The notes beneath the pieces are model-generated. The model ran no database searches, was not told the origin of the DNA, and was given only the letters and a program-made list of their open reading frames with translations. A stretch of DNA of 64,000 bases, taken from NCBI GenBank assembly GCA_963725215.1, contig CAVRXQ010000007.1:658743-722742 (forward strand), read 5' to 3'. Position numbers and translations under genes: made by a program. How positions within the stretch are numbered: position 1 is the stretch's first letter; every line of letters starts with the position of its first letter. The stretch is from an uncultured Acidimicrobiaceae bacterium. GTDB lineage: Bacteria > Actinomycetota > Acidimicrobiia > Acidimicrobiales > Bog-793. Below are positions 1-64,000 of the stretch, piece by piece.

Positions 1-29
1 GTCCAGCTGAGGACGCCCGTCTGCGACCA

Positions 30-1034
30 GTGCCTTGGCACAGAATGGGCTGGGTCATCTGGCGGCATCATCGGGTCGCTCTGGCCGGCGTGGTGGCCTT
101 CCTCGGAGCACTGGCGGTGTGGCTATCGACCACCGGCCTTTCGGTGCACCACGAGTACGCCGCTGCGGTCGCCTGCCGTCCAGTGGGTTCGGCGAACTGC
201 ACCAACCTGGCCATCATCTTCGAGAGCACGAACTCGTTTCTGAAAGGTGGCTTCGTCCTACAGCCGGTGCCCGCGCTGATCGGGGCGTTCGTCGGATCAG
301 TGGTGCTGGCCCGTGAGTTTGAGACCGGAACCTTCCGCTATGCCTGGACCCAGGCCTTCGGTCGGTGGCGCTGGGCGGTCGCCAAGCTTGTGGCGCTCGG
401 TGTCGCAGTGGCTGCCCTCGCCGCAGCCTTCGGCGTCTTGTTGTCCTGGTACTACCAGCCCTATGTCGCCGCGCAGAACGCCCCCAACGTGTCCGGGGCG
501 AGCCCGCTCTCTGCCGGGCTGTTCGACCTCCGCCCGGTCGCGCTCGCCGGATGGACGCTCACCGCCTTCGCGATCGGCGTCCTCGCCGGCATGCTCATCC
601 GCCGGATCGTGCCCGCGATCGTCGCCACCCTCGCCGCCTATACAGCGCTTGCTCTCCTGACGGCGAATGTCCTGCGCCAGCACTACCTCGCGCCGCTCGT
701 CGCGAGAAATCTGAACATACCTGGCTCGGCTTGGGTCATAAGCGAGTGGTGGACGAAGGCCGGCAAGTTCGTGTTCGGAAGCCGAGTGCCTCTCGGTCTG
801 CTCCCGCAGCTCTGCCCTTCATCTTTCGTTGCATCTGGCCACGGCGGCGTCACAACTTCCGGCTCCCTCACCCCAACGCAGTGTCTCCTTCAGCACGGCT
901 ACACCGAATGGGCCGACTACCAGCCGATCAGCCACTTCTGGCCCTTCCAGTGGATCGAGGGGGGCTGGCTGCTCGCACTGTCAGCGCTGCTTGTCACCGT
1001 GACCGTCTTGCTTGTCCGCCGTCGAGCGGCATGA
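30..1034 (+). CDS. polytopic membrane protein, ABC-2-type transporter permease-like
   Basis: 334-aa ORF with several hydrophobic segments (VALAGVVAFLGALAVWL, WAVAKLVALGVAVAALAAAFGVLL, GWLLALSALLVTVTVLLV) and a large loop after TM1, as in ABC-2 permeases. Family call is by resemblance only. Confidence 0.45.
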   Translation: MPWHRMGWVIWRHHRVALAGVVAFLGALAVWLSTTGLSVHHEYAAAVACRPVGSANCTNLAIIFESTNSFLKGGFVLQPVPALIGAFVGSVVLAREFETGTFRYAWTQAFGRWRWAVAKLVALGVAVAALAAAFGVLLSWYYQPYVAAQNAPNVSGASPLSAGLFDLRPVALAGWTLTAFAIGVLAGMLIRRIVPAIVATLAAYTALALLTANVLRQHYLAPLVARNLNIPGSAWVISEWWTKAGKFVFGSRVPLGLLPQLCPSSFVASGHGGVTTSGSLTPTQCLLQHGYTEWADYQPISHFWPFQWIEGGWLLALSALLVTVTVLLVRRRAA

Positions 1035-1587
1035 CCGCGTCGAACCGGTCTCGACGTTGCAGTCGTGAGTGCCACATAACGCGCGGCGATTAGGTGGCAA
1101 GGCCCTCGCCCCGAGGTGCCTGCTTGAGACTTCTGAGAGACGCGGCGGTTGATTCGTAGCGTTTAGAGGTCCGGGCGGAGTTGGTTACGAAGTGCCTGCC
1201 GCCGCTTTGTCGGTTGGCTTTTTAACGAAGAGCGTCCGCTCGGATCTTGCCGCGGCGTGGCTCGAAAGAGGAACGTGCACGAACAATCTCAAGCAGGAGT
1301 GCCGCACCGACTCGGCGCGGCTCGGACGCGCGCGCTCGAAACACGGTCAGAAGAGCTTCTTGACACAAAGAGGATTCGTTAGGGGCGCCCCCAAAGCGCG
1401 GTTATACGGGTGATCTCTCATGCGCAAGTACGCGGACGCGCTCTCGGGACTGGCAATCGCGCCGGTCAAGATTCCGTCGAAGCGCAGCACTCCGAAACGG
1501 ATTGCTCGGAGATCGCGCACGTAGCGCGCACGCTGGCTACCGAGCTGCGAAGGCGCTAGAGCAGAAAGTCCACTGAGCTGGGTAAAT

Positions 1588-1617
1588 GGTAGAGCGGGCG
1601 ACGGTAGAGCGGGCGAC
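1588..1617. repeat. perfect tandem duplication (2 x 15 nt, ggtagagcgggcgac) covering the 3-prime acceptor arm of tRNA-Gly
   Basis: Read directly: 1588-1602 and 1603-1617 are identical. The inner copy supplies the tRNA acceptor 3-prime strand. Confidence 0.85.
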
Positions 1618-1678
1618 GGGAATCGAACCCGCATGGCCAGCTTGGAAGGCTGGAACTCTGCCATTGAGCTACGCCCGC
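1608..1678 (-). tRNA. tRNA-Gly (anticodon UCC)
   Basis: Minus strand reads gcgggcg-ta-gctcaatggcagagt-t-ccagc-cttccaa-gctgg-ccat-gcggg-ttcgatt-cccgt-cgcccgc-t. Full cloverleaf with a TTCGATT T-loop and anticodon loop CUUCCAA. CCA is not encoded. Confidence 0.88.
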
Positions 1679-1752
1679 GAAACCGGGTCAGGTTACCAAC
1701 GAGAAGTCCCAGCTCCCGGTGGAACGAGAGGTACAAGTACGTTTTCGTCTCC

Positions 1753-2730
1753 ATGGCGCTCGCGTTCGGACTCGACGTCGGCGGGACCAAGATTCTCGGC
1801 GCCGCTGTGGACGAGTCCGGCGCGGTTCTCGCGGAGTTCAAACGCCCGTCGGTCAACTCGCGTGCAGCGATGCTTCAAGGGCTGGAAGACGTGGCGGCGG
1901 ATCTCGCCGACTTCGTCTCCGGGCTCGGAACCGAACTCGTCGGCGTCGGGATCGGCGTTCCGGGACTCGTCGACCGGGAAGGGGTCATGCACCAGGCTCC
2001 GAACCTTCCCGCAGCCGAGGAGCTTGCCGTCCGCACCGAGATGGCAAAACGCTTTGAAAGTCGGATTCCCGGCTGGCCGGGGCCGCGCCTCGTCGTCGAC
2101 AACGACGGAATGTGCGCGATCGCGGGCGAGGTCGTATTCGGAGCCGGCCGCGGTCTGAGCGACGCGCTGATGGTTTCGTTGGGGACAGGGATCGGCGGCG
2201 GCATCGTGGCTTCGGGTCGGGTCGTGCGCGGAGGACATGGTTTCGCCGGCGAGATCGGCCACATGGTCGTCGCCGCGGACGGGCCGCGATGTGTTTGCGG
2301 ACGTTTGGGCTGCTGGGAGCAGTTTGTCTCCGGTAGTGGTCATCGGCGTCTCGCCCGAGCGGCGGCCGCCGCCGGACGGGCGACGATGGTGCTCGCGCTC
2401 GCGGGCGGCGACGTCGATCAGATCGAAAGCGCGCACGTCTTCACAGCGGCCCGTTCGGGCGACCTCGAAGCATGGGGGATCGTCGACACGATTGCGAAGT
2501 ACCTTGCGATCGGGATCGCAAACCTCGTCGAAATCCTCGACCCGCTCGCGGTGATCATTGGCGGGGGAGCCGCGGGTGACGCCGATCTCTTCCTGCCCGC
2601 AACCCGGGAGTACTTCGGACAGACGAGGAGGGGTTCGGGCGAAAATCCAGCCGAGATCCGACTCGCGGAATTGGGTCCGCGTGCTGGAGCGGTCGGGGCG
2701 GCCGCAATGGCGCTCGGACTCATCGACTGA
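1753..2730 (+). CDS. ROK-family glucokinase / sugar kinase
   Basis: Has the N-terminal ATP-binding motif LDVGGTKI, a GIGVPG motif and the ROK zinc motif CVCGRLGCWEQ. Start is placed at ATG 1753 (MALAFGLDVGGTK), because the longer ORF from 1633 overlaps the tRNA. Confidence 0.85.
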   Translation: MALAFGLDVGGTKILGAAVDESGAVLAEFKRPSVNSRAAMLQGLEDVAADLADFVSGLGTELVGVGIGVPGLVDREGVMHQAPNLPAAEELAVRTEMAKRFESRIPGWPGPRLVVDNDGMCAIAGEVVFGAGRGLSDALMVSLGTGIGGGIVASGRVVRGGHGFAGEIGHMVVAADGPRCVCGRLGCWEQFVSGSGHRRLARAAAAAGRATMVLALAGGDVDQIESAHVFTAARSGDLEAWGIVDTIAKYLAIGIANLVEILDPLAVIIGGGAAGDADLFLPATREYFGQTRRGSGENPAEIRLAELGPRAGAVGAAAMALGLID

Positions 2731-2776
2731 CCCTTCGGGCTGACGAGGGTCAGTAGCGTCGCCGATTCCTGATCTC

Positions 2777-3434
2777 TCAGTGCCGCGGCGAGAGCAGTTC
2801 TCTCGCGAACCGTACGAGCTCGGCGTTGTCCCTCGCGAGTCGACCGTCCGGAAGAACAGGCGTGTCCTCGATTCCGGTCCTCACCCCGTGACCCCGAGTC
2901 GCTCCGTATCTATTCACCGCCCAACTCGCGATCCCGTCGCCGTGATAGACGCGCGGCAGGTCTATTTCCGCGCGTTCGAGGATTGTCTCCATCTCTTTCG
3001 CGTGCTCGACCGCTTCATCGGCGTTCGCATCCAGAGGTTCGAGCAACACCCGGACACAGCGCATCGCGATTCCGGATCCCGCGAACGCCTCCGCGTCCTC
3101 GACGGCCAACAGGCCGGCCTCGATGCCTACGCCACGGGAGATCAATAGTTCGCACACCGCCGCGATGTCCTCTTCGCCTTGATTGGCGGTCACCAAGTCG
3201 GGAAGCGCCGTCCACTTCGCGATCGCCTCGAGTTTCGCCTTCGCGCTCGGAGCGAGTCCGTCCCGCGTCGTGAGGGAGATAGAAGCCTGAGAAACGAGCG
3301 CGCGGATTGCTTCGACGACGGCGGCGTTCGGTCCAGCGGACAATGTCTCTTCTCCGTCGTCTTTCAGATGCGGTGCGGGGAACGTTCGGGTGCTCGTCGA
3401 GACGGCGCGCACCGTTTAGCGCAGCCTGCAACAT
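2777..3434 (-). pseudogene. BKACE/DUF849 (3-keto-5-aminohexanoate cleavage enzyme family) gene, disrupted near its 5-prime end
   Basis: The 211-aa ORF (2777-3412) carries a BKACE-like body. The expected N-terminus MLQAALNGARRLDEHPNVPRT lies in another frame (ORF starting 3434). About 17 aa that normally sit between VPxT and the HxH(P/V)RD motif appear to be missing. Confidence 0.45.
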
Positions 3435-3557
3435 GGCAGCTCCTTTGTTCGCGTCGAGTCAGGCGGCGCCGGCACCCCGGAAATCTTCGCCTCGGGTTGT
3501 TAGGCGCGCCGAGTAGGCGCGACCGAAGCGTCGGAGTTGTGCACAATGGGTGGCGGG

Positions 3558-3632
3558 TCGGGGAGGGGAGATTCGAACTCCCGGCCTCCTGCTCCCAAAG
3601 CAGGCGCGCTAACCAAGCTGCGCCACTCCCCG
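3558..3632 (-). tRNA. tRNA-Pro (anticodon UGG)
   Basis: Minus strand reads cggggag-tg-gcgcagcttggttagcgc-g-cctgc-tttggga-gcagg-aggcc-gggag-ttcgaat-ctccc-ctccccg-a. Complete cloverleaf. Confidence 0.88.
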
Positions 3633-3766
3633 GCACGACCGATCGTACGGCCACCGTTCGAGCGCGCGGAAGCCGCTCGCGCGAGGTCGGTAGGGGACAT
3701 TGTTCCTCGCAGAGGGCGGGATCGGCCGGATTCGGCGGGAAGGTCGACCGGTAAGCTCGCCGCCTC

Positions 3767-5144
3767 ATGCGCACCTCGGTCGAGCAGTTAGAGGGCAACC
3801 TGGTCAAACTGCGCGTCGAGGTCGACGACGACGAAGTCGCCGAAGCAGAAGCCCGAGCCCTTAGCCGCCTCACCCGAGAGGCGCGCATACCGGGGTTCCG
3901 CCCGGGCAAAGTTCCCCGTCGGGTCATCGAAGCGCGCCTCGGTCCCAAGGCGATACGTGAACAGGCGCTCCACGACGTCTTGCCCAGCCTGTATGGCGAG
4001 GCGGTCGCCGAGTCCGCGCTCGACGTCATCGCCAACCCGCAAATCGACATCACTTCCGGTTCTGAATCCGGTTCGGTGAGCTTCGACGCAATCGTCGAGA
4101 TCCGGCCCGAAGTGACGATTCCCGGCTACGAGGGGCTCGTCGTGACCGTTCCGAACCCAAATGTCACCCCGGTAGACGTCGACACGCAACTCGAGAGGAT
4201 GCGCGAGCAGTTCGCCACGCTGACCGAAGTCGGAAGACCGGCGCGGAACGGAGACGTGCTGACGCTCGACGTTCACGGGACAAGAGACGGTGTCCCCGCG
4301 GAGGGCCTCGTCGCCGACGATCTCGTCTACGAGCTCGGGACCGGAGGGATCGCGGCGGGAATTGACGAGAAGCTGCACGGTGCCAAAGTCGGTGACATCT
4401 TCGAGATGGACGCCGATGACGTTCCCGGCGGGCCGGCGCAGTTGCGCATCCTCGTCAAACAGGTCCGAGAAAAGGTCCTTCCCGACCTCGACGACGCTTT
4501 CGCCTCAGACGCCTCCGAGTTCGAGACGCTCGCAGAGCTGCGGGAGGACCTCGAGCGCCGCCTCGGCGATCTCAAGCGCCGGCAGGCCGCGGCGGTTTAT
4601 CGCGCTCGCGCGCTCGACGCGCTCGGTGACCTTGTCGCGGAGGAGCTTCCGACCACCCTCGTCGCCGACGAGGCTCAGCGACTCCTCGACGATTTCGTCA
4701 GGCGGCTGCAACAACGCCAGGTGACATTCGCGAACTACCTCGAAGCGACCGGGCTCGACGAACAGACGGTATATCGCGGACTTCCAGCGCGAGGCGGAAA
4801 AGATCGTGCGAGCGGACCTCGCGCTTCGTGCACTTGCTGACAAAGAGGAGATCGAAGTCGACGAGTCCGACGTCGACGAAGAGATCGTCCATCTCGCCGG
4901 TCACGCGCAGACGACGCCTGCGAAGATGCGCGAGACGTTGGAACAGGGTGGGCGATTGAGCGGACTACGCTCGCAAATGAAGAGCGCGAAAGCGTTGCGT
5001 TGGCTCATCGACCACGTGAGTGTGGTGGATGAGGAGGGAAGCCCTGTGGATCGATCGTTACTCGCCATCGACGAGTCGGATGACATCCACGCGACCGATC
5101 GACCGGAAGAATCCGCCGCGATCACCGAGGAGGTTGCGAAGTGA
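3767..5144 (+). CDS. tig: trigger factor, interrupted by a 1-nt frameshift near 4769-4773
   Basis: The N-terminal 357-aa ORF ([19 protein letters not shown]...[15 protein letters not shown]) is trigger factor. The C-terminal domain continues in another frame ([30 protein letters not shown]..., ORF 4806-5144). Position upstream of clpP-clpX is canonical. Confidence 0.9.
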
Positions 5145-5770
5145 GCGCCTACGACTATCTCGTTCCGATGGTCGTCGAATCATCGAGCAAGGGTGAGCGC
5201 TCGTACGACTTGTATTCGCGCCTGCTTCGTGACCGGATCATCTTCATCGGCACGCCGATCGATGACACCGTCGCGAACCTCGTGTCCGCGCAGATGCTGT
5301 TCTTGGAGTCCGAAGATCAGGACAAGGACATCAACATCTACATCAACTCTCCGGGCGGCGAGATCACTGCGCTGTTCGCGATCTACGACACGATGAAATA
5401 CGTGCGACCCGACAAGTCGACCTTCTGTTTCGGTCAGGCAGCGTCGGCGGCGGCGGTGCTCCTCGCATCGGGCACCAAGGGCAAGCGATTCGCCCTGCCC
5501 CACGCGCGCATCTTGTTGCACCAGCCCTACGGGGGTGCTGCCGGTCAGGCGACAGACATCGAGCTGCAGGCGAAAGAGATCCTCCGCATGCGCGACATGC
5601 TGAACGAGATGCTGGCGACAGACACAGGGCAGACGATCGAGAAGATCCAGCGAGACACGGACCGCGACTTTGTCATGAGTGCGGATGACGCCCGCGAGTA
5701 CGGTCTTATCGACGAGGTGATCACGACCCGGGAATCCGTCGACACGCTGTCGGCGGCCGGGGCGGCCTGA
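5141..5770 (+). CDS. clpP: ATP-dependent Clp protease proteolytic subunit
   Basis: Motifs [29 protein letters not shown] (Ser nucleophile) and LLHQP (His). The GTG start overlaps the tig stop (GTGA). Confidence 0.95.
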
Positions 5771-5782
5771 GCTGGAGGGATC

Positions 5783-7057
<1,275 letters not shown>

Positions 7058-8434
7058 TCGCCCGACTGGACACCCGGCGGGTCAAGACGGCGAGTCGCTG
7101 GGCGAGGTCTTCGCCTGGCTCGACCGACACATCAACCTCGAAGCGATCGAGCGCGGGCGGGCCGGCGCGGCGGCGGATCCCACTTTGGAGCGCATCGCGA
7201 ACCTGGCGAGCGCGATGGGGGATCCCGAGCACACATTCCCGATCGTGCACGTCACGGGGACGAACGGGAAAGGCTCGACGTCACGCATCGCGTCGTCGCT
7301 CTTGCGGGCGAACGGGCTCTCGGTCGGCACGTATACGAGCCCTCACCTCGAGCGGCTGAACGAGCGGATCGCGTACAACGGCGCGCCGATCTCCGACGAC
7401 GACCTGCGCGACGTGCTTTTGGCGATCGAGCAGTTGGAGGGGTTCGTACTCGACGCGCACCCGAAGATGCTCCCTCCGACCTGGTTCGAGCTCGTCACCG
7501 CAGCCGCTTATCGGTACCTCGCCGACGTCGCGGTCGAATCCGCGGTGATCGAAGTCGGCATTGGCGGTACGTATGACGCGACGAACATCGCCGATGCGAA
7601 GGTCGCGGTCGTGACGAACATCGAGTACGACCACACGAATATTTTGGGGAACACCCGCGAGGAGATCGCGATCGAAAAGGCGGGCATCATCAAACGCGAC
7701 TCGCTCGCCGTGATCGGCGAAGAAGATCCGGCGATCGTCGAGATCTTCCGCCGCCAGGCGCTCGACGTCGGCGCGGAAGGGATGTGGCGACGGGGCACGG
7801 AGTTCGCGTGCACGGAGAATCTCGTTGCGTTGGGCGGCCGTGTGATTTCTGTGCGCACACCGTCTGCCGAGTACGAGGACGTCTTCATGCCGCTTTATGG
7901 CGCGCATCAGGGTGAGAATGCGTCGCTCGCGATCGCTGCGACAGAAGCGTTCTTTGGCGCACCGCTCGACTACGACGTGGTCAACGAGGCCCTCGAACAC
8001 ATCGAGGTCCCGGGACGTCTCGAGATCGTCGGTCGCCACCCCCTCGTGCTTCTCGACGGCGCGCACAACGTCGCGGGCGCCTCAGCGCTCGGCCAAGCTC
8101 TCGCCGAGGACTTCGCAGCGATCAAGCGCATCGTCTTGGTGTTCGGGTGTCTTTCGGGGCGCGACCCCGCGGCACTCGTCGAGGCGATCGGAGTCGAGCG
8201 CTTGGCTCACGTCATCTCGTGCGCGCCACCGTCGTTGCGCGCGATTCCGGCCGACCTTGAGGCAAAGGAGATCGAGCGTCTTCCGGTGACCGTGTCGGTA
8301 TCCGACAGCGTGGCGAGCGCGCTCGCGGAGGCAGAAGAGCGCGCCGGGCGCGACGGAATGGTGCTCGTGTGCGGCTCGCTGTATTTAGTCGGCGCGGCGC
8401 GAGAACACCTCAGCTACTAGTGTCTCGGCCCGCT

Positions 8435-8845
8435 ATGGGCCGGACGCTCGTGCTGTTGAAGCCAGACGCCGTGGAACGGCGACTCGTCGGAGAGATCGTC
8501 GCGCGCATCGAGGCGAAGGGCCTCACCATCGTGGCGATGCGATTGCGCACCGTCGAAGCCGAGCTCGCGCAGGCGCACTACGCGGAGCACCGGGAACGTC
8601 CGTTCTTCGGCGACTTGGTGAAGTTCCTGACGAGCGCCCCGATCGTCACGATGGTCGTCGAAGGACCCGCGGACACTTGGCGCATCGTGCGCACCTTGAT
8701 GGGTGCGACCGATCCCGCAGAGGCGGCTCCCGGGACGATCCGGGGTGACCTCGCGGCGTCAATGCCCGACAATTTGATCCACGGATCTGACTCCCCGGAG
8801 GCCGCGGAACGCGAGATCGCCCTGTTCTTCCCCGATTTGGCGTAA
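8435..8845 (+). CDS. ndk: nucleoside-diphosphate kinase
   Basis: [26 protein letters not shown]..., RGDL...NLIHGSDS with the active-site His. Start is at ATG 8435. Confidence 0.93.
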
Positions 8846-8922
8846 ATGCGCCCCCAGTTGAGGGCCTACCATTAGGCCCGTAGCCTCGGGCGACGCAGAC
8901 GACGAGCAAAGAGAGAAGAGTC

Positions 8923-9954
8923 GTGGCAAACACCTTCATGGGCTTCGGCGCTCGCGACATCGCGGTCGACTTGGGGACTGCGAACACCCTCGTTTACGTA
9001 CGGGGCAAGGGAATCGTCTTGAACGAGCCCTCGGTCGTCGCCATCAACGTCATAGACGGACAGCCCCTCGCAGTCGGCTCAGACGCGAAAAGGATGATCG
9101 GACGCACCCCGAGCACGATCCAGGCGATCCGCCCGCTGAAAGACGGCGTGATCGCGGATTTCGAAGTCTGCGAGATGATGCTCCGCTACTTCATCCGCAA
9201 GGTGCACCCCTCGCGCTTTTCGAAGCCGCGCATCGTCATCTGCGTGCCCTCCGGGATCACCGGCGTCGAAAAGCGCGCCGTGCAGGAAGCCGCGGAATAC
9301 GCCGGTGCGCGAAAGGCGTACATCTTGGAAGAGCCGATGGCCGCGGCGATTGGCGCGGGACTTCCCGTGCACGAGCCGACGGGAAACATGGTCGTCGACA
9401 TCGGCGGTGGAACGACCGAGGTCGCGGTGATCTCGCTCGGTGGCATCGTGACGAGCCAGTCGATCCGCATCGCCGGTGACGAGTTGGACGCGGCGATTAT
9501 CAACTTCGTGAAAAAGCAGTACAGCCTGGCGCTCGGCGAGCGCACGGCGGAAGAGATCAAGATCACGATCGGCTCGGCCTACCCGCTCGAAGAAGAGCTC
9601 CACGCCGAGATCCGCGGCCGTGATCTCGTCACCGGGCTTCCGAAGACCGTCATCACCTCGACCCAGGACGTGCGCTCGGCGATCGAAGAGCCCGTGGCGG
9701 CGATCGTCGACGCGATCAAAGAGACGCTCGACAAGACCCCTCCCGAGCTCGTTGGCGACATCGCCACCCAGGGCCTCGTTCTCACCGGAGGCGGGGCGCT
9801 GTTGAACGGGCTAGACGTGCGGCTGCAGGAAGAGACGCACCTGCCGATCGTCGTCGCGCAGGACCCGCTGAACTGCGTCGCGGTGGGTGGCGGCATGTGC
9901 CTCGAAGAGTTCGACGCGCTCCGCACCGTTCTCGCCACCGCTTCGAACCGTTAG
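8923..9954 (+). CDS. mreB: rod shape-determining protein MreB
   Basis: [30 protein letters not shown], and actin-like fold motifs. Followed by mreC and mreD. Confidence 0.95.
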
Positions 9955-9969
9955 ACACGGGCACTCGCC

Positions 9970-10800
9970 GTGGCGTCGAGCCGGCGAACGAACCAGCGCC
10001 TCACGTTGTTGATGCTGGTCCTCGCGTCCGTGACCGCTTTGACCCTCGATTATCGGGGCTCTGTCGCGCATGGCATCACACATGTCAGAAACGGGATCCA
10101 AGACGTCTTGAGTCCGATCCAGCGCGGGATCTCGTTCGTCTTGAACCCCGTCGGCAACGTCTTCGCAGGAGCGCTGCACTACGGGTCGCTCGAGACACAA
10201 AACCAGCGACTGCGTGAGACGGTCGGCAACTTGCGTCGCGAGCTCGCCGCCGACCAGGTCGCTCAATCCCAATCGCAAAAGGTGCTCGCGCTCGCCAACC
10301 TGCCGTATGTGAACGGCATACCGATGATCGCGGCCGAAGTGATCGGACCCGCGACCTCGAATTTCCAACAGACCTTGGAGATCGACAAAGGGACGTCCTC
10401 TGGCGCTGGACCGGGCATGCCCGTCGTCGGCGAGTCGGGCCTCGTCGGCGTGATCTCGACGTCTTCGTCATCGGCGGCGAACGTCATGCTCGTCACCGAC
10501 GCTTCGTCGTCGATCGCGGTGCGCGTCGGCGCGACTGGCCTTTACCGCGCGCAAGGAGGCGGACGAGGCCGGGCGATCAACCTCACCTACGTCGGCGGTT
10601 CTAGCGCGGCGAGAATCGGAGAGCTCGTGTATACGAGCGGGCTCGGCGGCGGCGCGATCCCGGCCGGGATCCCAGTCGGTGTTGTTTCGTCGGTGAAGAC
10701 CTCGACGACTGGTGCCGCGGCGTCGATCTTTGTCACGCCGATCGTGAACTTCGTCAATTTGCAGTACGTCGACGTCCTCGAGTGGCTCGAGCCCGCATGA
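9970..10800 (+). CDS. mreC: rod shape-determining protein MreC
   Basis: N-terminal TM anchor, a coiled-coil segment (LETQNQRLRETVGNLRREL), then beta-rich domains (GMPVVGESGLVGVI). Sits between mreB and mreD. Confidence 0.85.
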   Translation: MASSRRTNQRLTLLMLVLASVTALTLDYRGSVAHGITHVRNGIQDVLSPIQRGISFVLNPVGNVFAGALHYGSLETQNQRLRETVGNLRRELAADQVAQSQSQKVLALANLPYVNGIPMIAAEVIGPATSNFQQTLEIDKGTSSGAGPGMPVVGESGLVGVISTSSSSAANVMLVTDASSSIAVRVGATGLYRAQGGGRGRAINLTYVGGSSAARIGELVYTSGLGGGAIPAGIPVGVVSSVKTSTTGAAASIFVTPIVNFVNLQYVDVLEWLEPA

Positions 10801-10831
10801 GGACACCTGACGTGAGCTCCGGAGCGATCAG

Positions 10832-11371
10832 ATGACGACGGCGAACTGGGCGCGCTTGTTGCTCGTCGTCGTGGTGGCGCTCGTCGCGCAAGTCGCGGTG
10901 TTGGACAACGTCACGCTGCTTGGCGCGCACCCTGACGTGATGGTGCTCATTGCCGCGGCAGCGGGCATCGCACAGGGTTCGGGTCGCGGCGCAATCGCGG
11001 GATTCGTCGCCGGTGTCGCGGCTGATCTCGTCGTGACCATGCCCTTCGGGTTGTCGGCGCTGACCTTCACCTTGATCGGCTTCGGCACCGGGCTCCTGCG
11101 TCCGACGCTCGTCGCCCGCGACGTGGACAGTCCTCAGGTCGCGGCGTGCATCGGTGCCGCAGCGGTGGCGACGATCCTCTACGCGATCATCGGCACGATC
11201 GCCGGAAAACACGGGCTGATCGGAGCCGCGACAGCGGAGGCGGTGTTGTCCGTCACACTCGGGGCCGTGGTGCTCTCGTACCCGGTGTTGCGGATCACGC
11301 GCTGGGCGTTCTCGGGCACGCGCACGGAGATCGGGCTGTCGGTGCCGCCGGGCGGGAGCGCGATGTCGTGA
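10832..11371 (+). CDS. mreD: rod shape-determining protein MreD
   Basis: 179-aa protein with multiple hydrophobic segments immediately after mreC. Call rests mainly on synteny. Confidence 0.75.
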   Translation: MTTANWARLLLVVVVALVAQVAVLDNVTLLGAHPDVMVLIAAAAGIAQGSGRGAIAGFVAGVAADLVVTMPFGLSALTFTLIGFGTGLLRPTLVARDVDSPQVAACIGAAAVATILYAIIGTIAGKHGLIGAATAEAVLSVTLGAVVLSYPVLRITRWAFSGTRTEIGLSVPPGGSAMS

Positions 11372-13434
11372 GCTACCTGCGTCCAAATCGCCGCTTCGAG
11401 CAACGCCGCCGCGGCGCACGCCCCCAAAAGGGAGCCGCGAACATCGACTTGATCGGCCACCGCCCGCTCCCCACCCCTCCGACGTACGCACCGCCCGCGC
11501 TGCCGCCGTCGGAGACCGGAGCGCCGCGCCAAAAGCGCACTTCTCGCCCGTACCTGCGGATCACGATCGCCGCGGTCGCAATCTTGGCGATGTTTGCCGC
11601 GCTCGTCGTGCGCCTCTACTCGCTTCAGGTCCTGAACTCAAAGAAGCTGTCGTCGGCCGCGCAACAGATCACGACGCGCAAGGTGATCCTTCCCGCCGCG
11701 CGGGGTTCGATCTTCGCCCGTGGCGGACAGCCGCTCGCGAAGGACGACTTCGAGTGGGTCGTCACCTTGCAGGCGACGCCCGGCCCGACGGGGAGAATCG
11801 CCGATCCGACGGTCGAGCACCGACTCGTCGTATTGCTGGGTCTTTCGATGTCCGACATCCGAGCAGACCTTGCGAGCAACCAGTACAGCCCGTATCAACC
11901 GATCCCGGTCGCGTTCAACGTGGCACCGTCGATCGTGCTGTCCATCGACGCGCACCGCCAGGAGTTTCCGGGAGTGAGCGCGATCGAAGAACCCGTGCGC
12001 TCGTATCCCTACGACGACTTGGCCACCCAAACGCTCGGATACGTTCGGCCGATCACCGAATCGGAGCTGAACAGGTTGGCGCGCTACGGCTACACGTCGT
12101 CATCGATCGTCGGACAAAGCGGCGTCGAGGCGCAGTACGAGCGCTACCTGCAAGGAACCTCCGCGGTGATCACCGAGGAGGTCGACCCGTCGGGAACCGT
12201 CGTCCGTACCGTGTCCCAGACCTCGGGACGTCCCGGCGACTCGGTGGTCCTAAACCTGAGCGTGCCACTCCAACAGGTCGTCTCGAACGACCTCGCGAAC
12301 GAGATCACGTACTTGCACTCCCAAGGTCTCGCCGCACCGCTCGGCGCGGCCGTGGTTCTCGATCCGAGGAACGGCGCGGTTCTGGCGATGACGTCGGACC
12401 CCTCCTACAACGACAACTGGTGGGTGACCGGCATGACGAACGCGCGCTACGGCGAGCTCACGAACAACAACGGGTACCCGTTGAACAACTGGGCGGTGCA
12501 GGGCTTCCAGCCGCCCGGATCGACCTTCAAGATCGCCACCGCGACAGCGGCTTTGCAAAGCGGTCTGATCAGCCCGTACTCAGAGATCGACGACACCGGC
12601 ATTTTCACGCTGCCGGGCGGGACCGTGCTGCACGACGCGGACAACGCGCCGCTCGGCTGGGTGGATGTCTCGACCGCGCTGACGGCGTCGAGCGACTTTT
12701 TCTTCTACACACTCGGCGAGCGATTCTGGTACGCGAGGTCGACCTACGGCATGACGCCGATCCAGAACATGGCGCACCTCTACGGCTTTGGAACGAAAGA
12801 CGGGATCGACCTTCCCCAGAACGAGGTTCAGAACGGCTGGGTCGATTCCCCGCAAGTGCGCGCGGCGTTGCATCGTCAGGCGCCGAGCGTCTACGCGAAC
12901 TCGTGGTACTTGGGCGACAACGTCGAGATGGCCTTCGGCCAGGGCGAATCGGTCGTCACACCCCTCGCCGAGGCGACTGCGTACTCGACGCTCGCGAACG
13001 GCGGTACGCGCTACGCGCCCGAACTCGCGGCGGGAGTCGTCTCTTCCTCGGGAAAGCTCGTAAAGCGCATCCACCCGAAGGTGATGGACCGCATCCACTA
13101 TTCGCCGAGCACGTATCAAGCGTTGATGACGGGCTTCGAGGGGGCGGTGCAAAGCTCGAACGGTACCGCGTACAACGACTTCATCGGGTTCAACTTCTCG
13201 AAGTGGAACCTCGCCGGAAAGACCGGGACTGCGACGGTGACGGTAAACGACGTGAAGCAGCCGACGTCGTGGTTCGTCGCCTTCGGTGGACCACGCGGTG
13301 AGGCGCCGAAGTACGCCGTGTGCGTCGAGATCAACCAGGCGGGATACGGTGCCTCCGCCGCGGCGCCCGTCGTGCGCGAGATCTTCAATTACCTCTACGC
13401 GCACGGGCTCGGAAAGCTGAAGCTCCACGCATAG
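11368..13434 (+). CDS. mrdA: penicillin-binding protein 2 (elongation-specific transpeptidase)
   Basis: TM anchor ITIAAVAILAMFAALVV, then PBP dimerisation and transpeptidase domains with PPGSTFK (SxxK) and KTGTA (KTG). GTG 11368 overlaps the mreD stop (GTGA); the longer ORF from 11146 would lie inside mreD. Confidence 0.9.
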   Translation: MSYLRPNRRFEQRRRGARPQKGAANIDLIGHRPLPTPPTYAPPALPPSETGAPRQKRTSRPYLRITIAAVAILAMFAALVVRLYSLQVLNSKKLSSAAQQITTRKVILPAARGSIFARGGQPLAKDDFEWVVTLQATPGPTGRIADPTVEHRLVVLLGLSMSDIRADLASNQYSPYQPIPVAFNVAPSIVLSIDAHRQEFPGVSAIEEPVRSYPYDDLATQTLGYVRPITESELNRLARYGYTSSSIVGQSGVEAQYERYLQGTSAVITEEVDPSGTVVRTVSQTSGRPGDSVVLNLSVPLQQVVSNDLANEITYLHSQGLAAPLGAAVVLDPRNGAVLAMTSDPSYNDNWWVTGMTNARYGELTNNNGYPLNNWAVQGFQPPGSTFKIATATAALQSGLISPYSEIDDTGIFTLPGGTVLHDADNAPLGWVDVSTALTASSDFFFYTLGERFWYARSTYGMTPIQNMAHLYGFGTKDGIDLPQNEVQNGWVDSPQVRAALHRQAPSVYANSWYLGDNVEMAFGQGESVVTPLAEATAYSTLANGGTRYAPELAAGVVSSSGKLVKRIHPKVMDRIHYSPSTYQALMTGFEGAVQSSNGTAYNDFIGFNFSKWNLAGKTGTATVTVNDVKQPTSWFVAFGGPRGEAPKYAVCVEINQAGYGASAAAPVVREIFNYLYAHGLGKLKLHA

Positions 13435-13496
13435 GCCGTCCGAAGACGCGCGACCGACGTCCAGGATCCACCGGCGCGCCCGCACGACGGTTTCGA

Positions 13497-14534
13497 CTAG
13501 CGCACGACCCGACGCAGCGCGATGACTTCGATCTGACTGAGCGGCGCCGAGGCCGAGAGACCGCCGAGCACGTAGGCGCGCTTTTGGATCCTCACGAGCG
13601 CGCCGTCGGTAAGAGCGAATGGGAGCCTTCCGACGACCGAGACGGCCCGTGTCGCGGCGTCGAATCGCAAGATGTCCGCGGTCGGACCCGACGGCGTCGA
13701 ACCGCCGACGACGATGATCTGACCTTCGAGCACCGTCGCCTTGGCGTGCGCGACCGGGTATGGGAGGTGGCCGATAACGCGCGCCCTGCCGGTCGCAAGG
13801 TCCACCTGCTGGATGTCGGCGGTGAAGGTCCCCGAGTACTCACCCCCGGCCAAGAGGCCACCGAAGAGGTCGACTTCGTGGCCCTGCAAGACGACCGCTG
13901 GATAGCGCACCGCGACCGGGAGCGTCGCGAAGGTGTGGAATCCGGTGGTTCCGTGGCCAACAAGGACGCTGTTCAGTGGTGCGTATCCGTTGAAACCGCC
14001 GAGCAGCACCGTCGTTGTACCCGACGCCGCGACGGCGAGGTCGGCGCGCGGAGAGGGAAGGGTTCCGCTCAAGACGGTGGTGTCGCTTCGGGGGTCGAAT
14101 GACTGGATCGTTGAATACACATACGACGAAGCGCCGCCGAAGACGACGACTCGGCCACCGAACTCGACCGCCCAGGCTCCGTGCGTCGCTTGCGCGAGTT
14201 GGCCGGCCCGACCGACGATCCCCGTGGTGGGATTGAACCGGTCGATGTTGGCGACGGTGACGCCGGCTGGGTCGAGACCGCCGAGGACGTAGGCCGTGTC
14301 GCCGACCGTCGCCGCCATCGTTCGGTACACGGGCGCGGGGAGCCGCCATCTCGTCACCGCGGACTTTGCCTGCCACATGGTTGGCTTCGCGACCGGCGGC
14401 CGCTGCTCGCAAGGCAAAGGCGACAACGTTCCCCAACCCGCGATCGCCGACATCCCGCAAAGCGCGACGAGGGTCCCGCCGAGAGCTCGGAATCGGTGCA
14501 CCAGGTCGCATCTGAGCACGAATCGATCGAACAT
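13497..14534 (-). CDS. secreted Kelch-repeat beta-propeller protein
   Basis: Repeated Kelch-type blades (GDTAYVLGGLD, GGRVVVFGGAS, GTTTVLLGGFNG, GHEVDLFGGL, EGQIIVVGGS, KRAYVLGGL). Start is placed at ATG 14534, giving an N-terminal hydrophobic signal-like segment. Confidence 0.75.
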   Translation of the reverse strand: MFDRFVLRCDLVHRFRALGGTLVALCGMSAIAGWGTLSPLPCEQRPPVAKPTMWQAKSAVTRWRLPAPVYRTMAATVGDTAYVLGGLDPAGVTVANIDRFNPTTGIVGRAGQLAQATHGAWAVEFGGRVVVFGGASSYVYSTIQSFDPRSDTTVLSGTLPSPRADLAVAASGTTTVLLGGFNGYAPLNSVLVGHGTTGFHTFATLPVAVRYPAVVLQGHEVDLFGGLLAGGEYSGTFTADIQQVDLATGRARVIGHLPYPVAHAKATVLEGQIIVVGGSTPSGPTADILRFDAATRAVSVVGRLPFALTDGALVRIQKRAYVLGGLSASAPLSQIEVIALRRVVR

Positions 14535-14945
14535 GAATCGGCGCCTCGGCGCCGTCCTGCCATGGGCTCTGCCAGGAAGAGCTCCACTCCCCGAAGTTCG
14601 ATGTGATTCGTTACGGAATCGCAACGGCGATCGCCCGGAACCTGCAATAAGTCGGGATACACTCCACCAGGATGTTTGCGCTACCGCCAGGGACAAAGCG
14701 CTGTAAGAGCGCGTCCCCTGCCGTGGCGATCGACGCTTGTGGCATGGGGAATCCGCACGCCGAAGAGCGTCTCGGAGTCGGATCGGCAACAGTAGGCCTT
14801 CCGTTCGTGCTGACGCCGACTCATCGCGTCGCTTCAACACTTCCTAGCCAATTCACCGACTCGGCATGCGCCCACCTGAGTGGATGCGCCCGAGAGGACC
14901 TGTTCGGGCGCCCGGAAAGGGTGCGCCCAAGAAGGGAATTTCTCA

Positions 14946-16637
14946 ATGACAGACGCCCAGACCGACCCCTTCGGGGTCGGAGATCAGCGCGCTGCCACCG
15001 GTTCGCCGGCCGGCGCAGCGGCCGAACCCTCGGGAGCGGCCCCGGCCGCTGAGGCGGCCGTTCGACGGAAGCCGAAGATCGGCGACACCCGTCCGGCGCC
15101 GGTGCTCGCGCGCCCGGCGGCACCTGCCGACGCCGACAACGGCAACGGCGCCGCGGCGCCGGCCAAACCCCGCCGGAGACGTCGCGGCGGACGAGGAAGG
15201 GGTGGTCGGAGCCGCCAGAGCCGACAGCTCACTCCCGTCGCAACGACCACGACGCCTGCGGCACCGCGCACGCGACAGCGCTCGTCGCGCGCGACGCCCG
15301 AGGTCACCGAAGCCCCGCAGCCCGTCCCGGCGACTCGTCGTCGCGGTCGGGAGCGCAACGGGCGGCCCGTCGGGCGCTACCTGATGTGCGTCCACGTCGC
15401 CCAGGACGCGACCCAGATAGCGGTGTTGGAGGGTCGCTCGCTCATCGAGCTCCACGTCGCCCGTGCTTCGGACGACGCCAACCAGATCGACGGCAACATC
15501 TACCGCGGTCGGGTGAAGAACGTGCTCCCCGGGATGGAGGCGGCCTTCGTCGACATCGGCACGCCAAAGAACGCCGTGTTGTACTGGGGAGACGTCCAGA
15601 CCGATCGCGGCGACGAGATCGAGCGCGAGCCAGGGACGAACCGCATCGAGCACCTATTGCGCCCAGGACAGACGATCATCTGCCAGGTCACGAAAAACCC
15701 GATCGGCCTGAAAGGGGCGCGCCTCACCCAGGAGGTTTCGCTCCCCGGCCGCTTCGTCGTGCTCGTCCCGGACTCTCCGGCTTCTGGCATCTCGAAGCGC
15801 CTCGACGACAAAGAGCGCCGTCGATTGCGCAAAATCCTCGAGGAGGTCCGGCCCGAGGGTCACGGGATCATCCTGCGAACCGCGGCAGAAGGGGCGACCG
15901 CGGAAGATCTGCGCCGCGACGTCTCCCAGCTGGTGAAGAAGTGGGACGAGATCGCCGACTTAGCGAAGCACGTCGCCGCGCCGGCGCTGCTGTACGCGGA
16001 ACCGCACCTCGCGTTGCGGGCGATCCGTGAGGAGTTCACCGAGGACTACCGCGGCGTGATGATCGACGACCCCGAATTGTTCGAACTCGTGCGCGACTAC
16101 GTCAACGACATCGACCCGACGCTCGCCGACCGCGTCGAGTATTACGACCAAGAAGCCGAGAATCTCCCCTTGTTCGAGCGCCACCACGTGCACGAACAGC
16201 TGCACAAAGCGCTCGACCGCAAGGTGTGGCTGCCCTCTGGAGGCTCGATAATCATCGACCGCACCGAGGCGCTCACCGTGATCGACGTGAACACCGGTAA
16301 GAACGTCGGCTCCTCGAGCCTCGAAGAGACGGTGTTCCGCAACAACGTCGAGGCCGCCGAGGAGATCGCCCGCCAGCTTCGACTTCGCGACATCGGCGGC
16401 ATCATCGTCATCGACTTCATCGACATGGAGCTGAAGGCCAACCGCCAAGAAGTGGCGGCGACGCTTCGCGACGCTCTGGCGAGGGACAAGACCCCGACCC
16501 AGGTCTTCGAGATCTCCGAGCTCGGCCTCGTGGAGATGACGAGGAAGCGAGTCGGAGAGGGCCTGGTCGAGGCGCTCTCGGAGACCTGCCCGATGTGCAA
16601 GGGCCGCGGGATCATCTTTCCCGAAGAAGAGGATTGA
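14946..16637 (+). CDS. Rne/Rng-family ribonuclease (RNase E/G) with Arg/Pro/Ala-rich N-terminal extension
   Basis: S1 and catalytic core (NIYRGRVKNVLPGMEAAFVDIG, VIDVNTG, IIVIDFIDM) and a Zn-link CPMCKGRG. ATG 14946 is preceded by gaaggga. Position upstream of rplU-rpmA-obg is typical. Confidence 0.88.
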   Translation: MTDAQTDPFGVGDQRAATGSPAGAAAEPSGAAPAAEAAVRRKPKIGDTRPAPVLARPAAPADADNGNGAAAPAKPRRRRRGGRGRGGRSRQSRQLTPVATTTTPAAPRTRQRSSRATPEVTEAPQPVPATRRRGRERNGRPVGRYLMCVHVAQDATQIAVLEGRSLIELHVARASDDANQIDGNIYRGRVKNVLPGMEAAFVDIGTPKNAVLYWGDVQTDRGDEIEREPGTNRIEHLLRPGQTIICQVTKNPIGLKGARLTQEVSLPGRFVVLVPDSPASGISKRLDDKERRRLRKILEEVRPEGHGIILRTAAEGATAEDLRRDVSQLVKKWDEIADLAKHVAAPALLYAEPHLALRAIREEFTEDYRGVMIDDPELFELVRDYVNDIDPTLADRVEYYDQEAENLPLFERHHVHEQLHKALDRKVWLPSGGSIIIDRTEALTVIDVNTGKNVGSSSLEETVFRNNVEAAEEIARQLRLRDIGGIIVIDFIDMELKANRQEVAATLRDALARDKTPTQVFEISELGLVEMTRKRVGEGLVEALSETCPMCKGRGIIFPEEED

Positions 16638-16783
16638 TCTTCTGATCGCGCCACGTCGACCCGCTGGCGCGACGAAGAGCGACTGATTGTGACGGTCGCT
16701 GTTGAGAGGTCTTCTCGTCCGAAGCCCGGTTGCCTTTCGGACCTGGGCGGATGCGCGAAATCCCGTTGTACGATGGCAGCCCT

Positions 16784-17134
16784 ATGTACGCCGTAATCGC
16801 GACCGGTGGGAAGCAAGAACGCGTCGAAGTCGGGACGCGCATCGACGTTGAGCAGCTCTCGGCGTCTGAGGGCGAATCGGTGACGCTTTCTCCCGTCCTC
16901 ATCGTCGACGGCGACAGCGTGCTCGCGGAGCCCGCCGAGCTCGCCGGGACGAGCGTCGAAGCCCGGATCGTCGGCGCGACGAAGGGGCCGAAGGTGCGGG
17001 GATTCACCTACAAGCCGAAGACGAGGGCGCGGCGGCATTTCGGCCACCGCCAGCACTACACGACGCTCGAAGTGACCGCGATCACGGCGGAGGCGACGCC
17101 CGCCCCGAGAAAAAGTCGCGCGAAGAGCGCCTAG
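16784..17134 (+). CDS. rplU: 50S ribosomal protein L21
   Basis: [17 protein letters not shown]... with C-terminal HRQHYT. Start is at ATG 16784. Confidence 0.93.
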
Positions 17135-17142
17135 GAGGAGAC

Positions 17143-17400
17143 GTGTCGAAGACCAAGGGCGGCGGCTCGACCCGCAACGGCCGCGACTCTCGCAGCCAGC
17201 GTCTCGGTGTGAAGGCGTCCGACGGCACCGTCGTGGGTTCTGGCGCCGTCATCGTTCGCCAGCGTGGGACGCACTTCCACCCGGGCGCCAACGTGCAGCG
17301 CGGGGGAGACGACACGCTGTTCGCGGTGGCTGCGGGCACGGTCCGGTTCGTCGAACGACGCGGTCGACGTCTCGTCGACGTCGTCTCGGAAACGGCCTGA
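17143..17400 (+). CDS. rpmA: 50S ribosomal protein L27
   Basis: [23 protein letters not shown]...[13 protein letters not shown] ggaggag lies upstream of the GTG start. Confidence 0.95.
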
Positions 17401-17466
17401 CCTTCGCCGCTCGGGACGCGGAGCGGCAATCGTGCGCGACTCGCGTCGCGCGATGAGAGGCGAACG

Positions 17467-18742
17467 ATGACCGGCTTCGTCGACGAAGCCCAGATCCACG
17501 CAAAAGCGGGCGACGGCGGCGCGGGCGCGGTGTCGTTTCGTAGGGAAGCCCACGTGAGTCGCGGCGGGCCCGACGGTGGAGACGGCGGCAAGGGAGGCGA
17601 CGTCTACTTAGAGGCGTCCTCAGGCATCGCGTCGTTGCTCTCTTTCCAGGACCACCCGCACCGTCGTGCCACGAAGGGCACGCACGGAGAAGGGGGCAAG
17701 CGCAGCGGCAAGGCGGGAAGCGACCTCGTCGCCCCCGTCCCGGTTGGCACCATCGTCAGGACAAGAGAGGGATCGCTGATCGCCGACCTCGCGCGCGAAG
17801 GCGACCGAGTGCTCGTCGCAAGCGGCGGGCGCGGCGGGCACGGGAACGCGCGCTTCTTGTCGAATCGCAGGCGGGCACCGGCTTTTGCCGAACAAGGGGA
17901 GTTCGGCGAAGAGCGCTGGCTCAACCTCGAATTAAAGCTGCTGGCCGACGTTGCGCTCGTTGGCTTCCCGAACGCCGGAAAGTCGACGTTGGTCTCGCGT
18001 ATTTCCGCCGCTCGACCGAAGATCGCCGCCTACCCCTTCACGACTCTCGAGCCGCATCTAGGGGTGGTCCGCTTCCCCGATGCTGCGCCCGACGAGCTCG
18101 CCGAGTTCGTCGTCGCCGACATCCCCGGCCTTGTCGAAGGGGCGAGCGAGGGGCGCGGGCTCGGCCACAAGTTCCTCCGCCACGTCGAGCGGGCGCGTGT
18201 CCTCGTCGTTCTGGTCGACCTCGGACCGGACGAGGGACGGGCGCCGGATCGTCAGATCGAGACGCTGCTCACAGAGCTCGAGCGATTCGAGCCGACGCTC
18301 GTTTCGCGTCCGCGAATCGTCGTCGGGTCGCGCTCGGATCTCCTCTCGAAGGACGACCGCCCGCCGCTTTCGTCGTACGGGGGTGAGCTCGAATGCTCGG
18401 CGGTCACCGGGGAAGGCATCGAGGAGCTCTTGGAACGCCTGCGGCTCCTCGTCGACGAGGCACGGCGCGAGACCGCGATCCCAGTCCGAGAACGGGTCGT
18501 CCACCGTCCGCTCCCAGAAGGTGTCGTCGTGGAGCGCGAAGGCGGCGGGTTCGTCGTCGCCGGTCGGGCCGCGGAGCGCGCCGTCGCGCTCTCGGACCTC
18601 ACCGATCCCGACGCGCTCTCATTGGTCCAGCGCCGACTGCGACGTCTCGGAGTCGATCGCGCGCTCGCGCGCGGGGGCGAAGGTGGGAGACGACGTGCGC
18701 ATCGGAGGCCTCACTTTCACCTACCGAGAGGACGAGGGATGA
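17467..18742 (+). CDS. obg: GTPase Obg/CgtA, with a frame break at the G5 run 18673-18677
   Basis: Obg fold MTGFVDEAQIHAKAGDGGAGAVSFRRE, G1 GFPNAGKST, G3 DIPGL. The conserved C-terminal tail AGAKVGDDVRIGGLTFTYREDEG* is in the +1 frame and ends at TGA 18740-18742. Confidence 0.9.
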
Positions 18743-19890
18743 GCACGACCTCTGCTGCGGGCGCGCGCCCGGTTGTCGTGAAGATTGGCACGTCGTCGCT
18801 CGTGGGCGACAAAGGGAGACTGGATCTCGGCGCGATCGCCAAGTTTTCAGGCGAGGTCGCCGCACTCGTGCGCGGCGGGCGCCGCCTGGTCGTCGTTTCC
18901 TCGGGAGCTGTCGCCGCGGGACGCGCCGCAGCGGCCGCGTACCCCTCCACGAACCCCGCGAAGACCCGCGCGATGTCGGCGATCGGCCAACCCCGCCTGA
19001 TGCGCGCTTACGAGGACGCCTTCGATGCCGAAGGTCTCCTAAGCGCACAGGTGCTTATCTCTCTTCGCGACTTCGGTGTCCGCCGGCAGTACCTGAGGGC
19101 GAGGGCGACCATCGACATGTTGTGGTCCACCTCTTCGGTGCCGATCGTCAACGAGAACGACGCGTTGTTGGATGGGGAGGTGCGCTTCGGCGACAACGAT
19201 CGACTCGCGGCGCTTGTTGCGAACCTCGTTGGCGCGGAGGCGCTCGTGATCCTCACCGACACTCCGGGTCTGTATGACGCCGACCCGCGACGCGAGCGCG
19301 ACGCGACGCTCGTCGAAGAGGTCGCCGCCTCTGATGCCGCATTCGACGAGGTGGCGGCGGGCCCGGGGTCCTCAAAGGGAACCGGAGGGATGGGAACAAA
19401 GCTCGCCGCCGCGCGACTCGCCGCCTGGTCGGGGGTGCGCGCGGTGATCGCGCAGGCGAGCCGGGAGAACGTCGTAGCCGACGCGATTCGCGGAGAAACA
19501 AGGGTCGGTACGACGATTCTTGCTCGCTCCGAACGACTGCCCGCCCGCAAGGCCTGGATCGCGTTCGCCCTGCCGGCGAGAGGAAAGGTCCTCGTTGACG
19601 ATGGCGCTCGCCGTGCCCTACTCGAACGTGACGCGTCCTTGCTCCCGGCTGGAGTGCGCGAGATCGAAGGACGCTTCGAAGAGGGCGACGCGGTAGAAAT
19701 CTGCGACACCTCTCGGGGAGTCTTCGCCAAGGGCCTGTCACGAATGGGATCTGCCGACACCACTTGGATCGGAAAGCGCACAAGCGATCTCCGCGGCGGC
19801 ACCTCCGCCGAGGTGGTGCACAAAGACGACCTTGTGATTCTGGAGGCGACCTTGATTCAAACGGCGCGAGAGAAAGATCGTGTGAGATGA
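18739..19890 (+). CDS. proB: glutamate 5-kinase
   Basis: MSTTSAAGARPVVVKIGTSSL, ...VVSSGAVAAG, NENDA, and a C-terminal PUA-like domain. The ATG overlaps the Obg-tail TGA (ATGA). Confidence 0.92.
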   Translation: MSTTSAAGARPVVVKIGTSSLVGDKGRLDLGAIAKFSGEVAALVRGGRRLVVVSSGAVAAGRAAAAAYPSTNPAKTRAMSAIGQPRLMRAYEDAFDAEGLLSAQVLISLRDFGVRRQYLRARATIDMLWSTSSVPIVNENDALLDGEVRFGDNDRLAALVANLVGAEALVILTDTPGLYDADPRRERDATLVEEVAASDAAFDEVAAGPGSSKGTGGMGTKLAAARLAAWSGVRAVIAQASRENVVADAIRGETRVGTTILARSERLPARKAWIAFALPARGKVLVDDGARRALLERDASLLPAGVREIEGRFEEGDAVEICDTSRGVFAKGLSRMGSADTTWIGKRTSDLRGGTSAEVVHKDDLVILEATLIQTAREKDRVR

Positions 19891-21134
19891 CTATGGCGTC
19901 GCTAGAAGAGATGGGTGCGAGAGCGCAAAGCGCCGCGCGAGCACTGCGTGTCGAGACCAGCGCGCGAAAACGCGACTCTCTGCTCGCGTCCGCGTCGGCC
20001 CTCGAAACCGCCAGCGTTGAGATTCTGGGCGCGAACGCGCAAGACGTTGCGGCGGCTGGCGGCGCGGGGGTGAGCGAAACGGTCATCGACCGGTTGCGCC
20101 TCAGCCGCGATCGGATCGCTCAGATGGCGGAATCGATGCGCACGATCGCCAACCTGCCAGATCCCGCTGGCGAGGTGGTGGAAGGGCGCGTCCTCGCGAA
20201 CGGACTGAAGGTGCGCCGCGTGCGCGTGCCGCTCGGCGTCGTCGGAATCGTCTACGAGAACCGCCCGAACGTGACCGCGGATGCCGCCGCACTGTGCGTC
20301 CGATCCGGAAACGCTGTGATGCTGCGAGGCTCGGCGGGCGCCATCAGTTCGAATCGTGCCATCGCGAAGGCGATACGCGAAGCGATCGCTTCGGTTGGAC
20401 TCCCCGCCGACTCGGTGCAACTCGTCGAAGACACGCGACACGAGACGGTAACCGAGTTCGTCAAACTGCGCGGAGTCATCGACTGCCTCGTCCCTCGTGG
20501 CGGGCCGACTCTTGTCAAACTCGTGATCGAAGAGGCGACCGTGCCGTACGTGATCGACGGGGACGGCAACTGCCACGTGTTCGTTGACGCGACGGCGGAT
20601 CTCGACATGGCGGAGCGCATCGTGGTCAATGCGAAGATGCAACGACCGAGCGTTTGCAATGCGATGGAAACGCTGCTCGTGCACGAAGCGATCGCGCCGA
20701 TCGCGCTCCCACGCTTTGCAGCCGCGCTCGAAGGTGTCGAGCTCGTTGGCGACGAACAGACGATGGCGATCCTCCCTGGTGTCGCAAAGGCGAGCGAAGA
20801 GGACTACGCGACCGAGTTCCTCGCTCTGAAACTCGCCATCGGCGTCGTGAGCGACCTTGACGGCGCGATCGCACACATCACGCGCTACTCGAGCGGCCAC
20901 TCCGAAGCGATTATCACCAACGATCTACAAAACGCGCGGCGTTTCGTAGATGAGGTCGACTCAGCGGCGGTGCTCGTCAACGCGTCGACTCGATTTGTCG
21001 ACGGCGCAGAGCTCGGTCTCGGAGCGGAGATCGGAATCTCGACCCAGAAGCTTCACACCCGCGGCCCGATGGGACTTCGTGAACTGACGACCGTCAAATA
21101 CGTGATCGTGGGGGACGGGCATATCCGCGCCTGA
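19887..21134 (+). CDS. proA: glutamate-5-semialdehyde dehydrogenase (gamma-glutamyl phosphate reductase)
   Basis: IVYENRPNVT, the catalytic Cys context RPSVCNAMETLLVH, and YSSGHSEAI. ATG 19887 overlaps the proB stop (ATGA). Confidence 0.93.
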   Translation: MTMASLEEMGARAQSAARALRVETSARKRDSLLASASALETASVEILGANAQDVAAAGGAGVSETVIDRLRLSRDRIAQMAESMRTIANLPDPAGEVVEGRVLANGLKVRRVRVPLGVVGIVYENRPNVTADAAALCVRSGNAVMLRGSAGAISSNRAIAKAIREAIASVGLPADSVQLVEDTRHETVTEFVKLRGVIDCLVPRGGPTLVKLVIEEATVPYVIDGDGNCHVFVDATADLDMAERIVVNAKMQRPSVCNAMETLLVHEAIAPIALPRFAAALEGVELVGDEQTMAILPGVAKASEEDYATEFLALKLAIGVVSDLDGAIAHITRYSSGHSEAIITNDLQNARRFVDEVDSAAVLVNASTRFVDGAELGLGAEIGISTQKLHTRGPMGLRELTTVKYVIVGDGHIRA

Positions 21135-21152
21135 CCATTAGGGTCGGGCCGG

Positions 21153-21905
21153 ATGGATCGTGATGAGGCGAACACGGCTGGTGATGGGGTTGAGCCGGGC
21201 ACGCGGCTAGTCATCATCCGTCACGGCGAGGCGGTGACGAACGTCGAGGAGCTGATCGGCGGCCATGACGGCTGCCGCGGCCTTACCGACCGAGGAGTCG
21301 CTCAGTGCGAAGCGCTCGCAGATCGCCTGCGAGAGACCGGAGAGCTCGACGGCGCGGCGGCGGTCTGGACGAGCGTGTTGCCGCGTGCCGTCGAGTCGGC
21401 GGCCATCGTCGCACCAGCGATCGGATTCGACGTCGTCACGCAGAGCTGTTCTTTGTGCGAGCAGCACCCGGGCGAGGCGGACGGGATCTCCTGGTCAGAG
21501 TTCGAGCGGCGCTACGAGCGGGTGTCGTTCCCCGGTTCGGACCCCGAGCTGCCGCTTTCTCCTGGCGGGGAAAGCTGGATCGAGTTCCTGGACCGAGCGC
21601 GCTCAGGGCTGCTTGATCTCGCGGCGAGTTATCCCCGCCAGCTCGTCGTCGCGGTCTCCCACGGGGGCGTCATCGCCTCGTCGATGATCCGGTTTCTCGG
21701 GCTCCCCGAGCACGGATCGGGTGCCCAGCTGCATGCTGAGAACACCTCGATCACCGAGTGGGTTCGCACCGGGCATCGGTGGCGCCTCATCCGGTTCAAC
21801 GACGTCGCCCACCTCTTCGGTCCTGGTCGCGAAGACGTGCGCTCGATGGTCCCTGCCTGGGTTAACGCGGACAGCGACCGCGCCGCCGTCGATCAGCAGG
21901 TGTAG
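21153..21905 (+). CDS. histidine phosphatase family protein (phosphoglycerate-mutase-like)
   Basis: RHG motif LVIIRHGEAVTN and a distal catalytic His in AVSHGGVI. Confidence 0.8.
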   Translation: MDRDEANTAGDGVEPGTRLVIIRHGEAVTNVEELIGGHDGCRGLTDRGVAQCEALADRLRETGELDGAAAVWTSVLPRAVESAAIVAPAIGFDVVTQSCSLCEQHPGEADGISWSEFERRYERVSFPGSDPELPLSPGGESWIEFLDRARSGLLDLAASYPRQLVVAVSHGGVIASSMIRFLGLPEHGSGAQLHAENTSITEWVRTGHRWRLIRFNDVAHLFGPGREDVRSMVPAWVNADSDRAAVDQQV

Positions 21906-23851
21906 TCGGGGTCGAGCCCGTAGGGGGAGGCGACGGTGCCCGGCGTCTCCTGAAGGATCGTCGGGACACCGCCGGCGAAGATGTCGCCCGACACCGTGGA
22001 GTGCGAGTAGCTCGCGCTGCCCGAACACCACGCACCGAGGATGGAAGGATCGGCGAAGCCGGACTCCGCGTACGGCGGATTGGTCCATGGGACGCCGGCG
22101 ATCCAAAGCGGGATCTGGCCACCAGACGGCACGTAGTCCCCCGCGATCGTCGGGTACTGCACGCTCGTCGAGTAGAGCCCGACCTCGAGCCCGGCGCCGT
22201 GCAGCGCGTCGATAGCGCCTTGGATTGTCTGGTCGTTCAACTCGGTGTTGTGCGACCAGTACTCGCCCTTGGAGAAGCTCGAGTAGTTCGTCGGCGACAA
22301 AGTCGTGTTCTCGATGTCGAGCCACCAGATCGAAGAGTGCGCGCCGACGTTCGTCGCGTACGAGACCGCCGATTCGGCCCCGTTGTAGCCGTAGTTGTAG
22401 GCGATGCAGTTCGCCTGCGCCGATCCGGACATCTGCGCGCACACGCCGTGCGGTCCGTTGGCGGAGAACACCTGGCCTTGCTGGGACGTGTCCGGCGAAT
22501 TCATGAACACGTACAGGTTGTAAGGGGCACCTCCGGGCGGGTCGACTTTGGTCGCCCACGCGACCTCGGAAGCGAGGCAACGATTGTTCGCGCTGTCGAG
22601 CCAGCCCGCGACCTCGATGATGCTGATTGCGGAGACGGTCGGCATCTTCGACATGACCTGGTTCGAACTTGGCGACGCGCACTGGAAGTTCGAGATGTCG
22701 TAGCCGAACATTCCATGGGGGAGCGCGATGAGGCCGCTCTTGACCGTGAACGAGCGCACGAGTTCGACGACGGTGATGCCGTGGCGCGGTGGCGTATGAG
22801 ATAAGGACCCAGCGAATCGCGCGTCGCCGTAATTGAAGACGCGGCCTGATGAAGAAGTGAACCAGTAGCCGCTGCCGTCCGCGGAGGCGACGAACGAGGT
22901 GAACGTCTCCTTGATGTGCTTGCGGGCCGGTGCCCCGTAGTAGGCGGCGTCGCCGAAGCGGAAGACGCTTCCCGCTGAGGTCGCGACCCAATACCCGTGG
23001 CCGTCTGCGGTATTGGCGATCGCCATGACCGCGTCGTGGACCTTGCTCGAGGATGGCGAACCGTATGAATTCTCGTCGCCGAATCCGAACACTTGGCCAC
23101 TCGCCGCGACGAGGCGGTATCCGCCGTCGTCGGGGGCGGGCGCGATGGACACGATCGATGACGAGAGCTTGGCGTGCACGAGCGAACCGCAAAACGGCGC
23201 GGTGCCGTAGTTGTATACCGCGCCGTTCGATGCAATGAGCCAGTAGCCGATGCCGACGGGTGCGGCAACGATGGCGACGATCGGGGCGTGGTGGACCTTG
23301 TGCACGGGCGATCCGAAGAACGTCGCATCGCCGTAGCCGTAGACGCTTCCCTTCGAGTTGGCGAGCCAGTACCCGGCGCCATCAGATGTTGCCGCCGCGC
23401 CGACGAATCCAGACAGGCGCGGCTTCGCCTTCGAACCGTGGAACGCGGCACCACCGAAGGGGCGGACGCCTCCGTTCGATTCGACGAGGTAGTACGCCGG
23501 ACTCTCGAACGTCGCCGGAGTGGGAGGACTCGTCGTCGTGGTCGTCGGTGACGTTGTCGTAGTCGTTGTCGGCAAAGTCGTCGTGGTCGTCGGCGAAGTC
23601 GTCGTCGTCGTTGTCGTGGTGGTCGTCGTGGTTGTAGTTGTCGTCGTCGTCGTGGTCGGAATCACCGGGTACGTGCACGACGGAGTGACAGTCACAGCCG
23701 GCATGCTGTACGCGATCGCGTGATGTGTTGCTCGGCTTGGTGCACGGACAGTGGCGCCAGAGATCGTCGACGTGCCCAATAGCGCCGCGACAACGATCGC
23801 CACCGCCCAGGCGACGCGCGCGCCCGGCAGCGGGTACCGCGGCTCATCCAT
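21893..23851 (-). CDS. secreted multidomain protein: signal peptide, poly-Thr/Pro linker, 6 x ~41-aa GYW repeats, C-terminal GH25/Rv2525c-like glycoside-hydrolase-like domain
   Basis: Start at ATG 23851 (MDEPRYPLPGARVAWAVAIVVAALLG). A run of ~20 Thr precedes six repeats of pattern GYW(L)xxxxGxVxxFGDAxxxGS. The C-terminal domain carries FGYDISNFQ and WWLDIE motifs. Confidence 0.7.
   Translation of the reverse strand: MDEPRYPLPGARVAWAVAIVVAALLGTSTISGATVRAPSRATHHAIAYSMPAVTVTPSCTYPVIPTTTTTTTTTTTTTTTTTTTTSPTTTTTLPTTTTTTSPTTTTTSPPTPATFESPAYYLVESNGGVRPFGGAAFHGSKAKPRLSGFVGAAATSDGAGYWLANSKGSVYGYGDATFFGSPVHKVHHAPIVAIVAAPVGIGYWLIASNGAVYNYGTAPFCGSLVHAKLSSSIVSIAPAPDDGGYRLVAASGQVFGFGDENSYGSPSSSKVHDAVMAIANTADGHGYWVATSAGSVFRFGDAAYYGAPARKHIKETFTSFVASADGSGYWFTSSSGRVFNYGDARFAGSLSHTPPRHGITVVELVRSFTVKSGLIALPHGMFGYDISNFQCASPSSNQVMSKMPTVSAISIIEVAGWLDSANNRCLASEVAWATKVDPPGGAPYNLYVFMNSPDTSQQGQVFSANGPHGVCAQMSGSAQANCIAYNYGYNGAESAVSYATNVGAHSSIWWLDIENTTLSPTNYSSFSKGEYWSHNTELNDQTIQGAIDALHGAGLEVGLYSTSVQYPTIAGDYVPSGGQIPLWIAGVPWTNPPYAESGFADPSILGAWCSGSASYSHSTVSGDIFAGGVPTILQETPGTVASPYGLDPDYTC
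23516..23656 (-). repeat. low-complexity Thr/Pro-codon tract (T20-SP-T5-LP-T6-SP-T5-SPPTP)
   Basis: On the plus strand this appears as gtcgtcgtggtcgtc... runs; the antisense frame gives a poly-Val ORF (23520-23723). Confidence 0.9.
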
Positions 23852-25228
23852 CAGTCGCGCAACAGCTCCGTGACTCGGTAGGCGAGATCCAGCGCCTGAC
23901 GCGCGTTCAGACGCGGATCGCACGCGGTCGTGTACCTGAGAGAAAGGTGTTCTTCCAAAATGTCCTCGGTTCCTCCGAGGCATTCGGTGACGTCGTCGCC
24001 GGTGAGCTCCACGTGCAGTCCCCCCGGCCACGTGCCGAGATGTCTGTGGACCGCGAAAAAGCCGCGGATCTCGCCCAAGATGTCCTCGAAGCGACGGGTC
24101 TTCCTGCCGTCGGAGATGAAGGTGTTGCCGTGCATCGGGTCGCACTGCCATACGACCGGGTGGCCGGCGCTTTCAACCGCGTCGACGATCCGGGGCAAAA
24201 GCTCGTCGACTCGACCGACTCCGAGACGGCAGATGAGAGAGAGTCGACCAGGCGTCCGGTCCGGATTCAGCACGTCGCACAGTCCGACGAGCTCTTGCGG
24301 CGCCGCCGTCGGACCGACTTTCACCCCGATCGGGTTCTCGATTCCCCGAGCGAACTCGACGTGGGCCCCGTCACTTCGTCTAGTCCGCTCGCCGATCCAG
24401 ACCATGTGCGCCGAACAGTCGTAGAAGCCGCCCGTCGCGGGCTCTTTTCTCGTCAGGGCTTGCTCGTAGTCGAGAAGCAGTGCCTCGTGGCTCGTGTAGA
24501 GGTTCGCGTGCGCCGAGGCGGTGTCGGCGTCGATCCGCATACCGAAGGTGCCGAGTGCGGCGACCGCGCGCTCGACGTCATCCGCGGTCTCGGCGTACCG
24601 GCGGCCCTCGTCGGTGCTGGCGACGAAGTACTGGTTCCATGTGTGCACGTGCGGCAGCGACGTGAATCCTTGTGCCGTCAGGGTGCGGAGGACGTTCAGT
24701 GTCGTGGCGGCGTGTTGGTACGCAGCGACGAGGCGCGCGGGATTTGGCGTCCTTCCGGCGAGATCCGGCGCGTCGTCGTTCACCATGTGACCCCGAAAAC
24801 TCGGAAGCTCGGTCTCGCCAATGCGCTCGATCGGTGAAGAACGCGGCTTCGCGAAATTGGCCCGCGATGCGTCCCACGCGCACCACGGGGAGGCCAGATC
24901 CGTAGGCGAGAACCACCGCCATCTGCAAGATCACCGAGAGCCGATCGCGGATCGACTCGAAGGTAACTTCCGCGAACGATTCGGCGCAGTCTCCAGCTTG
25001 CAGCACGATCGCCCGTCGTTCACAAACGTCGCGAAGCGCTGCAAGAAGACGACGGGCTTCCGCGGGATCGACGAGCGGGGGGAGGCGTTCGAGCTCCGCG
25101 AGCGCATTCTTGAGTTCGATCTCGTCGGGCCAGTCAGGGGACTGTTCGACCGGCAGGTGACGCCATGATTCCGGTGACCACCGCGATCGGGGACGCGCCG
25201 AATTGGCGTCAACTCCGGGCTGGACCAC
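23851..25228 (-). CDS. class II 3-deoxy-7-phosphoheptulonate (DAHP) synthase, interrupted by a 1-nt insertion near 24853
   Basis: The N-terminal ORF has WSPESWRHLPVEQSPDWPD...LQAGDCAESF...RVGRIAGQF. The C-terminal ORF has MVNDDAPD...RTPNPARLVAAYQHAATTLN...VWIGERTR. The bridging peptide [22 protein letters not shown] reads through once one base is removed. Confidence 0.88.
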
Positions 25229-25306
25229 GGTCCAACCCTACCGGGGCAGGCTTGTGCGGAAGGGGGAATTTGCGCGGGTTTTTCAGAATCCGACGCGTAC
25301 GCTCTG

Positions 25307-25918
25307 GTGGTGACGACAACGCGCATCGGAATCTTCGGTGGCACATTCGATCCGATTCATGTTGGTCATCTCGTCGCGGCGGTGAACGCGCGTGACGCGT
25401 TGAAACTTGATCGAGTGTTGTTCGTCGTTGCGAACGAACCATGGCAAAAAATCGGCGAACGAGCGGTGACCCCGGCGCGCGATCGCCTTGCTGTGGTTGA
25501 GGCGGCGCTCGGAGATGTCGAAGGTCTCGAAGCGTCGCGCGTCGAGATCGATCGTGGCGGCCCGTCGTACACCGCGGACACCGTCGCACAGTTGCGCGAC
25601 ATGCACCCTGAGGCTCGTCTGTTCCTGATCATCGGCGCCGACGTCGTTCCCGGCCTCGAGACTTGGGAACGCTTGGACGAGATCCGCAAGGAGACGACGA
25701 TCGTCGTCGTCAATCGTCCCGGTTCGGCCGGGATCGACGCCGGATCCGGTGGCCCGCTCGCCGACTGGGACACGGTCACCATCGAGATCCCGGAGATCGA
25801 ACTGTCGAGCACGGACTTGAGAGAGCGGGCGGCGGACGGTCGGCCGCTCGACTACCTCATTCCGGAGGCCGCAGTCCGCGTGATCCGAGCCCGCCACCTG
25901 TACGCTGTCGATAGATGA
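25307..25918 (+). CDS. nadD: nicotinate-nucleotide adenylyltransferase
   Basis: IGIFGGTFDPIHVGHL (HxGH) and a distal ISSTDLR-like motif LSSTDLRER. Confidence 0.92.
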   Translation: MVTTTRIGIFGGTFDPIHVGHLVAAVNARDALKLDRVLFVVANEPWQKIGERAVTPARDRLAVVEAALGDVEGLEASRVEIDRGGPSYTADTVAQLRDMHPEARLFLIIGADVVPGLETWERLDEIRKETTIVVVNRPGSAGIDAGSGGPLADWDTVTIEIPEIELSSTDLRERAADGRPLDYLIPEAAVRVIRARHLYAVDR

Positions 25919-25997
25919 CGGCTCGATCGATCGCCCGACCCGCCTCGGTCGCGATCTGCGCGCCAAAGCCGACGTCTCACGGGGACGGACCTTCGCG

Positions 25998-26369
25998 TTG
26001 AGCCTTTCCGCCGCGCTGATCGCCGCGCGGGCGGCGTCGGCGAAGACGCTCGAAGACACGGTCGTCTTGGACGTCGGCAATCTGATCGGGATCACTGACT
26101 ATTTCGTCATCGCCGCCGGTCGCAACGACCGCCAAGTGCGGGCGATCGTGGACGAAGTCTCCCGCCAAGTTCGCGAGCAGGCCGGCGCGAAAGTGCGTCA
26201 GTCAGAAGGTCTCGAATCGATGAGCTGGGTGCTCCTCGACTACGGCGACTTCGTCGTCCACGTGTTTGACATCGAGGCGCGGGCTCTGTACGCGCTCGAG
26301 CGACTTTGGGCCGATGCGCCACGTGTGGCGCTCGACGAAGCGGCGCCGAGCGAGTTCGCCCGCGGCTGA
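25998..26369 (+). CDS. rsfS: ribosome silencing factor RsfS (iojap family)
   Basis: TDYFVIAAGRNDRQVRAI...WVLLDYGDFVVHVF...Y.LERLW. Follows nadD as usual. TTG start. Confidence 0.9.
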   Translation: MSLSAALIAARAASAKTLEDTVVLDVGNLIGITDYFVIAAGRNDRQVRAIVDEVSRQVREQAGAKVRQSEGLESMSWVLLDYGDFVVHVFDIEARALYALERLWADAPRVALDEAAPSEFARG

Positions 26370-26389
26370 CGCTTCGCCCGTTAAACGCG

Positions 26390-26992
26390 CTACGTGGCGA
26401 GCGGTCGAATCGTCAGATAGTTCGTGCGATTGACGGTTCCATTGAACCGTTCCTGACCAGCTTCCAACCACGCCTCTCTCAGCCCGGCAAAGACGATGTT
26501 CACCGATCGCACTTGTGGGAACTGGGTGAGCGTGTAGACGATTTGGCCGTTTGACTGGAAGAGCTGGGTCGCGTCGAGGAGGCTGAAGGACGAATCCAAG
26601 TTGACCGAGGCGACCCCATCGCGAACGTTGCCGACAAGGGTCAACTCGGCCGGAGGGACCTCGCTCATCGCGGTCGAGATACCCGAACGCAACTCGGAGG
26701 TCGTCGGTCCGGCGCTCAGCACGTTCAGCGTGTCTTGCAACGTCGCGTCGAGTGAGACCCTTCCCTCGGGCACGAATCTCGTCGACGCGACGAGATGACT
26801 TCCCGTGAGGAAATAGACGTCGACCGGCCGACCGTGGTGCAGAAGCTTCGACGCCGCCGTGTGGAACAGGTCCGCCGGAACCGAGATCGGTTGCGCACTC
26901 GTCTGGACCGTGATGCCGCATCCAGCGGTCACGAGCACGATCACGAGGGCGCACAGCCCGACGCAAAGTCTCGGCAGGCGACGTGCGGTCAC
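26390..26992 (-). CDS. GerMN-domain lipoprotein (short LpqB-like)
   Basis: Lipobox LVTAGC followed by a GerMN-like body (VDVYFL...LVASTRFVP...TLQDTLNVLSAGPT...ASVNLDSSF). The GTG start overlaps the kinase stop (GTGA). It occupies the third position of an mtrA-mtrB-lpqB-like operon. Confidence 0.7.
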   Translation of the reverse strand: MTARRLPRLCVGLCALVIVLVTAGCGITVQTSAQPISVPADLFHTAASKLLHHGRPVDVYFLTGSHLVASTRFVPEGRVSLDATLQDTLNVLSAGPTTSELRSGISTAMSEVPPAELTLVGNVRDGVASVNLDSSFSLLDATQLFQSNGQIVYTLTQFPQVRSVNIVFAGLREAWLEAGQERFNGTVNRTNYLTIRPLAT

Positions 26993-28485
26993 GATTCCGC
27001 CGCATGGGCCGGAGCGTCGTGTTCGATTTCGGACGCGGGTGCGAGTGGTATCTCGACGACGAAGCGTGCGCCCCCAGTCGGTGCATCGGTGACGAAGACT
27101 CGACCGCCGTGCAACCGGACGTGCTCGCGCACCAACGCGAGTCCGAGACCCGTGCCGACGCCGGCGCCGCGACTGCCCGCCACCGACGAACCACGCGCGA
27201 AACGTTCGAAGATCCTCGAGCGGTCGACTTCTGGAACCCCTGGACCCGCGTCGTCGACGAGCACCCGCACGAAGCCGTCTTCGCTCTCTACCGAAACCCC
27301 CGTCACACCGCCCGCGTGGCGGTCCGCGTTCTCGATCAGGTTCGAGAGGACGCGTTCGATCCGCCTCTTATCGACGTAGACCAGTTTGTGATCGCTCGCC
27401 GCATCGACCGCGATGGGGATCGCGTCGCGTCCGGAGGGTGCCGCGGCATGGCGAATCAGCTCGCCGATCTCGACCGGCGAGGGCTCGAAGTCCGCGGAAC
27501 GCGAGTCGTATCGGGAGATCTCGAGCAGGTCGCCGACCATGCGTTGGAACCGGCGCACTTCCGCCGCGAGCAGCTCCAGCGCGTGTCGCGAGCGTTCTGG
27601 CATCTCCTCCTGGCGCGCCTCGATCACGGACAACGCGGCGGCGAGCGTCGTAAGAGGAGAACGGAGTTCGTGGCTGACGTCCGAGGTGAACCGGGCGTCG
27701 CGCTCGATGCGTTGTTGCAGTCGGTCCGCCATTCTGTTGAACGAGGAGGTCAATACCGCGAGGTCACGCGCGTCCTCGGTCTCGAGTCTCGTGTCGAGCA
27801 TTCCACCCGCGATGGCTAGCGCCGCTTGAGACACTTCTCGCAGAGGTCGTAGCGCGCGCCCCGCGGCCCATCGTCCGATCAGCGCGCCGAGGGCGGTCGT
27901 TACAACTCCCGCGGCGAAGAGGGTTGCGAGGAGCTCGTGCAAGGTGTTCGATGCGCCCGAGAGGTTATAGACGGAAAAAAAGCGCGCATGGCCGGGGAGC
28001 GCGATTCCAACGCCGTACATCGGGGCGTTGCGGTAGGTGAATGTCTGTTCGGAGGAAAGCCCGGCAATCGTGTCGTCGCGGAGCGACAAAGGGAGCTGCT
28101 TGTAGGAGAACGACGCCGGAGACGAAGAGAACCACTCTTGATCATCGCCGAGATACACGAGTGTGAACGACGTTGTCGACTTGAGGTCGTTCACGAGGGT
28201 GAGCGCGTTCGAATCCTCGACGACAAGATCGCGGGCGAACACCACTCCGCGTGCGGCGGTGGCGTTCGCGATCGTCTGCACCTCGAAAGAGTGTTCGTCT
28301 CCTCCGACGATCGACGAGCTCGTCTTGTAGTACGTGATCGACGAGATCAACAGGACGAGCAAAAGGGCGCCGAATGCAAAACTCGCCGTGATCCGTGCGC
28401 GAAGTCCAAATCGCGAGAATCGTCGCCCTCGCGCCTCGCCTCGATCGTGGGAACCGACGCGGCGAAGCCGCTCCCCGAAAGACAT
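26989..28485 (-). CDS. two-component sensor histidine kinase (MtrB-like)
   Basis: Two TM segments flank an extracytoplasmic domain, followed by a HAMP region. H-box is SHELRSPLTTL; N and G boxes are NLIENADRH and GTGLGLALV. Confidence 0.88.
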   Translation of the reverse strand: MSFGERLRRVGSHDRGEARGRRFSRFGLRARITASFAFGALLLVLLISSITYYKTSSSIVGGDEHSFEVQTIANATAARGVVFARDLVVEDSNALTLVNDLKSTTSFTLVYLGDDQEWFSSSPASFSYKQLPLSLRDDTIAGLSSEQTFTYRNAPMYGVGIALPGHARFFSVYNLSGASNTLHELLATLFAAGVVTTALGALIGRWAAGRALRPLREVSQAALAIAGGMLDTRLETEDARDLAVLTSSFNRMADRLQQRIERDARFTSDVSHELRSPLTTLAAALSVIEARQEEMPERSRHALELLAAEVRRFQRMVGDLLEISRYDSRSADFEPSPVEIGELIRHAAAPSGRDAIPIAVDAASDHKLVYVDKRRIERVLSNLIENADRHAGGVTGVSVESEDGFVRVLVDDAGPGVPEVDRSRIFERFARGSSVAGSRGAGVGTGLGLALVREHVRLHGGRVFVTDAPTGGARFVVEIPLAPASEIEHDAPAHAAES

Positions 28486-29211
28486 TTAGCTCGCGAGCTT
28501 GTATCCGAGGCCGCGCACCGTGAGCACGTAGCGGGGATTCGCCGGGTCGGGCTCGACCTTCGTGCGGAGCCGCCGGATGTGGACGTCGACGAGCCGCCCG
28601 TCTCCGAAGTAGTCGTAGCTCCAGACGCGTTCTAGCAGCTGTTCCCGGCTCAGAACCTTTCCGGAGTTCGCGGCGAGCTCGCACAAGAGCAAGAACTCGG
28701 TTCGGGTGAGATGAACCTCCTCGCCAGAGAGGCGGACGACGCCGGCGTCCGGCATCACTTCGAGCTCGCCGAAGGTCAACGTCGGGGGCCCGCCCTCGGT
28801 CGAGCGCGCCCGGCGCATCAGCGCACGGATCCGTGCCGCAAGTTCCTTCGGCTCGAAGGGCTTCGTCACGTAGTCGTCGGCACCGGCTTCGAGGCCGGCG
28901 ACGATGTCGTGGGTATCGGTGCGCGCCGTCACCATGATGATCGGAACCGCAGATTCACGTCGGATCTCCCGGCAGCACTCGAAACCGTCGATGCCGGGCA
29001 GCATCAAATCGATGATCACGAGGTCGATCGGCTCCGAAGGCGGAGCCTTGGAGAACTTGTCGAGCGCGATCTCGCCGCTCCCTGCTTCGACGACGCCGTA
29101 GCCCTCGTCCTCCAGTGCCAGGCGCATCGAAGTACGGATGCGCTCGTCGTCCTCGACCAATAGAAGATGGCTCGCCACCTCACCATTGTTCCTCTTTGTG
29201 GGAGAACGCAT
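28486..29211 (-). CDS. OmpR-family response regulator (MtrA-like)
   Basis: Receiver domain LLLVEDDERIRT...DLVIIDLMLPGIDG...KPF. Winged helix LTRTEFLLLCELA...VHIRRLRTK...VRGLGYKL. Start is ATG 29211, or alternatively GTG 29178. Confidence 0.88.
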   Translation of the reverse strand: MRSPTKRNNGEVASHLLLVEDDERIRTSMRLALEDEGYGVVEAGSGEIALDKFSKAPPSEPIDLVIIDLMLPGIDGFECCREIRRESAVPIIMVTARTDTHDIVAGLEAGADDYVTKPFEPKELAARIRALMRRARSTEGGPPTLTFGELEVMPDAGVVRLSGEEVHLTRTEFLLLCELAANSGKVLSREQLLERVWSYDYFGDGRLVDVHIRRLRTKVEPDPANPRYVLTVRGLGYKLAS

Positions 29212-29287
29212 CGCCCCGACCCGCCCGAAAAGACAAGAAGAGTCGGCATCACCCGGGATCGCCCGATCGTGACCGTAAACTCGCAGC

Positions 29288-30172
29288 GTGAGCTGGGATT
29301 TTGACGGATTCGTCCGCTCGCTCACCTCGGCGTCGCCCGCCACGGTGAAGGCATACCGCACCGACCTCGACGGTTTTGAGCAGTGGGCGGCGCGTGCTGG
29401 GGTCACCGTTCCACGCGGGGTCGACCGGGTGATGCTCCGTCGCTACCTCGCATACCTGTCGACGAGGGGCTATGCCCGCCGGTCGATCGCCAGGAAGGCG
29501 GCGTCGTTGCGGCGGTACTTCGCCTACGCGCAACGTCGAGGACTGGTCGTCGAGGACCCGGCGCGACGGCTCACCGCGCCGTCGGGGGAGGGTCGGCTTC
29601 CGAAGGTCCTCGGACCGGCGGAGCTCGCCGCGCTCCTCGAGGCGCCGGATCCCGAAGAGACGGACGAGGTCGCCGCGGCGGTGACGGCGCGCGACGTCGC
29701 GATCCTCGAGTTGCTCTACGGGTCAGGGCTGCGGGTGGCGGAGTGCTGTGCGCTCGACCGCCACGACCTCGAGCTCGAGCGATCCGCGCTGACCGTGCTC
29801 GGAAAGGGCGGGAAGTCGAGACGGCTTCCGATGAGCGAACCGAGTGTCGAAGCGCTGCGTGCCTACCTTGAGCGCCATCGCGGAGCGCTCGAAAAAGAGC
29901 ACTCCCCGCCCGACGCGCTCTTTTTGAACCGTCGTGGCCGCCGCATGACCCCGCGCGACGTCACCCGCGTCGTCGACGGCCGAGCCTCGTCGCCGACCCA
30001 CCCGCACGCGCTTCGCCATACCTTCGCCACCCATCTGCTCGATGGGGGCGCCGACCTGCGGGTGGTCCAGGAGCTGCTCGGCCACGCCAGCCTGAGGACG
30101 ACCCAGCGCTACACCCACGTCTCGAAAGAACGCCTCTTCCAGGTGTACGAGCAGACCCATCCCCGTTCCTGA
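29288..30172 (+). CDS. xerC: site-specific tyrosine recombinase XerC/XerD family
   Basis: The N-terminal SAM-like domain has TVKAYRTDLDGF. The catalytic region has LLYGSGLRVAE, HALRHTFATHLL and LGHASLRTTQRYTHV. Confidence 0.88.
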   Translation: MSWDFDGFVRSLTSASPATVKAYRTDLDGFEQWAARAGVTVPRGVDRVMLRRYLAYLSTRGYARRSIARKAASLRRYFAYAQRRGLVVEDPARRLTAPSGEGRLPKVLGPAELAALLEAPDPEETDEVAAAVTARDVAILELLYGSGLRVAECCALDRHDLELERSALTVLGKGGKSRRLPMSEPSVEALRAYLERHRGALEKEHSPPDALFLNRRGRRMTPRDVTRVVDGRASSPTHPHALRHTFATHLLDGGADLRVVQELLGHASLRTTQRYTHVSKERLFQVYEQTHPRS

Positions 30173-30349
30173 GCGTCCGAATCGGCGGTTCTCAGCGGGA
30201 ATTCGCCACATTCCCTGATCAGAGCCGGAATCTCACCGGCTACCATCTGTGCGGGCTCGACCGGGTCCGCCTAAACCTCGACCGGACACTCCCACGGTCG
30301 CCTCACGGCGCGGTGTCCGGCGCGTACAACCGCTGGGAAGGAGCGACGC

Positions 30350-31135
30350 GTGGCCGTCGTCACGATGAAACAGCTGCTCGAAGCCGGGGTTCACTTCGGG
30401 CACCAGACGAGACGTTGGAACCCGAAGATGAAGCGCTTCTTGTATGGGGAGCGCAACGGCATCTACATCATCGACCTGCACCAGACCCTCACCGGGATCG
30501 AAAAGGCGTACGCCTTCGTACGCGATCTCGTCGCAGACGGCAACACGGTGCTTTTCGTCGGAACGAAAAAGCAGACCCAAGGCCCGATCGCCGAGTACGC
30601 GACCGCCTGCGGGATGCCTTATGTCAACGAGCGATGGCTCGGCGGAATGCTGACGAACTTCGAGACCATCTCGAGCCGCGTGCGCAAGCTCGCCGAACTC
30701 GAGGGCCAACGCGACTCGGGCGAGTTCGAGCAAATGCCGAAGAAAGAGGCCCTCATGCTCCAGCGCGAGCTCGACAAGCTCGCCCGGAACCTGGGGGGCA
30801 TCCGCCGGTTGTCGCGGCGGCCAGACGCGCTGTTCGTGATCGACACGAAAAAAGAGCACATCGCGGTCACCGAGGCGCGAAAGCTCGGGATCCCCGTCGT
30901 GGCGGTCGTCGATTCGAACTGCGACCCGGACGAGATCGACTACCCGATTCCGGGCAACGACGACGCGATCCGCTCCGGGCGACTGATGTGCCGGGTGATC
31001 TCCGACGCCGTGATCGAGGGCCGCTTCATCGCCTCGCGCCGGGCGGCAGAGAACCTGAGAGCCGCTGACCAGGCCTCAGGGCCCCCGCCGGCGTACTCCG
31101 CGCCTGCTGTCGTCGGCGCGACAGAGGAGTCCTGA
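30350..31135 (+). CDS. rpsB: 30S ribosomal protein S2
   Basis: [22 protein letters not shown]...IYIIDL. RBS ggaaggag lies upstream of the GTG start. Confidence 0.95.
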
Positions 31136-31136
31136 G

Positions 31137-31937
31137 ATGGCAGAGATCACGGCGAAAGACGTCCAGGCGCTGCGCCAGTCGACGGGTGCGGGCATCCTCG
31201 ACGCGCGACGTGCGCTCGTCGAGACCGACGGAGATTTTGAAAAGGCGCGCCGCTGGCTGCGCGAACAAGGGCTTGCCGGCGCGTCGAAGCGAGCAGAGCG
31301 TGAGCGCGCCGAGGGCGCGGTGTCGGTCGTCGTGAGCGGCGACCACGGCGTCGGTGCCGTCGTCGCGCTCGAGTGCGAAACGGACTTCGTCGCGAAGGCA
31401 GCTGATTTCGTGCGCCTCGTCGACACGCTCGCGGAGACACTCGCGACCGACGGAGAGGAAGCGCTGGCGCGTCACGCCGAGGAGATCGACGAGTTGAAGG
31501 TGACGATGAAAGAGAACATCGCCATCGGCCAACACGCGCGATTCGAGTCCGACGGCTCGACGATCTTGGAGAGCTACCTCCACGTTCAGAACGGTCGTGG
31601 GGTGAACGGCGTGCTGATCGAGCTCGAAGGCGGTACCGCCGCGCTCGCGCACGATGTCGCCGTCCACATCGCGTTCGCCCGTCCGGAGTACTTGTCGCGA
31701 GCCGACGTGCCCGACGAGGTCATCGCGAGTGAGCGCGAAACGATGCTCGCGATCGCGAAGAACGAGGGCAAGCCGGAGTCTCAGCTCGAAAAGATCGTCG
31801 AAGGTCGTCTCGGCGGATGGTTCAAGGACCACGTGTTGTTCGATCAGCCGTTCGCGAAGGACGAGAAGCAGACGATCGCCCAGTTTCTCGGCGTCGCGAA
31901 GGTTCGCCGGTTCGCGCAGGTCGTCGTCGGTTCGTGA
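31137..31937 (+). CDS. tsf: translation elongation factor Ts
   Basis: ITAKDVQALRQSTGAGILDARRALVETDGDFEKARRWLREQG (UBA-like N-terminus). Follows rpsB. Confidence 0.94.
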   Translation: MAEITAKDVQALRQSTGAGILDARRALVETDGDFEKARRWLREQGLAGASKRAERERAEGAVSVVVSGDHGVGAVVALECETDFVAKAADFVRLVDTLAETLATDGEEALARHAEEIDELKVTMKENIAIGQHARFESDGSTILESYLHVQNGRGVNGVLIELEGGTAALAHDVAVHIAFARPEYLSRADVPDEVIASERETMLAIAKNEGKPESQLEKIVEGRLGGWFKDHVLFDQPFAKDEKQTIAQFLGVAKVRRFAQVVVGS

Positions 31938-32713
31938 CCGGTCACCAAGAAGTCGCCGCGGGTGCGTCCGGGGCGCTTGGCTCCGACGTGTTCGCGCGCA
32001 AGTGGTCGCGGGCTGTCCTCAAGATATCGGGCGAGGCGTTCGCGTCGTCTGCTTCGGACGAGACGATCGACGCGTCGACGGTTTCTCAGATGGCGAAGGA
32101 GATCGCCGACTCCGTCGATGAGCTCGGCATCGAGCTCGCCGTGATGATGGGCGGCGGCAACATCTGGCGGGGCCAGACCGGGGCGGGCGAGGGCATTGAT
32201 CGCGCGACCTCCGACACGATGGGCATGCTCGGGACGGTGATCAACGCGCTTGCGCTGCAGGACGCGATCGAGCGCGAAGGACGCCCGACGCGCGTGCTAT
32301 CCGCGATCTCGATGGCAGAGGTGTGCGAGCCGTACATCCGACGACGCGCGATCCGACACTTGGAGAAGGGTCGGGTCGTGATCTTCGCGGCGGGGATGGG
32401 AAATCCATACTTCACGACCGACACGCCAGCCGCGCTGCGTGCGGCGGAGATCGAGGCCGACGTCGTTCTGAAAGGGACGCATTCGGGTGTCGACGGCGTG
32501 TACAGCGCCGATCCCCGGCTTGATCCGAAGGCGACGAAATTCGAAGAGATCAGTTTCATGGAAGTCATTGCACGTGATCTTCGCGTGATGGATCTCACCG
32601 CGATCACCTTCTGCAAGGACAACGAACTTCCGATCCTCGTATTCGACCTCATGTCGCCGGGCAACATCCATGGAGCCCTCGCAGGCGGGCCAATCGGTAC
32701 GCTGATTCGATGA
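31934..32713 (+). CDS. pyrH: UMP kinase
   Basis: RAVLKISGEAF, GGGNIWRG and IFAAGMGNPYFTTDT. GTG 31934 overlaps the tsf stop (GTGA). A later start is possible. Confidence 0.9.
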   Translation: MTGHQEVAAGASGALGSDVFARKWSRAVLKISGEAFASSASDETIDASTVSQMAKEIADSVDELGIELAVMMGGGNIWRGQTGAGEGIDRATSDTMGMLGTVINALALQDAIEREGRPTRVLSAISMAEVCEPYIRRRAIRHLEKGRVVIFAAGMGNPYFTTDTPAALRAAEIEADVVLKGTHSGVDGVYSADPRLDPKATKFEEISFMEVIARDLRVMDLTAITFCKDNELPILVFDLMSPGNIHGALAGGPIGTLIR

Positions 32714-33282
32714 CCGCCGACGTCATAATCGAGGCTGCACTGAAAGACGCGCGCGAAAAGATGCAGCGCGCGATCGAACACGCGAAGGGCGAATTCGGGT
32801 CCGTTCGAACCGGACGGGCGGCACCGGTGCTCGTCGAGAAACTGAAAGTCGATTACTACGGCGCCGAGGTCACGCTGCAGAGCCTCGCCGGGATCACGGT
32901 GCCAGACGCGCGCACGTTGATTATCCACCCTTACGACAAGGGCGCGATGAAGGCGATCGAGAAGGCGATCCAGGTCTCGGACCTCGGGGTAAACCCGACC
33001 GATGACGGCGAGGTCATCAGGGTGTCGTTCCCTCAGCTGAACGAAGAGCGGCGACGCGACCTCGTGAAAGTCGTTCGCCAGCGCGCGGAGGAGGGTCGGG
33101 TCGCGCTGCGCAATGTGCGGCGACACGCGCGCCACGAGCTCGAAAGTCACGAACACGACGGCGCGGTCTCGTCCGACGACGTCGAACGCGCGAGCAAGGA
33201 GCTCGATCGAATCACCCACGACTTCGTCGCGGAGGTCGATCGATTGCTCGCCCACAAGGAGCAAGAACTGCTCGAGGTCTGA
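32710..33282 (+). CDS. frr: ribosome recycling factor
   Basis: FGSVRTGRA...LVEKLKVDYYG...PQLNEERRRDLVK. ATGA overlap with pyrH. Confidence 0.94.
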   Translation: MTADVIIEAALKDAREKMQRAIEHAKGEFGSVRTGRAAPVLVEKLKVDYYGAEVTLQSLAGITVPDARTLIIHPYDKGAMKAIEKAIQVSDLGVNPTDDGEVIRVSFPQLNEERRRDLVKVVRQRAEEGRVALRNVRRHARHELESHEHDGAVSSDDVERASKELDRITHDFVAEVDRLLAHKEQELLEV

Positions 33283-33328
33283 GACCCCGGGCCCTGGTGC
33301 GCCTCGTCGGCGCACCTGCGGAGGAGAT

Positions 33329-34798
33329 GTGCCGAACGACGCTATGGAAGATCGCGCTGAGCGCCCCTTGGGCGTGAGTCGAACTCATCTCCCACCCGAC
33401 GAGTCCGTCGACGAAGAAGCGCCGCGCCGGACCGGCGAGGTGCGCGTCGTCGCGGTCGAGGCGGCGGTCGCGGCGGGCCTCGTGGAACCGGATCCGGAAC
33501 CGGAACAGATGGTTCGAGCTCCCGAGGACACGGCGTCGATTCCACTTCCGGACTGGACGGATCCTCCGACGGGTCAGGTCCCTCGCGTGCTCCTCGACGT
33601 CGGAGAAGACCCAGACGCGCCGCGACCAAAGGGTCCGAGCTGGCGACAAAGCGCGCAGGACTGGGAACAAGACACCGACGCGCTCGAGTTCCTAATCGAA
33701 GAAGACGACGACGACGAAGCCGATGGCTCGTCGACGATCGCCGGGCGCGAGGCCAACGTCTCAGAGACGGACCCATTCGAATTCGACTTCGAGACCCCGA
33801 CGCTGCGTCCTCGCCCTCTGGTGGACGAACCGTCGACAACCGAGGCCCCTTCGACATTGAACGGCGTATCCGCCGGCTCCGGCTCCGACGACGCGGCGTG
33901 GAACGAGTTCGTCGCGCCCCCGGCGAAACATCGCCGAAAGGGAAGAGCGGCGCACCGCGCGCGACCGAGCACTGTGGCACCAAAACGCAACGCCGGTGTC
34001 GCGATCGCGACTGGGATCGTTCTCGCCGGAGTCGCGGTTGGGTGCTTCGAGAGCGGGCCGGTCGGAGCTCTCGCCGTTGCGGCTGTAGCACTCAGCCTTG
34101 CTGCCGGGGAGACGTTCGGTGCGCTGCGTCGTTCCGGATATCGGCCGCTTTCGTTCCTCGGCCTCGTCGCGACGGCCGCTCTTGTCGTCGGCGCCTATCT
34201 CAAAGGACCGGTCGCCGACCCCGTGTTGCTCGCCGGTCTCATCGTGCTCGCCGGTGGAGCCCTCGTGGTCTCTTCCGCAGAACGGTCAGCGGTCGAAGAC
34301 TTCGGGGCGACGATCCTCGTGGTGACCTGGGTCGGAATGCTCGGCTCATTCGCCGGGTTGCTCGTCAATCCGACGACCTTTCCACACCGTCACGGCGTCG
34401 CGTACCTTGGCGCCGTTGTCGGCATCACCGTCGCCCACGACATCGGGTCGTACGTGGTGGGCTCGAGATTCGGACGACACCGCCTGGCGCCGCGCGTCAG
34501 TCCGGGCAAGTCGATCGAGGGCCTGGTCGGCGGAACTGCGCTCGCCCTGGTCGTCGGGGGACTCGTCGTCGCTCGCGTGCACCCGTTCACCGTGGCTTCT
34601 TCTCTCGGGCTCGCTGCGCTCGTCGTCGTCTTGGCGCCGATCGGTGACCTCGTCCAATCGGTCGTAAAACGCGACCTCGGGCTGAAGGACATGGGTCGGT
34701 TGCTCCCGGCGCACGGGGGGATCTCGGACAGGATCGATGCGATCCTCTTTGTGCTTCCCGCCGCCTACATTTTTTTCCGACTGGTCCATCTCGGATGA
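33329..34798 (+). CDS. cdsA: phosphatidate cytidylyltransferase (CDP-diglyceride synthase) with a ~270-aa acidic/Pro-rich N-terminal extension
   Basis: The C-terminal half is a multi-TM CdsA core with the signature SVVKRDLGLKDMGRLLPAHGGISDRIDA. The N-terminal half is low-complexity (EEDDDDEADG, DPFEFDFE). Start is uncertain: GTG 33329 or ATG 33344. The ORF from 33113 would overlap frr. Confidence 0.85.
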   Translation: MPNDAMEDRAERPLGVSRTHLPPDESVDEEAPRRTGEVRVVAVEAAVAAGLVEPDPEPEQMVRAPEDTASIPLPDWTDPPTGQVPRVLLDVGEDPDAPRPKGPSWRQSAQDWEQDTDALEFLIEEDDDDEADGSSTIAGREANVSETDPFEFDFETPTLRPRPLVDEPSTTEAPSTLNGVSAGSGSDDAAWNEFVAPPAKHRRKGRAAHRARPSTVAPKRNAGVAIATGIVLAGVAVGCFESGPVGALAVAAVALSLAAGETFGALRRSGYRPLSFLGLVATAALVVGAYLKGPVADPVLLAGLIVLAGGALVVSSAERSAVEDFGATILVVTWVGMLGSFAGLLVNPTTFPHRHGVAYLGAVVGITVAHDIGSYVVGSRFGRHRLAPRVSPGKSIEGLVGGTALALVVGGLVVARVHPFTVASSLGLAALVVVLAPIGDLVQSVVKRDLGLKDMGRLLPAHGGISDRIDAILFVLPAAYIFFRLVHLG

Positions 34799-35997
34799 CC
34801 AGTCCCCGGACGGTCTCGGTGATCGGATCGACCGGCTCGATCGGACGCCAGGCGCTCGACGTCATCGAGCGCGCGCCCGAGGAGCTGCGCGTCGTCGCGA
34901 TCGGAGCGAACCGGTCGGTCGACGAGCTCGCGCGTCAGGCTGAGACGTTCCGCCCTGATGTCGTCGGGATCGGCGATTCCTCATTGGTTCCCGAACTCAA
35001 AGCGCGCTTACCTCACGGCACCGAGGTGCGCGGGGGCGACGAAGGGTTGGCATCGCTCGGCGAGCATGCGGACGTTGTACTGAACGCGGTCGTCGGCTTT
35101 GCAGGCCTCGGCGTCACCGTCGCTGCGCTCAAGTCGCGCCGAAGACTTGCTCTCGCGAACAAAGAATCACTCATTGCTGGCGCACCGGTCGTCCAGGCAG
35201 CGCGGGCGACGGAGGGCGCGGAGATCGTTCCCGTCGACTCCGAACATTGCGCGATCCACCAGTGCCTCGGCGAGCGCGATCTCGTCCGGGTGTTGTCGGC
35301 GGACGGGCCGGAGCCACCTGTCGACGTGACCCGGCTCGTGCTCACTGCCTCGGGAGGGCCGTTTAGGGGTCGGCGCCGCGCAGAGCTCGAGTCGGTCGGA
35401 ATCGACGACGCGCTCGCCCACCCCACCTGGAAGATGGGGCCGAAGATCACCGTCGACTCCTCAACGCTCATGAACAAAGGACTCGAGGTGATCGAGGCGC
35501 ACGAGCTCTTCGGCGTCGGATACGACCAGATCGAAGTCGTGATCCATCCGCAGTCGATCGTGCATTCGATGGTCGAGTTCTCCGACGGCGCGACGATCGC
35601 CCAGCTGTCGCGTCCCGACATGCGACTACCGATCGCGTACGCGTTGTCCTACCCGCGACGCTTCCGCCAGCCGTTCGGCGCGATCGTCTGGTCGCAGCTC
35701 TCCCGGCTCGATTTCTCGGCGCCAGATTACGAGACGTTCTCCTGTCTCGGCCTCGCCTTCGCCGCCGGGCGCGCCGGGGGATCGGCACCCGCCTGGCTCA
35801 ACGCGGCGAACGAGGTGGCTGTGGCGGCGTTCCTCTCCGGTCGCATCGGCTGGCTCGACATCTCGACCGTGGTGGAAGAGACGCTCGAGCGCCACGAAGA
35901 GTCGAAGCTCGTCGAGGTGGACGACGTGGTCGCGGCGGACGCGGAGGCCCGTGTCGTCGCGTCGACGGTCGTCGAGAACAAGAGCCGCGTCGCGTGA
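34795..35997 (+). CDS. dxr: 1-deoxy-D-xylulose 5-phosphate reductoisomerase
   Basis: VSVIGSTGSIGRQALDV, LANKESL, PVDSEH, LTASGGPF and NKGLEVIEAH. ATGA overlap with cdsA. Confidence 0.95.
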   Translation: MTSPRTVSVIGSTGSIGRQALDVIERAPEELRVVAIGANRSVDELARQAETFRPDVVGIGDSSLVPELKARLPHGTEVRGGDEGLASLGEHADVVLNAVVGFAGLGVTVAALKSRRRLALANKESLIAGAPVVQAARATEGAEIVPVDSEHCAIHQCLGERDLVRVLSADGPEPPVDVTRLVLTASGGPFRGRRRAELESVGIDDALAHPTWKMGPKITVDSSTLMNKGLEVIEAHELFGVGYDQIEVVIHPQSIVHSMVEFSDGATIAQLSRPDMRLPIAYALSYPRRFRQPFGAIVWSQLSRLDFSAPDYETFSCLGLAFAAGRAGGSAPAWLNAANEVAVAAFLSGRIGWLDISTVVEETLERHEESKLVEVDDVVAADAEARVVASTVVENKSRVA

Positions 35998-37332
35998 GCG
36001 AGCAAGCCGCGATCGCGCCCGGGGCGTCGCCGACGCCGTCCAACGCCGGGGCCGTCGTCCGCCTCGGCATCGCCGTCGCCGCCATCGTCGCGATCGCGGC
36101 GATCTTCCACGGCCTCGATGTGCTCCTCGTCGTCGCGGCGCTGGTGCTGATGGTGATGCTGCACGAGTTCGGGCACTTCGTCACGGCGAAGGCATCGGGG
36201 ATGAAAGTCACCGAGTTCTTCTTCGGCTTCGGACCGCGGTTGTGGTCGATCCACCGTGGCGAGACGGAATACGGCGTGAAGGCGATCCCCGCGGGAGGCT
36301 ACGTGCGGATCGTCGGGATGACCTCCCTCGAGGAGGTCGCGCCCGACGACGAAGCCCGCAGCTACCGCCAGGCAAGTTTCCCTCGCCGCTTGCTGGTCGC
36401 CATCTCTGGCTCGGCGATGCACTTCGTGATTGCGTTCGTGCTGTTGTTCGTGATGATCGCGTTTACCGGCTTGCCGAAATCGATCCCTACAAACGAGGTG
36501 AGCGGTCTCACCGCCTACTCGAACACGGCGAATCCCGCGCGAGCGGCGGGCGTTCGACCCGGCGACGTGCTCGTCGCTGTCAACGGCCACCACTACTCGA
36601 ATATCAACGGCTTCATTTCCTTCATCGAATCTCACCCCGGCGACACGGTCTCGCTCACCGTGCGGAGGTCGGGGCGACTCGTCACCTTGTCAGTGCCCGT
36701 GATCGACGGACGCCACGCCGACGTCGCGGCTGCTCACGGAACGCCGGAGAAGCACGGAAACAGCCCCGTCGGGGTGATCGGCATCGTCTTGGGCGGCAAC
36801 ACGCTCGTGACGACGTCGGTGCTGGCCGCGGTTCCCCGGTCTGCCACGATGCTCGGTCGGGTCGTCCAGGAGACCGCGGTCGGCTTCTCCCAGGTGTTCT
36901 CGTTCCACGGGCTGCGAACCTTCGTCCACGACGTCGCGACGGCCCGCAATTCGTCTGCCCCGGCGCCGAAAGGCTCGACGACTTCGACCCACGGTTCCTC
37001 GTCGTCGCGCTCGAGCGAGTTCCTGTCGTTGCCGGGAGCGGTGAACATCGCCGTCCAGGCGCTGCGTATCAACGTCTCGCTGCTGCTCTACATCCTCGTG
37101 GCGATCAATCTTTTCGTCGGGATGGCGAACCTGTTCCCGATGCTCCCGCTCGACGGAGGGCACGTCGCGATCCGCGATCTACGAGCGCATCCGATCACGC
37201 CGCAACCACCCCTACCACGCCGACGTCCGCAAGCTGATGCCCGTCGCCTACGCCTTCTTGGCGGCGTTGATCCTCCTCGGGCTGTCCGCGCTCTACGTCA
37301 ACATCGTCCAACCTCCGTCGTTGCCCCATTGA
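35994..37332 (+). CDS. rseP: RIP zinc metalloprotease RseP (site-2 protease), interrupted by a 1-nt insertion near 37173
   Basis: HEFGHFVTAKASGMKV (HExxH), a PDZ segment (RPGDVLVAVNG) and NLFPMLPLDGGHV. The conserved tail AIYERIRSRRNHPYHADVRKLMPVAYAFLAALILLGLSALYVNIV...* is in the +1 frame and stops at 37330-37332. Confidence 0.88.
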
Positions 37333-37438
37333 CGAGGCTTTTTCCATTCCGACCGCGAGGGTCGGATCGGACGTCGGGCGTAGGCTTGTGGTATCGGTGC
37401 AGCGTGCACCGCCTGGGCATCTTCTAGGAGACGCCGCC

Positions 37439-38695
37439 GTGGAAATCGCAGAAGTCACCCTGCCGAAACGTCGCCAGACGCGCCAGATCCGGGTCGGATC
37501 GGTCCCGGTCGGCGGCGGCGCGCCGGTCTCGGTGCAGTCGATGACGACGACGAAGACGGCCGACGTCGAAGGAACGCTGCAGCAGATCTATTCGCTCGCC
37601 GGCGCGGGTGCCGACATCGTGCGCTGCACGTGCAACGAGGCCGAAGCCGCCGAGGGGCTCGCGCGAATCATCCCCCGTTCGCCCGTGCCGATCGTCGCCG
37701 ACATCCACTTCCACGTCGAGATGGCCCTCGCCGCGCTTGAGGCGGGTGTGCAGGGCCTCCGGCTCAACCCCGGCAACTTGCGCAAGCCCGAGGAGATCAA
37801 GCTCGTGGCGAAGGAGGCGAAAGACCGCCGGGTGCCGATCCGCATCGGCGTCAACGCCGGCTCGCTCCACCCTGATCTGTACAAGAAATACGGTGGCGCG
37901 ACCGCGGAAGCGCTTGTCGAGTCGGCGCAGATGGAGCTGGCCTACTTTGACGAGGTCGGCTTCGAGGACGTAAAGATCTCCGTGAAGGCGTCGAACGTTC
38001 CCTTGATGATCGCCGCGTACCGCCTCGCCTCGCAGACCTTCGATCACCCCTTGCACCTCGGCGTGACCGAGGCCGGCCCGCCGCCGGCCGGGCTGATCAA
38101 GGCGACGGCCGGCATCGGGACGCTGCTCTCAGAAGGGATCGGAGACACGATCCGCTACTCGCTCACCGCGGACCCCGTCGAGGAGGCGATCGCCGGACGC
38201 AAGCTCCTCGAATCGCTTGGGCTACGCGAGCGAAAGGGCCTCGACCTCATCGCCTGTCCGTCGTGCGGCCGGGCGGAGATCGACGTCATCGCGGTGGCGA
38301 AGGAAGCCGAGCGCGTCCTCGAGGAGAAGAAGATCCCACTCCAGGTCGCGGTGATGGGCTGCGTCGTGAACGGGCCGGGCGAGGCGCGCGGCGCGGACCT
38401 CGGGATCGCGGCGGGCAAGCACAAGGGCCACCTGTTCATCCGGGGCAAGATCGTCCGCGTCGTACCCGAAGACGAGATGGTCGAGTCGCTCGTCACCGAG
38501 GCGGAGAAGATCGTCGCCGAGGGCATCGACGCGCGCATCGCCGCTGCCGACGACGGCGCGGAGAAAGAGGCCGAGGCGGACCGCCGCGTCCTCGTGGAGG
38601 AAAAAGGCGCCGATGCGAACCACTCCGAAGAAATCGTCGTAAAGATCCGCGAGCGCCTTTCTTCCTCGAAGGCCGAAGAGGCTCCGGCGGAATAG
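37439..38695 (+). CDS. ispG: 4-hydroxy-3-methylbut-2-en-1-yl diphosphate synthase (flavodoxin)
   Basis: PVSVQSMTTT, RIGVNAGSL, and the Fe-S Cys ligands ACPSCGR ... MGCVVNGPGE. GTG 37439 lies 9 nt after aggag; an earlier GTG at 37388 is possible. Confidence 0.92.
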   Translation: MEIAEVTLPKRRQTRQIRVGSVPVGGGAPVSVQSMTTTKTADVEGTLQQIYSLAGAGADIVRCTCNEAEAAEGLARIIPRSPVPIVADIHFHVEMALAALEAGVQGLRLNPGNLRKPEEIKLVAKEAKDRRVPIRIGVNAGSLHPDLYKKYGGATAEALVESAQMELAYFDEVGFEDVKISVKASNVPLMIAAYRLASQTFDHPLHLGVTEAGPPPAGLIKATAGIGTLLSEGIGDTIRYSLTADPVEEAIAGRKLLESLGLRERKGLDLIACPSCGRAEIDVIAVAKEAERVLEEKKIPLQVAVMGCVVNGPGEARGADLGIAAGKHKGHLFIRGKIVRVVPEDEMVESLVTEAEKIVAEGIDARIAAADDGAEKEAEADRRVLVEEKGADANHSEEIVVKIRERLSSSKAEEAPAE

Positions 38696-38789
38696 ACGGA
38701 CGACATGTCGATTCACGCGCGAGTTCCCAGTTCACGCCCAGAATGGGCCGCTACGATGCCGGCCCGAGGTAAGGGGAGAGCGAACAACG

Positions 38790-39806
38790 ATGGCATCGAA
38801 TAAGCGCTCGACGAAGCGCCCGACCCGTCCCGCCCAGCAGCGCCAGAACGGGCCGCGCCGTCTCGGCGGACAGGCGCCTCCGACGCGCTCCGCGAGCGCG
38901 CAGCGCCGCTACGAGCGCTCGCGCCGCACAAGGCGCAGTTCGAACCTGCAGGCGTGGGCTGGGGTCCTGCTCGTCGTGGCGGTGGTCCTCGCGTTCGCGA
39001 TCTACAAGCTCACCGACCACACCCCGAGCTCGAAGAACGGCGGCAATCTCGCCCTCGCCCCCGTCTCGGTCGTGAGCGAGCTTTCCTCGATCCCCGCATC
39101 GACGTTCAATGCGATCGGCACGGCGAAATCGACGGACCCCTTCACTGAGACGTCGAAACAGCCGTTCATCACCGCCGGCGGCAAGCCCCACGTCGTTTTC
39201 GTCGGTGCGGAATACTGCCCGTTCTGCGCGCTATCCCGCTGGTCGTTGGTCATCGCGCTCAGCAAGTTTGGGACGTTCAGCAACTTGCACCAAACGTCGT
39301 CGAACGCCGACTACGCGCCGATCCCGACGTTCAGCTTCGAGGGCTCCAAATACACGAGCCCATACATCACTTTTTCGGCGTATGAGGTAGCCGACCGGCA
39401 GGGCAACGCTCTCGACGTGCCGCCGCACTCGATCGACACGATCTTCAACACGTACGACGGGGTAAACACGACGAAGTCGAAGTTCAACGCCTCGACGGGG
39501 GTCGGCTACCCCTTCGTCGATTTCGCGAATCAGCACGTCTCATCCGGGGCGCCGCGGATCCTCGACAACACGATCCCGGGAGTCGCCGGAGGCGGTCCGG
39601 GAGGGTTCAACGGCATCGGCTACGCGATCGCCCACCCGACCTCGACGACCGGCAAGGCGATCAAGGCCACTGACTTCATCGCCGCGGCAAACTACGACAT
39701 GGCGGCGATTTGCGCCGTCGACGGCGGCAAGCCGGGAAGCATCTGTCACATGTCTGGCGTGAAGGCCGCTGCGAAGGTGATGGCGGCGACGAAGAAAGTC
39801 TCCTAG
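38790..39806 (+). CDS. DUF929-family membrane-anchored thioredoxin-like protein (CPFC motif)
   Basis: Arg-rich N-terminal tail, a single TM (WAGVLLVVAVVLAFAIY), then FVGAEYCPFCALSRWSLVIALSKFGTFS, typical of DUF929. The stop lies 2 nt before the VKOR start. Confidence 0.75.
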   Translation: MASNKRSTKRPTRPAQQRQNGPRRLGGQAPPTRSASAQRRYERSRRTRRSSNLQAWAGVLLVVAVVLAFAIYKLTDHTPSSKNGGNLALAPVSVVSELSSIPASTFNAIGTAKSTDPFTETSKQPFITAGGKPHVVFVGAEYCPFCALSRWSLVIALSKFGTFSNLHQTSSNADYAPIPTFSFEGSKYTSPYITFSAYEVADRQGNALDVPPHSIDTIFNTYDGVNTTKSKFNASTGVGYPFVDFANQHVSSGAPRILDNTIPGVAGGGPGGFNGIGYAIAHPTSTTGKAIKATDFIAAANYDMAAICAVDGGKPGSICHMSGVKAAAKVMAATKKVS

Positions 39807-39808
39807 GG

Positions 39809-40414
39809 ATGCCAAAGCCGCCGACTGCCGAGCGTGGCCGGCGCGCGCTGGCGGTACCACCGCCAGCCGAGGTCCGTCGGCGCTTCAGCTTCGGGGCACG
39901 CGGGCCGCGGCGTGAGGCGCGTGTTTCGGAGGATACGGAGAACCCGACAACGCGCTCTCGAATCGATGGCCGCAACGTCGTCGTCCTGCTGGCGTCGCTC
40001 GCCGGGGTCGGCGTCGCGTCGTACCTCACGCTCGCCCACTTCAGCGCCGGAATTCAGTTGTCGTGCCCGGCGACCGGTGCGATCAACTGCGAAGCCGTCA
40101 CCCACAGCCCCGAGTCCTACGTCTTCGGGATTCCGGTCGCGCTTCTCGGGTTGATCTACTTCGTCGCGATGACCGCAATCTCGGTACCCCCGCTGTGGCG
40201 TTCGACCTTCCGGGTCGTCGCGCAAGCGCGCCTCGCGATGGCGGTCGCGGGAATCGGGTTCGTCTGCTACCTCCTCTACGCAGAGCTGTTCGAGATCGGC
40301 AAGCTCTGTCTGTGGTGCACGGGCGTGCACGTGCTCACGCTGATCGTCTTTGCCGGCGTCACGACCGGATGGCGGCAGATCTCGGAGTACGCGACGGAGC
40401 CGTTCCGCCGCTGA
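39809..40414 (+). CDS. vitamin K epoxide reductase (VKOR) family protein
   Basis: TM protein with the loop Cys pair CPATGAINC and the active-site CxxC in GKLCLWCTGVH. Confidence 0.85.
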   Translation: MPKPPTAERGRRALAVPPPAEVRRRFSFGARGPRREARVSEDTENPTTRSRIDGRNVVVLLASLAGVGVASYLTLAHFSAGIQLSCPATGAINCEAVTHSPESYVFGIPVALLGLIYFVAMTAISVPPLWRSTFRVVAQARLAMAVAGIGFVCYLLYAELFEIGKLCLWCTGVHVLTLIVFAGVTTGWRQISEYATEPFRR

Positions 40415-40444
40415 CGGGCGCGCCGAGGTCGGTGGCGCGTCGTT

Positions 40445-42934
40445 TTACGCCGGGATCTCGACGATTCGACAGCCCGGCGCCGCCTCAGCCAACGTCTCGA
40501 CGACGTGCGGGTGGCAGGTGAAGGCGATCACTTGGTGCGACGCGGCGGTCTCCGCGATCACCTCGGCGACGGCCGTCGAGCGCTCGGGGTCGAAGTTCAC
40601 GAGCACGTCGTCGAGGACGAAGGGGAGCGCGACGGATCGCTCGGCGTGGACCGACGCGAGGCCGAATCGCAGGCACAGGTAAAGCTGCTCTTGGGTGCCT
40701 CGGCTCAGGGACGCCGCGTCTACCGAAGAACCGTTCTTCGTCATCGCAACGACGGCTCGGCCCGAGCCTCGTTCGTCCTCGCGTGCGACGAGCCGCTCGT
40801 ACCGGCCGTCGGTGACGAGGGCGAAGAGTTCGCTCGCCTTCGCGATCACCGCAGGTTGTCGCTCGCGTTCGTAGTGATCCATCGTCTCGCGCAGAAGTTC
40901 GCGCGCGATTCCCAATGTCAGCCACTCTCGAAGCGCGTCCCGCAACTCCCCACAGAGCGGGGCGCTTTCTATCTCCAACCGAGCGATCTCGGCGGAGTTT
41001 TCGAGCTCAGCTAGCTCGCGTGCCGCCGCAGCCTCGTCGTCTCGAATTTTCCGCCAAATTGCACGCGCCTCTTCGATCGCCGAGATCGTCCGAACGCGTT
41101 CCGCCTCCCACGCCGGGCGATCGCCTTCCGCGAGCAATAACTCGAAGCGCTCGGCCTTATTGCCGGACCCGATCGTCTCCACGAGGCTTGCACGAGCTTT
41201 GGTCAACTCGTCCTCGATTGAACGGCGCTCAGCGGCGCGTCGTTCGGACGCTTCGAGCGCTGAGGAGAGTCTCAAACAGGTCGCGCTGGAAGGCGCGTCG
41301 TCATCGATATCGCACGCGAGCGCGGCCGATCGCGTACGGTCGTCGAACTCTTCGATTCGCGATCTTTCGCCACGCAGCGCGTCGTCCACCGCCAAGCGTC
41401 GCTCCTCGAGGTCGGAAAGTTCGACGTCGAGCTTGGCGATCGCTTCGGCCTCTTTGTCGAGGCGTTCTCTCAGTGCGAGTTCTTCGTCGAGCCCGAGCGA
41501 CAACGACTCGATCTCAGAAAGAAGGGGAGCTTTCGCGAGGCCGACGGCAGACGAGAATCGAGCGATCTCCTCCGACAACCGGTCAACGTCGACAGATGCG
41601 GGAGGTCGATGCGCATCGTCGAGTTCGGGAGCGCCGCGCGCTTCGCGTCTGCCCGCCCGGCGTGCGACGACGATCACCACCACGACGGCGAGCGCCGCAA
41701 CGAACGCGAGCGCCGCGGTCACGGACTGGTGGCGGACCACGCCGACGACGCCTCCGACGACCGCGAGCGCGGCCGCGAGCACGAGTCCGACGACCATTCC
41801 CTCGCTCACACCGGGCCGCTTGGCCGCTTCGGCTGCAATGAGCATCGCGTCGTGCTGGGCTCGGATCGTGAGGAACTGGTCGCGTTGCTGAACGAGGGAG
41901 CGAATCGACCGCAGTCGATGCTGGTCGGCTCGGATCTCCGCGTCCGGTCTCGCGCGTGGCGCGAATTCGTCCAGCCGATCGGCCCGTCGTGCGCGTTCTT
42001 CGGCGAGCTCTCTGACCCCGTTGTCGATGCCGTCACGTTGCCGGCGCAGGGTCCCGAGCTTCTCGAGGCGTTCGAGGTGGCCGGAGCGGTCTTCCACGAG
42101 CGAACGGATCTCGGCCGTTCTTTCGCGGAGCTCGTAGTCGGATTCTGGTGGGTCGTCGAGTTCTCGAAGACGAGTCTCGGCATCTCTCAACCGGTTCCAT
42201 GCGGGCCCCGCGGCGAGCAGTTCATCGAGCTCGGCGCGCCTCGCGGTGAGCGCGTCCTCGCGCTCGGAAGCAGCTGAGGTCTGTTTCGCGAGTTCTCGAA
42301 GGCGCGCGGCAGAAGCCGCGTACCCGGAGGCTTCGGCCCTCTTCGCGCGCAGTTGCCGGCGCGTGTCTTCGAGACGACGGGCGAGGTCGTTCGCCCGCGC
42401 CCTCGCGCGCGGCTTTAGGAGTTCTGACTGACGATCGCCGAGTTGGCGGACGGCTTGTGTCGCCGAGCGTCCGGCACCGAGTACCCCGGCCGTGAAGATC
42501 AGGTCGCGTACCTCGTCTGATTCAAGGTTCTCGAGCGAGATGAGCTCGGAAAGCCCGAACGCGAAAACTGTGCGAAAGACGTTCGCGTCCGCTCCGCCGA
42601 GAAGTGCGCGGAGCTCTTCTTCACCGCCGGTCTCTCCGTTCGGACCCGTGACGAGCGCGCCGCGCCGATCGGCGTGCCGCTCGATCGTCCACTCGCGCCC
42701 CTCGTCGTCGAGCACCCGCAGTGATCCCCCGTGGCGGCCGCCGCGAAGCGGTTCGTGTTTCGAGATGCTCCGTTCCCTCGGGAAACCGAAGAGCACAAAG
42801 CGCACGAAATCGAGGAGCGTTGACTTCCCGGCCTCGTTTGGCCCGGAGATGACGGTGAGACGGGGCGACAATTCCTCGATCGTGAACCCGGACAAAGTTC
42901 CGAATCCGTCGACGTCGAGCCGGCGGAGCTTCAT
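40445..42934 (-). CDS. SbcC/YhaN-like SMC-type AAA ATPase with a central transmembrane hairpin
   Basis: Walker A is GPNEAGKST at the N-terminus. Long Arg/Glu/Leu-rich coiled coil. Hydrophobic hairpin GMVVGLVLAAALAVVGGVVGVV...TAALAFVAALAVVVVIVVA falls at about aa 379-425. C-terminal signature-like LSRGTQEQLYL and Walker B PFVLDDVLVNFD. The ATG overlaps the upstream stop (ATGA). Confidence 0.8.
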   Translation of the reverse strand: MKLRRLDVDGFGTLSGFTIEELSPRLTVISGPNEAGKSTLLDFVRFVLFGFPRERSISKHEPLRGGRHGGSLRVLDDEGREWTIERHADRRGALVTGPNGETGGEEELRALLGGADANVFRTVFAFGLSELISLENLESDEVRDLIFTAGVLGAGRSATQAVRQLGDRQSELLKPRARARANDLARRLEDTRRQLRAKRAEASGYAASAARLRELAKQTSAASEREDALTARRAELDELLAAGPAWNRLRDAETRLRELDDPPESDYELRERTAEIRSLVEDRSGHLERLEKLGTLRRQRDGIDNGVRELAEERARRADRLDEFAPRARPDAEIRADQHRLRSIRSLVQQRDQFLTIRAQHDAMLIAAEAAKRPGVSEGMVVGLVLAAALAVVGGVVGVVRHQSVTAALAFVAALAVVVVIVVARRAGRREARGAPELDDAHRPPASVDVDRLSEEIARFSSAVGLAKAPLLSEIESLSLGLDEELALRERLDKEAEAIAKLDVELSDLEERRLAVDDALRGERSRIEEFDDRTRSAALACDIDDDAPSSATCLRLSSALEASERRAAERRSIEDELTKARASLVETIGSGNKAERFELLLAEGDRPAWEAERVRTISAIEEARAIWRKIRDDEAAAARELAELENSAEIARLEIESAPLCGELRDALREWLTLGIARELLRETMDHYERERQPAVIAKASELFALVTDGRYERLVAREDERGSGRAVVAMTKNGSSVDAASLSRGTQEQLYLCLRFGLASVHAERSVALPFVLDDVLVNFDPERSTAVAEVIAETAASHQVIAFTCHPHVVETLAEAAPGCRIVEIPA

Positions 42935-44235
42935 TGCTGATCCGTCGAGATCGATTCGAGTGCGACGCTGGTCGCTCTCTCGAAGAGCTTGGTGAGTTCT
43001 ATTTCGTCGTCGACGATCGCGCGCAATTCCCCGGTGACGATCCCCGGGACGTTCTGGAGGAGGCGGTCCGCGAGGTCGCGCAGAGCCGTTTGATCTACCG
43101 AACGCGCGTCCGCCACCGCAAGCAGGTCGGAGGCGAAGTCTCCTCTCCGGCGGATCTCCTCGCGAGAAAGTGGCGAGAGGGTTCTGTCTTCGACGTCGTC
43201 CCACCACAAAAACGGTCGAGACGTCTCCGTGCGATCGCGAAGGGCCTGTCGCAGCCCGTCGAGGTATCCGGGTCGCGCGAAATCGCTGTGCAACGGTCCG
43301 TGACCGGTGAGTCGTGCTCGCAGGACGAGCGAGCGACCGTCAGCATTTGCAAGCTCCCCGTCGGCGGCGCTCGCCAAATTCTCGATCAGCGTCGAGAGAT
43401 CCTCGATGTCGTCGATCGGACAGCGGATCTGCTGGAAACGGACCCGATCACACGGGACGAACTCGGGACTCTCGATTACTCCTTCGGTGACCTGCACGAC
43501 GAGTGCGCCCTTCGCAGCCCGCTCGGAGCGCTTCAAACTGCGCGCCTGGGTGTTGCCGGGGTAGACGATCCACGGATCGCCCGGGCCGCTGCCCTCTGCG
43601 ACGATCTCGCGGGCGTGGATGTGCCCGAGTGCCCAGTAGTCGAGTCGGGTGCTCTTCAAGTCGGCGACGGTGCACGGGCAGTAGTTCCCATGTCCTGCCT
43701 CGCTACCGACGTTGCAGTGCAAAAGCCCGATGTGGACGCCCGGACCTTGTGGGCGGATAAAGCGCAGCGCGAGGTTCTCGGTCACTTGGCGCGAGGCGTA
43801 GCTGATGCCCTGCACCGTGGCGACGACGTCGTCGCCTCGAAGAACGGGGATGCACTCGACCTCGCGGGAGGAAAACACCGTTGTGCGCTCTGGCCAAGTA
43901 GAAACTGCGGACCAGCCGGTCTCGACGGGGTCGTGGTTGCCGTGGACGACGAAGGACGAGATGCCTTCGCTGCTCAACAGTTCGAGACCAGCGCGGAAAT
44001 GCGCCTGGGCGCGCACCCCGCGCTCCGCGCCGTCGTAGATGTCGCCCGCGAAGAGGACAAAGGCGCACTCGCGCTCAAGTGCCAAATCGACGATCTCATC
44101 GAATGCCGCGAGGGAGGCTTCGCGAAGTTCGTCCGCCACGTGCGGCACGAGCTCGTGGAGCTCCGAGAACGGGGTGTCCAAGTGGAGGTCCGCGGCGTGG
44201 ACGAAGCGGAACGAGCCCGCGCTGGCATCTGCCAT
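42931..44235 (-). CDS. SbcD/YhaO-like metallophosphoesterase (DNA repair exonuclease family)
   Basis: Calcineurin-like phosphoesterase motifs HAADLHLD, FAGDIYDG, VHGNHDP and GHIH. Confidence 0.82.
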   Translation of the reverse strand: MADASAGSFRFVHAADLHLDTPFSELHELVPHVADELREASLAAFDEIVDLALERECAFVLFAGDIYDGAERGVRAQAHFRAGLELLSSEGISSFVVHGNHDPVETGWSAVSTWPERTTVFSSREVECIPVLRGDDVVATVQGISYASRQVTENLALRFIRPQGPGVHIGLLHCNVGSEAGHGNYCPCTVADLKSTRLDYWALGHIHAREIVAEGSGPGDPWIVYPGNTQARSLKRSERAAKGALVVQVTEGVIESPEFVPCDRVRFQQIRCPIDDIEDLSTLIENLASAADGELANADGRSLVLRARLTGHGPLHSDFARPGYLDGLRQALRDRTETSRPFLWWDDVEDRTLSPLSREEIRRRGDFASDLLAVADARSVDQTALRDLADRLLQNVPGIVTGELRAIVDDEIELTKLFERATSVALESISTDQQ

Positions 44236-44285
44236 CGACGCGGCAGGCTATCGAGCGGCTGTCTCGAAGCGTGTGATCAGGAATT

Positions 44286-46001
44286 TCAGGTGGTGCCGTG
44301 GCTCGAGACCGAGATCGGGTGGCGCCAAACGAGGATCTCGAGTCCGTAGGCGAGCCAGTCGTGAATCGGTTTGCCGAAGGTCGCCGTCGCGCTGAGGACG
44401 TTGACGTTTCCGAAGTTCAGGTCAGGATTCAAGACGATGAATTGGAACTTGTGCCCCGCGTACCACGACGAGTCGGACTCGCGGTCGTAGCGGACGAGCG
44501 TGCCCTCGGGAGTCGCGGTCACGGCGCGAACGACCACAGCGTTGCTCGAATCGACCGTCACGATCGACGACGTCCAGTAGTCGCCGAGCCCTTCGTGGAG
44601 GTGGTGCCGTTCGAGGAAGGTCGCAATCTTCGCGTAGGGATCGAAGGGGCGCGTCTGAGCGAGTTGGTATCCCGCACCCGAGGCGAGCACGGCGACGACG
44701 CAGAAGGCGACGACCGCGGTCGCGGCCGGTATCGAACGCGGCATCACCTCGCGGGACTTTGCGAAGTGCGCGGCGAGCCGAGTGGCGAAGCGCGCGGCAA
44801 GGATCGTCCCGAAGATAAGCGAGGGAACGAGATAGCGGGCGTAAGCGATGAGCGGTGCAGTCGTGAGGGCGAGAAAGACGATCACGCCGCCGATCGCCGC
44901 GAGGACGAGCATGTCGTCGATCGTCGAGCGGCGAAGAGACGACGGTTCCCGCCGGTCTCCGATCGCTGCACCCTTCACGAGCGCGCCGAGCGCGACGAGC
45001 GCGCTCGCCACGATGACGACGAGGACGACGGCGTGCCCGTACTTGAAGGACACCGGCGCGCCGCCCGTGCCGTACGCGGTGTTTCCCACGCCCACGAGAT
45101 CTGCGAAGTAGTGCCCGGCGAGCGTGAGGTTCGAACCGAACATCATCGAGTACGGCGCACGCGGGTTCGCTTTGATGAGGGTGAAGGTCCCGATGGCCTT
45201 CGCCACCTCGCGCACGACGAGGGCCAGCGCGACGCTCACCGCAGCAGCGCTCGTCGACGGCAACGCCACCGTTGCTCTTCGCGAACGCAGCGCTGCGACG
45301 ATTCCCGCGAGGAATAGGGGGATCGTTCCGAGCGCGACGACTTGCAGATCTCCGAGCGCTCCGGCGGCCAAGAAGATGACCGCGACCGCCCAACGCCAAT
45401 CGAATCGGTGGTACTGCATCGCAGCGAACGCGATGAGGCAACACAACACGGTGTCGATGTGCAGCGGGCCGCGCAGAAAGAAGTAAGCGAGCAGTCGCGT
45501 CGGGAAGGCGAGGAACGCGACGACGACACCAGCTCCGACGAGCCCGATGAGTCCGCGTTGACCGTCTCTGGCGAACAACGCTCCGCTGACGACGACGAGC
45601 GCGGCAATCACCGCCGGGACGAAATGCAAAAGGTAGCCGTGGATGCCGACGAGACCGACGGCCACCGCGTAGTACAACGCGTCGAGTAGCCAGAACGAAT
45701 CGTACGAGAGCGCCCAGCCGTGCAACGCGATGTCGCCGTGGACAATCGAGTTGCCCTCGAGGACGACGGTCGCGCCGTCGGAGTCCGGGAGGTACGAGTG
45801 GGCAGAAAGGAGGTATAAGAACGCGCTCAGCGCGACGAAGGCGACGAGCACCCCGACGACGAGGAGGACGAGGCGCCTTTGCCGCGAGACCCGGGCGCCC
45901 TCCTCGGCGGGCGGCGCCTCGGTGACGAAACGGATCGAGGACGCGCGCGGCGCGTCCTCGAGGGTTTCGGACATGGGGAAAAGGTACTTGGCGACCGCCA
46001 T
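44286..46001 (-). CDS. polytopic membrane protein, GT-C-like putative glycosyltransferase
   Basis: About 12 hydrophobic segments, a DSD motif in the first loop right after TM1 (SYLPDSDGATV), and a ~110-aa soluble C-terminal domain. Family call is tentative. An alternative start is ATG 45974. Confidence 0.5.
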   Translation of the reverse strand: MAVAKYLFPMSETLEDAPRASSIRFVTEAPPAEEGARVSRQRRLVLLVVGVLVAFVALSAFLYLLSAHSYLPDSDGATVVLEGNSIVHGDIALHGWALSYDSFWLLDALYYAVAVGLVGIHGYLLHFVPAVIAALVVVSGALFARDGQRGLIGLVGAGVVVAFLAFPTRLLAYFFLRGPLHIDTVLCCLIAFAAMQYHRFDWRWAVAVIFLAAGALGDLQVVALGTIPLFLAGIVAALRSRRATVALPSTSAAAVSVALALVVREVAKAIGTFTLIKANPRAPYSMMFGSNLTLAGHYFADLVGVGNTAYGTGGAPVSFKYGHAVVLVVIVASALVALGALVKGAAIGDRREPSSLRRSTIDDMLVLAAIGGVIVFLALTTAPLIAYARYLVPSLIFGTILAARFATRLAAHFAKSREVMPRSIPAATAVVAFCVVAVLASGAGYQLAQTRPFDPYAKIATFLERHHLHEGLGDYWTSSIVTVDSSNAVVVRAVTATPEGTLVRYDRESDSSWYAGHKFQFIVLNPDLNFGNVNVLSATATFGKPIHDWLAYGLEILVWRHPISVSSHGTT

Positions 46002-46010
46002 TTCGGCGGC

Positions 46011-46024
46011 CGATCTCGAGATCG
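46011..46024. repeat. perfect 14-bp palindrome cgatctcgagatcg in a divergent intergenic region
   Basis: Read directly; the sequence is its own reverse complement. It lies between the divergent genes at 44286-46001 (-) and 46097-47482 (+). Confidence 0.6.
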
Positions 46025-46096
46025 TTCCTGCTCGCCTCGCCCGAACCGGCAGTACGAGCCTCAGTAGGCTGTGAGCAGGATATTTCGGGAGCGGAG

Positions 46097-47482
46097 ATGG
46101 GATTCGACCTTCACAGCTTGCTCGAGGACCACAAGGGCGAGAACTTCGATCGGTACGCGCGGTGCATCAATCCGCAACTCGTTCGGGTCCTCTCGTCGAT
46201 CGGGTTCGACCGCCAGTACGTGAGCGCGGACGGCGCCTACCTCTACGACGCGGATGGGAATCGGTATCTCGATTTCCTCGCCGGCTTCGGCGTGTTCGGG
46301 CTCGGGCGCGGCCACCCCGTGATCAAAAAGGCGCTCCACGAGGCGATCGACGCGGACCTGCCGAATCTCGTACAGATGGACGCGCCGCTGCTCGCCGGCG
46401 TACTCGCCGAAGAACTGCTCGGCCGTCTCCATCGAGGGCTCGGACGGATCTTCTTCACGAACTCCGGTGCAGAGGCGGTGGAAGCGGCGCTGAAGTTCGC
46501 GCGCTGCGCGACAGGACGCGACGGTGTCGTCCACGCGGACCACGCATTCCACGGCCTCACCTACGGCGCGCTTTCACTGAACGGAGGGCGCGAGTTCCGA
46601 AAGGGCTTCGGCTCACTTCTTCCCGGCAACACGGAAGTGGGATTCGGTGATGTCGAGGCGCTAGAACGCGCGCTCCGACGCCGAGACATCGCGGCATTCG
46701 TGATCGAAGTGATCCAAGGAAAAGGGGTCAATCTTGCCCCGCAGGAGTACTGGGACGCAGTCGGCGAGCTCTGCCGCAAATACGAGACGCTACTCGTAGT
46801 GGACGAGGTGCAGACCGGACTCGGGCGAACGGGCAATCTCTGGGCGTACGAGCACTATGGACTGACGCCCGACATCGTCACGATGTCGAAGGCTCTCTCT
46901 GGGGGATTCGTCCCGGTCGGAGCGATGGCGTGTTCGACTGCGGTATCGGACAAGGTCTACTCGTCGATGCAACGCGCGCTTGTTCACTCGTCGACGTTCA
47001 AGAACAATCAGCTCGCGATGGTTGCCGGGCTCGCGACGTTGAAGACGATCGACGACGAACAACTCGTCGATCGCGCGCGTCTCACGGGAATCGAGTTCGA
47101 AAAGGCGCTCGCCCCGCTGATCGAGCGTCACGAGAGCTTCTTGTCGGTGCGCGGCAAGGGACTGATGATCGGACTCGTCTTCGGAGAGCCGAAATCGCTC
47201 GGCCAGCGCACGCGCTTCAAGCTCCTCGAGGCCGCGCACACCGGCTTGTACTCACAGATCATCGTCGGGCCGCTGTTCGCTAGACACCGCATCCTCACCC
47301 AGGTCGCGGCGGACCAGATGAACGTCGTGAAGCTCCTGCCACCGCTCACGATCGGCCAGGAAGAAGTCGACTACTTCACCGAGGCGCTGGACGACGTCCT
47401 CACCGACGCCGAGAAGGGCTCGTCGTTGATCTTCGACTTCGGACGCTCCCTAATCAAAGGAGCGCGCCGACGGTCGAACTGA
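46097..47482 (+). CDS. class-III PLP-dependent aminotransferase
   Basis: NSGAEAVEAALKFAR, LLVVDEVQTGLGRTG, and the PLP lysine context DIVTMSKALSGGFVPVGA. Substrate cannot be assigned from sequence alone. Confidence 0.85.
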   Translation: MGFDLHSLLEDHKGENFDRYARCINPQLVRVLSSIGFDRQYVSADGAYLYDADGNRYLDFLAGFGVFGLGRGHPVIKKALHEAIDADLPNLVQMDAPLLAGVLAEELLGRLHRGLGRIFFTNSGAEAVEAALKFARCATGRDGVVHADHAFHGLTYGALSLNGGREFRKGFGSLLPGNTEVGFGDVEALERALRRRDIAAFVIEVIQGKGVNLAPQEYWDAVGELCRKYETLLVVDEVQTGLGRTGNLWAYEHYGLTPDIVTMSKALSGGFVPVGAMACSTAVSDKVYSSMQRALVHSSTFKNNQLAMVAGLATLKTIDDEQLVDRARLTGIEFEKALAPLIERHESFLSVRGKGLMIGLVFGEPKSLGQRTRFKLLEAAHTGLYSQIIVGPLFARHRILTQVAADQMNVVKLLPPLTIGQEEVDYFTEALDDVLTDAEKGSSLIFDFGRSLIKGARRRSN

Positions 47483-47504
47483 ACGATCGCGCATCGGCTG
47501 ATAA

Positions 47505-48539
47505 GTGAGGAAGGCCCGCGTTTCGAGGGTGCTCGTCGCGTTGGTCGTCGTCGCCGTCGGGACGACGTTTGCTGCGTGTCGGACGGACGATCCGACGACA
47601 GGTGGCCCAACGACCACGACGACGACTCTTCCCCAATCTGTCGGCGTCACGGGTTCCGGCGTCGGTGGACCCTTCGCTGCCGTCGGCCAGGTGTACCGCG
47701 TCGCCGTCGGCCGCCTCGGACGCAACCGGATCGCTCCCCGCGTCGACAAGGGTCAATTCGTCGCTCCGACGGTCCTTGTCGCGTACCGCCAGTTCGGTTC
47801 GGGACCGAACCTGCTCCTCATCTCCGGCGAGCACTCGACGATGACGTCGTGGGATCCGCGCTTTCTGCTCGCGTTGGCGGCGCATTACACGGTGACCGAG
47901 TTCGACTTCCCCGACGTCGGGTTCTCCGCCCCAGACGCGCGCTACACGAGTGTCACCGCGCTGGCCGATTACACGGCCGGGCTCGTCTGGGCGCTCGGGC
48001 TCGAGCGACCGACCGTGCTCGGCTGGGGGTTCGGTGGCGAGGTCGCGCTATCGCTCGTCGAACGCCATCCGGGCCTCATCTGGCGGCTCGTCCTTGCCGA
48101 CGCGACCGCGGGCGGCGCGTTATCGACTCCGCCGGCCACAGACGTCGCGCAATCGCTTGCCTCGCCCGTCGAGACGCCGACCGAGCTCTCATACCTCTTC
48201 TATCCGCTCGGAGCGGCATCGTCGCGGGCGACCTGGCTGTCGGATTCGTCGAAGGTGACCGCCGACGTGATGACCGCGGCCGCCGTGCTCCACGAGGCAA
48301 ACGTCGTCGCGAACGGGTACAGCTCCGACCGCGTCGAGAAGTCGCTCGGACAGGTCGGCATTCCGACGCTCGTCTTCGCTGGCGGCGAGGACGACGTCGT
48401 CCCGGCACAGAACGCGGACCTGCTCGCGGCGCTGATTCCGCACGCGCAATTTGACCTTTTCCCGCACGGCGGGTACGCCACCCTCTTCGAAGAGGCGCCG
48501 GCGGTGTTAAAGGACCTGCGGGGCTTCCTCGCCGGGTGA
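47505..48539 (+). CDS. alpha/beta-hydrolase-fold lipoprotein (nucleophile position apparently Gly)
   Basis: Lipobox VGTTFAAC. The alpha/beta-hydrolase layout reads LLISGEH...VLGWGFGGEVALS...FAGGEDDVV...PHGGY. The expected GxSxG elbow reads GWGFG. Confidence 0.65.
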   Translation: MRKARVSRVLVALVVVAVGTTFAACRTDDPTTGGPTTTTTTLPQSVGVTGSGVGGPFAAVGQVYRVAVGRLGRNRIAPRVDKGQFVAPTVLVAYRQFGSGPNLLLISGEHSTMTSWDPRFLLALAAHYTVTEFDFPDVGFSAPDARYTSVTALADYTAGLVWALGLERPTVLGWGFGGEVALSLVERHPGLIWRLVLADATAGGALSTPPATDVAQSLASPVETPTELSYLFYPLGAASSRATWLSDSSKVTADVMTAAAVLHEANVVANGYSSDRVEKSLGQVGIPTLVFAGGEDDVVPAQNADLLAALIPHAQFDLFPHGGYATLFEEAPAVLKDLRGFLAG

Positions 48540-48708
48540 GGCTCAGGCGATCCGAGCAAGCCCCGGCCGCCTCGATAACCTCGTTCGGTGGTGGGTCCTG
48601 GAACCTGGACCATCCCAACGGGTGCAAGTCCCGTCCGGGTAATCGCCGGAGAGCCCGGTAAAGGGACGAGGGGGCTTTGATTTTCTCGGGTGTCACTTCC
48701 ACGCCCGC

Positions 48709-49089
48709 ATGTCCGGCAAATTGTGGAAGCAGCGACGGATCATCCGCTACTACCTCAATCGCTGGCCGTCCGAGCGGTCGATGAAGCGCGCCCGACTACG
48801 GATCAAGGCTCTGACCGATCGAAGTCAGTGCGGTCAGGAGTTGGAGGTGGTGATCTTTCGCCTCAACCAGTTCCTTCGGGGCTGGGGCAACTGCTTCCGC
48901 ACCCGGGAACGCGGGGGACGAGTTCATCTCGTTGGACGGCTACGTTGCATGGCGGCTGACGCGTTGCTCATCAAGAAGCGTGGTCGCAACCTGCGTGGTG
49001 TCCAGGTGAACCGATGGACCCGCACGTGGTTCCATGACCAGGGCCTGCATCAACTCATCGGCACGATCAAGTACCCAAAGGCTGCGTAA
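48709..49089 (+). pseudogene. group II intron-encoded reverse transcriptase/maturase, C-terminal fragment with internal frame damage
   Basis: The 126-aa ORF has the maturase X-domain motif RGWGNCFRT. The expected segment GNAGDEFISLDGYVAWRLTR is readable only in another frame between about 48903 and 48965, implying two compensating indels. An upstream in-frame TAA lies near 48640. Confidence 0.7.
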
Positions 49090-49111
49090 CCATGTCCAGA
49101 AGACCGTCGGA

Positions 49112-49144
49112 GAGCCGGATGCGGGAAAAACGCACGTACGGATC
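49112..49144 (+). ncRNA. group II intron domain V-like hairpin
   Basis: gagccggatgcgggaaaaacgcacgtacggatc compared with the classic DV GAGCCGUAUGCGAUGAAAGUCGCACGUACGGUUC. The AGC triad, AC bulge and A-rich loop are retained. Two stem positions are mismatched (G.A). Confidence 0.65.
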
Positions 49145-49198
49145 GATAGGGGGATGGGGAAACGGACTGCTTTGTCGGCACCGCGCCCCTGACTACCA

Positions 49199-50260
49199 AT
49201 GACCCCCTTCGTCTCCTTGCACGACCCCGAAGAGCGCTCCTTCGCGAGCGACAACTGCGCCGGCGCCCACCCGCAAATCCTCGAGGCACTCGTCGCAGCG
49301 AACGGCGGACATCAGCCCTCGTACGGCGACGACGTGTACACCGAACGGCTACGTGAGCTGATCCGTCACCACTTCGGAGAGAACGCGCAGGCGTGCCCGG
49401 TGTTCAACGGGACGGGCGCCAATGTCGTCAGCTTGCAGGCGATGACCGATCGCTGGGAATCGGTCATCTGCGCGGTGTCCTCGCACCTCAACACCGACGA
49501 ATGTGCGGCTGCAGAGCGGATGGCGGGGATCAAACTCATCCCGCTCGACGCCCCGGACGGAAAGCTCACACCCGAAGCGATCATGGAAGAAGCCTTCGGT
49601 TGGGACAATCCGCATCGCGCCGCGCCACGAGTCGTGTCTTTGACCCAGTCGACAGAGCTCGGTACGTGCTACACGCTGGACGAGCTCGCGACCATCTGCG
49701 ACGCCGCGCACGAGCGCGGCATGAGGGTCCACATCGATGGTGCCCGGCTCGCGAATGCCGCCGCGACACTCGGGCTCGAGTTCAAGTCCTTCACGACCGA
49801 CGTCGGCGTGGACGTCGTGTCCTTCGGGGGCACAAAAAATGGAATCTTGCTGGGCGAAGTCGTTGTCGTTTTGGACCCAACCGCGGTTCGCGGCGTCGAC
49901 CACTTGCGCAAGTCCTCGATGCAGCTCTCATCGAAGATGCGCTTCATATCCGCGCAGCTCGTCGCGCTGTTGGAGGGTGATCTATGGATCGAGAGCGCGC
50001 GCCATGCGAACGCGATGGCACAACGCCTTGTCGAGAAAATCTCCGGAGTTGACGGCGTGTCGATCAGCCGGCCCGTAGAGGCGAACGCGGTGTTCGCCGT
50101 CTTGGATCCCTCGGTCACCGAAGTCCTGCAGTCGAAGTTCCATTTCTACGTGTGGGACGACGAGACCGGAGAGGTTCGATGGATGACGGCCTTTGATACG
50201 ACCGAGGAGGACGTCGATGAGTTCGCCGCCGCCGTCGTCGCGGCCGTCGGTTCGGTTTGA
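49199..50260 (+). CDS. ltaE: low-specificity L-threonine aldolase (beta-eliminating lyase family)
   Basis: FASDNCAGAHPQILEAL, YGDDVYTERL, NGTGANV, HIDGARLANA, and the PLP-Lys context SFGGTKNG. Confidence 0.85.
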   Translation: MTPFVSLHDPEERSFASDNCAGAHPQILEALVAANGGHQPSYGDDVYTERLRELIRHHFGENAQACPVFNGTGANVVSLQAMTDRWESVICAVSSHLNTDECAAAERMAGIKLIPLDAPDGKLTPEAIMEEAFGWDNPHRAAPRVVSLTQSTELGTCYTLDELATICDAAHERGMRVHIDGARLANAAATLGLEFKSFTTDVGVDVVSFGGTKNGILLGEVVVVLDPTAVRGVDHLRKSSMQLSSKMRFISAQLVALLEGDLWIESARHANAMAQRLVEKISGVDGVSISRPVEANAVFAVLDPSVTEVLQSKFHFYVWDDETGEVRWMTAFDTTEEDVDEFAAAVVAAVGSV

Positions 50261-50343
50261 GCGGGCGGCCGGGCGCTTCGGATCTGCGAAACTGGTCGAA
50301 CGGGGCCCAAAGGGTCGGGTCAGCCACAGTGGACGAGGGAGAT

Positions 50344-50562
50344 ATGTCAAGCGAGCAGTTAGATGACGACGACGAGGACATCCCGGTCATCGAGCACTCC
50401 GATCCGCTGATTCCTGAGGACGCGGCTGACGTCGCGTCGAGAGACAGCGAGATCGATTTCGACGACGAAGTCGAGGACGAAGTCGGCTCGCTCGACGTTG
50501 TCGAGGCGATTGAGGCTGACGCCTTGTTGGACGATCCGGAAAAACTCGACGACGAGGAGTGA
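50344..50562 (+). CDS. small highly acidic hypothetical protein
   Basis: 72-aa Asp/Glu-rich ORF (MSSEQLDDDDEDIPVIEH...DDPEKLDDEE) with RBS gaggga 4 nt upstream of the ATG. No family recognised. Confidence 0.45.
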   Translation: MSSEQLDDDDEDIPVIEHSDPLIPEDAADVASRDSEIDFDDEVEDEVGSLDVVEAIEADALLDDPEKLDDEE

Positions 50563-50577
50563 CCTGTCGGCTCCTTG

Positions 50578-51330
50578 TCAGGAGTCGAGCACGAAGGTCA
50601 CGGTGACGTGAACCGTAACTGACGACGTCCCCGGCGCGACCGGCACCCCGTGTGCCGACGAGCTGGCCGCCCGGAAGGTGTTGAACGGTATCGGGGTCGA
50701 GGTCTGCTCGATGTTGGAGATGCGCAGGGCGGGGCCGACGGATTCGCCCGCTCCCGTCGCGAACGACGCGGCGTCGGCGCGGGCGTGACGGACTGCCAGC
50801 ACACGCGCCTCGGTGGCGAGGTGCGCGCCGTTCGAGATCGAGAACGAGATGCCGTTGATCGCGACGTCGTTGCCCACTGCGTTCTCCGCAGCCGCGATGA
50901 CCCTCCCGGCCCTCGCGATGCCGTGGACCGTCGCGTCGAGGTCGTCCTCAGCGCTGTAACCGGTGACCGTGCCGTACTGGTTGTACGTCGCAGAGACGTT
51001 GAGGTTTTCGGTGCGGAGATCCGAGCGCCTCACTCCCGATGCGACGAACACCTTTTCCAGGCGCGCGGTCTTGGCGTCGTTTGCGTTCAACGCCGCAGCC
51101 GCGGAGGACGCTTTCGACGTGACGGCAAGCTGGACGCTCAACGTGTCAGGCACGCCGGTCAACGTCGCGCTCGCGCTGACGACGATTGAGCCGCGCGCCT
51201 TTGTCCCGGTGCTCGACGAAGAGAGCGAATACCCGAGCGCGCTCGCTGCCAGCGCGATGGCGAGCACACTCGCGACGAGGGCGAAGAGACCAGTAAAAGA
51301 CGGACGCGCCATGGCGAACCCTTTCGTCAA
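50578..51330 (-). CDS. SIMPL/DUF541-domain secreted protein
   Basis: N-terminal TM/signal segment (FTGLFALVASVLAIALAASAL). The SIMPL-like body has TLTGVPDTLSVQLAVTS, LRTENLNVSATYNQ and AINGISFSI. An alternative start is ATG 51312. Confidence 0.7.
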   Translation of the reverse strand: MTKGFAMARPSFTGLFALVASVLAIALAASALGYSLSSSSTGTKARGSIVVSASATLTGVPDTLSVQLAVTSKASSAAAALNANDAKTARLEKVFVASGVRRSDLRTENLNVSATYNQYGTVTGYSAEDDLDATVHGIARAGRVIAAAENAVGNDVAINGISFSISNGAHLATEARVLAVRHARADAASFATGAGESVGPALRISNIEQTSTPIPFNTFRAASSSAHGVPVAPGTSSVTVHVTVTFVLDS

Positions 51331-51359
51331 CTGCCGAGAAAAATGGTACGGCCCCTTCC

Positions 51360-51833
51360 GTGGTCGAACGGGGAACCCACCGGCGAACCTCGAAGCGCGA
51401 CCATTGGACCGTGGACGACGACGACCAGTTATTGCGCGTCAACAGGACGATCCGTATCCCGCCCGAAGAGCTCGAGTGGCGCTTCAGCGGGAGCGGTGGC
51501 CCCGGCGGCCAGCACGCGAACACCGCCAACACCCGCGTCGAGGTCGTTTTCGACGTGAACGCGTCGAGGGTGCTCGGGCCACGTCAGCGGGCGCGCATCC
51601 TTGAGCGCCTCGGTCCCTCCGTGCGCGTCGTCGTCTCCGACACGCGCTCTCAAGCCCGTAATCGTGAACTCGCTCTCGACCGGTTGCGATCGCGTCTCAC
51701 CGACGCGCTGAAGCTGGAGCGTCGACGACGCCCGACGTCGCCGACTCGAGCGTCGAAGGAGCGTCGACTGGACGACAAGCGCAAACGGGGGCAGGTGAAA
51801 CGGGCACGTCGTGTTCCGCTCGGAGAAGAGTGA
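51360..51833 (+). CDS. arfB: alternative ribosome-rescue factor ArfB (peptidyl-tRNA hydrolase, RF-1 domain)
   Basis: IRIPPEELEWRFSGSGGPGGQHANT (GGQ motif) and a basic C-terminal tail KERRLDDKRKRGQVKRAR. The true start may be later (TTG 51432). Confidence 0.82.
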   Translation: MVERGTHRRTSKRDHWTVDDDDQLLRVNRTIRIPPEELEWRFSGSGGPGGQHANTANTRVEVVFDVNASRVLGPRQRARILERLGPSVRVVVSDTRSQARNRELALDRLRSRLTDALKLERRRRPTSPTRASKERRLDDKRKRGQVKRARRVPLGEE

Positions 51834-52045
51834 AGCGACCCTCCTCGAAGCGTGCCTGCCGATACTGGGCGAGGGTTTCCGGTCCAGGCGATGGTGGCGC
51901 GGCTCGCCAGAGTGACCGGGTGCCGTCGCTTTCGTAACCGCGGCGCAACCAGGTCGGTACTTTCCGACCTGGCCGGTTGCGCAGGTCCAGCCGTGTTCCG
52001 GTTCGGTTGTAACGGCTGTGCAACCGAAAGAGGCGTAAAAGAGCC

Positions 52046-52690
52046 GTGATGGATGTGACTCGAAAGCGAACTCGTCGCCGGGCGGGGCCGCGTTTCGTCC
52101 GCCGATTTAGCATCCGCCGGTTCCGCCTCGTCGCCACGAGCGGGTCCGCGCTAGTGGCAGTCGCGCTGCTGTTCGCAGCCTGCGGCGGCACCTCGCCGTC
52201 AGGAGTGGCGAGCGTCAAAGAATCGTCGACCTCGAGCACGACACCATCGAGCGCGCCAGCAGGCAACAGCGGCCCACCACCGTCGCCGGCGCTCGAGAGG
52301 GCACAGATCAAGTACAGCGTCTGCATGCGCAAGAACGGCGTGCCGGCCTTCCCGGACCCGGAGTCGGACGGCGGTTACGGAGGGACCGACCTGAGGAACA
52401 TCGATCAGAACTCGCATGCGTTCGTGACGGCGACGAAGGACTGCTCATACCTCGCGAAGGCGGCCGGCATGGCGCCTTGGACGCAGGCGCAATGGACGGC
52501 GTACGACGCGATGTTGCTGAAGATCACCGACTGCATGCGGTCGCACGGGATTAGGAACTTCCCCGACCCGAAGGGAGGCGAAAAAGGAGGCTGGCAGGTT
52601 TCGACGACCCCGATCGACGTGACCTCGTCGCTGTACGCGAAGGCCGCCAAGGCGTGCAACGGTCCACCAGGTACCCCAAAGCAGGGTTGA
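52046..52690 (+). CDS. lipoprotein with duplicated CMRxxG(V/I)xxFPDP motif
   Basis: Lipobox LLFAAC, then a Ser/Thr/Pro linker, then two copies of the motif (CMRKNGVPAFPDP and CMRSHGIRNFPDP), each followed by a further Cys. Confidence 0.65.
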   Translation: MMDVTRKRTRRRAGPRFVRRFSIRRFRLVATSGSALVAVALLFAACGGTSPSGVASVKESSTSSTTPSSAPAGNSGPPPSPALERAQIKYSVCMRKNGVPAFPDPESDGGYGGTDLRNIDQNSHAFVTATKDCSYLAKAAGMAPWTQAQWTAYDAMLLKITDCMRSHGIRNFPDPKGGEKGGWQVSTTPIDVTSSLYAKAAKACNGPPGTPKQG

Positions 52691-52814
52691 CCATGACGGA
52701 GGCACCGGCAACATCTGGTCGTCGATTGACGCAGAGACCGGGCGTGTTCGGAGGGTTGCCGGGACACGGGACCGTCAGTAACTGCCAGCGAGTGCTGGCG
52801 ACGAGAATGGGTCC

Positions 52815-53285
52815 ATGACCGAGTCCGGGCCCGTCCGCACGTATGTGGTGCCGGGATGGTTCACCCGCAACGTGTTCAACCGTGCGGTAGCTGTGCTCAC
52901 CCGGGCAGGGATCAGCGTGTGGGGGTCGCGCGTGCTTCGCGTTCGCGGACGCAAGAGCGGGCAATGGCGGGCAACGCCGGTCAACCTGCTCGACTTTGTC
53001 GGTGAGACCTACTTGGTGGCTCCACGCGGAGACACACAGTGGGTACGGAATCTTCGCGTAGCTCGTGAAGGCGAATTGCAGTTGGGAAGACGCGTTCAAG
53101 GATTTCGTGCAACCGAGATCGCAGATGAGGAGAAACTCGACGTCCTGCGCGCCTATCTGAAGCGATGGAAGTTCGAGGTAGGAGTCTTCTTCGACGGCGT
53201 CAGCGCCGATGCCTCCGACGACGAACTTCGTCGCATCGCGCCAGACCACCCTGTATTTCGACTCGAGCTCACTGACAACGCGTGA
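52815..53285 (+). CDS. nitroreductase-family deazaflavin (F420)-dependent oxidoreductase (DDN/DUF385-like)
   Basis: NRAVAVLTRAG...LRVRGRKSGQWRATPVNLL...YLVAPRGDTQWVRNL, typical of the DDN-like split beta-barrel family. Confidence 0.75.
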   Translation: MTESGPVRTYVVPGWFTRNVFNRAVAVLTRAGISVWGSRVLRVRGRKSGQWRATPVNLLDFVGETYLVAPRGDTQWVRNLRVAREGELQLGRRVQGFRATEIADEEKLDVLRAYLKRWKFEVGVFFDGVSADASDDELRRIAPDHPVFRLELTDNA

Positions 53286-53343
53286 GTCTGCTTGAGCCGT
53301 CCTTTGGCGGCTCGTCTTTGGCACGAGAGACGTAGCGTTCCGC

Positions 53344-53631
53344 ATGGAGTTCAGTCGTGATCTCAGAGATGGCGTCGCCAAGGGCCGGATCACGGTCTCC
53401 ATCCGTCTGTGGAAGAAACCGCGTGTCAAGGTCGGGAATCGCTACTCGGTCGGGCAGGCCGTGATTGAGGTCGACGAGATTGAACTTCTTCCGTTCTCTG
53501 GCATATCCGCGGCAGACGTTCGGGCTTCAGGCGAGCGCGATCGCGAATCCCTTCGCCGCCGAGCTGCCCACGCCGGACCGATCGACGACGGCACTCTCGT
53601 TTATCGGGTCGAGTTCCATTCAGTGAGCTGA
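53344..53631 (+). CDS. ASCH-domain-like small protein
   Basis: 95 aa. GRITVSIRLWKKPRVKVGNRY resembles the ASCH beta-barrel core. Weak call. Confidence 0.45.
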   Translation: MEFSRDLRDGVAKGRITVSIRLWKKPRVKVGNRYSVGQAVIEVDEIELLPFSGISAADVRASGERDRESLRRRAAHAGPIDDGTLVYRVEFHSVS

Positions 53632-53718
53632 TCGAGCAGGAGTCCGGCGGATTTGCGCCGAATGCCAGGCGATAATCCCTCAGGCTGATTTTCTAGTGGC
53701 GATGCCGGCCTTGACCCA

Positions 53719-55401
53719 TCAGGGTGCGACGCCATCGTGTAACGAGTCCTCGCGGAACATGGGCCATGCGGGATCCGCCGTTGGCGCAGCGAGTTCGAGC
53801 TTGTACGAGACGATCTCACCAGGTCTCTTAAGCTCCGCTGGGCCGCCACAGGCCTCGAATACGTTCCAGCTGGACGCTGCCGCCGACTCAACTACGTCCG
53901 CGATCGCGACCGAGTTGAAGACGGGACAGCTGAAGTTGATCGATGAGTCCTGGCTGGTCGCCGTGGTCCCGAAAAGGTATTTGCCTGTTGCTCCGTCGAT
54001 TGCGTAGAGACCGCTTCGCGAGCCGACGAGGACGTCGTTCCACGTGCCGCCGGAAGTTAGGGGAAAGAGAATCGGGGACGAAAAGTCTCTCGCGCCCCGG
54101 AGCCCGGTCACCCAGAGCTCATGGCCGCTTCCGGACCACGCGCTGATTTCGGAGACGTTTGATGTCCAACAGCTCGGCAGTGTCGAGTTGCCGCACGACC
54201 ACGAGGTCTCGACGACCGCTGGCCTGCCGCTGCCGTTGATCACGCCGATCGCGGGCGATCCGACTGACGGACCGGGGGTCGTCACGGGCCAACCAGGCAC
54301 CCGGGCGCCGTCGCTCGCGTAGTACGCGAAGAGCTTGGCTGTGGCCGACGGGAGCGGCTGCTCGTAGAAACCCGTTCCGACGACGACCGCCGCGCGCCCG
54401 GTCGAGTTGATGACGCCGATCGCCGGGCTCGAAAAAATCGTCTGGGCCTCGCAGTGCCGCCAGACGAGTTGTGGCGTTTTGTCACCGTAGTGGTAGTCGC
54501 TGATCCAGCCTCCGCGGCATCCGTCCAGGCCGGAAGCATCGCCGCCGATGAAAATGCTGTCACCACCAGCCGTCCCCGGGACCTTATAGAGCGCTGGTGA
54601 GGACCACACGGTGTCGGCGGTGTTGATCGGGAATCCCGGGAGCAGGCGGCCCGAAGGCGAGAGCGCGTAGATGCGGTGGTCCCAGGAGCCGAAGACGACG
54701 TCTTGCTGCGCGCCACCGCTCAGGCTGCCGATCGCCGGCGTGGAGAACACCCCAACCCGGGTCCCCGGCGCTGCGCCGACGTGGAAGATCCATTTCACGG
54801 ACCCGCTGAAAGTGAAAGCCTCGACCTCCCGGGCGCTGTTGGGGACCCACTCCGAGGCCGAGCCGACGACGATCGACGGAGGGTCGTTCGGACCGTTGAG
54901 GAAGGCGATGGCCGGGCTCCCCTCGATCGCCGCGGTCGTTCCGCTCGGCGCGGCCATTGCCTGAGGCCAACCGGGAAGCTCGCTGCCGGTTCGCGCGTTG
55001 AGGACATGCACCATGCCGCTTTCGTCACCGACGGCGAGGATCGTCATCCCGTCGTACGACGCCACCGTCGGCGAGCTCTGCGCAATCGCTCCCGGGACGC
55101 AGCGAACCCACTCCGCCGCGGGCCACGACACTCCTGGACCAATCGGTGCCGAGCACCCGAACTGGCGCTCGTGGCCCGCGCCGGCGGTAGGCGTCGCCGC
55201 CAACGCTGTCGGGGCGCCGAAAGCGAGAACCGCGGCCGCGAACCGGAACCGGCCCGAACGTCCGAGATCCTGTCGCCGTCGGTGAGCGCGCTGCTGCGTC
55301 CAACGCAAGGTCGCGGCTATGTCGGCAACCCTACATATCCGCATCGGCAGTATGAAAGCAACTTCGTGTCGCAGAGATTGTTGGCGTGCTCTTTCCCGCA
55401 T
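53719..55401 (-). CDS. secreted FG-GAP/PQQ-like beta-propeller protein, paralog 1
   Basis: Hydrophobic signal-like segment FAAAVLAFGAPTALA. Repeated blades (SSPTVASYDG, DVVFGSWDHRIYAL, WSSPALY, FSSPAIGVIN). C-terminal WPMFREDSLHDG. Start is ATG 55401 or 55344. Confidence 0.75.
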   Translation of the reverse strand: MRERARQQSLRHEVAFILPMRICRVADIAATLRWTQQRAHRRRQDLGRSGRFRFAAAVLAFGAPTALAATPTAGAGHERQFGCSAPIGPGVSWPAAEWVRCVPGAIAQSSPTVASYDGMTILAVGDESGMVHVLNARTGSELPGWPQAMAAPSGTTAAIEGSPAIAFLNGPNDPPSIVVGSASEWVPNSAREVEAFTFSGSVKWIFHVGAAPGTRVGVFSTPAIGSLSGGAQQDVVFGSWDHRIYALSPSGRLLPGFPINTADTVWSSPALYKVPGTAGGDSIFIGGDASGLDGCRGGWISDYHYGDKTPQLVWRHCEAQTIFSSPAIGVINSTGRAAVVVGTGFYEQPLPSATAKLFAYYASDGARVPGWPVTTPGPSVGSPAIGVINGSGRPAVVETSWSCGNSTLPSCWTSNVSEISAWSGSGHELWVTGLRGARDFSSPILFPLTSGGTWNDVLVGSRSGLYAIDGATGKYLFGTTATSQDSSINFSCPVFNSVAIADVVESAAASSWNVFEACGGPAELKRPGEIVSYKLELAAPTADPAWPMFREDSLHDGVAP

Positions 55402-55626
55402 GCGGCGCGCAAGACTAGGGGACGCTCCGTTTCAGGTTGGATCGCCCAGATTCGCTCGAATCCACCTGCGCCCAACCAGCACCGCCTGTGAGCTCCCCCG
55501 AAGATCGGTGGTTGGCCCTGGCTTCAGTCCTCGTAGTTCTCGCCTTTCCCCGCGCGGCGGTTTCGTCCCGTTTTCCGGCGCTCGCCCTTGCTCCGTGGTC
55601 CACTCGATGGGGTCCAGGGCAAATCG

Positions 55627-55708
55627 TGCGGGCGCAGGGACTCGAACCCTGAACCCCGAAGGGACCGGGACCTAAACCCGGCGCGTCTGCCAGTTTCGCC
55701 ACGCCCGC
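55627..55708 (-). tRNA. tRNA-Leu (anticodon UAG), class II with long variable arm
   Basis: Minus strand: gcgggcg acceptor, anticodon arm ccggg-tttaggt-cccgg, variable arm tcccttcggggttc, T arm caggg-ttcgagt-ccctg, then cgcccgc-a. Confidence 0.85.
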
Positions 55709-55793
55709 CGACAGAAAGCCTGCCACGAACTCTGTCCGCCGAGGTCGAGGTTGCGAGACGGAGACGGGCCGCCCGCGCCAGTAGCCTCGGTCC

Positions 55794-56417
55794 ATGACCG
55801 AAATTGCTCCTCGTTCCATCGATCCGGTGCACGCCTCGCTCGCCCTGTCGCCCGACCCGGCAGCGGACGTCTACCAACGCCTGCTTCGCGAGCGGATCAT
55901 CTTTCTCGGCACCCAGGTCGATCAGAACTCAGCGAACCAGATCTGCGCTCAGCTTTTGCTTCTGGAGGCCGAGGACCCGGAGAAGGACATTTCGCTGTAC
56001 ATCAACACGCCAGGGGGTGTGGTCACCGACGGGCTGGCGATCTACGACACGATGCAGTACGTCGAGTGCGACGTCTCGACGATCTGCCTCGGCCTCGCGG
56101 CTTCGATGGGTCAGTTCCTCTTGTGCGCGGGCGCGCCGGGCAAGCGGTTCTCGCTCCCGCACGCTCGCATCTTGATGCATCAGCCGAGCGGGCAGATGCA
56201 AGGACAAGCGGCGGATATCGCGATCCAAGCCGAACAGATCGTGTACCTGAAGCGGATGATGGCCGAGCGCATCGCGTTCCACACCGGCCAGACGGTCGAG
56301 CGCATCGAAGCCGACTCGGATCGTGACCGCTGGTTCACCGCCCAAGAAGCGCTCGACTACGGCTTCATCGACAAGGTGATCGACCGCTCGGCCGCGAATA
56401 TCCGGCGCATCCGCTGA
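55794..56417 (+). CDS. clpP: ATP-dependent Clp protease proteolytic subunit, second paralog
   Basis: [30 protein letters not shown] (Ser), LMHQP (His) and SDRDRWFTA (Asp). It has a ~25-aa N-terminal extension. Confidence 0.92.
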
Positions 56418-56434
56418 GCTTGAGGTACTAGGCC

Positions 56435-58177
56435 TCAGCGCTTTTGACGCGGGATCGTCGTCGTCGCGACACCGAGGTGCGCGGGGTCCTGTCGCCACAT
56501 CGGCCACGGCGGAGGCGTCCCCGGTACCACCGGCAACGGGTAGTCGAACAACCGCCCCGTCGCCGTCACCTGCTGCGGGCCGCCGGCCGCTTCGAACATC
56601 CGCCAGCCAGAGGCGGGTCCGCTTCCCGCGACGTGCGCCACCGCGACCGCGTTGAGGTCAGAAGCCGTGTTGATCGGGTTGTCCTCGCTCGTGCCGTACA
56701 AGAAGGCGCCGTTCTGTCCGTCCAAGGGATACAAGCCGTTCGACGAGCCGACCAACACGTCGTTGCCGCCCGATCCGGTGAGGTCGACGAGCACTGGTGA
56801 GGCGAAGTCGTTCGGACCAGAGAGCGTCTCGGACCAGATCTGTGTGCCCGATCCGTTCCACGCGTAGATCATCGACTCACCGCCGTTCGAGGTGCACGAC
56901 AAGCACCACGAGGTGTCGACGACCGACGGCGTCGTCTGGCCAGAAAGGGTCCCGATCGCCGGTGAGCCGAAGCTCGGGCCGGCGGTCTTCACCGGCCATC
57001 CCGGCACCCTCCTCCCCGACGCCGCGTAGTACGCATACAAGCGGTCGGTCCCCGGCTTGTAGGGAGGCGTCCACCCGAACCCTGTTCCGACTACGACTGC
57101 GGGCGCGCCGGACGAATTGATCACCCCGACGGCTGGAGACGACCAGATCGTCTGCTGTTCGCAGCGCATCCACATCCGCCGCGGACCGTGCCGAGTGATC
57201 GTGAAGTCGTAGACGAAGCCGCCGAAGCAGTGGTGGTAACCAGACGCGTCACCGCCGATGAAGATGTCGTCCGCGTGCGGCTTGCCGCGCACGTGGAAAA
57301 GCGCCGGCGAGGACCAGATCGTGTCTTGGGTGTCGATCGGGAAACCCGGTACAAGCTTTCCTTGCCCGTTCAGCGCGTACAGCCGGTGGTCATAGGAGCC
57401 GAAGACGATGTCGAGCGCGCCGTCACCGGTGAGATCACCCACCGCCGGCGTCGAGAAGACGGAATTGCGGTAGCGGCTGCCGGCGGTGCCGGGCCACTCG
57501 GTGAAGGTCGCGCGCGTGAGGAACTTGAAGCGCACCGATCCGTTTGCGTTGAACGCGATGATCCCGCCTTCTTGGTCCGCGATGTAGGTCGATCCGGCTC
57601 CCACGATGATCGACGGTGGCTTTCGCGGCCCGTCGAGGTACGCGACCGTCGGCGAGGACTCGACGGCGGTCGGAACGCCGGGCGCAACGTCGATCGGTTG
57701 CGGCCAACCGGGGAGGTTCGCGCCGTTGAGCGCGTTCACGACGTAGAGATATCCGCTCTCGCTTCCGAAGATCACCGCGGTGACGCCATCGATCGTCGCG
57801 ACGGTGGGCGAACTCAAAGCGATCGGGCCAACGGTGTCGGTCCATGTCGGCGCGGGGAACGAAGGTGCCGACGACGCCGACGAAGTCTCGGCCGACGCCG
57901 ACGTTGCGACGAGCGCGCTCGCCGCGCAGACGAAGAGCGCGCCGACTCTCGAGAGCGCGCGCAGGTGAGACGCGCCCCGTGGCGCGCGGATCAGCTCTGC
58001 CCGGAGTGGGGAAGCCCGAAACGCGTCGTGATCGCGACGCCGAGATGCTCGGCGTTCTGATGGAACATCGGCCACGCCGCGGCCGTCAGCGCCGGCGTGA
58101 AGCCCATCGGATAGCCGACGATCTCGCCGACGTGATGGAACTCCTCGGGGCCGCCACACGCCTCGAACACATACCAC
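56435..58177 (-). CDS. secreted FG-GAP/PQQ-like beta-propeller protein, paralog 2
   Basis: GDLTGDGALDIVFGSYDHRLYAL (FG-GAP-type motif), and it aligns with paralogs 1 and 3 throughout. C-terminal WPMWRQDPAHLG. Start is uncertain: the signal-like segment VGALFVCAASALVATSASA begins near 57945. Candidate starts are GTG 58075 or CTG 57994, which overlaps the upstream TGA. Confidence 0.72.
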   Translation of the reverse strand: MVCVRGVWRPRGVPSRRRDRRLSDGLHAGADGRGVADVPSERRASRRRDHDAFRASPLRAELIRAPRGASHLRALSRVGALFVCAASALVATSASAETSSASSAPSFPAPTWTDTVGPIALSSPTVATIDGVTAVIFGSESGYLYVVNALNGANLPGWPQPIDVAPGVPTAVESSPTVAYLDGPRKPPSIIVGAGSTYIADQEGGIIAFNANGSVRFKFLTRATFTEWPGTAGSRYRNSVFSTPAVGDLTGDGALDIVFGSYDHRLYALNGQGKLVPGFPIDTQDTIWSSPALFHVRGKPHADDIFIGGDASGYHHCFGGFVYDFTITRHGPRRMWMRCEQQTIWSSPAVGVINSSGAPAVVVGTGFGWTPPYKPGTDRLYAYYAASGRRVPGWPVKTAGPSFGSPAIGTLSGQTTPSVVDTSWCLSCTSNGGESMIYAWNGSGTQIWSETLSGPNDFASPVLVDLTGSGGNDVLVGSSNGLYPLDGQNGAFLYGTSEDNPINTASDLNAVAVAHVAGSGPASGWRMFEAAGGPQQVTATGRLFDYPLPVVPGTPPPWPMWRQDPAHLGVATTTIPRQKR

Positions 58178-59568
58178 CCTTTGTTCGTCCCGTCATTCTC
58201 AACTTGTGCGAATGCGGCTGAGTTATCGACACGGCAGGTGAAGTTGATCGCCGAATGCTGCGCGGAATTCGTCGTGCCGAACATGTACCGCCCGGTTGCA
58301 CCGTTGATCGCGTACAGCCCGTAGGGGGAACCGACGAGGACGTCGTTCCAGGTCTCGACGGGGGAGAGCGGCGCGAGGACCGGCGAGGAGAAGATCGTCG
58401 AACCACGTATCGGCGTCGACCACAGCATCTTTCCCTGGCCGTTCCAGGCGCTGACGGCCGACTCGTTCGTTCCGAGGCAGGAAGGGATCGTCCGACCCGC
58501 GCAGACCCATGAACTCTCGACGACCGCCGGCATTCCCGTCGGGTCTACCTTGCCGATCGCGGGGGCGTTGATCGCCGGTCCGGGCGCGACCACCGGCCAA
58601 CCGGGGACGGGCCGACCGTTGTCGGCGTAGAAGGCGAAGACCTTGTTCGTGTCGGAGGTGAACGGCTGCTCGTAGTAGCCGGTCCCGATGACGACCGCGG
58701 CTCGCTTCGTCCCGTTGATCACCCCGACCGCCGGGCTCGACCAGATCGACTGGTTCTCGCAGTGGCGCCACACGAGCGCGACCCGTCCGCCCGTATCGCG
58801 GTACGCGCTCACCCATCCGCCTTGACAGCCGTCGAGGCCGGAGGCGTCACCGCCGATGAAGATGGTCTCGCCGACGGTGCCGGGCAGGTGGTACAGCGCG
58901 GGCGACGACCAGATCGTGTCGGCGGTGTTGACTGGAAATCCCGACAAGAGCTTGCCCTTCGGGCTCAGCGCGTAGATCCGGTGGTCCCAAGACCCGAAGA
59001 CGACGTCTTGCTGCGCGCCGCCGGTCAGAGCACCGACCGCCGGTGAGGAGAGCACGCCCGGCGCGGTGCCCGCCGCCACGCCGACGTGGAACAACCAGCG
59101 CACCTTGCCGCGAAGCGTGAAGGCTTCAACCTCTCGCTGGGTGTTCGGGACGAATCGAGATGCGGTGCCGACAACGATCGACGGCGGGGCTTTCGGGCCG
59201 TTCAAAAAGCCGATCGCCGGGCTCCCTTCGATCGCTACCACCCCGCCGCCCGGGTCCTTCATCCGCATCGGCCAACCCGGGAGCTCGTTGCCGGTCGCCG
59301 CGTTGACGACGTGGACGTAGCCCTGCTCGTCGCCGACGGCGAGGATCGTCGTGCCGTCGTAGGTGACCACCGAGGGCGAGCTTTGGGCGATTGATCCCGG
59401 GCTGCACCTCGCCCAGGAAGCGGACGGGAAGTCGACACCCGTGGCGACCGGGACGGCGCACGATGCCGAATGCGGGCGGACGGACGCGGAGGAGGCGACC
59501 GGCGCGACGACGGCGGCGCCCGCGACCAGGAGGGCCGCGCAGGCCCCGATCATGGGTCGGCGGGTCAT
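57991..59568 (-). CDS. secreted FG-GAP/PQQ-like beta-propeller protein, paralog 3
   Basis: Start at ATG 59568 gives MTRRPMIGACAALLVAGAAVVAPVASSA. Closely parallels paralog 1 (SSPSVVTYDGTTILAVGDEQGYVHVVNAATGNELPGWP, DVVFGSWDHRIYALSPKGKLLSGFP). C-terminal WPMFHQNAEHLG. Confidence 0.78.
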   Translation of the reverse strand: MTRRPMIGACAALLVAGAAVVAPVASSASVRPHSASCAVPVATGVDFPSASWARCSPGSIAQSSPSVVTYDGTTILAVGDEQGYVHVVNAATGNELPGWPMRMKDPGGGVVAIEGSPAIGFLNGPKAPPSIVVGTASRFVPNTQREVEAFTLRGKVRWLFHVGVAAGTAPGVLSSPAVGALTGGAQQDVVFGSWDHRIYALSPKGKLLSGFPVNTADTIWSSPALYHLPGTVGETIFIGGDASGLDGCQGGWVSAYRDTGGRVALVWRHCENQSIWSSPAVGVINGTKRAAVVIGTGYYEQPFTSDTNKVFAFYADNGRPVPGWPVVAPGPAINAPAIGKVDPTGMPAVVESSWVCAGRTIPSCLGTNESAVSAWNGQGKMLWSTPIRGSTIFSSPVLAPLSPVETWNDVLVGSPYGLYAINGATGRYMFGTTNSAQHSAINFTCRVDNSAAFAQVENDGTNKGWYVFEACGGPEEFHHVGEIVGYPMGFTPALTAAAWPMFHQNAEHLGVAITTRFGLPHSGQS

Positions 59569-59739
59569 ATTCACGCTCCGTAGTCTACTCGCCACGTAGA
59601 GTGGTTGCCAATTGTTCACGCAACGTCATCTGTTCACTACGGCGCGTGTTTGCCAGTTGTGGAGGTACGGGATCTTCCTGTTCCCCTACGCTTGTGCAAC
59701 TCGATCGCTGCCTTTGCGAGGACAGGGACGCACCGGAAC

Positions 59740-60954
59740 ATGGCTCGGAAGAACCGTTCGCTTGCAACGATCGCCTTCGTCACTCCGCGCTACGGAGCTG
59801 GCGTCGTCGGCGGCTCAGAGGCGGTGATGGCTGAGGCGGCCCGCGGGCTCGCCGCCAGGGGATACAACGTCGAGGTGCTGACGACGTGCGCTCGGTCCCA
59901 CTTCAGCTGGGCGAACGAGTTCGATCCGGGCACGTTCATCGACCGCGGCGTCACTGTTCGGCGGTTCAAGACCGTGACCGGCGCGGGGCTCCGTTCACGC
60001 TTTGGTCTCGACCAGCGCGTCCAGCGGGGTGAGCGGCTCGACTCTGGGGAAGAGGTCGCTTGGGCGAACGACCGTTTCCGAGTTCCCGAGCTCTACCTGC
60101 ACCTTTTCGCGCACGGCAGAAGCTACGACGCGATCGTGCTTTCGCCGTATCTCTTCTGGTCGACGATCTACGGCGCGCAGGTCGCCCCGGAGCGATCGGT
60201 GATCATGCCGTGCCTTCACGACGAGCCGTATTCCCAGCTCGGAATCGTGCGGTCGACGCTCGGCTCCGCGGCTGGGCTGTGGTTCCTCTCCGAGCCCGAA
60301 CACCTTCTCGCACACCGACTCGCCCCGGCGCTCTCGCCGCGCCACTCGGTCGTCGGCGCGGCGGTCGAGATCCCCGAGCACTATGACCCGGCCGGGTTCC
60401 GCGAACGCCACGGCCTTTCCTCCCCGTTCGTCCTGTTCGCCGGGCGGCGCGAACCGGGGAAGGGCTGGGATTCGATGTTGCGCGCCTTCGCCCGGGTCGT
60501 CGCGATCGGAGACGTCGCGCTCGACTTGGTGACGACCGGCGTCGGCGAGCCGGAGATCCCGGACGGACTCGCCGGTCGGGTGCGCGACCTCGGCTACTTA
60601 GAGCCAGACGAGTTGGCGAGTGCGTTCGCCGCCGCCGAGGCGCTCGTGCAGCCGAGCCCCAACGAAAGCTTCTCGCGCACCTTGATGGAGGCGTGGCTGG
60701 CGGGGACGCCGGTGATCGCGACGGCGACGGGTGAGGTGGTCACCTGGCACTGCGAGCGCTCGGGGGGCGGGATCACCTACGCCGACGACTTCGAATTCGC
60801 GGAGTGCCTCCGCTTCGTCATCGAGGCGCCGAAGGCCGCGGCGGAACTGGCGGCGAAAGGGCGCGAGTACGTCCTCGAGCACTACACCTGGGACAAGGTG
60901 CTCGACGAGATGGAACGGTCGCTCGCAGACCTCGACCGCTCGCTCAAGCGATGA
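59740..60954 (+). CDS. GT4-family (GT-B fold) glycosyltransferase
   Basis: N-terminus IAFVTPRYGAGVVGGSEAV. The C-terminal EX7E-type region reads PSPNESFSRTLMEAWLAGTPVIA. Start is at ATG 59740. Confidence 0.82.
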   Translation: MARKNRSLATIAFVTPRYGAGVVGGSEAVMAEAARGLAARGYNVEVLTTCARSHFSWANEFDPGTFIDRGVTVRRFKTVTGAGLRSRFGLDQRVQRGERLDSGEEVAWANDRFRVPELYLHLFAHGRSYDAIVLSPYLFWSTIYGAQVAPERSVIMPCLHDEPYSQLGIVRSTLGSAAGLWFLSEPEHLLAHRLAPALSPRHSVVGAAVEIPEHYDPAGFRERHGLSSPFVLFAGRREPGKGWDSMLRAFARVVAIGDVALDLVTTGVGEPEIPDGLAGRVRDLGYLEPDELASAFAAAEALVQPSPNESFSRTLMEAWLAGTPVIATATGEVVTWHCERSGGGITYADDFEFAECLRFVIEAPKAAAELAAKGREYVLEHYTWDKVLDEMERSLADLDRSLKR

Positions 60955-61706
60955 GGGTCCTCGTCGTCGGGACGCTCCCGCCACCAGGTGGGGAGGCCGC
61001 GCGGGCGCTCGCCGACGCCGCGAACGAGCTCAGGGACGAGGGACACGACGTCGAACTGATGTCGCCGGATTTCCGCAGTGCCGCGCACCGCCACGCCCGC
61101 CTCGACGGTCCGTTGCTCGCCGCTTGGCTCGCGTACCTCTCGCCGCGATTCGACGCCGTGGTCGTGCGCTTCGAGCCGGGATTCCCTCTCCGCCCGCACG
61201 CCAGCCGAGCGCTTCGCGCGGCGACGCTCTACGCGCTCGGCGCCGCGCTCGGACGCTTCGATCACGTCACCATTCGCTTCGACGGGGGGCCGTCCATCCC
61301 CCGCGGCCTCGGTGGACGAGCAATGGGGAACGTGTGGGCCGCGACGTCGAAGGTCGTCGTGGCGAGCGAGGACAAGCGCGCCGAGCTGATCGCGGCGTCC
61401 GGGCTCCCCGAAGACGACGTCACCGTGGCAACGGCGCGCACGACGCCAGCGCAACCGTTGCGCGAGGGCTGGACGCTCGCCGACGACGAGGATTTGCGGA
61501 CAGGGGTCTCGTCGCTTATTCGCCAGCGCGCCGACCGCACCCGGCGAGCGGATCTAGCGCTCAGGGGTTTCGTCGACGACGCCGAGGCGGTCTCGCGGTC
61601 GCCGCTCGAGGGGTCGGTGCCCGCCTGGACGCTCGCCTCGGTCTTGCATGAGGCGGCGTCCGCGGTCCGCGTCGTCGGCCGACGAGTGCTCTCGTCGGGC
61701 GCCTGA
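60951..61706 (+). CDS. hypothetical protein with a GT-B N-terminal-half-like beginning
   Basis: 251 aa. MRVLVVGTLPPPGGEAARALADAANELRDEGHDVEL resembles the first Rossmann strand-helix of GT-B enzymes, but no donor-binding C-terminal motifs are seen. ATGA overlap with the GT4 gene. Confidence 0.5.
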   Translation: MRVLVVGTLPPPGGEAARALADAANELRDEGHDVELMSPDFRSAAHRHARLDGPLLAAWLAYLSPRFDAVVVRFEPGFPLRPHASRALRAATLYALGAALGRFDHVTIRFDGGPSIPRGLGGRAMGNVWAATSKVVVASEDKRAELIAASGLPEDDVTVATARTTPAQPLREGWTLADDEDLRTGVSSLIRQRADRTRRADLALRGFVDDAEAVSRSPLEGSVPAWTLASVLHEAASAVRVVGRRVLSSGA

Positions 61707-61882
61707 ACAGGGACGACTTCAGGCCCTGCGACGCCGCGTCTCGGAGTGCTCGGCGTAAGGACAAGTAGCATCTTTCTCCGCGTCCCCGGTCTGAGCCGCA
61801 CCCCGAAGGAGTCCGATCTTGGCGCGCCCCCGCCGATGGCGGTGAGCGCCGCGAGACGAGCCGGCGCAGCACAGACGCGCGG

Positions 61883-62877
61883 TTGTCCGTCCCGACCGAG
61901 GTGCAGATCGTCATGGGGATAGCGAGCAGAACGAGTGGCCCGATGGCTGATCGACGCGCGCAACGCGCCGTGGGCGGCACAGGCGAGCTCCCGGCGCGCG
62001 TCGTTTCTTCCAGGGTCAACCTACGGACACGAATTCGCGACCTGTGGGGCGCGCGCGAACTGTTCGTCTTCCTCGTCCGCAAGGACTTGAAGGTGAAGTA
62101 CAAGAACAGCTTCCTCGGGTTTTTGTGGTCGATGGTGAACCCGGCCGTCGTGCTGGGCGTGTACTACATGGTGTTCCGCTACGTCTTGAAGTCGGGAATC
62201 CCCGACTTCGCCCTCTACCTGTTCTCGGGGCTGATCGTCTGGAACCTGTTCTCTGTAGCCCTCAGCAGCGCGACGGGCGTCATCGTGGCGAGCGCGGGGA
62301 TCGTAAAGAAGGTCGCGTTCCCCGCGAGGTCCTTCCCCTCGCCCAGGTCGGAACGGCGTCGGTGTTCTTTTTCTTCCAGGCGATCGTCATGATCGGGTTC
62401 CTGCTCGGCTTCCAGTACGCCCCGTCGTGGAAGTACATGCCGGTGCTGTTATGGGCGCTGCTCGACCTCATCGTGCTCACGTCTGCGTGCGCGGTCTTCC
62501 TCTCTGCCGTCAACGTCTACTTCCGCGACGTCCAGCACCTGATCGGCGTCGTCTTGCAGGCGTGGTTCTGGGTCGCGCCGATTATCTACAGCTACAACCT
62601 CGTCTATGGCCTGTTCAAACGGCACGACCTTCACGTTCTCACGACTTTGTACCTAATCGATCCGGTGACACCGATCATCTTGGCGTTCCAGCGCGCTCTG
62701 TACGGCAAGGTGACGGTTCGGACGCCGACCAACCCGCACCTCGTGGTGCTCTCGAACTACCCGTACCACTTCTACCTCGAGATGCTCGCGATCTTGCTCG
62801 TCGCCGGCGTCGTCGCCTTCTTCGGGGCGATGCTGGTCTTCGCACGCATCGAAGGCAACTTCGCGCAGGAGCTATGA
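61883..62877 (+). CDS. ABC-2-type polysaccharide/glycan export permease (Wzm/TagG-like), interrupted by a 1-nt deletion in the C-run 62320-62323
   Basis: The first ORF has LFVFLVRKDLKVKYKNSFLGFLWSMVNPA and GIVKKVAFP. The second ORF continues REVLPLAQVGTASVFFFFQAIVM...VNVYFRDVQHLIGVVLQAWFW.PIIY. The start may be ATG 61913 or 61943. Confidence 0.82.
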
Positions 62878-62884
62878 CGCCGAG

Positions 62885-64000
62885 ATGAGCTACGCGGTCG
62901 AGATCCAGCACCTGTCGAAGAGCTTCCGGCTCTACCAGGAGAAGTACTCGTCGCTGAAAGAGCGCGTCGTGCACGCCGGCCACATCCCCTACGACGAGTT
63001 CTGGGCGCTGAAAGACGTCGACGCCTCCTTCGAGTCCAGCCACACGATCGGCATGCTCGGTCGCAACGGCTCGGGGAAGTCGACGTTGCTCAAATGCATC
63101 GCTGGCATCTTGCAGCCGACGTCGGGTCAAGTCGTCGTGCGGGGCAAGGTCGCGGCGATGCTCGAGCTCGGTGCAGGATTCGAGCACGACCTTTCAGGAC
63201 GCGACAACGTCTATCTGAATGGGACGTTGCTCGGCATGTCGAGAAAAGAGATCCGCCGCCGCTTCGACGAGATCGTCGCCTTCGCCGAACTCGAACAGTT
63301 CATTGACAACCAGGTGAAGTACTACTCGTCGGGGATGGTCGTTCGACTCGGCTTCTCGGTCGCGATCAGCATGGAACCGGACGTGTTGCTCGTCGACGAG
63401 GTACTCGCGGTCGGAGACGAGCGTTTCCAACAAAAGTGTCTGGAGCGTGTGGGGAAGTTCCAACAGGAGGGGCGGACGATCGTCGTCGTCTCGCACTCGG
63501 CCGACAGCCTGCGCGAGATGTGCGACGCGATCTTGGTGCTCGACCACGGCCAAGTCGTTTCCTTCGCCCCCCCGGGCGAGGCGATCCGCGCGTTTCGCGA
63601 GGGGCTTTTGGAAACCGAGTCGGCGGCCGCGGAGACAATCGGCGCCGCCCCGAACCTCCGGCAAGTCGAGATCACCGGGGCCTCGGTCGACCATCCCGGA
63701 TCTGGCGAACGGCCATACGTGGTGACGGGTGAACCGCTCACCGTGCACCTCGAGTACCTCGTGCGTTCCGCGGTCGACTCCGCCCAGTTCGAGATCGAGG
63801 TCCTCTCCGACAAGACCGGGCGGCTCTATCTGAACCGCACCGGAGCCGAGGACTCCTTAATGCTCGCGCCGGGAGCGGGCTCTGTCTCGTTCCGCTTCGA
63901 TGAGATCCCGCTTTTGGACGGGAGATATACGGTCAATTTGTCCGTTCGCAGCTCCGGAGGCGTTGTCCTCGCCATCGCCGAGCCAGCGTGTGCGTTCGAA
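62885..64000 (+). CDS. ABC transporter ATP-binding protein, Wzt/TagH-like with C-terminal extension (partial, runs off the window)
   Basis: Not in the ORF track because there is no stop in the window; translated by hand from ATG 62885. Walker A GRNGSGKST, signature YSSGMVVRL, Walker B VLLVDEVLAVGD, H-loop VVSHS, then a beta-rich C-terminal domain (EITGASVDHP...FEIEVLSDKTG). Confidence 0.88.
   Translation, partial: MSYAVEIQHLSKSFRLYQEKYSSLKERVVHAGHIPYDEFWALKDVDASFESSHTIGMLGRNGSGKSTLLKCIAGILQPTSGQVVVRGKVAAMLELGAGFEHDLSGRDNVYLNGTLLGMSRKEIRRRFDEIVAFAELEQFIDNQVKYYSSGMVVRLGFSVAISMEPDVLLVDEVLAVGDERFQQKCLERVGKFQQEGRTIVVVSHSADSLREMCDAILVLDHGQVVSFAPPGEAIRAFREGLLETESAAAETIGAAPNLRQVEITGASVDHPGSGERPYVVTGEPLTVHLEYLVRSAVDSAQFEIEVLSDKTGRLYLNRTGAEDSLMLAPGAGSVSFRFDEIPLLDGRYTVNLSVRSSGGVVLAIAEPACAFE

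Follow-up and report, generated by a model that had tools for sequence, protein, structure and literature searches.

A DUF929 protein encoded beside a short VKOR in an uncultured Acidimicrobiaceae bacterium: a candidate partner of the DsbA type

The E. coli DsbA-DsbB and Bacillus BdbD-BdbC systems each join an exported oxidase of the thioredoxin fold to a membrane protein that recycles it, a quinone-linked protein with four helices and two cysteine pairs. Surveys of disulfide formation score genomes on the presence of DsbA plus either DsbB or VKOR. The DsbA of M. tuberculosis, which is membrane-tethered or secreted and adjoins VKOR, has a CPAC active site and a second, structural disulfide (PMC3792642). 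A more intimate arrangement is seen in the Synechococcus-type VKOR and in plant LTO1, where a fifth TM helix links VKOR to a fused thioredoxin-like domain in the periplasm, as described in PMC13486548. A gene pair related to these systems lies in the window, the whole stretch of 64,000 nucleotides analysed here, in which a gene for a DUF929 protein (PF06053) directly precedes one for VKOR. A preliminary description of the locus treated DUF929 as a domain of unknown function; its function is indeed uncharacterised, but the assignment to the thioredoxin-like clan was already made in 2010 (PMC3091736). DUF929 proteins are also contained in an archaeal secretome (PMC8345856), and a literature search found no paper linking DUF929 to VKOR.

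It is likely that the two proteins cooperate in disulfide formation as a DsbA-VKOR type pair, with DUF929 in the DsbA/MdbA role. The basis for this assignment comprises sequence features, a predicted same-side topology, a thioredoxin-type fold, co-inherited linkage across phyla, and a genome with no recognisable exported DsbA or DsbB. The features of the locus are collected in Table 1.

Table 1. Positions of the DUF929 and VKOR genes and of their principal features in the window.
Feature	Position	Strand	Remarks
Shine-Dalgarno-like AAGGGGAG	38771..38778	+	11 nt 5' of the DUF929 start codon; read from sequence
DUF929 gene	38790..39806	+	338 aa; Pfam PF06053 match, full-length homologues, hydropathy/charge, AF2 model
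CPFC active-site codons (C143-P144-F145-C146)	39216..39227	+	C143, P144 and C146 invariant; between strand 132-139 and helix 144-157 of the model
P241 codon, candidate cis-proline opposite the active site	39510..39512	+	Invariant in the alignment; directly precedes strand 242-245 in the model
Second Cys pair C308...C319, C-terminal helical region	39711..39746	+	Both invariant in the alignment
VKOR gene	39809..40414	+	201 aa; Pfam PF07884, hydropathy, relatives of equal length
VKOR loop cysteines C86 and C94 (C-x7-C), CPATGAINC = residues 86-94, outward TM1-TM2 loop	40064..40090	+	Invariant; loop 79-100 without K or R
VKOR active-site CLWC (C167-C170), outer end of TM4	40307..40318	+	C167 and C170 invariant; placed by hydropathy profile

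The spacing given in the preliminary description is exact: the DUF929 stop codon (TAG, 39804-39806) is followed by GG and then by the VKOR ATG at 39809, a gap of 2 nt that suggests coupled translation. A promoter and terminator scan of 38500-40700 yielded nothing exceeding shuffled expectation. The 338-aa ORF matches the PF06053 profile with E 1.1e-19 and 71.3 bits (cut-off 24.6), the match being confined to residues 128-208 and to profile positions 11-97 of 205, the N-terminal half of the domain; proteins annotated as PF06053 are nevertheless full-length homologues of the DUF929 protein, with E values down to 1e-165. The DSBA and Thioredoxin_4 Pfam profiles gave no match to it at E <= 0.1, and a search of PDB chains by sequence and profile returned nothing below E 0.3. 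An hhalign comparison with a VKOR-adjacent Thioredoxin_4 protein reached 94.8% probability, limited to the tail, TM helix, linker and active-site strand.

The layout of the protein consists of an Arg-rich cytoplasmic tail (~1-54), a TM anchor (~55-75), a thioredoxin-like exported domain (~112-316, from fold matches), and a C-terminal helical extension after that domain. The tail and single membrane helix described earlier from the sequence were recovered by charge count and hydropathy: residues 1-49 hold 16 K+R and one D+E, and the only hydrophobic segment falls within residues 50-78. Both cysteine motifs were likewise found where they had been described, CPFC within AEYCPFCALSRW (residues 140-151) and the C-terminal pair within AICAVDGGKPGSIC (residues 306-319). 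Across an alignment of 70 DUF929 homologues of 32-75% identity, C143, P144, C146, P241, C308 and C319 are invariant, as are E199 and R150, and the residues found family-wide (CPxC, the C-terminal Cys pair and the Pro ahead of the third core strand) are all present here; the branch that leads to this protein in the DUF929 tree is long (1.6). C308 and C319 most likely form a structural disulfide with each other, a reading adopted because a non-catalytic disulfide exists in M. tuberculosis DsbA (PMC3792642).

The 201-aa ORF downstream matches PF07884 with E 4.2e-27 (95.3 bits against a cut-off of 27.5), and its start is backed by an identical 201-aa record and by many relatives of 199-208 aa that cover 100% of the query. 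It has an Arg-rich cytoplasmic N-terminus of ~55 aa and four TM helices, with neither a fifth helix nor a fused thioredoxin domain. The loop and active-site motifs named in the preliminary description are both in place, and their four cysteines (C86, C94, C167 and C170) are invariant among 48 aligned VKORs. The N-terminus counts 13 K+R and the cysteine loop none; from these positive-inside counts, the DUF929 domain and all four VKOR cysteines are predicted to lie on the same, outer face of the membrane.

The thioredoxin-like fold that the pairing presupposes is supported by prediction. The AF2 model of DUF929 has a mean pLDDT of 85.3, with most of the ectodomain >90, and its core at pLDDT >90 comprises strand 132-139, CPFC at 143-146, helix 144-157, strands 162-170, P241, strands 242-245 and 249-252, and helix 256-268. 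This matches the thioredoxin-like layout (clan CL0172) of a strand, a CxxC at a helix N-terminus, a strand, and a later Pro-strand-strand-helix unit, in which P241 would be a candidate for the cis conformation. An insertion of strands and one helix occupies residues 171-240, and a helical bundle (272-333) follows the fold. The top 50 structural matches are exclusively thioredoxin-fold proteins, with middling Z scores of 4.7-6.3 (best 6.3, none >=8) and rmsd 2.1-4.3 over 76-126 residues; DsbAs rank among the longest-aligned (113-126 residues, Z 4.7-5.7), and Sco and TlpA-ScoI complexes also appear. A Foldseek search of the PDB with the model had no hit at E <= 0.001. With structural scores in this middling range, it is the consistency of the hits, together with the clan assignment, that carries the fold assignment, and the ectodomain is predicted to be thioredoxin-like without a close solved relative. 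Complex prediction for the VKOR core (55-201) and the DUF929 ectodomain (86-338), with each supplied as an alignment, gave no verdict (score 0.00) and counts neither for nor against binding.

The linkage of the two genes proved to be strongly enriched. In a sample of 401 Actinomycetota genomes, whose counts are not phylogenetically independent, 93 encode VKOR and 16 encode DUF929, each of the latter being among the 93 (Fisher 2.4e-11, kinship ignored); VKOR is directly downstream and on the same strand in 15 of the 16, and these counts place the pairing far beyond chance. A pattern of substitution accompanies it: 12 of the 16 DUF929 genomes are without any Thioredoxin_4 match, against 14 of the 77 other VKOR genomes, so that DUF929 is found in 12 of the 26 sampled VKOR genomes that have no such match, the remaining four DUF929 genomes retaining Thioredoxin_4. 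In at least 22 of the other VKOR genomes, the slot held here by DUF929, immediately upstream of VKOR, is filled by a Thioredoxin_4 gene. The sole DUF929 genome without the linkage has a canonical Thioredoxin_4-VKOR pair instead (G045), the DsbA-like protein of which shows the same build of Arg-rich tail, TM helix and CPVC, its gene overlapping VKOR by 4 nt. The tie is not absolute, as one genome (G332) encodes a VKOR of the DUF929-linked type yet has no DUF929.

Beyond this sample, DUF929 forms a family of about 1,800 clusters at 50% identity, with at least 597 loci in species genomes, the closest 80 of which were inspected for neighbours. VKOR lies within 3 kb on the same strand at 71 of these 80, and the linked loci are titled Actinomycetota, Chloroflexota and Dormibacterota, with one Acidobacteriota-titled MAG and one Bathyarchaeia MAG. 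Kribbella and Dactylosporangium, which can be cultured, are among the carriers of the pair. The other nine loci have no VKOR within 3 kb, and no other conserved small cysteine-bearing membrane neighbour was consistently found at them. Partner type clusters on the VKOR tree, changing 3 times compared with 17.7 after shuffling, and the VKOR of the window is a short four-helix form from the lineage that tracks DUF929. The DUF929 tree agrees with the VKOR tree, including groupings that run against taxonomy (L113 with Chloroflexota/Dormibacterota, L052 with Chloroflexota, and L111 with L112), and these placements are probable transfers. VKORs of a further family (f44), which are without DUF929 or a clear Thioredoxin_4, were checked for a thioredoxin-like neighbour and none was found; the check turned up only an FKBP gene and a convergent gene for a CxxCxxCC-domain protein.

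One metagenomic protein of 440 aa (P0227) is a fusion in which VKOR is joined to DUF929 through an Arg-rich linker followed by a TM helix. This singleton comes from one contig of 4.3 kb and may be an artefact of assembly. A search for longer fused forms (>=593 aa) found none, no relative emerged from a metagenome scan with P0227 peptides, and VKOR and DUF929 shared one open frame at none of 95 inspected loci.

The genome to which the window belongs encodes one DUF929, one VKOR, no DsbB and no Thioredoxin_4 protein. An exported DsbA, which might have served VKOR in place of DUF929, was sought together with DsbB, and neither was recognised in this 90%-complete genome, from which a DsbA may have been missed. 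The single DSBA-family match was rejected as a VKOR partner, since it lacks any hydrophobic segment and its active-site position, CPFA, holds a lone Cys. Also encoded are a CcdA-like protein and two membrane-anchored proteins of the TlpA/ResA type (Redoxin/Thioredoxin-type), with the motifs CHDC and CSPC, which could in principle use VKOR. The CcdA-like gene is 310 kb from the pair on the same contig, with no recognised thioredoxin-like neighbour. Taken with the linkage and the fold, the DsbA/DsbB absence supports the proposal of the preliminary description that DUF929 is the extracytoplasmic thiol partner served by VKOR, an interpretation whose basis is comparative genomics.

In the mechanism proposed for the pair, one N-terminal helix would anchor DUF929 in the membrane, with the Arg-rich tail inside and the thioredoxin-like domain outside, and the oxidised CPFC disulfide would be passed to cysteine pairs of exported proteins. 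The outward loop cysteines of VKOR, C86 and C94, would then re-oxidise the reduced CPFC by direct exchange, and their electrons would flow via the CLWC pair, at the outer end of TM4, to a membrane quinone, a route assumed from the established mechanism of VKOR. Glutaredoxins share the CP[FY]C dipeptide, and the motif therefore leaves the redox direction unfixed. The pair would be a variant of the known DsbA-VKOR system, for which we infer direct thiol-disulfide exchange, an oxidising direction and the substrate range of DUF929.

Linkage evidence shows partnership rather than substrate breadth, and DUF929 might be a true redox partner of VKOR that acts as an isomerase, or as an oxidoreductase dedicated to a single client or a small number of them, such as an envelope or respiratory protein. 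A specialised binding surface could be built from the invariant E199 and R150 together with the large insertion specific to the family and the C-terminal helical bundle, and the retention of Thioredoxin_4 proteins in four DUF929 genomes also speaks for this reading. This is nonetheless unlikely, as the 12 DUF929 genomes without a Thioredoxin_4 match, this one included, would then have VKOR but no general oxidase, and no conserved third gene that might encode a client was found beside the pair at the inspected loci.

Readings in which DUF929 exchanges no disulfide with VKOR at all fare less well. VKOR could be served by one of the anchored TlpA/ResA-type proteins, leaving DUF929 in a CcdA-fed reducing pathway, for example in cytochrome or copper-centre maturation. 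The genome has the CcdA-like gene and the two anchored CHDC and CSPC proteins, and M. tuberculosis DsbE and DsbF, of the TlpA/ResA-type class, aid oxidative folding in vitro (PMC3853704). We consider this improbable: DUF929 is never without VKOR in the 16 sampled genomes and occupies the DsbA slot of the operon, the two trees share their topology, probable transfers included, the 2-nt gap suggests coupled translation, and CcdA is distant and has no recognised thioredoxin-like neighbour. Metal binding through cysteine motifs is known in several thioredoxin-fold families, and the Sco and TlpA-ScoI complexes among the structural matches raise the idea that the DUF929 CxxC handles soft metals, in the manner of a copper or arsenic chaperone, instead of exchanging disulfides. 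That seems very improbable for a protein whose constant partner is a thiol-quinone oxidoreductase, whose candidate cis-Pro and CPxC are typical of thiol-disulfide oxidoreductases, and whose gene pair is accompanied by no metal transporter or cuproenzyme gene that could be found.

With DUF929 as the favoured DsbA-type partner, we lean towards a broader reading, namely that it is a widespread and unrecognised DsbA replacement, a distinct thioredoxin-fold family that co-evolves with a short four-helix VKOR lineage of its own, both genes moving together between phyla as a two-gene oxidative-folding module. Such a replacement would account for VKOR genomes seemingly without any DsbA; if DUF929 is an oxidase, these partnerless-VKOR genomes would be explained in Acidimicrobiia, other Actinomycetota, Chloroflexota, Dormibacterota, and single Acidobacteriota- and Bathyarchaeia-titled MAGs. 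A long-standing domain of unknown function would gain a function, and studies of VKOR partner recognition would profit from a thioredoxin-fold oxidase of divergent structure that comes with its naturally matched VKOR.

Among the described systems, the locus most resembles the M. tuberculosis Rv2969c (DsbA-like)-Rv2968c (VKOR) pair and actinobacterial MdbA-VKOR, in which the genes are adjacent and the thioredoxin-fold protein comes first (PMC3792642, PMC3853704, PMC9974433), and it occupies the same gene positions as the Thioredoxin_4-VKOR pairs of the phylum sample. Shared with Rv2969c and MdbA are an N-terminal tether or signal, CPxC, a cis-Pro loop (here a candidate), a second, non-catalytic Cys pair, and VKOR in place of DsbB. 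The pair described here differs in its thioredoxin-like partner, which belongs to PF06053 and matches neither DSBA nor Thioredoxin_4 at E <= 0.1, and in its VKOR, a short four-helix form from the DUF929-tracking lineage. Where DsbA has a helical insertion, the DUF929 model has extra strands and one helix, its helical bundle following the fold. As in the Synechococcus-type VKOR and LTO1, VKOR would hand disulfides to a dedicated thioredoxin-fold domain tethered beside it on the outer face, a layout that P0227 shares; here, unlike in the Synechococcus type, there are two separate polypeptides, each anchored, and the thioredoxin-like part is DUF929 and not the cyanobacterial fused domain. Compared with E. 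coli DsbA-DsbB, this genome has no DsbB, and its DUF929 protein is membrane-anchored instead of soluble and has no significant DsbA sequence match; the logic proposed for DUF929-VKOR is nevertheless that of DsbA-DsbB and BdbD-BdbC, and DsbAs stand among the longest-aligned structural matches to the predicted fold.

The closest homologues carry names that suggest an Acidimicrobiales bacterium. The DUF929 and VKOR genes lie in a window of ~65% G+C, preceded on the same strand by cdsA, dxr, an M50/PDZ site-2 protease gene and ispG, and followed by convergent SbcC- and SbcD-like genes; the pair thus forms a two-gene unit that closes a co-directional block. The preliminary description had the DUF929 gene ending 2 nt ahead of VKOR, which is borne out by a TAG stop codon (39804-39806), then GG, then the VKOR ATG at 39809, and the sequence motifs it cited for both proteins were all found in place. 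Beside the SbcCD-like genes, a 571-aa ORF (44286-46001, minus strand) matched nothing in Pfam at E <= 0.001.

Features of the gene pair, of the DUF929 model and of other redox candidates in the window's assembly (G000; C, contig)
Feature	Location	Strand	Details
AAGGGGAG	11 nt upstream of DUF929 ORF	+	read from sequence
DUF929 ORF	38790-39806	+	338 aa; Pfam PF06053, E 1.1e-19, profile positions 11-97 of 205 only
VKOR ORF	39809-40414	+	201 aa; Pfam PF07884, E 4.2e-27
Strand, then CPFC at N-terminus of helix	residues 132-139, 144-157		DUF929 model
Strands, then insertion	residues 162-170, 171-240		DUF929 model; insertion of extra strands and one helix
P241, two strands, helix	residues 241, 242-245, 249-252, 256-268		DUF929 model
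Further helical bundle	residues 272-333		DUF929 model; bears C308 and C319
CcdA-like gene	G000:C7:388076-388627		310 kb from the pair, same contig
Membrane-anchored thioredoxin-like (TlpA/ResA-type) protein	G000:C7:179995-180126 (L099)		CHDC
Membrane-anchored thioredoxin-like (TlpA/ResA-type) protein	G000:C4:51371-51742 (L088)		CSPC

Residues 1-49 of the DUF929 protein hold 16 K+R against one D+E and precede a single hydrophobic segment (within 50-78); charge counts and hydropathy agree with the earlier reading of an Arg-rich cytoplasmic tail and one TM helix, and the positive-inside rule predicts that the other 260 residues lie outside. The N-terminus of VKOR is Arg-rich (13 K+R), and four hydrophobic segments follow; the TM1-TM2 loop (79-100) contains C86 and C94 and zero K or R, and CLWC (167-170) opens the last helix. 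This layout is predicted to be the usual outward-facing four-helix form, lacking both a fifth helix and any fused domain. Residues invariant across 70 DUF929 homologues (32-75% identity) include C143, P144, C146, R150, E199, P241, C308 and C319, and C86, C94, C167 and C170 are invariant across 48 VKOR homologues. The DUF929 family numbers ~1,800 representatives at 50% identity (E <= 0.001). Some members, among them the metagenomic proteins P0204, P0156 and P0265 (414-450 aa), are extended at the N-terminus by 120-240 residues that match no Pfam family, and some JGI records auto-name homologues "thiol-disulfide isomerase/thioredoxin".

By sequence the DUF929 protein is no DsbA: it has no DSBA or Thioredoxin_4 Pfam match at E <= 0.1 and no PDB sequence match below E 0.3. 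An AlphaFold2 model from a 70-sequence alignment (mean pLDDT 85.3; >90 over most of the ectodomain) has its elements arranged in thioredoxin-fold order. Foldseek found no match to this model in the PDB at E <= 0.001, and DUF929 has no close relative among solved structures. An exhaustive structural alignment, like a further inspection, placed thioredoxin-fold proteins alone in the top 50 (thioredoxins, TlpA, proteins of the DsbE/ResA type and numerous DsbAs), with Z of 4.7-6.3 over model residues 112-316, middling by the tool's own calibration. These coherent matches, together with the published placement of DUF929 in the thioredoxin-like clan (PMC3091736), support the expected thioredoxin-like fold class for the modelled protein.

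The suggestion that DUF929 is enriched next to VKOR held in two surveys. Among 401 evenly drawn Actinomycetota genomes, DUF929 occurs in 16, VKOR in 93 and Thioredoxin_4 in 136; the VKOR tally takes in the unpublished-flagged genomes G001, G048 and G318, and the Thioredoxin_4 tally G001, G018, G174 and G226, none being among the DUF929 genomes or extracted loci. VKOR is present in all 16 DUF929 genomes (Fisher 2.4e-11, kinship uncorrected), and in 15, across seven family codes, its match starts ~100-300 nt past the DUF929 match on the same strand. A Thioredoxin_4 match is lacking in 12 of the 16, as against 14 of the 77 VKOR genomes lacking DUF929 (Fisher 2e-5). The canonical actinobacterial dsbA-vkor pair, with Thioredoxin_4 directly upstream on the same strand, occurs in at least 22 VKOR genomes, among them G290 from the window's own order; of the 23 genomes sampled from that order just four have VKOR, accompanied by DUF929 in three and by Thioredoxin_4 in one. 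The only DUF929 genome without the linkage, G045, carries this canonical pair, whose DsbA-like member combines an Arg-rich tail and a single TM helix with CPVC and whose genes overlap by 4 nt. The shared position and this architecture indicate that DUF929 sits in the slot of DsbA, in position as in architecture. Comparing the DUF929 alignment with the G045 protein by profile gave 94.8% probability, limited to tail, anchor, linker and active-site strand. Separately, genomes of family f25 contain numerous high-scoring Thioredoxin_4 matches (E 1e-29 to 1e-39) that each hold a single in-frame TGA within the matched domain (for example G373:C44:6957-7460, G245:C110:15699-16196, G384:C1:67730-68230); either selenocysteine-containing DsbA-like proteins or a systematic reading artefact may lie behind them.

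In species-representative genomes, at least 597 loci encode DUF929 relatives with the motif G[AG][ED][YF]CP[YF]CA. Of the best 80, which are the closest relatives and not independent of one another, 71 have a same-strand VKOR within 3 kb, mostly immediately downstream and at times immediately upstream. Their titles span Acidimicrobiia, Kribbella, Dactylosporangium, Nocardioidaceae, Streptosporangiaceae and Gaiellales in the Actinomycetota, and extend to Chloroflexota (including Ktedonobacterales), Dormibacterota, one Acidobacteriota MAG and one Bathyarchaeia MAG.

On a quick maximum-likelihood VKOR tree (n=53), the DUF929 label requires 3 changes versus 17.7 when shuffled, partner type being strongly clustered: one large group takes in 28 of the 29 VKORs linked to DUF929, and a second group 14 of those linked to Thioredoxin_4. 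Six long-branch Thioredoxin_4-linked VKORs of uncertain placement lie inside the DUF929-linked group. Groupings against taxonomy recur in the DUF929 tree, where an actinobacterial locus (L113) groups with Chloroflexota and Dormibacterota, an Acidobacteriota-labelled one (L052) with Chloroflexota, and L111 with L112 across two family codes. VKOR clustering and these repeated groupings argue that the two genes share a history, in which they were probably also transferred together. A long branch (1.6) leads to the window's DUF929, in keeping with its partial Pfam match.

One VKOR of the DUF929-linked lineage (locus L114, G332:C83:42200-46600; VKOR at 1959-2414 of the locus, minus strand) is an orphan, its genome matching neither DUF929 nor Thioredoxin_4, and overlaps by 4 nt the end of an upstream 340-aa ORF that resembles a glycosyltransferase in sequence. 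A separate, well-supported clade (SH-aLRT 99) comprises VKORs of family f44 (L115, L117 and L118, from G060, G075 and G117), beside which no thioredoxin-like neighbour was found; L115 and L118 each have a convergent gene for a CxxCxxCC-domain (PF03692) protein immediately downstream, and an FKBP gene lies upstream in L115.

In the 440-aa protein P0227 a VKOR domain (13-141) is followed by an Arg-rich linker, one more hydrophobic helix and then a DUF929 domain (249-418), which has CPYC as well as the C-terminal Cys pair; cyanobacterial fusions of VKOR and thioredoxin are laid out in this way. P0227, a singleton from a single 4.3-kb contig, lends weak support to the partnership; none of 95 loci inspected has both domains in a single frame.

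That DUF929 and VKOR are partners is, we judge, highly probable. The adjacency could be coincidental and VKOR served by another protein, but this seems improbable. The window's assembly (2.73 Mb, 7 contigs, 90% complete) encodes one DUF929, one VKOR and no DsbB or Thioredoxin_4 match, and its lone DSBA-family match, adjoining recA, is ruled out as an exported oxidase by its single cysteine (CPFA, active-site position) and lack of a hydrophobic segment; thus no canonical DsbA was found there as an alternative partner for VKOR. The CcdA-like gene and the two TlpA/ResA-type genes, with their unusual active-site motifs, stay formal alternatives, yet none adjoins VKOR, and they fit a separate reducing branch in which the CHDC and CSPC proteins are probably partners of the CcdA-like gene.

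As to function, a general oxidase in a DsbA-VKOR type relay is the likely role of DUF929; a specialised oxidoreductase or isomerase is rather unlikely, and a metal-handling role very unlikely. As a general oxidase, following the established VKOR mechanism, the oxidised CPFC of the tethered domain would oxidise exported substrates and be re-oxidised by C86/C94 in the VKOR loop, from which electrons would pass to CLWC and on to quinone. No literature linking DUF929 or PF06053 to VKOR was found in searchable papers, and the VKOR reviews and phylogenies examined do not mention DUF929. The DsbA-VKOR type of system is already known; DUF929 is new as its partner family. M. tuberculosis DsbA has a CPxC, a tether, a structural second Cys pair and VKOR next door (PMC3792642); DUF929 has in common with it the CPxC, the tether and the adjacent VKOR, and by analogy C308/C319 would be its structural pair.
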